Of a DNA stretch of 23,140 bases, positions 1 to 23,140 are shown piece after piece (position 1 is the stretch's first letter; each line of letters opens with the position of its first letter). The translations under genes and the position numbers were made by a program. This DNA comes from a virus. Taxonomy: Duplodnaviria; Heunggongvirae; Uroviricota; Caudoviricetes. Below the pieces are notes generated by a model. That model was not told the DNA's origin and searched no databases. It saw only the letters and a list, made by a program, of their open reading frames with translations. The stretch lies in IMG/VR virus record IMGVR_UViG_2869924733_000002, one strand, 5' to 3'.

Positions 1-819
1 ATGTGTCAGGTATTTGGTGTATCCAGGAGCGGTTATTACAACTGGGTACAGCATGAACCCTCAGACAGAAAACAAAGTGATGAGCGGCTAAAACTGGAGA
101 TTAAGGTGGCACATATCCGCACTCGCGAAACATATGGAACCCGGCGGCTCCAGACGGAGCTGGCAGAGAATGGCATCATCGTTGGTCGTGACCGACAGGC
201 ACGTCTTCGTAAGGAGCTAAGGCTACGCTGTAAGCAGAAACGCAAGTTCAGAGCGACTACGAACCCGAACCACAATCTGCCAGTTGCGCCAAATCTGCTG
301 AACCAGACGTTCGCTCCTACAGCACCAAATCAGGTCTGGGTGGCGGACCTGACGTATGTTGCCACACAGGAGGGATGGTTGTACCTCGCTGGCATCAAAG
401 ATGTTTATACGTGCGAAATTGTCGGCTACGCCATGGGAGAGCGCATGACAAAAGAGCTGACAGGTAAAGCCCTGTTTATGGCGCTCAGGAGCCAGCGCCC
501 ACCTGCCGGGCTAATCCACCACTCTGATCGAGGTTCACAGTACTGCGCATACGATTACCGGGTCATACAGGAGCAGTCTGGTCTGAAAACATCAATGTCG
601 CGTAAAGGTAACAGTTACGACAACGCTCCGATGGAAAGCTTCTGGGGAACGCTGAAAAATGAGAGCCTGAGCCACTATCGTTTTAATAACCGGGATGAAG
701 CCATCTCAGTAATACGGGAATACATTGAGATTTTCTACAATCGTCAGCGTCGTCACTCTCGTCTGGGGAATATCTCCCCGGCAGCCTTCAGGGAAAAATA
801 TCATCAGATGGCTGCTTAA
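1..819 (+). CDS. IS3-family transposase OrfB (IS600-like, tentative); DDE integrase core
   Basis: 272-aa ORF with the IS3-family catalytic-core pattern (NQVWVADLTYV...HSDRGSQY...YDNAPMESFWGTLKNE...). Starts at the window edge, so orfA and the left end of the IS are outside the window. Family call is from motif memory, not a search. Confidence 0.85.
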   Translation: MCQVFGVSRSGYYNWVQHEPSDRKQSDERLKLEIKVAHIRTRETYGTRRLQTELAENGIIVGRDRQARLRKELRLRCKQKRKFRATTNPNHNLPVAPNLLNQTFAPTAPNQVWVADLTYVATQEGWLYLAGIKDVYTCEIVGYAMGERMTKELTGKALFMALRSQRPPAGLIHHSDRGSQYCAYDYRVIQEQSGLKTSMSRKGNSYDNAPMESFWGTLKNESLSHYRFNNRDEAISVIREYIEIFYNRQRRHSRLGNISPAAFREKYHQMAA

Positions 820-862
820 AAAAAGAACAAATGGTAGTGTCCGCTATTGCCAGTACACCTCA
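1..862 (+). mobile_element. IS3-family insertion sequence, right-hand portion (truncated by window start)
   Basis: Transposase ORF ends at 819. The sequence ending at 862 (ggtagtgtccgctattgccagtacacctca) reverse-complements to TGAGGTGTACTGG..., the TG...CA terminus typical of IS3-family inverted repeats. Exact end is approximate. Confidence 0.6.
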
Positions 863-996
863 CACGCCATAACGGACTATATCGTTGGATATTACAGCGC
901 ACTAAGACCGCACGAATATAACGGTGGGTTACCCCCAAACGAATCGGAAAATCGATACTGGAAAAACTCTAACTCGGTGGCCAGTTTTTGTTGACC
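863..996 (+). mobile_element. IS911-like 3' remnant (last ~43 codons of an OrfB plus terminal inverted repeat)
   Basis: In frame from 863: [43 protein letters not shown]-stop, recalled as an IS911-type OrfB C-terminus. 961-996 reverse-complements to TGAAGTGGTCAACAAAAACTGGCCACCGAGTTAGAG, an IS3-family-style terminal IR. The IS600-like element sits inside it. Confidence 0.55.
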
Positions 997-1512
997 ACTT
1001 CAATATGCAACGCCGGGTGGCATGGATAAACCCGGAAGAGAGTAAATCAAACCGCGCAATCGGCGTTGCGCTGAATGATACTGCATGTCGCGTTTTGAAA
1101 AAACAAATCGGGAATCATCACCGTTGGGTATTTGTGTACAAGGAAAGCTGTACCAAACCAGACGGAACGAAAGCGCCAACAGTAAGGAAGATGCGGTATG
1201 ACGCAAACAGTAAGGAAGATGCGGTATGACGCAAACACAGCCTGGAAAGCGGCGCTGAGACGAGCTGGTATTGATGATTTCAGATTTCACGACTTGAGAC
1301 ACACCTGGGCAAGTTGGCTGGTTCAAGCCGGAGTCCCGTTGTCAGGGTTACAGGAAATGGGTGGCTGGGAGTCTATCGAAATGATTCGTCGATATGCTCA
1401 CCTCGCGCCTAATCACCTTACCGAACACGCACGGCAAATAGACTCGATTCTGAACCCATCGGTCCCAAATTTGTCCCAGTCAAAAAATAAGGAAGGTACT
1501 AATGATGTGTAA
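997..1512 (+). pseudogene. Tyrosine recombinase (phage integrase) 3' fragment, truncated by IS insertion and frameshifted
   Basis: Begins directly after the IS911-like IR. Contains the catalytic-domain motifs [16 protein letters not shown] and [10 protein letters not shown] (H-x-x-R and the Tyr nucleophile). The frame switches between track ORFs 924..1229 and 1198..1512 at the 28-bp duplication. Confidence 0.8.
1179..1236 (+). repeat. Perfect 28-bp tandem duplication (2 copies) inside the integrase remnant
   Basis: cagtaaggaagatgcggtatgacgcaaa occurs at 1180-1207 and again at 1208-1235. 28 is not a multiple of 3, so it shifts the frame and produces the repeated peptide VRKMRYDAN in both track ORFs. 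Confidence 0.9.
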
Positions 1513-1738
1513 CTTATTGATTTTTGGGATAATAGGAACAATACACATAGGCGATAAGCTTTGTTTTTGTTGCCTTTTTTATTGTTCATTTTTTATAGAT
1601 ACCCCCAAAAGTACCCCCATATCTTTTTCCGCCCCTGAAATTTGGTTGTTATTCATACAGCATATCAGGCGGTAACGCTCTCCCTTTAACCCACTTATTG
1701 TATGATAGTGCTATCCCACAATAAGGAATCAGCCAGCC

Positions 1739-2098
1739 ATGAGAATGACCAGTCGCAAAAAAGAGATACTTAGCTACTTTGAACCGGATAACCTCGAATG
1801 GGTGACTGGTGAGATTGGTGCGCCGCCGTTCGATGTGTCGGGTGTGGCCTACCTGCTTCATGGCATGGTGTCGTTCGATAAGCGTCACCAGCTCGAATCA
1901 ACCCGGCGCACACTGGAAAGCATGGTTGCTGGTGGACTGCTTGAGCGGGTGACAGTGTATGAATCGCGCCAGATACGGCGCGGCGGTGATACTAACGCAA
2001 CGGTCGTGCGCTACGGTTTACCCGGTCAGTGCGCTGTTATGCGCGATACTGGCGGCGCTGACAACGCAATATCAGGTGAATACATGCGGGTCAGTTAA
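1739..2098 (+). CDS. Hypothetical protein (119 aa)
   Basis: ORF with an AGGA-type Shine-Dalgarno upstream (ataaggaatcagccagccATG) and a protein-like composition. Its 3' end overlaps the convergent gene 2091..2633 by 8 bp. No family recognised. Confidence 0.5.
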   Translation: MRMTSRKKEILSYFEPDNLEWVTGEIGAPPFDVSGVAYLLHGMVSFDKRHQLESTRRTLESMVAGGLLERVTVYESRQIRRGGDTNATVVRYGLPGQCAVMRDTGGADNAISGEYMRVS

Positions 2099-2633
2099 TA
2101 GCCTGCAATCTGTCGTTGATGCGGCTCAGGTCGTAAACCCGGCGTTCAATATCCAGCATCAGGAAATTGTGGATCTCGGCCTGCTCAGGATTATCAGACT
2201 CTCTGGCCTGTAATAGCAATTCATTGTAACCATGCAAGCCGCCTGAGTTTTCCGCCGGGGTGGTGCCTTTCCCACGCAGGCAGCTAATGGGCTGATTACT
2301 CGTATCGTGTGTTTGCTTCTCCAGCACAATGACGCAATCCCACCAGTCGCCAAAGTCATACGTGTAAACCAGCTTGTCACCCTCATTCTGGAGCGCCGCC
2401 CATAGTGGCGTGATTGCCGCGTTACCCATGCTTTCATCCTCACCCCATACGCGATACTCGCTACCTGGATCACCTTTACGCCCTTTCTCGAACATATACA
2501 GGTGTTCGTCATTCCAGCCAAAAGCTAACTGGATCACGGCATGAAGTTTACTAAAGGGGATTTGCTCTGGAACCAGCACACGCCGCCATATAGGTGGTTT
2601 GCTGTCTCGGATGGTTATCTTTAGCTGGTACAT
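2091..2633 (-). CDS. pRiA4b ORF-3-like family protein (plasmid/IS passenger protein of unknown function)
   Basis: 180-aa ORF with the recalled signature of this family (KITIRDSKPPIWRRVLVP...YTYDFGDWWDCVIVLE). Confidence 0.7.
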   Translation of the reverse strand: MYQLKITIRDSKPPIWRRVLVPEQIPFSKLHAVIQLAFGWNDEHLYMFEKGRKGDPGSEYRVWGEDESMGNAAITPLWAALQNEGDKLVYTYDFGDWWDCVIVLEKQTHDTSNQPISCLRGKGTTPAENSGGLHGYNELLLQARESDNPEQAEIHNFLMLDIERRVYDLSRINDRLQAIN

Positions 2634-2753
2634 GCAAATCCTGAATAAATGCGAATCGGAAGGATAACGATACTGACGTACTCACAATTCTGTAAAGGTG
2701 AATAAAGGAAATTTGCTTAATACGCATAAGTTACATGTGGAATAATCCCATAT

Positions 2754-2939
2754 CTACCTGCGCGGCGCTGGCTTCTTCCACTGGTAGGCAGGTGCTCGCA
2801 TCATTTCGCGGAACCTGTCGCGCCGGGCTATATCGGCATTAACTGATCGTTCTATCTCCCGTTGATCTGCCTGTGTAAGCTGGTGGCCTCCGTGCTCAAG
2901 TTTGGCGATGGTCAATAAGGCTATTTCGCGTGGTGTCAT
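2754..2939 (-). CDS. Small hypothetical protein (61 aa), paralog of 3750..3968
   Basis: MTPREIALLTIAKLEHGGHQLT... shares an almost identical N-terminal block with the product of 3750..3968 (TPREIELLTIAKLEHGGHQLS). GAGGG-type SD upstream. Function unknown. Confidence 0.55.
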   Translation of the reverse strand: MTPREIALLTIAKLEHGGHQLTQADQREIERSVNADIARRDRFREMMRAPAYQWKKPAPRR

Positions 2940-3236
2940 ACGTCATACCCTCTGGAAGGATGAAACACGCCCGGATTAAATTTCATTTTTCGCGGGTATA
3001 AAAAAACGATGGGGCGGGCAGTCCCGGATAGTCAGGGCTGTAGAGATTTGACTACCCCCTCCCCACTGGATTCAGGTTACTGCTATTCCGTTAAGCGCTG
3101 CTTACGGGGATAGCTGCGTTGTGATTTTGACCATTCAGGTCGCCGCTATTTCCTCACCGATTGGGTGCTACGCGCGCGCGTACTTGTCCCGAAATACCAG
3201 AAACCGCCAGCCAGAGGATGATTTCCCTCTGGTGGT

Positions 3237-3518
3237 CTACCTTTGCCTCTTGCCGCCATTTAACCGGAAGGCGTTACCGTTCGGTTGCGCTATCCCCATG
3301 CGGTGTTGCGTTTCGGTAACAGCTTTATGCAGGTCGCCAAATTCCTCAACCTTCACGGGCGGGCGCTTCACGTTCTCCAGACACGTTTCACGGCGGCGCT
3401 TTATCCATTCCCGATCATCGTCCTCGGTGCATAACAGCATGACTTCCATCCATCGTGCGGCAGCTCTCCGGTATAGCCCTTTTGACTCCAGCTCTTCAGC
3501 TTTCCTGTCCCTTATCAT
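3237..3518 (-). CDS. PerC-family transcriptional activator-like protein (93 aa)
   Basis: N-terminal block KAEELESKGLYRRAAARWMEVM matches the recalled PerC/Pch-family signature. Assignment is from memory of the family motif. Confidence 0.5.
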   Translation of the reverse strand: MIRDRKAEELESKGLYRRAAARWMEVMLLCTEDDDREWIKRRRETCLENVKRPPVKVEEFGDLHKAVTETQHRMGIAQPNGNAFRLNGGKRQR

Positions 3519-3554
3519 TTCTGCCTCTCAGATTATATAGATAAGCAAAAAGGT

Positions 3555-3675
3555 GTTGGTTCAGTTGGTTCAGTTGGTTCAATTTGTAAAGAGTATTGTT
3601 TTTAAAAGAATTATTCGCAAAAAGTGAACCAACACACCCCATTTTTGAACCAACAAAAAGAGGCCGTGAACCAAC
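3555..3675. repeat. Iteron cluster: GTTGGTTCA x3 in tandem plus three inverted copies (TGAACCAAC) at 21-bp spacing
   Basis: Tandem 9-mers at 3555-3563, 3564-3572, 3573-3581. Inverted copies at 3625-3633, 3646-3654, 3667-3675, each 21 bp apart. The same module is present in reverse orientation at 13139-13249. Confidence 0.8.
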
Positions 3676-3749
3676 ACGCCGTTTAAAAACCGCTAATTAT
3701 GAGGGACATCCACCAGCACAGGGCTTGTCTAGTGCTGGTTAGGTGCTGC

Positions 3750-3968
3750 TCACCGCGCACGGAGCGGCGCTGGTTTGCTCCAGCGATATGCGGGGCTGGT
3801 CATCATTTCGCGGTACCGCCTGGCTATTACAGGGCCCTCTGCCAGCTGGCGCCTTAATTCCCGCAGTTCTGCCGGGCTGAGCTGGTGGCCGCCATGCTCC
3901 AGCTTGGCAATGGTCAGCAGCTCGATTTCTCGTGGTGTCATGGATTCCCCTCTGATGGTGATCGGCAT
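3750..3968 (-). CDS. Small hypothetical protein (about 62-72 aa), paralog of 2754..2939
   Basis: Track ORF MPITIRGESMTPREIELLTIAKLEHGGHQLS...; the true start may be the internal Met at MTPREIELL. Confidence 0.55.
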   Translation of the reverse strand: MPITIRGESMTPREIELLTIAKLEHGGHQLSPAELRELRRQLAEGPVIARRYREMMTSPAYRWSKPAPLRAR

Positions 3969-4107
3969 TATATTGCTAGCCAGGGTGATTCTTCACTGGC
4001 CAGAGCCGTTGTGCGTGAAGTCTATGCGTGAACTCCATATGCTATGTGTTAAGTTACAGCTCAAAATGTCCTGTTCCGGTGGTAACTTTTTGGTAAACAG
4101 CGTTTTG

Positions 4108-4143
4108 GTGGATACCAACATGGATACCTCGCTTTTGGATACC
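4108..4143 (+). promoter_or_regulatory. Three direct repeats of TGGATACC upstream of the AlpA-like gene (putative operator)
   Basis: TGGATACC at 4108-4115, 4121-4128 and 4136-4143, 50-85 bp upstream of the ATG at 4193, in the divergent region between 3750..3968 and 4193..4378. Confidence 0.35.
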
Positions 4144-4192
4144 ACCCAAAGCCAGATTGTCACTATGCTTAATCTAAAGCAGAGGAGCCTCT

Positions 4193-4378
4193 ATGCGCCT
4201 TATCAAATTAAGCGAAGTCATGCTCAGAACGGGCTTCAAGAAAACGGCAATCTACTCATGGGTTAAGACGGGCACGTTTCCACAGCCAGTTAAAATTGGT
4301 AGATCAGCTAGATGGTCGCTTGAGGAGGTTGAAGCTTGGATCCAGAACAAACTTGATTCGCGGGCTGGCAACCAATGA
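4193..4378 (+). CDS. alpA: AlpA-family phage transcriptional regulator / excisionase-like protein
   Basis: 61 aa, MRLIKLSEVMLRTGFKKTAIYSWVKTGTFPQPVKIGRSARWSLEEVEAWI, the typical AlpA helix-turn-helix signature. SD AGAGGAG just upstream. Confidence 0.85.
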   Translation: MRLIKLSEVMLRTGFKKTAIYSWVKTGTFPQPVKIGRSARWSLEEVEAWIQNKLDSRAGNQ

Positions 4379-5342
4379 TTAGCTTTAATATCGAGTGGTG
4401 GATAGTCCATGGACAAGCTGATGGGCGCACTCGACGAAAACGATGCGCCAGGCGGACTGTGTCGCTCATAAACCGGGAGTTGGCCAGAGGACTTAGTTGT
4501 CCTTTGCAATTCTGCAGGTTCGCACGTGAAAGTAGCCAAAACCCTGCGAACCTGAGTGCAAACCTGCAACTGCGAACCACTGAGGTGGCCTCTCATAGCT
4601 GGTGGTCATACTGGATATTAATCAGGCCTGCCACAACCATAACAATCCATAACAGACGCATCGCACCAACAATTACTAATAGGTCCGCTCGCAACACTAA
4701 TTTTGACTAAGCCTGAACGCAATGCTCAGAAAGAACGAAGAATGGAATGAATCGTACCATCATGTTGCTCCATGATTTTTACGTTCAAGACAGTTGCTTA
4801 ATCTCGCCTCGCAATTCAGCCCCCTTGCCGTTATCGAGAAGTCTTTCTCCTTACGGTTAATGCTATCGGTCTTCATATTACCAGCAGCATACGCCATCCG
4901 ATTATTTCGATGCTACGCGCGCGTACTTGTCGCAAAATACCAGGCAAAGGCCAGATTCAGAACGTCGTGATAACCACCAGTACAACATGAGAGGTCATGT
5001 AACGCGATTTATCACACCAGATACATGTGATTGGTGTACCCGCATAAAACATCGTCATAGCGCGTCCTGTGCGCATATACGCCGATAATCAACACATCAC
5101 CACCACTCTGTCTCATGTAGAGAACAGTTTTATGGTATCCCCCCGCCATCGTGTGCATACTGGTCGGACGTAGTTGCAAAATTTTTTGCAACTGATACCC
5201 CTCGCGCGCGTACTTGTCTCGAAATTGGTGTTTTGCTGTGGCAGTGATATCAGAAAAATCTTCCTGTTTCACATAAAGCGGATATGCGCGTACTGTAACG
5301 GCCCCATCAACGGGGATCGGATTTGAAATCCCGACCCAAGCT

Positions 5343-5762
5343 ATGTACCAAATGCCATGTCTTGGATATATGATGATTGCCATTCTAAACAAAGCTAAAG
5401 GGAGGGTTGGTGTGAATGCTCAGGCTGTCATCATGGTTTTCCTTGGTCTGATTGTCGCAAAACTATATCCAGACTGGTGGAAAGGGGCATTAGCAACTGT
5501 CGCCATCTATTTGCTTTTATCCGTCGTTAAGCGATCGTTCGTTAAGACCGTAAATCAAGCAAAACGTTTCTCATTTAAGAATTTAATAAACTATATTACT
5601 GGGCTTATTTTTTGCCTTTCAATTTTGATCGCCTCAGCTTTTTTGCCCGTATCAATAGCTAATTTTTTTGGCGCACCATATGAGGTAGGTTATCTATTCT
5701 CTGTTTTTTGTCTTGTTCTTTCCCTTCTTTACCTATGGATGAGAGCAAAGAACAAAAATTAG
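5343..5762 (+). CDS. Small polytopic membrane protein, AT-rich (candidate superinfection-exclusion or immunity protein)
   Basis: Three to four long hydrophobic segments (VIMVFLGLIVAKL, LATVAIYLLLSVV, ITGLIFCLSILIASAFLPV, LFSVFCLVLSLLYLW). Likely true start is the in-frame GTG at 5412, 5 nt after GGAGGG at 5401-5406. Convergent with the end of the large operon. Confidence 0.55.
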   Translation: MYQMPCLGYMMIAILNKAKGRVGVNAQAVIMVFLGLIVAKLYPDWWKGALATVAIYLLLSVVKRSFVKTVNQAKRFSFKNLINYITGLIFCLSILIASAFLPVSIANFFGAPYEVGYLFSVFCLVLSLLYLWMRAKNKN

Positions 5763-5775
5763 CCATCCATGGCTA
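5751..5775 (-). terminator. Putative intrinsic terminator for the minus-strand operon
   Basis: On the minus strand, a TTAGCCATGGATGGCTAA hairpin (7-bp stem) is followed by TTTTTGT. It lies right after the stop of 5781..7879 and overlaps the stop codon of the convergent gene. Confidence 0.45.
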
Positions 5776-5780
5776 ACCAG

Positions 5781-7879
5781 TTATTGAGCTTCTTTTTGTG
5801 ATGCCTGTGCGACTCTGGTGAGCGATTGTGTGACCGTACTGATCGCTCTGTCATATGCTGTGCTACCTTTTGGCGTATTTGCCAGACGTAACAAGGCATT
5901 TCGTATAACAGGGCTTTCGTATGCCTTCGCTGCTCCGCCTACGGCACCAGCAGCAGGAACAACAAACGCAGCCGTTTTTAGCATCCCCGCTAATACTGCT
6001 GCGTTTATGATGCCACCACCAACTAACAATCCATAAAGCTGCTGACCATTTAAGTTTTGAACGTTCGCTTTTGCCGCGTGTCTTGTATCGTTGAGGTATT
6101 TAATAACGCCGTCCAGTTCCTTTCCATGTACGCCTTTAAAGAAAGTTGCTGATTGCTTCCTGTTCCGGTGTAACGCATTAATAAACTTCTCAACACTGAT
6201 ATTTCCAGACGGATCAGTCGCCTTATCTACAGCATTCTGAACTATGGCTGCTCGTGCGTTTTGCCTACCATTGTCATCCAGAAGCCTGTAAAGCTGAGAA
6301 CGTTCTGATGGGCTTTGGCTAAAAACGAGTTTTGTTACATCCTCAGGCGTGGCCTTGCCGCTGGCTATTGCCTTTTGAACGCGCGTTCTTCCCATCATGT
6401 CATTGAATTTAGACCATGAGCGATCAACCCTTGCCATATTAATGGCTTCGTCTGCTCCAAGATTTTTGGCTACGGCTTTTTTCATATCCGCCGTATATGC
6501 CTTGTAGATAATATCGCTGGCTTTCTGGAGCGTATCTTTATCAACAGTGTCAGATGACGCCATAAATCGCTTTCGAAGATCGGTTCTGTTTTCCCTCGCC
6601 AGACGCAGGTCATTTGGTCCGCTGGTGATATCGTCTTTAAATTGCTGCAAGACTTTTACCGCGGCTCTATCCTGAGATTTGCCCGGGCGGCTTAACACGG
6701 CAATCTGATTGTCGATAGCTTTTACCGTGTTTGAGAGATCGACAGGGGTATCCCCCATAGCGTCAATTATGCGGTTATATCGCTTTCCTGCTGCCTCAAT
6801 GAATTTTTGTTGCCCTTTAGTCGCAGATTCATAAAGCTGTTTATCAGAAATGCCACCCAGACCATCGCTAAATGTTCTGACTAAATTTTCTCGTGCTTGT
6901 TGTTGATTCAGCCGATTCTTACCGGTTCCAAAAAAAGGAACTCTTTCGCCTAATGTCTGAGCCTGACTCTGCATAAAGGTTTTATCTTTCAGCATGTCAC
7001 TGGTCATTAACGGCAGATTTCTTTCCGATGCAAAGTCGACAGCAGCCTTTGCTTCAGGCGACATATCACCACGAACAGCCCTCGAAACCGCACTCGCTGT
7101 ATTTTCCAGCCCCTTACCAATACCACCAATGCCAGCAGAAATTACCGTTTGTAACGGATCAATATCTTCTCCACCAGCAAGGCTGGTGGCTCCCTGTAGT
7201 GCTAAATCTGTAGCTGCTGATTTTCCTATAGCACCAAGCACCGTTCCAGCCCTGCCCACTGGTGTAAACGCCAACGCATTAGCAAGAAACGAAGTCAGGT
7301 CTTGCGGTGATAAACCCGGCTTGTTCAGGGCATAATCACCTGATGGCAGAGAAACGATAGTATTCCCCTTCTCATCCTGCCTTAATGTCGCCCCCATTCC
7401 CTGAAGAATCTTTTCCTGAGACGCGTCAGAGCCGAAAAGTTGAGACCATCCAGCCTTTAGGGCATCCATGCTTAGTGAGTTCAATTCTGGGGCAGAGGTG
7501 ACATTTTGCAGTCTCTCCATCTCTGGAGTCATTCGGCTTTCGCCTGTTATAGCATCGCGCATCGCAGCCCCAAGACTGGCTCCCTGTTCTGCTGAACGCT
7601 CAAGCCCCTCTCTTTGCTGAGTAGCTAACTTTGCATACCCTGACGCAAGAGAATTATCAGATGATGTATGTTGAATATTTTGAGTTGCTGATTGGGATCG
7701 GTCTATTTCATTCGTTGATGGTAGTGGATAGGCAGCATAAAAAGCCTGCTTAGCCTGCTCTACACTTTCTCCGGCTTGCGGGGCAACGACTTCATTGAAG
7801 TATTGCTCCTGAGCCTGCGCTTTTTGTTCTGGTGCTAACGCCTGATACTGTGGAGAGGCGATAACATCTTTCCATGCTT
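5781..7879 (-). pseudogene. Large alpha-helical protein (about 701 aa when reconstructed), cut from its start codon by an IS insertion; DNA-ejection/internal-virion-protein-like (tentative)
   Basis: Track ORF 5781..7562 stays open upstream to 7879. Removing the IS (7882-8797) and one TA copy joins it to ATG GC at 8800-8804, giving MAKAWKDVIASPQYQ... in frame with a TAATG overlap to the upstream gene. Has a hydrophobic Gly/Ala-rich segment near the C-terminus. Confidence 0.6.
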
Positions 7880-7941
7880 TAGGCTGTGTCCCTTAATCAT
7901 CTGAGCTATAGTAACTGTCTGTTTACACAACATATTGAACT

Positions 7942-8391
7942 ATGGCTCGCTACGACCTTCCCGATGAGGCATGGACCATCATCAAGCCCCTGTTACCTCC
8001 TGAACCCGCCACACCACGGGCCGGACGCCCATGGGCTGAGCACCGTAAAATCATCAATGGCATGTTCTGGGTGTTATGTTCCGGTGCACCATGGCGCGAT
8101 TTACCCGAACGATATGGGTCATGGAAAACTGTTTATAACCGCTTTAACCGATGGTCAAAGTCAGGCGTGATTAATATTATTTTCAACAGGTTGCTTTCGC
8201 TACTTGATGCAAACGGCTTTATTGACTGGTCTGCCACCGCGCTGGATGGCAGTAATATCCGGGCGCTGAAATGTGCCGCCGGTGCTCAAAAAAACATCCC
8301 GATATCGACGGAGATAATGGGCCGGGTCGCTCTCGCGGCGGTTTTGGCACCAAAATCCATCTGGCAACAGACGGAAGTGGCCTCCCGTTAA
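7942..8391 (+). CDS. IS5-family transposase OrfA (N-terminal part)
   Basis: MARYDLPDEAWTIIKPLLPP... is the N-terminal domain typical of two-ORF IS5-family transposases. Overlaps OrfB in the -1 frame. Confidence 0.8.
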   Translation: MARYDLPDEAWTIIKPLLPPEPATPRAGRPWAEHRKIINGMFWVLCSGAPWRDLPERYGSWKTVYNRFNRWSKSGVINIIFNRLLSLLDANGFIDWSATALDGSNIRALKCAAGAQKNIPISTEIMGRVALAAVLAPKSIWQQTEVASR

Positions 8392-8786
8392 ATATCGTGC
8401 TAAGCCCCGGACAAGCTCATGAAAGCCAGTTCGCGCAACGACTTCTGGACGGGATTGGCGTTCAGCGTCAGAACGGCAGCATGAAACGCCGTGGACATGC
8501 GGTACTGGCTGATAAAGCGTATTCAGGGCGCGCATTGCGCAACGAGCTGAAAAATAACGGTATAAAGGCAGTAATCCCCCGAAAGTCAAATGAGAAAATG
8601 GCATCGGATGGACGTGCACAGCTTGATCGTGATGCGTACTGCAATCGTAATGTCGTTGAACGGTGCTTTGGGCGGCTGAAAGAATATCGCCGCATCGCCA
8701 CGCGTTACGACAAAACGGCGAGAAATTACCTGGCGATGGTGAAACTGGGCTGCATCCGACTCTTTTATCAACGCTTACGTAATTAA
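8271..8786 (+). CDS. IS5-family transposase OrfB (DDE domain); probably expressed as an OrfAB fusion by -1 frameshift
   Basis: DDE-type motifs (GGFGTKIHLATDGSGLP..., DKAYSG, VERCFGRLKEYRRIATRYDK). An A7 run at 8288-8294 lies in the OrfA/OrfB overlap. Confidence 0.8.
   Translation: MCRRCSKKHPDIDGDNGPGRSRGGFGTKIHLATDGSGLPLNIVLSPGQAHESQFAQRLLDGIGVQRQNGSMKRRGHAVLADKAYSGRALRNELKNNGIKAVIPRKSNEKMASDGRAQLDRDAYCNRNVVERCFGRLKEYRRIATRYDKTARNYLAMVKLGCIRLFYQRLRN
8288..8294 (+). other. Candidate programmed -1 ribosomal frameshift heptamer (AAAAAAA) in the IS5-family transposase
   Basis: OrfA reads caa aaa aac; OrfB reads tca aaa aaa cat, shifted by -1 over the same A-run. Confidence 0.5.
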
Positions 8787-9887
8787 GGGACACAGCCTAG
8801 CCATTAATCACCCCATAGTGAAGAAAAGTTACTGCTGGCTGCTGGCTGTGATACCTGCTCAGATTGCGGCAATGTCTGCGACGAAGAAGAAGTTCCTCTG
8901 TCAACTGCTGAAATAACCCGCAAAGCATCATAAGCTCGACCAGAAGCAGCTTTCAGCGAATTGAACTGGTTTTCCATCTTCCGGCGCTTGGTATCAATGG
9001 TTTTTGTGGAGTCGCCAGGCTGAGGGAAATACATTTGATAATATTTTGACATTTCAGCAGGTGCGATAGCTGCCCCTGTTTCCTGACGGAGTATTGCCAT
9101 TATTGCGTCATTAGCATTAACAACGTATTGCTGCTCTGTTGGGCTGAGCGTTAAGTTAGCCAGCGTCCCATTACCCAAAGCATTATTAATGATCGCCACT
9201 CGCTGTGGGCTAAGCTGGTCTTTCAGTGTATCTATTGAATCAAGAGCATCCCTAACCCTGTATGCAAATCCAGCAGCTTTTTTAGCCCCTTCTGGCGACT
9301 TTTCCATGATCTTTTGGGCTGTTGGCAAAGCTATTGGACGAAACCCATCTCCAGATATTGGCTGGTTTAGTTTTCCCTGCTCTTCACTTCCGTCTGTGTA
9401 GTATTTTGTGACAGTGCCATCATCGTTTTCTCTAACACTCATTAATTTTTTGGCGTTTGTATTAATTCCAGCCGCTGCCGCAAATGCCGCCGCCCCCTCT
9501 GGATCCGCCTTTAACATTTGAGCGTACTGATTGTAATTCTGCATTGCTGCTGTTGGTGCATATGCTGACGTTAACGCATTTGCTCGGCTAATATCCTGCC
9601 CTCTCGCCTGAAGTGCTTCGCCAGCCTGATTGCTGCGGATTGTCTCTGCCAACTTGCCACGCTCAATATCCCGACCTTCCATTTGATCTTTGATATCGAA
9701 ATACTTCTCATGACCGAGAGAAAACAGTGCCATACTACCAGCAAGCCGCTGGAATCCCTGTGGATCATTAACATGCATTTCGGCAACAGACTCAGGAGAA
9801 ATTCCCAAGCGACGCATTTCATCTTCGTTATCTGCTATGAATTTTCCAAATGCCCCAGTTCCGAGCGAAGATGCGATTTGAGCACTA

Positions 9888-11040
9888 AATAGCTGCGCTT
9901 AATACCGCTACACTTTTGCCAGTCCATGTTTGCCTCCGGGGAATGGGCTGACGGTTTCCATAAAATGGCGAACTTTTTTCAACAGTTGCCACATTGAGCG
10001 GCACTGATGATTACGCGTTATTGTGTCGTGAAGTGCCTGCCATAGCCGTTCAACATGATTCACCCATGGCGAGTAAACCGGCTGATAAATGACCCTGAAC
10101 TTCGGGTTCTCCTTCAGCCAGCTCTGTGTTTCCCGGCTTTTGTGGATAATGTAGTTGTCCACGATCAGCGTGATGGTTTTCGCCCGACGGTATGTCGCTT
10201 TAAGCCGCTTCAGCAGGCTGATGAACAGCGCCGAACTTTTGCTGTTGCCGCCCACATAGCTGACTTTACCTGTCCCGCTGTGCAGCGCTCCGGCCAGATA
10301 ATATTTTTCATTCTGTCCCGGCGTGACCACCCGTTTTTGCTGTCCGCGCAGTTGCCAGTCCGCACCGATTTTGGGATGAAGATGGATATCCACTTCATCT
10401 TCATAAAAGACCGGATGCTCTGCGCTGCATTCGTCCAGTGCTTTATGGATTGCTGCCATCTTTTCATCTTTATGCGGGTCACGGATACGCAGAGTTGGCG
10501 CAGCCCTTCGCCACACAATCCCCGCAGACGGCAACCAGCGGCGAACGGTTCCGGCATTTAACTGGCAACCGGTTATCTCATTGATTTTTATTGCCAGCAG
10601 TTCTGTACTCCAGCGTGAACGCTGGTAGCCAAAGTCGCCGGGAGAATGTTTTACCAGCTCACGTAACAGTGTGCAGATATGCTCAAACGGCCAGCGACGG
10701 GCACGCCCGGCAGGTAATGATTTCAGTCCCTCAACACCCGACTGCGTGAACCAGTTAATCCAGCGTCCAACAGAGGAACGGGCGCAGCAGAGCGTTCTGG
10801 CAACGTCGCTGACACGGTCGCCCCGGTGCAGCATCAGCATGGCAGTCAGTCTGCGGGCATAATTTTTATCGTGTGTTTTATGGATGGCTTTCTGCATCAG
10901 GCGTCGTTCGTCACGGGAAATTGGTGCTATGATCGGCATTGCTCAGTCCGGTTGGTGATTTGTTTTGATTTGGCGATTGATCAGATCGCACAATCCGGGC
11001 TAAGTTCCCTCAAAATGATCTACTATTCCGCGCAGCTATT
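9888..11040 (-). mobile_element. IS630 (1153 bp) inserted at a CTAG target with TA duplication
   Basis: Terminal inverted repeats: aatagctgcgc at 9888-9898 and its reverse complement gcgcagctatt at 11030-11040. TA at 9886-9887 and 11041-11042. Length is exactly 1153 bp, matching the recalled IS630 size. Confidence 0.9.
9908..10939 (-). CDS. IS630-family transposase (343 aa)
   Basis: Full-length 343-aa ORF inside the IS630 boundaries, recognised as the Tc1/mariner-like IS630 transposase. Confidence 0.9.
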   Translation of the reverse strand: MPIIAPISRDERRLMQKAIHKTHDKNYARRLTAMLMLHRGDRVSDVARTLCCARSSVGRWINWFTQSGVEGLKSLPAGRARRWPFEHICTLLRELVKHSPGDFGYQRSRWSTELLAIKINEITGCQLNAGTVRRWLPSAGIVWRRAAPTLRIRDPHKDEKMAAIHKALDECSAEHPVFYEDEVDIHLHPKIGADWQLRGQQKRVVTPGQNEKYYLAGALHSGTGKVSYVGGNSKSSALFISLLKRLKATYRRAKTITLIVDNYIIHKSRETQSWLKENPKFRVIYQPVYSPWVNHVERLWQALHDTITRNHQCRSMWQLLKKVRHFMETVSPFPGGKHGLAKV

Positions 11041-11379
11041 TAGTCGCAAGATGACCAATAGAATTTCTCTGGTCGTCATCAATAAAGCCCATCCCTTTCT
11101 GAACGCTTTCAAATTCTTCTGGATACTCAGAAATAAGACTGCGCATTTTGTTTCTGTCTCCAGACTCAAAAGCCCCGGCATATGCTTTCTGAAACTCTGC
11201 TTTACGCTGTTGTTGACGTGCCTGCTGATTAATCTCAGCAACGCCTCTTAGCCCCTGTAGCGCCATTAAACCTACGTTTGGGTGCTGCTGATACTGCACA
11301 GGCTGAGGAACGGAAGAACGAGGAGCATTATCATTTTGCGGTGCCATGCTAGGCAGCCCGCCAAGTTGCCATGTCGCCA

Positions 11380-12057
11380 TTAGAATCCAAGCCCCCCAAC
11401 AAGACCAATAAGCCCACCACCAATAGCCCCGGCGACATTACCTATACCCGGAACAACGGAACCAAGTTGCGCACCCGCTAAAGCGCCTGATGCCGCCCCA
11501 CCAATACCACGCGCAAGACTGGATGGCTGCTGCGCCTGACCTGCACGAATAGCGCCAAGCCCCTGCAAGAGTTGCCCGGTATTATTGGCGTAGTTTTGCC
11601 CTGCTGTTGCCTGCCCTGATGCCGCATTCATCCCGACATTTAGCAGGTTTCCATAATTTTGCATTTGCCCACTGAGCCAATTGTTATAAAGCATGGGCGC
11701 AATGGAAGATAACTGGTTACTGGTAGCTGTTGAGCCAAGCCCCCCGGTAGCTTCTGCTGAGACAAGGTTCTGATAACGGGCCTGATCTGCCTGTGTTTTA
11801 TATAAACCAGAACCAAAGAAATCATTCGCGGCTTTATTCTGCCCTTCCAGAGTCATCAGTCCTTGCAGTTGTTGTAAAGCAGGCAATCCGACTTCTGCAT
11901 ACGGCTTGAGATTATTCATCACCGTATTCCACTGCTCGCGCTGCAAATCAATTGCCTGCTGCTGGGCCTTCGCCTGAGCTTTAGAGGCACCACCATCACC
12001 GCCTTTTTCGTATACGGCACGATTGAGATGTTTATGAGCTATATGGGTAATTAACAT
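11380..12057 (-). CDS. Hypothetical protein (225 aa) with Gly/Ala-rich glycine-zipper C-terminus; ejection-protein-like (tentative)
   Basis: C-terminal ...GIGGAASGALAGAQLGSVVPGIGNVAGAIGGGLIGLVGGLGF. Stop overlaps the next start (TAATG); start overlaps the upstream gene by 7 nt. Confidence 0.65.
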   Translation of the reverse strand: MLITHIAHKHLNRAVYEKGGDGGASKAQAKAQQQAIDLQREQWNTVMNNLKPYAEVGLPALQQLQGLMTLEGQNKAANDFFGSGLYKTQADQARYQNLVSAEATGGLGSTATSNQLSSIAPMLYNNWLSGQMQNYGNLLNVGMNAASGQATAGQNYANNTGQLLQGLGAIRAGQAQQPSSLARGIGGAASGALAGAQLGSVVPGIGNVAGAIGGGLIGLVGGLGF

Positions 12058-12512
12058 TCGCTGAATTCCTTATATTGTTGCCGAGTTAACTGATAAAGCG
12101 TTACGCCGACGGGTTTACCACATCTGATATAAGCATCATCAAGGTGACCAACACGGGTAGCGCCAAGCAAACGGATAATTGCCCGTCCATATTTCGTGGT
12201 GTCAGGAACCATAGTGATGCTGTTAAGGAATGGTGAGTTTTCGAGAAGCCATTTGCAGAATAATCGATGCCCTTGCAGTGCATATTCACCACGGAATCCG
12301 GGGTCGTACACCGCATGGCATTCAACAACGCTATGCCAGAAGTTACGCACTTCATGAACGCCAGCCAGCACTAATCCTTCGTAGATGCCGAGATATACCG
12401 CATCAGGCTTGATGTAGTACGTGTGCCCCGGCTCAACAATATTTTCGGTATTGCCTGGCTCGTTAAGAAAGGCCTGTAATCGCACAGGGTTATCAATAAA
12501 TTTTAGTTCCAT
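12051..12512 (-). CDS. Hypothetical protein (153 aa), first large gene of the operon
   Basis: ATG at 12512 lies 16 bp after the stop of the 53-aa ORF. Protein-like composition; no family recognised. Confidence 0.6.
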   Translation of the reverse strand: MELKFIDNPVRLQAFLNEPGNTENIVEPGHTYYIKPDAVYLGIYEGLVLAGVHEVRNFWHSVVECHAVYDPGFRGEYALQGHRLFCKWLLENSPFLNSITMVPDTTKYGRAIIRLLGATRVGHLDDAYIRCGKPVGVTLYQLTRQQYKEFSEC

Positions 12513-12528
12513 GCGATGCCATCCATTT

Positions 12529-12690
12529 TCACATACAGCCTGCCAGCGCCTTATCTATTAACCCTCGTGCAATTTCATGCAGAGTTGGCGCTACTCCAAT
12601 TCCTGATTTTTTACGCTGCTCTTCCTGAATTTTCTTTATCGCTTCCATTTGCTTCTCACTTATCAATACCGGCTTTACTGAAATAGCCAT
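12529..12690 (-). CDS. Small protein (53 aa), possible ribbon-helix-helix-type regulator
   Basis: Not in the ORF track (shorter than 60 aa). ATG at 12690 is preceded by AAGGGGG. Translation MAISVKPVLISEKQMEAIKKIQEEQRKKSGIGVAPTLHEIARGLIDKALAGCM has a short N-terminal strand followed by helices. Fold assignment is inference. Confidence 0.4.
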   Translation of the reverse strand: MAISVKPVLISEKQMEAIKKIQEEQRKKSGIGVAPTLHEIARGLIDKALAGCM

Positions 12691-13138
12691 AACGCCCCCT
12701 TATAACTGTATAAAACAACAGTTATTATAGTTTCACAAATCGCAATATTCATCATCGTAATTGCAGAATATGAAACAAATAGCACAAAAAAATGCCACCG
12801 CTCAGTAGCTGGTGGCGTCGTTCTGTGTGTCAGGTTTTGACAGGTTTTTTATGGACTCTAAAAACTATATTTATGGTGTCGCATTACTCTTCACGGCAGG
12901 CGCTTTTCAGTTCTGCCCTTGCTTCTGGCTCCATTGGTAATTTGATTCGCGATCAGCTATGCGGATGGTTTGCTGAACAGGCATAACAACTTCTCAGAGG
13001 CTGTTTTTTGAACTACGAAAATTTCGTAGTGCTCACTTTCAAAAACGTCACGCCCTTGTACACAGGATTTTACGAAAGTCTCGTAAAACACTCTCTGATG
13101 CCAGCCAGGTGTTGTGCGCATCAATTCAGTCACATTGT

Positions 13139-13249
13139 GTTGGTTCAAAATACCGTGTTGTTGGTTCAGTGTTGGTTCAATAAAAAGAATAAAATCCTTA
13201 TAAAACAATACCATTTACAAATTGAACCAACTGAACCAACTGAACCAAC
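13139..13249. repeat. Iteron cluster immediately 3' of the primase-helicase gene (crr/ori-like)
   Basis: GTTGGTTCA at 13139-13147, 13160-13168, 13171-13179, then TGAACCAAC x3 in tandem at 13223-13249. Reverse complement of the module at 3555-3675, including an identical core of about 45 bp. Confidence 0.8.
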
Positions 13250-13274
13250 ACCTTTTCTACGCACATGAAGAAGC

Positions 13275-16034
13275 TCATTCTTCAGATGAGTTATAATCTC
13301 CTGGCTGGTAATTGAGTACATAAACGTTTATTTGTCGTCCCTGAATACGTGGTGATTTTCTTTGGTATCCACGACCGCTGTTTGGTGGGGTTAGCATCCC
13401 GGCTTTTTTCAACACTTCAGCAAACTGTTTTGCGTTGAAACCACATGCGATCTCCTTTTCAAATGTGGCCGGGAATGTGTAGAAAATCATTGGGCTTTCG
13501 TCATGTTCTCCACGCTGACGGTATCCGGCTAAATCTTTGATGGGCAAATCTGCCGGGCTGTATGGAAATGGTGCAAAACGGCTAAGCCCATAGGCATTAA
13601 GAAATGCCTCCGTTTGTTCAATAATCTGCTGATGTTCTTTGTTACCTGTGCCGAACTCGCGCAACCATGCGTTATAGCTGTGCTGTATCGCATCACGGCA
13701 TGTCTGAGCATCCCAGCCTGTTACAACCTCGCCTAACAGCAATGCGGCCTCCAGAATGGCAAATCGCGCGGCTACACGGTGAACCTGCTCACCATAATCG
13801 GATGGGATCAGGTTTCTCCATCTGCTTTCGCAATCACGAACGGTTTTAATAGCCTGTTGCTGGTGGTCTGCCAGCCATTTAATCCACTCACGCCCGGCTG
13901 CGCCGTGGTGATGCTGGTAAGCGTCTTTCAGTGCGTCTGCGTGCTGTTTTCCGTTCTGGTAATCGTGAAAGCGTACTGCTTTACTCAACGGAATATTCAG
14001 CAGTCGCACCAGTTGCCCGGCTTTGGTTTTTCGCCCGGAAGTAGCGATAAATGTTTCTAAATCCATTTCTCCGGTGCTGATTGCCACTGTACGCCAGCGT
14101 TTTAGATCCCGGTTTCCACCATCTTTAGCGCCTTGCAGTTTCCCTACACCGTTAAATAACGCATAGGCAGACTGTGAAACGCTGACAGGATCAGCGCCCT
14201 GACCAACTTCATCAAGCGGCATTAGTCCGTCATTGTGGGCGGCGGCCTCATTTGCCAGCCCCAGCGCGGTTCCGTACCACGTCAGCCGCAGTAAATCAGG
14301 GTTGCCGTATAAGCTGCTCGCCACGTTTGCCGTGGTGGTCTTACCTGCGCTCGACTGCTCATAGAAATGAATGCCGAACCCGTCAGCGCCCACCAGCCCA
14401 ATCAATGGCGCTGCCAGTGCTGCGCCGATCCCGGTCATCATTGAATAGTTACCAAAGGCCAGACGCGCCACGTTATCACGCCAGCTTTTCGCGCTCCCTG
14501 AGACGGTATATCCGGCTGCGGCTGAGCTTCTCCCGCTGAACAGCACAGGATTTTCAGGTGTTCCGATGATTTCCCCATCAGGCATGATGTACGCTCCGCA
14601 TTGCCAGCCAGTGGCATGAGCAACACGCCACAATTCACGAGAGCCACTGCGTTGTAGCCAGTCTGCCAGTATTGCTCTGAGGCTGCTTTTGGTCGTGACA
14701 TTTACCCCACCAGCTTTAAGTGTGCGCCATCCTTCACGTTCACCAATATCAGCCAGTGGAATGGCAGCGGTTGTCGGCGTTTCAGAACCAAACGACAGCC
14801 AGCGAAGAATGAGATACTGGTCTTTATCGTCTCTGCCAGTACCGATAACGCTTAACGGAGAACATAACCAGCTTTCGTTATTGATGATTTCTCCACTCTG
14901 GCTGTCAGCTCTCGGAGATACCCAATAAATACCATCCTCGCGGCTTTCTATTCTTGGTTTCAGTGGGTCGGTATCCATAACCTTAAAATCGCTTCCCTCA
15001 ATGGTCTGTGGCTCCTGTTTCACGCCATTACCCTGTGGTTGGTACATTGACTTATTGAACGCTTCTGTGGCGCATTTAATGCCGTGTTTTTGGTGGTAAT
15101 CATTCCAGTCTGCTTTGTGATCTGTCGGGGGTAATGCCACCCATCCAGAAACAGATAAAGCTGCTTTTTCTGCTGCTATTCTCCCCGTGTTTTGTCTTCC
15201 TTCGCTGTGGTCGTTATCCGCAGCAATGATGATTTGTGCTGAAGGAAATTTATCCCGCAGTACCTGGGCGACATATAACAGGTTCCCGGCATCAATCGCC
15301 GCCACTGTCAGCGCCTCTGGACGAATTAAATGGGCAGATAATGCCGTTGCCAGCCCTTCTGCGATTAAGATGCTCTGTGTTGTTTCTGGCGCGTTTATGG
15401 CGTGATATGCCCCCCGCTTTGCTGAACCTGTCAGGAGTCTTTTTTCACCATGTGATGTAATAGTCTGTGCTGCTGTGACTGCGCCGGATTTATCCACCAG
15501 CGCCAGCAACAGAGATCCATCGGGCAACACGGGGAATGTAAAATCACCTACCCCTTTCGCAACCAGATAATCAGATTTGCCGTTTACAGCCTTTCTGCGC
15601 ATGTCATCAAACTGACGGGAAAACGTATCCCGTCTTTGTTGTTCGTCCTTCTCTGCCCTTTTCAGGCGCTCCTGTTCGCGTCGCTGGCGCTCGGTTTCCA
15701 GTTGTTCCCGTTTCTGGCTGGTGGCTTCTGGTGTTTCCGTTGTCCGGTAATCAATACCCAGAACATCAGCGGCAAGAAGCGCCGCCTCTGTTGTGTCGCA
15801 GTTATTTACGCGTTTAATTAAATCCAGCCCATCACCAGCGCCGCACTGATTACAGATGAAGCTACCGCGCCCGTTGTCATCGAACCGGAATCGATCTTTG
15901 CCCCCACATGCAGGGCAGGGAGCATGACGGCGCGGAGAGTCAGGGACATTTATGTTCAGGCAGCCCAGCACATGAGGCCAGTTGTTTTCAGACGCACTGA
16001 TAACCTGACGGATAAGATCAATGTTTCGCATCAC
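13275..16034 (-). CDS. P4 alpha-like bifunctional DNA primase-helicase
   Basis: 919 aa. N-terminal Cys-rich zinc-binding motif (CPACGGKDRF...CNQCG), primase-like acidic motif (IIIAADNDHSEG), then a P-loop (EQSSAGKTT) in the helicase part. Start is GTG at 16034 or ATG at 16031. Confidence 0.9.
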   Translation of the reverse strand: MMRNIDLIRQVISASENNWPHVLGCLNINVPDSPRRHAPCPACGGKDRFRFDDNGRGSFICNQCGAGDGLDLIKRVNNCDTTEAALLAADVLGIDYRTTETPEATSQKREQLETERQRREQERLKRAEKDEQQRRDTFSRQFDDMRRKAVNGKSDYLVAKGVGDFTFPVLPDGSLLLALVDKSGAVTAAQTITSHGEKRLLTGSAKRGAYHAINAPETTQSILIAEGLATALSAHLIRPEALTVAAIDAGNLLYVAQVLRDKFPSAQIIIAADNDHSEGRQNTGRIAAEKAALSVSGWVALPPTDHKADWNDYHQKHGIKCATEAFNKSMYQPQGNGVKQEPQTIEGSDFKVMDTDPLKPRIESREDGIYWVSPRADSQSGEIINNESWLCSPLSVIGTGRDDKDQYLILRWLSFGSETPTTAAIPLADIGEREGWRTLKAGGVNVTTKSSLRAILADWLQRSGSRELWRVAHATGWQCGAYIMPDGEIIGTPENPVLFSGRSSAAAGYTVSGSAKSWRDNVARLAFGNYSMMTGIGAALAAPLIGLVGADGFGIHFYEQSSAGKTTTANVASSLYGNPDLLRLTWYGTALGLANEAAAHNDGLMPLDEVGQGADPVSVSQSAYALFNGVGKLQGAKDGGNRDLKRWRTVAISTGEMDLETFIATSGRKTKAGQLVRLLNIPLSKAVRFHDYQNGKQHADALKDAYQHHHGAAGREWIKWLADHQQQAIKTVRDCESRWRNLIPSDYGEQVHRVAARFAILEAALLLGEVVTGWDAQTCRDAIQHSYNAWLREFGTGNKEHQQIIEQTEAFLNAYGLSRFAPFPYSPADLPIKDLAGYRQRGEHDESPMIFYTFPATFEKEIACGFNAKQFAEVLKKAGMLTPPNSGRGYQRKSPRIQGRQINVYVLNYQPGDYNSSEE

Positions 16035-16389
16035 CGTACCCCACGTGGTCTATAGCGTTTGCGATATGGCTAACCAGCATCTGCCACTTGGTTATTCCGT
16101 AATCAGTCAGCATGCCATCATTGTTTAGCCACATATCAAATTCAGCGGTTGTCGCAAGTTTCCACTTATCGCCGTGGACAGTCCTCATTGCTGGGTACAT
16201 GAATGCGCAAATCAGATCACAAACATCTGACGGCTTCAGAGATGTAGTAATGGTGCGTCCCTCTGGCGTCTGAATTGCCATTTTCTCTTCACCAGTAGAA
16301 TGAAGGTTATGAATCCACACAGCACCAGCAATCTTTGCCACCTGCTCTCCGATTGCGGAGCTAAGCGCCATTTCTGCATTTTCACGCAT
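16018..16389 (-). CDS. Hypothetical protein (123 aa)
   Basis: Strong SD (GGGAGG) before the ATG at 16389. Overlaps the primase start. Confidence 0.6.
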   Translation of the reverse strand: MRENAEMALSSAIGEQVAKIAGAVWIHNLHSTGEEKMAIQTPEGRTITTSLKPSDVCDLICAFMYPAMRTVHGDKWKLATTAEFDMWLNNDGMLTDYGITKWQMLVSHIANAIDHVGYGDAKH

Positions 16390-16723
16390 GAGAACCTCCC
16401 GCTACAGTTGCGCCCATGTCATTAACCATGCTTTGCCATATCTCACGCCCGACGTCAGTCAATCCGTCCTTAGTGACGCAACGCTCAAGAAGCTCGATCC
16501 CCACGGTTTCCCACTGCGGGTAGAACACTTTCATGGCTGCCAGTGTGTAGCTATCGATCAGGCTGCGAACGCCTTTTACTCCATTAACGATTTCCACACG
16601 TACGGCCTCGCCGTCCGCATCAACCATGAAATAGTCCCCGCCGCTGGTGGAGGTAATGTGGTTATACAGTGCCGACGCATACTTATTTGCCAGCGCATTC
16701 AGTCGGAAATTTTTAGTAATCAT
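16382..16723 (-). CDS. Hypothetical protein (113 aa)
   Basis: SD GAGGATGGAG before the ATG at 16723. Overlaps the downstream start by 8 nt. Confidence 0.6.
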   Translation of the reverse strand: MITKNFRLNALANKYASALYNHITSTSGGDYFMVDADGEAVRVEIVNGVKGVRSLIDSYTLAAMKVFYPQWETVGIELLERCVTKDGLTDVGREIWQSMVNDMGATVAGGSHA

Positions 16724-16733
16724 GGCTCCATCC

Positions 16734-17336
16734 TCAGTGCGTCACTGGTTCCGCTGGCATGCCGTTTTCATTCAGTTCAGCTATAAAGCTGTTGTGAAGT
16801 TCAGCAAGCGTTTCACGACCAAATGGAGTCAGTGCTCCTTGTTCCACATCCATCATGGCTCTGTAGAAAATGATGGCGCGTTCTGTGCCAGACTCGATGC
16901 CAAAACGTTCTATCATCGCTCCCTCAATGTTGTTTGCCATAGCGAGGCGCTCTGCTACTGGATACAGCGGCATGGCGACGATGCCGTTGGAATAAACAGC
17001 CACTTCGGAAGGATTGCCAGTATCATCAATGATGCTGACAGTGCCGTTTTCCTCTCTCATTTCCAGCATGAATACTGTTGCGATCAGCCATCTCCACATA
17101 ATGACGTTATGCTGTGATGTGTAATCGAAATATCCCTGGTTGCCGCCATCGGCAATAGCGAGATGTATTGACATACCTTCATCTGGTTTATCGTCATAAT
17201 CCCCGGCATCCAGACGATTTACGGCATCAATATATGAGACGGCCTCAACGCGTTCTGTCATGCCATCGTTGCTGCGGTACATGATGTTTACGCCGTCAGG
17301 CGTTGCTTCTGTATGGAAAGTTAAGAAATTATTCAT
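16734..17336 (-). CDS. Hypothetical protein (200 aa; track ORF 16734..17441 trimmed to the internal ATG)
   Basis: The ATG at 17336 (MNNFLTFHTE...) has an SD-like AGGCGAGG and avoids overlap with the upstream gene. The longer track start lacks an SD. Confidence 0.5.
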   Translation of the reverse strand: MNNFLTFHTEATPDGVNIMYRSNDGMTERVEAVSYIDAVNRLDAGDYDDKPDEGMSIHLAIADGGNQGYFDYTSQHNVIMWRWLIATVFMLEMREENGTVSIIDDTGNPSEVAVYSNGIVAMPLYPVAERLAMANNIEGAMIERFGIESGTERAIIFYRAMMDVEQGALTPFGRETLAELHNSFIAELNENGMPAEPVTH

Positions 17337-17550
17337 GTTTCGCCTCGCCTGAATGATTCTGTAACTCATATTTGCCCAACAATTCGTCCGCTTCCTGAAT
17401 AGCTTCTGGTACGCCATTGAGCAGTGACATAACCGCGCCAATCATTAACTTGTCTCTGTTGCTGGGGCTGGCCCCTTCAAGCCAGAACCCTAAAACAGTC
17501 TGAACCTGTTCGATGCGACATTGCGCTTCAATGAGCTGGATGTTGGTCAT
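17329..17550 (-). CDS. Small hypothetical protein (73 aa)
   Basis: SD GGAGAG before the ATG. Overlaps its neighbours by a few nt on both sides. Confidence 0.5.
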   Translation of the reverse strand: MTNIQLIEAQCRIEQVQTVLGFWLEGASPSNRDKLMIGAVMSLLNGVPEAIQEADELLGKYELQNHSGEAKHE

Positions 17551-17810
17551 TTCGCACTCTCCACATCGATTAAACCGATATCTATCAGGGAGGTAACTTT
17601 TTGTAGCCAGCTATTGATTACTGTCGCCTGTTCCCCGCCCACCGAGGGAACAATCTCATTCATCACATGAACCAGACCTGTGCGCGCTCTGGTAAGCCGT
17701 TCAGTCGCGCAATCTGCGGGAGTGAATGTGTCTGGATATGGCTCTTCACGCCCCAGCAATGATTCAATTTCCAGCTCACACGGATGACGATAAATTAAGT
17801 TGATATTCAT
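17547..17810 (-). CDS. Small hypothetical protein (87 aa)
   Basis: SD GGGGGTG before the ATG at 17810. Start overlaps the upstream stop. Confidence 0.5.
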   Translation of the reverse strand: MNINLIYRHPCELEIESLLGREEPYPDTFTPADCATERLTRARTGLVHVMNEIVPSVGGEQATVINSWLQKVTSLIDIGLIDVESAK

Positions 17811-18001
17811 TTTTCACCCCCAAGAATTACCAGCTCGGCACGGGCATCGTTAACCAAAGATGAGCACGCTTTAATCGCATCCACGACATCAGTAGCGTCC
17901 ATTTCTTCAGCCGAAAGACTGACAGCAACCAGGACAGCCGCTGCTTGCTCGATTAATTGAAGTGCGGACGTAAGGCGAGGGGTATTAATTGAGTTATTCA
18001 T
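17807..18001 (-). CDS. Small hypothetical protein (64 aa; track ORF 17807..18058 trimmed to the internal ATG)
   Basis: [23 protein letters not shown]... The ATG at 18001 is preceded by a G-rich SD. Confidence 0.45.
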   Translation of the reverse strand: MNNSINTPRLTSALQLIEQAAAVLVAVSLSAEEMDATDVVDAIKACSSLVNDARAELVILGGEK

Positions 18002-19061
18002 TGGTTGCCCCCGTTTTTCCTGGCATTTCGCCACCTTCCAGCAGGAAATGAACGTCACGAACGGCGAGATCCAATATCGCGAGTAACGCCTTCAGTCTTT
18101 CGTCTCGTGAGGGAGAGTTGCTCACCAGAATGTCGTTAATCACTTCTGTCAGTGTGATGATCTGGCTTGTGCGTTCGAGGGGATCCATATGCACATCGTA
18201 GGTTTTAATCATGTGCCACCTCCATGCGGATACGACCAGCAAAAAAGCAGATGTGATCGCGCACCAGAGAACGGCGAGCATCGCGTTCAGACTCGGCAGC
18301 AATATGATGAATTTTGGCGGTAATTGTCGGGCAATCGCGGCGAACTGCGGCGATAATCCAGATAAATTGCGGTTTTTGGGTAGTGGTAGTAGCCAGCATG
18401 TGGCAGCCTCCTTGTACTGGGAGTTCTTCCCACCACCGGAGCTGCGAAACTCGCTGGTGGTGGACTGAACAGAGTTCGCAGTACCGGCGTACAAGGAAAC
18501 CGGCCAGCCTTTCGGCTGCCCTGTCCAGCCCACCATAATTTTGCAAGCGACGCGGATTATAACCGCATCACTGAAAAAAGTGTGAGTCTGGCTAACGGCA
18601 CAAAAAAAGACGCTCGGCGCGTCATGTGTCGCCTCGTACATTTCCGGGCTGCGAAACCCGGCACCCGTTTTATGAGGTGCCTTATAACCATAAACCGTGT
18701 TGCCGCATAACGGCAAGCTCTTTTTTATGGACTCCGAAAACTCACTATTGGAAGCACCAGATGCACAATACATCGCGCTCATTTCGTTAACGTCGCGCGT
18801 GTGGACGAAGGTTTTTGTGGAGTCACTACGCGAGCAGAGAAAGCCATCTACGACCAGAAATTCTCTGGCGCAGCCGCCGACCTTCTCAACGCTAACACCA
18901 TCGACCGTAATTTCTGACATAGTTAAGGCATCCGCTCCCACCACCAGAAAATGATAAACTTTGCTTGTATCTGCTGTATTAATGCCAGACTTTGCTGTCA
19001 TATTGCTGGATTTTGGCGACATACCAGCCAGTGAAAATATCTTCTTCTGGACGGTTAGCAT
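17994..19061 (-). CDS. Gene with a strong start at 19061; the 355-codon open frame has an ambiguous 3' end (see findings)
   Basis: ATG at 19061 with GGAGGT SD, 1 nt after the upstream stop. The N-terminal 150 or so residues look protein-like. The frame then stays open through a terminator-like hairpin (18601-18623), a structured region and an internal SD+ATG at 18212 (MIKTYDVH..., 72 aa). Confidence 0.4.
18205..18399 (-). CDS. Small hypothetical protein (64 aa) in an alternative frame
   Basis: AAGGAGG sits 7 nt upstream of the ATG at 18399 ([19 protein letters not shown]...). Its stop overlaps the internal ATG at 18212. Confidence 0.4.
   Translation of the reverse strand: MLATTTTQKPQFIWIIAAVRRDCPTITAKIHHIAAESERDARRSLVRDHICFFAGRIRMEVAHD
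18601..18623 (-). terminator. Putative intrinsic terminator or attenuator inside the long open frame
   Basis: Minus strand: GACGC-GCCGA-GCGTC hairpin followed by TTTTTTT. A TGA in another frame sits just before it. Confidence 0.35.
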
Positions 19062-19237
19062 TTGTTAACCTCCGCGAACTCCTTCATGAAGCGCGCCAGC
19101 GGTTGTACGCATGGCGATTGATACCCGTCGCGATAAAACGTCACTCGGTTGTGAGACACGCTTTCGACAGTAACGAGTGCTCCGTGGGCATCCTTGTAGC
19201 GTTTTTGAGGTTGTGGTGTTCCTGTCGGCTTAAACAT
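19055..19237 (-). CDS. Small hypothetical protein (60 aa; track ORF 19055..19324 trimmed to the internal ATG)
   Basis: GGAGGTGG lies 4 nt upstream of the ATG at 19237 (MFKPTGTPQPQKRYKDAHG...). The longer track start would overlap the upstream gene by about 95 nt. Confidence 0.5.
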   Translation of the reverse strand: MFKPTGTPQPQKRYKDAHGALVTVESVSHNRVTFYRDGYQSPCVQPLARFMKEFAEVNKC

Positions 19238-20063
19238 GGACCACCTCCAGACGCTTAGCGAGCCAGCGTTGCGACAGGCGGGTGAGTTCTCCTTTGCGCT
19301 GCTCATATTCCATGCCCATATCAATTAACGTGATATTGGTGCTTTCGAGATATGAGAGGTGCTCAAGTTGTTCTGCGTTCATATGGTCGCGAGGTTCGCC
19401 AGAATAGCCATTTATCCGCGCCCACTGCTTAGCAGTTAGCCCACCAAGAACGATACGAGAAATCATATTGCTCTCGTTTGTGTAGTGGTGTTGCTGCGTC
19501 GTTTTCCCCTGCTCGGCACGGGCCATATTCAGCGCATCGCACATTGGCTTAAAGTTGTTTGCGGCACTGATACGGGCTTTTAGCTGGCGACGATAGCGGG
19601 CGGCGATTTCAGGAACGCTACGCTGTAATTCTTCCTCGCACTGGATGAAATAACGGCGGATAGCGCGACCCTGATCATTGCGTTCGATCATTGCCAGTTC
19701 TTTCGCCATTCCGACACTTAACAGATAGTCTTTGCCGGGTCTGCCAGACTGCTTAATCTTTCTGTAAGCCGCGCCATTCGGGCTTTTCCCCAAATTTGGG
19801 GAAATAGTTTTATGGACTGAGTAATCGTGCCCAATGGTGAAGTCATATTCAGAGATGCGATCAGTGATCCATGTAGAGAAGTCTTTTCCCACGCCCAACG
19901 CTTTGTGTAACGCTTTTGCGCTAACAATATTGGTTTCACGCCCACCGATATGACCAGGAATAACCGGGACAATTGCGGCAAATTCATTACCGTTAATTGT
20001 GCTCAGAGAGGCGTTCAGATGAGGGGCGGCCTCAGAAATTAATCTGCTTTTTTCGATGTTCAT
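19230..20063 (-). CDS. Phage antirepressor/regulatory protein-like (Ant/KilAC/Rha-type), 277 aa
   Basis: The block SAKALHKALGVGKDFSTWITDRI ... KDYLLSVGMAKELAMIERNDQGRAIRRYFIQ resembles recalled antirepressor signatures. SD GGAGA before the ATG. Confidence 0.55.
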   Translation of the reverse strand: MNIEKSRLISEAAPHLNASLSTINGNEFAAIVPVIPGHIGGRETNIVSAKALHKALGVGKDFSTWITDRISEYDFTIGHDYSVHKTISPNLGKSPNGAAYRKIKQSGRPGKDYLLSVGMAKELAMIERNDQGRAIRRYFIQCEEELQRSVPEIAARYRRQLKARISAANNFKPMCDALNMARAEQGKTTQQHHYTNESNMISRIVLGGLTAKQWARINGYSGEPRDHMNAEQLEHLSYLESTNITLIDMGMEYEQRKGELTRLSQRWLAKRLEVVHV

Positions 20064-20075
20064 TTTCAGTCTCCG

Positions 20076-20507
20076 TTAAGCGGCGTTAAACGCGTCCGGG
20101 TAGAGTTTCAGAATGTCGGCAATTTCCTGCTGAGAAAGTCCGTTGTGATCATTTATGTTCGCAAGATGGTTAATATGAGTGATCACTTTCAGAACATCAC
20201 CACGGCAGGAGAAACGGTAGCGAAGGTGTGTTCCGATACCATCAGGATTCTTTTCGTCGATACGCTCCAGAGTGATTCCAAGCTGGCGTTCTAACTCTGT
20301 TGCATAGTTACGACCAGAAGACAGACGGCAGTAGCGAAGAATGTCATTTTCTGTCCATCCCTCTATACCAGTACGCAGCATATAGACTCTGGCACGATGC
20401 TTTTTCGGTGTGCGCTTTGGTGCTTGAAGGGATTTTGTAAGGGGCGTAACATCAGATACGCGAATATCTGAATTAGCCGCCTGTAATGGGCGGTTTTTCT
20501 TATTCAT
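20076..20507 (-). CDS. Hypothetical protein (143 aa) with a basic N-terminus
   Basis: Start overlaps the AlpA stop as TAATG. No family recognised. Confidence 0.55.
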   Translation of the reverse strand: MNKKNRPLQAANSDIRVSDVTPLTKSLQAPKRTPKKHRARVYMLRTGIEGWTENDILRYCRLSSGRNYATELERQLGITLERIDEKNPDGIGTHLRYRFSCRGDVLKVITHINHLANINDHNGLSQQEIADILKLYPDAFNAA

Positions 20508-20704
20508 TACGCTACCTCGCCACGCGACTCAGCGATGCGCTGATTAATCCATTCTTCAATTTCACTTTCAATAAACGCAATTGATCGGCTTCCAATCTTT
20601 ACAGATTGAGGGAATCGCTGTTCTTTGATGAGCCGATAAATCCACGCTTTGCTGTAACCAGTACGGCGTTGAACCTCAGAAAGACGAATAAATGATTGAG
20701 ACAT
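20507..20704 (-). CDS. alpA: AlpA-family phage transcriptional regulator / excisionase-like protein
   Basis: 65 aa, MSQSFIRLSEVQRRTGYSKAWIYRLIKEQRFPQSVKIGSRSIAFIESEIEEWI. SD AGGAG upstream. Confidence 0.85.
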   Translation of the reverse strand: MSQSFIRLSEVQRRTGYSKAWIYRLIKEQRFPQSVKIGSRSIAFIESEIEEWINQRIAESRGEVA

Positions 20705-20822
20705 GTTTACTCCTATATTCTGTCATCTTCTTTAATGGACATCAGTAGACAGAAAGGAGATTAAACAAACCGGTGAATGGGTGATAGCGGATAAAAATAA
20801 AATATTTTTTTGAGAAGATTAT

Positions 20823-20857
20823 CCGCTTTGAAATACACAGTAGCGTATTCAAAGCGG
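20823..20857. promoter_or_regulatory. Imperfect inverted repeat (13/14-bp arms) upstream of alpA; putative operator
   Basis: CCGCTTTGAAATAC - acagtagc - GTATTCAAAGCGG. No adjacent T-run on either strand, so it does not look like a terminator. Confidence 0.3.
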
Positions 20858-20901
20858 AAATCGCGAAATTTACTTAAAACGTTTACGTAGGATTTTGCTT
20901 G

Positions 20902-21783
20902 CTATAAATCTCTACTCATTAAATCAGATATTTTTATCAAGCTCATTTCTCTGTCTTTGTTTACATAAAGCTGAAGCAAGCGGGTGTATCTCTCGCTTAT
21001 AGATTCAAGTGCAAAAGGCTTTATTGATTCCTTAATAGCCTGCGTATCTTTCGGATCATCACTAAAAACCAAGGCAGAAATCATCGGATTGCTCACTTCC
21101 TTACCTGACTTCTCACCCCAAATCAGCAGATCAACAATAGGTATCACTCTATTAGATATCAACTTCTGAAGGGTCTTTAATCCAATCCTTTTCTGAGCGA
21201 CATGCTCTCTCTCTGGTACTTTTAACTCTTTTCGCCATAGAGGTAGAAGGTGAGTCAGGCTGGTAATAATTTCGTCATCAGTGGCGTCATCTAAATCTAT
21301 AGAAACGAGTATGATGTTAGGGGAACAATTACTTAGGTTTCCAGTAACACTCGCAAGCATAGCGTTTGCCTTGAGGTAGCAATCCTCTTCGTCTCTTTTA
21401 AAAAAGCCTTGATCTATCGATGAGAAAGAGTACATGGCCAGCTCTGAAAATGTTACTGGACTAACCCCCATAGCTGAAGATAATGAGGGAAGATCATCGT
21501 ACTCATTTCTTAATGATGGGGCTTCATCATTTACTTTGCGAATAAATTCTTCGACCTCTTCCTCTTCTTCATTGAGAATGGTTAGGTTAGGATCGCCCGA
21601 AAAAATCCTTTCATATTTTATATCGTACTCTTCTTTGAATATAGCAGTGTCATCTTTTGCATGACGCAATAAAAAATCGCGCCACTCTAATTCTTGAATC
21701 AAGTCCGGCAAGGTTAAATCATTTAAAAATTCATAATTACTAATATCAAACCATGCTAAATCTTGTTTTTTGGCTCTCACCAT
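20902..21783 (-). CDS. Hypothetical acidic protein (293 aa), AT-rich cargo gene between integrase and alpA
   Basis: Visibly AT-richer than its neighbours. G-rich SD before the ATG at 21783. Acidic stretch ILNEEEEEVEEF. No recognisable family. Confidence 0.65.
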   Translation of the reverse strand: MVRAKKQDLAWFDISNYEFLNDLTLPDLIQELEWRDFLLRHAKDDTAIFKEEYDIKYERIFSGDPNLTILNEEEEEVEEFIRKVNDEAPSLRNEYDDLPSLSSAMGVSPVTFSELAMYSFSSIDQGFFKRDEEDCYLKANAMLASVTGNLSNCSPNIILVSIDLDDATDDEIITSLTHLLPLWRKELKVPEREHVAQKRIGLKTLQKLISNRVIPIVDLLIWGEKSGKEVSNPMISALVFSDDPKDTQAIKESIKPFALESISERYTRLLQLYVNKDREMSLIKISDLMSRDL

Positions 21784-21925
21784 ACGCCACCCCGCGCCCC
21801 TAATTCTGACGGCTATGCCAGCCCGTAGGGGTGTACGGGTTTTCGGGGATCAGCCTAGACATAGCCTATTCTTTGTTCGTCTACATAAGTCTACTACCAT
21901 TGCTTAACACGGTCTATTCATACAG

Positions 21926-23140
21926 TTAAGCTCGTTTCCCAAACGAACCATGAACAACGTTCTCCTCCTTCTCCAGCGCATCCATATAGTCGGCATACCA
22001 TTGAAGCATCTCCCGCCTTCCATCCAGATATTGCGCATGGTTGTATGTGCCACGAATTGAGTTCTTATCAACGTGAGCGAGCTGCGTTTCTATCCACGCG
22101 GTGTTATAGCCCTGCTCATGCAAAATCGTGCTCATAGTGTGCCGGAACCCATGACCAGTTACACGTCCAGCGTAGCCAATGCGCTTAAACACTTGGTTTA
22201 TGCTGGCCTCACTCATTGTTTTCCTTGGATCATTGCGCCCGGGAAACATAAGAGGGTAATTGCCTGTTATTTCTCTAATCTTCCCAATAAGCGAAAGAGC
22301 CTGATCAGACAATGGCACAATATGAGGCCGCCGCATTTTCATACGTGAAGCGGGTATCTCCCAGATAGCCTTGTTGAAATCAATTTCATCCCATAATGCG
22401 CCACGTAGTTCGCCAGTCCGCAAGCCGGTGATAATCAGTAGACGAGCCGCCATAACAACCAATGCGCTTCCTGAGTAACTGGACAATGCCTTGAAAAAAT
22501 CAGGTAATTCTTTAGCTGTAAGGAAAGGGTAATGATTAGATTCATGGCCTTGCATCGCGCTAGTAAGGTCTGGTGCAGGGTTATACTCTGCGCGACCAGT
22601 GACTATTGCATAGCGGAAAACTTCCCCGCACCGCTGCCTCACTTTTTTGGCTTTTTCTGTAGCACCGCGCCCCTCGATGCGCCGCAGCACATTCAGAAGT
22701 TCAAGTGGTTTGATTTCGGCGATTGGTTTTTTGCCAATGTAAGGGAACACATCTTTGTTGAAGGCTTCGAGGATGTCTGAAGCATAACCAGCAGACCATT
22801 TTTTTAATTTGCTGCTGTGCCACTCAAGGGCAATATCTTTGAAGGTGTTGTTTAACTGCGTTTCCCGGGCAATCTTTTCCTCTCGTTTCGCTTCCATCGG
22901 ATCGATACCACCAGCGATACCTCTTTTCGCATCTTCACGTTTTGCCCGAGCATCGGCTAGAGTAACCTCAGGATACACACCTAGTGCCAATAGCTTCTCT
23001 TTACCAGCTACACGATATTTAAGTCGCCAGTATTTACCTCCATTAGGTTTTACCAAGAGATACAAACCGCCACCATCGGCCAGCTTGTAAGCCTTCTCTT
23101 TTGGCTTGGCTGTGTCTATTTGACGGGCATTGAGTTTCAC
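21926..23140 (-). CDS. P4-type tyrosine integrase (N-terminal arm-binding domain plus catalytic domain), 5' end at the window edge
   Basis: N-terminus AKPKEKAYKLADGGGLYLLVKPNGGKYWRLKYRVAGKEKLLALGVYPEVTLADARAKR is the P4-integrase arm-binding signature. Catalytic region has HGFRHTMSTILHEQG and the HAQY tyrosine motif. The GTG at 23138-23140 is probably one codon short of the real start. Confidence 0.9.
   Translation of the reverse strand: MKLNARQIDTAKPKEKAYKLADGGGLYLLVKPNGGKYWRLKYRVAGKEKLLALGVYPEVTLADARAKREDAKRGIAGGIDPMEAKREEKIARETQLNNTFKDIALEWHSSKLKKWSAGYASDILEAFNKDVFPYIGKKPIAEIKPLELLNVLRRIEGRGATEKAKKVRQRCGEVFRYAIVTGRAEYNPAPDLTSAMQGHESNHYPFLTAKELPDFFKALSSYSGSALVVMAARLLIITGLRTGELRGALWDEIDFNKAIWEIPASRMKMRRPHIVPLSDQALSLIGKIREITGNYPLMFPGRNDPRKTMSEASINQVFKRIGYAGRVTGHGFRHTMSTILHEQGYNTAWIETQLAHVDKNSIRGTYNHAQYLDGRREMLQWYADYMDALEKEENVVHGSFGKRA

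Follow-up and report, generated by a model that had tools for sequence, protein, structure and literature searches.

Genes and gene order at the locus

The locus lies on the minus strand of the window (by which we mean the whole stretch of DNA analyzed, 23,140 nucleotides in length), between an alpA/vis-type gene and a primase operon. Its upstream side is formed by a series of tightly packed genes (19055 to 20704), namely, alpA (20507 to 20704), a gene for a 143-amino-acid (aa) product, the antirepressor gene antA (19230 to 20063), and a DUF4222 gene (19055 to 19237), the end of which overlaps the start of a 355-aa open reading frame (ORF; 17994 to 19061). This ORF, termed an “ash family protein” in RefSeq, is the counterpart of P4 eta and runs across a module of two RNAs and their pairing sites; antA is situated upstream of the RNA module and on the same strand. 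The first gene after the module, directly abutting it, encodes a 64-aa homolog of P4 Kil (18205 to 18399), with 40% identity over 57 aa (E value, 6e-12), and is followed by small ORFs and the primase. The downstream operon (13275 to 18212) comprises seven small overlapping genes together with a TOPRIM/DUF927 primase (13275 to 16034), and its position, taken with the situation in P4, suggests that it is controlled by the module. The N-terminal part of the primase shows 34% identity to P4 alpha, and the AlpA/Vis protein shows 37.5% identity to that of P4. The kil homolog itself is annotated as “Icd-like” by RefSeq in strain MP1 and carries the PHROG label “transcriptional repressor,” and the RefSeq calls are inconsistent.

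Loci in several Escherichia coli genomes match the 23-kb window at 100% identity. The window shares 98.4 to 99.4% identity with EcCIMP1 of E. coli MP1 over the parts common to both, rising to 100% in the RNA module. Judged by these identities, the island is an EcCIMP1-type phage-inducible chromosomal island (PICI), i.e., a variant of EcCIMP1. The latter is a published functional PICI that resides at a tRNA-Thr gene beside proA, is mobilized by the P22-like phage Kapi1, and needs its AlpA for excision and transfer; in that publication the region considered here is entered as “Ash family protein,” and the RNAs are unmentioned (PMC11773190). The same module, near-identical over at least 80% of its length, is found in 130 of 5,426 complete E. 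coli genomes.

A predicted leader RNA and antisense RNA of the P4 type

An Rfam covariance-model search, which the preliminary description of this DNA had put forward as a check, yields two matches on the very features flagged there, both on the minus strand. The upstream one is an isrK/seqA-type leader RNA (RF01394; 18680 to 18603; 69.0 bits against a gathering cutoff of 50; E value, 4e-13), and the downstream one is a C4/CI-type antisense RNA (RF01695; 18540 to 18453; 81.1 bits against a cutoff of 45; E value, 8.9e-15), which spans the model over its full length (1 to 87). Folding of the minus-strand transcript, suggested on the same occasion, points the same way, with the 301-nt RNA from 18400 to 18700 folding better than all of 100 shuffled versions (z = −4.7). 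Consensus folds obtained with RNAalifold, and hence independent of Rfam, recover both structures: the C4 fold has 28 pairs among 72 nonidentical relatives, 19 of them with compensatory changes on both sides, and the leader fold has 16 pairs among 78 sequences, 9 of them with compensatory changes.

The leader is composed of hairpin 1 (18680 to 18661), hairpin 2 (18660 to 18645), which displays the target site a1 in its loop, a linker that carries the target site b1, and an intrinsic terminator (18602 to 18623) of the form GACGC-GCCGA-GCGUC followed by seven U residues. Hairpin 2 is one of the two motif-bearing hairpins originally described (stem CCGGG/CCCGG; 18644 to 18648 and 18657 to 18661), and the terminator-like hairpin with a U run noted near it turns out to be the leader's own terminator, which was also picked up independently by a terminator scan. 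We take this terminator to be the counterpart of P4 t1. A promoter-like site for the leader, the probable counterpart of P4 PLE, can be read from the sequence at 18687 to 18716: a candidate −35 hexamer, TTGCCG (18716 to 18711), is separated by an 18-nt spacer from a candidate −10 hexamer, TATGGT (18692 to 18687), which stops 6 nt short of position 18680, the isrK 5′ end. The site falls below the threshold of a simple consensus scan; its hexamers (cTTGC...N17-18...TATAGT, TATGGT, or TACAGT) are kept in most of the 80 related loci described below, with a variable spacer sequence and, in most loci, constant spacing to the 5′ end of the leader.

The C4/CI-type RNA consists of a 17-bp basal stem and two hairpins. 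A CCA trinucleotide (18457 to 18455) follows the basal stem, as it does in 74 of the 80 loci, and the mature RNA is predicted to extend from about 18535 to 18455, with this CCA as its 3′ end. Both P4 CI and P1/P7 C4 are RNase P substrates (PMC5499578). Overlapping the end of C4 is a further hairpin (18430 to 18463), the other of the two originally described, in which the stem CCACCACC/GGTGGTGG (18430 to 18437 and 18456 to 18463) presents the target site a2 (GUUUCGCAG; 18450 to 18442) in its loop. An 8-bp stem of this kind is present in 76 of the 80 loci and is built from 23 distinct pairs of arms; the loop contains a2 in 78 of the 80. The 5′ arm of the hairpin (18456 to 18463) doubles as the 3′ arm of the C4 basal stem, and the two structures therefore exclude each other.

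Two recognition segments and four complementarities

The preliminary description centered on a 9-nt motif held in two hairpin loops, with its near-complement between them. The motif, CTGCGAAAC, indeed occurs exactly twice in the window, at 18442 to 18450 and 18649 to 18657 on the plus strand, where shuffling predicts 0.16 copies (1 of 100 shuffles reached two), and both stems are present as described. The near-complement at 18474 to 18481 is CTGCGAAC when read along the minus strand, which has no other copy of it in the window; it corresponds to the recognition segment a′ (CUGCGAAC), which occupies the unpaired junction of C4. What was recorded as the order motif, complement, motif along a minus-strand transcript is thus the order a1 (GUUUCGCAG; 18649 to 18657, in the loop of leader hairpin 2), a′, and a2. 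In the window, a′ forms 7 contiguous Watson-Crick pairs with a1 and likewise 7 with a2 (CUGCGAA with UUCGCAG), an eighth pair requiring a 1-nt bulge.

The complementarity initially recognized was correct as far as these a sites go, but it missed a longer set, one member of which covers the kil ribosome-binding site. This second set emanates from the loop of the second C4 hairpin, the recognition loop b′ (UUUCCUUGUACG; 18488 to 18499). Its upstream partner, b1 (UGUACGAGG; 18632 to 18640), lies in the leader linker and forms 9 contiguous pairs with b′ when G-U pairs are counted (5 of them Watson-Crick; −11.7 kcal/mol). Its downstream partner, b2 (GUACAAGGAGG; 18407 to 18417), forms 11 contiguous pairs (9 Watson-Crick and 2 G-U; −14.9 kcal/mol), the strongest of the four duplexes, and includes the kil Shine-Dalgarno sequence AAGGAGG, which is placed 7 nt before the ATG at 18399.

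Covariation among related loci

For a comparative survey, one genome per species was scanned with the leader terminator as an anchor; the terminator is independent of the recognition sites and, having served as the anchor, is invariant by construction among the loci recovered. The whole module was located with nhmmer in about 88 loci, the 80 complete ones of which constitute the survey set, from Escherichia, Klebsiella, Enterobacter, Kluyvera, Pectobacterium, Pantoea, Xenorhabdus, and other Enterobacterales. Across this set there are 17 variants of a′ and 45 variants of the b′ loop, occurring in 55 combinations. Nevertheless, the mean longest Watson-Crick run between cognate partners is 7.0 for a′-a1 (exactly 7 in all 80 loci), 6.9 for a′-a2, 7.45 for b′-b1, and 8.65 for b′-b2, versus 3.7 to 4.0 for noncognate pairings. 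Duplex energies separate likewise, at about −12 to −14 kcal/mol for cognate versus about −7 kcal/mol for noncognate pairs, with the qualification that those of a′-a2 are uninformative, since GC-rich flanks give strong noncognate duplexes; for this pair, the longest complementary run inside the site regions was used as the measure instead.

On this comparative evidence, the a and b sites stay complementary to their own antisense segments despite the turnover in sequence. The immunity specificity of the family would accordingly reside in two short, independently reassorting RNA segments, and a survey of such specificities should be useful for predicting the mutual immunity of satellites and phages. 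Among the 80 loci, only that of Escherichia sp. MOD1-EC7003 has the specificity class of the island.

An eta-like reading frame across the RNAs

The 355-aa ORF begins upstream of the candidate leader promoter, at an ATG that is preceded at a distance of 7 nt by GGAGG and that overlaps the stop codon of the DUF4222 gene. It reads across isrK, C4, and the a2 and b2 sites, passes kil out of frame, and then continues in frame with a 72-aa gene (ATG at 18212). Across the leader and C4 it aligns with P4 Eta in the same frame, and the Pfam domain Phage_ASH, which covers aa 124 to 232 (E value, 2e-28), corresponds to nucleotides 18366 to 18692, i.e., exactly to the RNA module. In 56 of the 80 loci, no stop codon interrupts the Eta frame between the 5′ end of the leader and the kil ATG; the corresponding counts for the remaining sense frames and for the antisense frames are 6 of 160 and 9 of 240, respectively. 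The remaining 24 loci, mostly a short-spacer group that includes a P1-like phage, keep the RNAs without an open frame. In 53 of the 80 loci the eta-like frame is in frame with kil; in the window it is out of frame because of a 1-nt difference from P4 before the kil ATG, and in six other loci the ORF likewise crosses kil and ends up in frame with the gene that follows.

From this distribution, the RNAs are the constant feature and the covering ORF is a frequent addition, seemingly under selection. The N-terminal third of the ORF, compared with that of Escherichia sp. MOD1-EC7003, is 90.7% identical with a dN/dS of 0.45, whereas the neighboring genes are 97 to 99% identical with dN/dS values of 0.05 to 0.14, and the RNA part of the ORF is 99.4% identical. 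We read these figures, which come from a small data set, as indicating selection mainly for an open frame, with a constraint on the product that is at most weak.

In the preliminary description, full translation of this ORF was held to speak against an antisense RNA. This does not apply. The passages on P4 in PMC10111431, citing Forti 1999, state that eta is translated, that it covers the CI RNA with kil nested within it, and that termination is prevented when eta is translated from an upstream promoter. The case for the RNA would therefore survive a demonstration that the 355-aa ORF is translated. These features also call for caution in annotation: the Pfam “Ash” signal, the PHROG label of Kil, and the inconsistency of the RefSeq calls can all be traced to an RNA locus that ribosomes would read as well.

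A proposed replication-control switch

Taking these features together, we propose that the locus is very probably a P4-type immunity (replication-control) switch of an EcCIMP1-type PICI, which holds the replication genes of the island off. The suggestion of a P4-like antisense-RNA immunity locus, made from the layout of the motif, is supported: C4 and isrK are matched at gathering level and stand in the P4 order, Kil and Eta homologs are present, and the four complementarities are maintained by covariation in 80 loci. The RNA structures, the conservation of the open frame, and the assignment of the island to the EcCIMP1 type are likewise shown by the analysis. The processing of the RNA, the termination events, and the role of translation, as set out below, are modeled on work on P4, P1, and Gifsy-1.

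In the quiescent island, a constitutive promoter at about 18716 to 18687 on the minus strand would give rise to a transcript starting at about 18680, the first 78 nt of which form the isrK/seqA-type leader, closed by its intrinsic terminator. Transcripts that read through would contain the C4/CI-type RNA (18540 to 18453), which would be excised and accumulate, its 5′ end being generated, by homology, by RNase P. Its segments a′ (CUGCGAAC) and b′ (UUUCCUUGUACG) could then pair with a1 and b1 in the leader and with a2 and b2 downstream. Pairing at b2 would block the kil ribosome-binding site and shut off kil translation, and pairing would lead, as in P4, to premature termination, leaving the small genes and the primase silent. 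As an antiterminator option behind termination promoted by a1 and b1, only a 4-bp GGCG/CGCC pairing is seen in the sequence. Upon induction of AlpA by a helper phage, transcripts from upstream would carry ribosomes that translate the eta-like ORF through the module; moving across the leader, C4, a2, and b2, these would prevent the RNA structures and their pairing, allowing transcription to reach the replication genes.

The termination step has reported precedents in P4. Briani et al. (2000) are said to have described an intrinsic terminator, t1, between PLE and cI, with an efficiency that depends on CI and seqA, and, reportedly, a second site, t4, after cI, as well as the Rho-dependent timm. 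The leader terminator and the a2 hairpin of the window presumably occupy the positions of t1 and t4, respectively.

Other readings assign the same elements different roles. It is conceivable, if somewhat unlikely, that the logic is that of P1/P7 immI only, with C4 serving as a translational repressor of kil/icd, Rho-dependent polarity acting behind it, and a1, b1, and the leader terminator standing idle. That the strongest duplex, b2 (−14.9 kcal/mol, 11 pairs), falls on the kil ribosome-binding site would fit such a scheme, as would the name “Icd-like” given to the Kil homolog in MP1 and the occurrence in a P1-like phage of the same C4 with icd downstream. However, the covariation of a1 and b1 with a′ and b′ is no looser than that of a2 and b2 (7.0 and 7.45 versus 6.9 and 8.65), which implies that they are themselves under selection as pairing partners; moreover, the antirepressor gene is found upstream of the module instead of downstream as in P1, and the gene order int-alpA-module-primase is that of P4. 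The leader might, alternatively, be mainly an activator, acting in the manner of Gifsy-1 IsrK as a sponge in trans (ending at 18603) that titrates a′ and b′, leaving the kil ribosome-binding site accessible. For Gifsy-1, provision of IsrK in trans was found to raise translation of the downstream antirepressor 140-fold, and a processed RNA, STnc1160, is found at the place expected for C4 (PMC4825925); the leader of the window, too, bears both a1 and b1 plus its own terminator. We nonetheless consider this positive control unlikely, given that the same element in P4 is reported as necessary to establish immunity (PMC3632133) and that the module of the window precedes replication genes, as in P4, and not an antirepressor. 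Repression target and sponge are roles of the leader that could coexist.

Two further explanations would dispense with an RNA switch. If the conservation reflected the Ash domain of the 355-aa ORF, with the RNA-like features being incidental, one could account for the Phage_ASH match (aa 124 to 232; E value, 2e-28), the RefSeq annotation of the ORF as a protein, and the open frame in 56 of 80 loci. We regard this as highly improbable: the Phage_ASH match coincides exactly with the RNA module, 24 of the 80 loci, including the P1-like phage, keep the RNAs with no open frame across them, and the stems show compensatory changes. The variable positions, furthermore, change together at three places so that pairing is kept, while the protein goes from FRS to REN or IGV, and the N-terminal third of the ORF outpaces its neighbors in evolution (dN/dS, 0.45). 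For a chance arrangement of short repeats and hairpins, whose probability is vanishingly small, nothing speaks beyond the shortness of the motif; it is ruled out by the covariance-model scores, the shuffles, the z score of the fold, the covariation, the conserved a2 hairpin, and the compensatory changes.

A P4-type switch, if this is what the locus encodes, assigns a concrete control element to EcCIMP1, for which the published annotation and RefSeq show only an “Ash family protein.” The kind of system has long been known and is detected by curated models, and the known mechanism is left unchanged.

Relationship to the helper and to P2-family phages

In the genome of the helper Kapi1, neither C4 nor isrK was found, and a P22-type sar RNA is present. 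Matches to the a and b sites occur in Kapi1 at chance frequency (7 versus 7.25 expected and 5 versus 5.9 expected, respectively). Targeting of this known helper by the RNA is thus unsupported, there being no module in it and target-like sites only at chance level. As a separate observation, a b1-like sequence, GTACGAGGA (13103 to 13111 of L128), is located before a Kapi1 antirepressor gene, with no a site nearby.

A complete isrK-C4 module is found in a P2-family, P88-like phage (L125), where it lies in the early operon before a homolog of epsilon, the protein by which P4 derepresses its helper. Its a1, a′, and a2 are the same as those of the island, and the two leaders agree in all of their first 34 nt; this 34-nt piece also occurs in about 280 E. 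coli genomes that are without the island's full module. The b loop of the phage is different but partly compatible, with 8 contiguous pairs (−9.0 kcal/mol) versus 11 (−14.9 kcal/mol) for the cognate pairing. The sharing of sites between the island and this phage may be due to a reshuffling of specificity segments or to genuine cross-regulation. Under the latter, which we put forward as a speculation with little probability on its side, the PICI RNA would dampen the derepression gene of the P88-like phage, or the phage RNA would hold the PICI replication genes off. If true, this would constitute cross-immunity at the RNA level between a satellite and a phage family not known as its helper.

Comparison with known systems

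The closest parallel is P4 itself, whose genome (L002) yields the same Rfam pair in the same order and on one strand (isrK, 8692 to 8615; C4, 8507 to 8420). IsrK and C4 are structural homologs of P4 seqA and CI RNA, respectively (PMC3632133, PMC4825925). The likeness extends to a candidate promoter at an equal distance, a leader terminator, a and b complementarities both upstream and downstream, a downstream site on the kil ribosome-binding site, a Kil homolog, an ORF in the Eta frame, and the placement of the module between alpA/vis and the primase operon. The specificity segments differ, with a′ being CUGCGAAC in the window versus UUCUCAC in P4 and b′ being CCUUGUAC versus CCUGUGAA, and so does the spacer between the terminator and kil (224 nt in the window versus 270 nt in P4). 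Relative to kil, the eta-like frame of the window, unlike that of P4, is displaced by 1 nt, and it continues into the next gene; the nested eta/kil arrangement of P4 is therefore not reproduced exactly. When P4 proteins were compared with the window by tblastn, the elements common to both proved to be limited to int, alpA/vis, eta/kil, and an N-terminal portion of the primase, and the sid, delta, psu, epsilon, cII, gop, and beta products of P4 had no match. With sid, delta, psu, and epsilon homologs absent, the trigger of derepression must differ from that of P4, and a classification of the island among the P4 satellites proper is rejected. The near-identical EcCIMP1, moreover, has a P22-like phage and not P2 as its helper. 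Phage SfV also gives isrK and C4 matches, in the same order as in the window.

With the immI region of P1/P7 (c4-icd-ant), the locus shares the C4 family, a target on the ribosome-binding site of a small first gene (icd or kil), and an RNase P-type substrate shape with a 3′ CCA. In contrast to P1/P7, the module of the window is contained in an ORF and is followed by replication genes instead of ant, and the antirepressor gene lies upstream of the module, outside its control. A P1-type immI identity is ruled out by the position of the antirepressor gene, upstream and not downstream. The IsrK-orf45-anrP locus of Salmonella Gifsy-1 resembles that of the window in its isrK-family leader, in having the same terminator with partial read-through, and in a processed RNA and a small ORF after the leader (PMC4825925). 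It differs in that the Gifsy-1 locus controls an antirepressor and, via this antirepressor, the antiterminator AntQ, with IsrK shown to be activating, whereas the module of the window precedes a replication operon over which it would exert repression.

Matches to C4 and isrK have been reported in Gram-negative PICIs and in PICIs embedded in helpers, as have PICIs with relatives of CI and seqA inside genes of the “Bro network” (PMC10111431). To these reports, the present analysis adds the b sites, the covariation survey, and the specificity class of the island, all of which were worked out here.

The RNA module and the reading frames across it

The Pfam 'Ash protein family' (PF10554) match covers window positions 18366-18692, which is the exact span of the RNA module formed by the isrK-type leader, the C4 RNA and the a2/b2 targets. 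We suggest that conservation at the RNA level, read in one frame, may be a large part of the source of the PF10554 signal. The 355-aa ORF in which this match lies (17994-19061, minus strand) is nearly identical in sequence to L127 24352-25067, the locus compared for the annotation of strain MP1, and neither copy of the ORF is interrupted. RefSeq gives the intact 355-aa ORF of strain EC26 as a single CDS, and in strain MP1 splits it into an 'incomplete' ash pseudogene and a separate Icd-like gene. Further, in P4, the window and six other loci, the frame of the next gene, when extended backward, stays open across all of kil (alternative frame at 18205-18399 in the window; L002 7888-8460 in P4), so that an eta frame that is shifted by 1 nt runs directly into the next gene. 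PHROGs name the Kil homolog a 'transcriptional repressor', a label that probably goes back to the former annotation of a 'cI protein' in P4.

A complete isrK and C4 module is also present within the early operon of a P88-like P2-family phage (Peduoviridae; L125 3337-3534, minus strand; phage records PV468777.1 and ON470599.1). The a sites of the phage module are the same as those of the window, and its b sites differ. Immediately 3' of it lies a gene for a 76-aa 'derepression protein' (3050-3280), which is a homolog of P4 epsilon (32% over 50 aa).

Repeats and target-like sites

At 18700-18716 (plus strand), TTGCCG-CATAA-CGGCAA forms a perfect inverted repeat with a run of T behind it, which overlaps the -35 element of the leader promoter. 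It is scored as a terminator on the plus strand, and no gene of that strand leads into it; it may bind a protein or may terminate transcription in both directions. Outside the module, TGCGAACC occurs three times, once inverted, within 63 nt at 4516-4578 (plus strand), in an unannotated stretch close to an AlpA-like HTH gene on the opposite strand. These copies are possibly a protein-binding repeat; the 8-mer CTGCGAAC within them is identical to a' of the C4 RNA, a match that may be a coincidence. In the helper phage Kapi1, a b1-like GTACGAGGA (L128 13103-13111) lies 9 nt upstream of the start of an antirepressor gene (Kapi1_032). No a site accompanies it, and the overall count in Kapi1 is at chance level.

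Other features of the island

Between the integrase and DUF6387 genes sits an int-alpA RNA (Rfam RF02996; 21798-21865, minus strand), which scores 46.7 bits (cut-off 35.8). The region 5781-12512 (minus strand) holds P22-like DNA-ejection genes, encoding a DUF2824 protein and ejection and injection proteins; in strain EC26, an IS66 element lies among them (L001 8373-10709). These P22-like genes match those labelled 'DNA transfer' in the drawing of EcCIMP1.

What the first reader, a model, noticed from the sequence alone, without database searches (positions are those of the whole stretch)
20902..21783. AT-rich, acidic 293-aa orphan gene between integrase and alpA: candidate anti-phage or accessory cargo
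The gene sits in the variable slot next to the integrase, where P4-like and related elements are known to carry defence cargo. It has a markedly lower GC content than its neighbours, its own SD and intergenic spacers on both sides, and no motif I can place in a known family.
Basis: inference. Interest (0 to 1): 0.6.

Follow-up and report, generated by a model that had tools for sequence, protein, structure and literature searches.

The report
Swappable satellite cargo gene with RNA leader
The gene is real and belongs to a known family of unknown function (DUF6387); it is one of several interchangeable cargo genes between the integrase and alpA genes of a phage-satellite island, all preceded by the same structured RNA leader, but a role in phage defence is untested.

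Summary
The ORF is real: 20902-21783 on the minus strand, 293 aa, pI 4.6, GC 0.38, between a P4-type integrase and alpA. It is under purifying selection (dN/dS 0.07-0.21). It is not an orphan. It is a full-length member of Pfam DUF6387 (PF19924, 132 bits), identical to RefSeq WP_000251023.1, with 517 clusters in an exhaustive search. Two structure models (best pLDDT 86) match no solved fold, and there is no PADLOC hit.

The host element is an EcCIMP1-type PICI at thrW. Sibling elements at the same site have the slot empty or filled by other genes, so the 'variable slot' idea holds.

Two points were not in the finding. First, the Rfam int-alpA RNA (RF02996) lies 14 nt upstream of the start codon. 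The same RNA, in register, precedes at least three unrelated AT-rich genes in other elements, so it behaves as a shared 5' leader of a cargo slot. Its hairpin loop is complementary to the Shine-Dalgarno sequence (98.5% paired, two compensatory changes). Second, DUF6387 lies directly upstream of alpA in every locus with enough sequence except one where an IS has disrupted alpA, across at least five element types.

Function remains unknown. Conflict-related accessory cargo is the most likely reading, and an AlpA-linked modulator is the main rival.

The parts
21926..23140 (-). P4-family tyrosine integrase (404 aa). It is the first gene of the element, next to the thrW attachment site, which lies beyond the window end.
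   Evidence: Pfam Arm-DNA-bind_3, Phage_int_M and Phage_integrase. Annotated as an integrase next to tRNA-Thr/proA in identical E. coli loci.
21879..21894 (-). GTAGAC-N4-GTAGAC direct repeats with a 10-bp period, just downstream of the int stop and upstream of the RNA leader. They are candidate binding sites for the Int arm domain or for AlpA.
   Evidence: Found at -96 to -108 from the cargo ATG in nearly all related loci. Inverted sets lie between the att/tRNA end and the int start.
21798..21865 (-). int-alpA RNA motif (Rfam RF02996). Here it is the 5' leader of the DUF6387 ORF, and its 3' end is 14 nt from the ATG.
   Evidence: 46.7 bits against GA 35.8, full model. The position is the same in 5 other DUF6387 loci. 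RF02996 passes GA before unrelated cargo genes in L046, L047 and L048, and my own model R1 also hits before the fourth, L045. Stems P0 and P2 are supported by covariation.
21828..21833 (-). Loop of hairpin P2, 5'-CACCCC-3' (CACCUC in most relatives). It is a proposed anti-SD sequence.
   Evidence: Complementary to the SD in 98.5% of cells across 22 leaders, with two independent double-sided compensatory changes.
21788..21793 (-). Shine-Dalgarno element GGGGUG (GAGGUG in most relatives), at -10..-5 from the ATG.
   Evidence: Alignments A5 and A7. Pair counts.
20902..21783 (-). DUF6387 family protein (293 aa): soluble, mostly alpha-helical, with confidently modelled N-terminal and C-terminal parts. 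This is the finding itself.
   Evidence: PF19924 at 132 bits. Homologues and alignment. dN/dS 0.07-0.21. AF2 model pLDDT 86.3 with no structural match.
20820..20862 (-). Very stable hairpin about 40-80 nt after the stop codon (core CCGCUUUGAAU / AUUCAAAGCGG at 20824-20858). It resembles a terminator or a 3'-end stabiliser but is not followed by a clean U-tract.
   Evidence: The region folds at -27.2 kcal/mol, z = -5.45, 0 of 200 shuffles as stable. A hairpin sits at the same position with different stem sequences in other loci. The consensus terminator scan did not call it.
20735..20750 (+). ATGGAC-ATCA-GTAGAC repeat about 30 nt upstream of alpA, inverted relative to the set at 21879-21894.
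   Evidence: The sequence reads directly. The equivalent site lies at -31 from alpA in L009, L032 and L033.
20507..20704 (-). alpA (65 aa). AlpA is the master activator/excision regulator of PICIs and the invariant downstream neighbour of DUF6387.
   Evidence: PF05930 E 8.9e-20. Adjacent in 16 of 16 subfamily loci. Role taken from PMC11773190.

Best explanation
The gene encodes a DUF6387-family protein that is a dispensable, swappable accessory cargo gene. It occupies the integrase-proximal slot (int-alpA) of an EcCIMP1-type phage-inducible chromosomal island integrated at thrW.

The slot behaves as an expression cassette. Directly after int come short protein-binding-type repeats, then a conserved structured leader (the Rfam int-alpA RNA). 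The leader ends 14-15 nt before the start codon of whichever cargo ORF is present. A stable hairpin follows the ORF, and then comes alpA.

The loop of the leader's second hairpin (CACCUC, or CACCCC here) can pair with the Shine-Dalgarno sequence (GAGGUG, or GGGGUG here). The most likely role of the RNA is therefore to hold translation of the cargo down until some signal or refolding frees the ribosome-binding site.

The protein is soluble and mostly alpha-helical, with no catalytic motif. It most likely acts by binding another protein. By analogy with other cargo at the ends of PICIs, its role is most likely in conflict between phage, satellite and host: interference with, or defence against, incoming phages.

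Shown here: the gene is real and under selection; it belongs to the family; the slot is polymorphic; the leader is shared and in register; stems P0 and P2 covary.

Inferred: the loop-SD pairing acts as a translational brake; the nature of the trigger; the protein's target and any anti-phage activity.
For: Gene and family:
- PF19924 at 132 bits over the full length.
- 47 close clusters and 517 representative clusters.
- dN/dS 0.07-0.21.

Element identity:
- The gene content matches the published PICI EcCIMP1 at the same proA/thrW site: int, alpA, AntA, DUF4222, C4/isrK-Ash, Toprim-DUF927 primase, P22-like ejection proteins and PerC.

Dispensable and swappable:
- The gene is in 87 of 5,426 E. 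coli genomes. Several hundred genomes carry about 90% identical int and alpA without it.
- The slot is empty in L019 and L021, and L020 has a 130-aa ORF on the opposite strand.
- The whole spacer is replaced from the int 3' end to the alpA RBS.
- EcCIMP1 excises and transfers without DUF6387.

Shared leader:
- RF02996 lies at -84..-15 in the window and in L005, L006, L007, L012 and L013.
- Model R1 hits in register at 67-123 bits in 22 loci. These include four loci whose slot genes are unrelated to DUF6387 (HMM scores 0.1 bits or less) and fall into three unrelated groups, all AT-rich.
- RF02996 itself passes its gathering score in L046, L047 and L048.
- The leader is absent from the empty-slot siblings.

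Leader structure:
- P0 is 98.0% paired with 4 covarying pairs. P2 is 94.5% paired with 4 covarying pairs.
- The loop-SD helix is 98.5% paired, with two pairs changed on both sides plus wobble intermediates.
- Slid controls give 35-51% paired.

Context:
- PICIs are reported to carry immune systems at their 5' or 3' ends (PMC11364771).
- Low GC is intrinsic to the gene in every host: 0.32-0.40 against flanks of 0.41-0.55.
Against: - There is no direct evidence of any anti-phage activity.
- PADLOC gives no hit for DUF6387 or for any alternative occupant.
- No sequence match to any PDB chain.
- DUF6387 was never seen outside the position directly upstream of alpA in about 30 loci. These include element types that lack the RNA leader and where int is not adjacent (EARL/ROD21-like, CP4-57-like). 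This is unusual for promiscuous defence cargo and fits a functional tie to AlpA.
- The leader is not unusually stable thermodynamically (z = -1.08 alone, +0.28 with the SD region).
- The loop-SD pairing rests on only two compensatory events. An alternative pairing of the loop with an upstream AGAGG element is also 94% complementary.
- Rfam classes the RNA as an sRNA gene, so a trans role is not excluded.
Confidence: 0.5

Rival explanations
1. DUF6387 is a functional partner of AlpA. It would be an optional modulator of the AlpA-type activator/recombination directionality factor, for example an anti-activator, co-factor or signal sensor. It would tune when the island excises or is induced, rather than acting on phages directly.
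For: - DUF6387 lies directly upstream of alpA on the same strand in 16 of 16 close loci. The spacer is almost fixed at 181-222 nt, mostly 196-198.
- The same holds in distant clades at 22-28% identity in four other element types: CP4-57-like islands, where it is flanked by DUF3987 rather than int; a cf-PICI-like 17-kb circle, where it overlaps the int stop; IMG/VR prophage-end loci; and EARL/ROD21-like islands, where int is at the other end of the island.
- The gene is embedded between repeats of the kind bound by Int or RDF proteins.
Against: - Unrelated proteins replace it behind the same leader.
- Close sibling elements lack any occupant.
- EcCIMP1, which lacks it, excises, autoregulates alpA and transfers normally.
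- No DNA-binding motif or fold was recognised.
- Constant adjacency could simply reflect the region upstream of alpA being the general cargo hotspot of AlpA-bearing islands.
Confidence: 0.25
2. DUF6387 is an establishment or anti-defence factor. It would be an acidic protein made together with integrase on entry into a new host, protecting the incoming element, for example as an anti-restriction DNA mimic.
For: - The window protein is acidic: pI 4.62, net -20, with a run of E at residues 72-79.
- It lies just downstream of int with no predicted terminator in between.
- In one distant member it overlaps the int stop codon, which suggests co-expression with int.
Against: - Acidity is not conserved in the family. 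pI ranges from 4.6 to 9.4 with a median of 5.3.
- No structural similarity to ArdA, Ocr or any other solved protein was found.
- One alternative occupant of the same slot is basic (pI 8.4).
Confidence: 0.08
3. The ORF is a decaying or selfish remnant with no function for the element or the host. It is retained only by linkage with int and alpA.
For: - It is absent from most related elements.
- It is AT-rich and may be silenced.
- In two E. coli genomes an IS4-like element interrupts the matched int-alpA region, but where it sits relative to the gene was not examined.
Against: - Length is strictly conserved at 292-297 aa.
- 65 alignment columns are invariant across 30 sequences from 10 or more genera.
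- dN/dS is 0.07-0.21.
- The translation leader is conserved and in register.
Confidence: 0.03

Closest known systems
Pfam PF19924 (DUF6387), including the uncharacterised '843 bp gene' that accompanies the RDF gene in ROD21-like (EARL) genomic islands such as ICEKp258.2
   Same: It matches the HMM over its full length and has the same size class. It occupies the same position directly upstream of an AlpA-family gene on the same strand.
   Different: The window protein belongs to a tight subfamily, at least 43% identical, found in PICI-type satellites between int and alpA and preceded by the int-alpA RNA leader. The EARL and CP4-57-like members are only 22-27% identical. They lack that leader and are not next to int.
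Accessory/immune regions at the ends of PICIs (Fillol-Salom et al., as cited in PMC11364771), and the int-alpA slot gene EcCIMP1_002 of the PICI EcCIMP1 (PMC11773190)
   Same: The element family and attachment site are the same. The slot between int and alpA is the same, and the gene is dispensable for the satellite life cycle.
   Different: No immune activity has been shown for DUF6387, and it matches no PADLOC model. EcCIMP1_002 is a small, unrelated ORF. The shared structured leader in front of the cargo is not described in any paper that was searchable here.
int-alpA RNA motif, Rfam RF02996, listed by Rfam as type 'Gene; sRNA'
   Same: The window copy matches the full model above the gathering score. 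It lies between int and alpA, as the name implies.
   Different: In all 22 loci examined it lies on the coding strand, with its 3' end 14-15 nt upstream of the start codon of a slot ORF. It is absent when the slot is empty. It behaves as a cis-acting 5' leader with an anti-SD loop, not as a free-standing sRNA between int and alpA.
Defence hotspot of P4-like satellites between psu and int (Rousset et al. 2022, cited in PMC13612085)
   Same: It is an integrase-adjacent, polymorphic, AT-rich cargo position in an Enterobacterales phage satellite with conserved flanks.
   Different: The element has no annotated psu, delta or sid, and the slot is bounded by alpA rather than psu. The occupants here are single genes of unknown function with no PADLOC match, and they share a conserved RNA leader.

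Membership tests
Pfam PF19924 DUF6387 | Whole-protein HMM score above the curated gathering score (28.9 bits), covering most of the 258-position profile | tested here: met
   132 bits, E 3.7e-38, protein residues 5-269 on profile positions 6-256 of 258. All 47 close homologues carry PF19924.
Pfam PF19924 DUF6387 | Conserved gene neighbourhood: directly upstream of an AlpA-family gene on the same strand. This is an empirical feature from this study and from PMC6035254, not part of the Pfam definition. | tested here: met
   alpA lies 197 nt downstream in the window. Adjacent in 16 of 16 close loci and in distant loci.
Gram-negative PICI, EcCIMP1 type | int at one end, followed in the same orientation by alpA, then a replication (primase) gene | tested here: met
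   int 21926-23140, alpA 20507-20704 and Toprim/DUF927 primase 13275-16034 are all on the minus strand.
Gram-negative PICI, EcCIMP1 type | Same attachment site and accessory content as EcCIMP1: proA/thrW, antirepressor, Ash, 'DNA transfer' proteins and a PerC-like regulator | tested here: met
   Annotated loci L001 and L003, compared with the description in PMC11773190.
Gram-negative PICI, EcCIMP1 type | Induction, excision and packaging by a helper phage | not testable with these tools
   This needs experiments. It has been shown only for EcCIMP1 with phage Kapi1.
P4-like satellites | Capsid-hijacking module psu-delta-sid | tested here: not met
   No such genes appear in the RefSeq annotation of the complete, 99.9% identical element. 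They were not searched for with dedicated HMMs.
Known or candidate anti-phage defence systems (PADLOC-DB 2.0.0) | Match to a defence-protein HMM | tested here: not met
   No hit at E up to 1 for DUF6387, and none at E up to 0.1 for the four alternative slot occupants.
Known or candidate anti-phage defence systems | Protection against phage when expressed | not testable with these tools
   This needs cloning and a phage challenge.
Rfam RF02996 int-alpA RNA (the 5' flank of the gene) | Covariance-model score above the gathering score of 35.8 bits | tested here: met
   46.7 bits, model positions 1-71 of 71, window 21798-21865 minus strand.
DNA-mimic anti-restriction proteins (ArdA/Ocr type) | Strongly acidic character conserved through the family, and the corresponding fold | tested here: not met
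CP4-57 slot gene yfjH (E. coli K-12, between intA and alpA) | Sequence similarity | tested here: not met
   BLASTP E = 1.2. yfjH also lies on the opposite strand.

The most novel reading that the evidence does not exclude
The int-alpA RNA is a cis-acting riboregulator that gates translation of a set of interchangeable, possibly toxic effector genes in a dedicated 'plug-in' slot of phage satellites. DUF6387 and the other leader-driven occupants would then be new families of anti-phage or helper-interference proteins, switched on by a common signal such as helper infection or Int/AlpA binding at the adjacent repeats.
Probability: 0.25. Interest if true: 0.75.

Novelty: new variant of a known kind. 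Interest (0 to 1): 0.5.

Why it matters
If the reading is right, three things follow.

1. A structured RNA that Rfam lists as an sRNA gets a concrete and testable role. It would be the shared translational leader of a polymorphic cargo slot in phage satellites.

2. Searching for that RNA becomes a simple way to harvest unknown cargo genes in satellites. At least four unrelated families were seen here. These are good candidates for new phage-defence or helper-interference functions.

3. DUF6387 has been noticed next to the RDF of ROD21-like pathogenicity islands and of ICEKp258.2 of K. pneumoniae ST258 without explanation. It now has a defined set of contexts and two sharp alternatives, conflict cargo or AlpA modulator, which a few deletions and phage challenges could separate.

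If instead the gene has no phenotype, the result is still useful. The finding would then be an ordinary member of a known DUF in a known type of accessory region.

Tried and rejected
- K-12 CP4-57 yfjH, the gene between intA and alpA, is unrelated to this protein (BLASTP E 1.2).
- NCBIfam and PADLOC give no hit. PHROGs gives only an unknown-function family, phrog_23422.
- A second search with the 40-sequence alignment in the word-indexed protein database added only 4 distant members.
One viral-contig scan (P0049) found nothing.
- Phage genomes: the only tblastn hit was a Salmonella chromosomal contig, so the gene is not a phage gene.
- The DNA-mimic idea was rejected because acidity is not conserved.
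- A helix-turn-helix in the basic stretch 181-226 was considered by eye and dropped. The second helix (VIPIVDLLIW) is hydrophobic, and no HTH family matched.
- The consensus promoter/terminator scan found no sigma-70 site in either spacer. It did not call the post-gene hairpin, whose loop is too long and which has no clean U-tract.
- My first search for the GTAGAC repeats used the wrong spacing (N5) and found nothing. N4 was correct.
- Weinberg et al. 2017 was checked for a description of the int-alpA motif. The main text says nothing and the supplements are not held.
- Thermodynamic stability of the leader is not exceptional, so the case for its structure rests on covariation.
Full report
**Observation**

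The ORF is present as described, but on the minus strand: 20902..21783, ATG start, 293 aa. Its upstream neighbour is a P4-type tyrosine integrase (21926..23140, minus). Its downstream neighbour is an AlpA-family gene (20507..20704, minus). GC is 0.380 (GC3 0.36), against 0.476 for int and 0.46-0.51 for most of the element. pI is 4.62. The spacers are 142 and 197 nt.

The gene is a real coding gene. Homologues of almost fixed length (292-297 aa) occur in Escherichia, Salmonella, Klebsiella, Yersinia, Pantoea, Pectobacterium, Providencia, Morganella, Xenorhabdus and others, down to 43% identity. Across 30 of these sequences, 65 alignment columns are invariant. Pairwise dN/dS is 0.07-0.21.

The low GC belongs to the gene itself. 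It is 0.32-0.40 in every host, whatever the flanks (0.41-0.55).

**It is not an orphan**

The protein matches Pfam PF19924 (DUF6387) over its full length, at 132 bits against a cut-off of 28.9. It is identical to RefSeq WP_000251023.1, 'DUF6387 family protein'. An exhaustive profile search of 1.84 billion representatives finds 517 clusters at E up to 1e-3, almost all 250-330 aa long.

Nothing is known about function. NCBIfam and PADLOC give no hit, and PHROGs gives only an unknown-function family. Only two papers in the library mention DUF6387, both in gene tables.

Two AlphaFold models were built. The second, from a 40-sequence diverse alignment, is confident (pLDDT 86.3, pTM 0.76). It shows a mostly alpha-helical protein with well-modelled N- and C-terminal parts. 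Structure and sequence searches found no relative:
- Foldseek gives a best E-value of 2.3.
- A profile search of PDB sequences finds nothing.

**What the element is**

The window is 100% identical over the 1.9-kb int-alpA region, and 99.2-99.9% over about 85% of its length, to loci in E. coli O111 and other strains. There the element is integrated at tRNA-Thr (thrW) next to proA.

Its content is int, DUF6387, alpA, a 143-aa protein, AntA, DUF4222, an Ash/Icd-like region with C4 and isrK RNAs, a Toprim-DUF927 primase, P22-like ejection-protein genes and a PerC-family regulator. This matches EcCIMP1, a PICI at the same site. EcCIMP1 is induced and packaged by the P22-like phage Kapi1, and AlpA is its master regulator (PMC11773190). 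No psu, delta or sid is annotated, so the element is not P4-like in the strict sense.

**The slot is variable**

The gene occurs in 87 of 5,426 complete E. coli genomes. Several hundred genomes carry about 90% identical int and alpA without it.

Sibling elements at the same thrW site with the same backbone differ in the slot. Their int-alpA spacer is empty (392 or 651 nt) or holds a 130-aa ORF on the other strand. Homology breaks from the last 50 nt or so of int to the alpA ribosome-binding site, so the whole spacer is exchanged. EcCIMP1 has yet another small ORF there and is fully functional. PICIs are reported to carry immune systems at their 5' (int) or 3' ends (PMC11364771).

**A structured RNA leader**

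The 142-nt gap is not empty. Rfam finds the int-alpA RNA (RF02996) at 21798..21865 on the coding strand (46.7 bits, GA 35.8). Its 3' end lies 14 nt before the ATG. The same RNA sits at the same distance in Yersinia, Providencia, Shimwellia, Morganella and a metagenomic locus whose protein is only 45% identical. It is absent from the empty-slot siblings and from CP4-57.

In E. coli the leader matches 127 genomes, about 40 more than carry the gene. In four of those extra loci the leader precedes other genes: 239 aa, 265 aa, about 310 aa (annotated as 337 aa with a start inside the RNA), and a split 106+147 aa version of the 265-aa type. These proteins do not match PF19924 or PADLOC. They score 0.1 bits or less with HMMs built from my DUF6387 alignments, and they form three mutually unrelated groups. 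All are AT-rich.

A covariance model of leader plus SD plus ATG hits 22 loci in register at 67-123 bits. Rfam's own model passes its gathering score in front of three of the unrelated genes. The RNA therefore behaves as the common 5' leader of whatever ORF occupies the slot, not as a free-standing sRNA, although Rfam labels it 'Gene; sRNA'.

**Structure of the leader**

On 22 leaders the outer stem P0 is 98.0% paired, with four pairs changed on both sides. Hairpin P2 is 94.5% paired, also with four such pairs. Sliding the partners by 1-3 columns gives 35-51% pairing.

The P2 loop reads CACCUC and the Shine-Dalgarno sequence reads GAGGUG. In the window they are CACCCC and GGGGUG. In L045 the loop C to U change is matched by SD G to A. 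This loop-SD helix is 98.5% paired, with two independent compensatory changes and wobble intermediates.

An alternative pairing of the loop with an upstream AGAGG element is weaker: 94.4% paired, one compensatory change and six broken cells. Thermodynamic stability is unremarkable (z = -1.08). With the SD region included, the minimum-energy fold is a different structure that also buries the SD region.

I read this as a translational brake on the cargo. The evidence is suggestive, not proven.

**Other features around the gene**

A very stable hairpin follows the gene. The region folds at -27.2 kcal/mol with z = -5.45. In other loci a hairpin sits at the same place with different stem sequences.

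GTAGAC-N4-GTAGAC repeats with a 10-bp period lie in three places:
- just after the int stop (21879-21894);
- in inverted orientation between the attachment end and the int start in related loci;
- in some loci, about 30 nt upstream of alpA (20735-20750 in the window, in degenerate form).

They look like binding sites of the Int arm domain or of AlpA.

**DUF6387 is always next to alpA**

In 16 of 16 close loci with enough sequence, alpA follows on the same strand after 181-222 nt, mostly 196-198. This holds whatever the rest of the element is: DUF927-primase satellites, a D5-type primase element, or lambdoid prophage-like regions.

Distant members (22-28% identity) show the same adjacency in other element types:
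- CP4-57-like islands, with the order DUF3987, DUF6387, alpA, yfjJ. In one of these an IS disrupts alpA, and in another the downstream 72-aa gene is only a weak AlpA match.
- A 17-kb circular Klebsiella 'plasmid' that looks like an excised capsid-forming PICI.
- Prophage-end loci from IMG/VR.
- ROD21-like (EARL) islands, where int is at the far end.

The EARL authors wrote that the RDF gene 'is accompanied by an 843 bp gene of unknown function' in most islands (PMC6035254). The gene is essentially absent from phage genomes.

**Weighing the explanations**

Three facts make DUF6387 an accessory cargo gene rather than a core component:
- unrelated genes are exchanged behind one leader;
- some sibling elements have an empty slot;
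- EcCIMP1 functions without it.

Given where PICIs keep immune genes, I put a role in phage-satellite-host conflict first (confidence 0.5 for the whole statement). That the gene is swappable cargo is much more certain than that it is anti-phage.

The strict linkage to alpA holds across deep divergence, and also where int and the leader are absent. It is the main argument for the rival, an optional modulator of AlpA-dependent excision or induction (0.25).

An anti-restriction DNA mimic is unlikely, because acidity is not conserved (pI 4.6-9.4) and no matching fold was found (0.08).

A functionless remnant is contradicted by purifying selection (0.03).

**Novelty and score**

The protein family, the PICI family and the idea of accessory regions at PICI ends are all known. 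Two things appear to be new, as far as the searchable literature shows:
- The int-alpA RNA is an in-register leader shared by unrelated cargo ORFs, with an anti-SD loop.
- DUF6387 is a near-universal upstream neighbour of alpA across at least five kinds of integrative element.

I rate this a new variant of a known kind, with interest 0.5. It is worth a modest set of experiments, but no function has been demonstrated.

Noticed in passing
window 18453-18540 (-) and 18603-18680 (-): A C4 antisense RNA (RF01695, 81 bits) and an isrK RNA (RF01394, 69 bits) lie inside the 355-aa ORF 17994-19061, which RefSeq annotates as an 'ash family protein'. The long ORF is probably over-called, and the region resembles a P1/P7-type c4-icd/ant immunity module. 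The same pair occurs in the sibling elements.
   Followed up: partly
window about 8800-12512 (-); L003 8568-12935: The satellite carries homologues of P22-type DNA ejection/injection proteins and a DUF2824 protein downstream of the primase. This fits a P22-like helper such as Kapi1. In the window the ejection-protein gene appears split into two ORFs (9908-10939 and 11036-11380), whereas it is one gene in strain 6409.
   Followed up: no
window 21879-21894 (-) and 20735-20750 (+); related loci L005-L034: GTAGAC-N4-GTAGAC repeats with a 10-bp period bracket the int gene in inverted orientation and recur near alpA. They are likely Int-arm or AlpA binding sites. The empty-slot siblings have degenerate versions right after the int stop.
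   Followed up: partly
L047 1567-2580 (E. coli LR-33, WP_003838289.1): The annotated start of this slot gene lies inside the int-alpA RNA. The leader register places the true ATG at 2499, giving about 310 aa rather than 337 aa.
   Followed up: partly
L036 (K. pneumoniae 'plasmid' CP018459.1, 16,971 bp, circular): This record carries terminase, capsid, tape-measure, integrase, a DUF6387-like gene that overlaps the int stop, and an AlpA gene. It looks like an excised capsid-forming PICI deposited as a plasmid.
   Followed up: partly
L010/L011 (Salmonella) and L033 (Pantoea): The int-leader-DUF6387-alpA module is joined to lambdoid prophage-like regions (Q antiterminator, holin, tail assembly; or an S24 repressor) instead of a primase satellite body. 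The module therefore recombines between different element backbones.
   Followed up: no
E. coli SD134209 and O111:H8 7-55 62A (hits H1, H2): An IS4-like ISVsa5 element interrupts the 1.9-kb int-DUF6387-alpA region in two genomes. In strain E2855 an IS1203 truncates the element just after antA.
   Followed up: no
window 20076-20507 (-): The 143-aa gene overlapping the alpA stop codon is conserved with alpA in all sibling elements. It has only a weak winged-helix hit (PF22324, E 0.017), and some genomes annotate its counterpart as a 'PM1773 family protein'.
   Followed up: no
window 19230-20063 (-): The C-terminal half of the AntA-family protein matches the PADLOC candidate model PDC-S22 (E 1e-10).
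   Followed up: no
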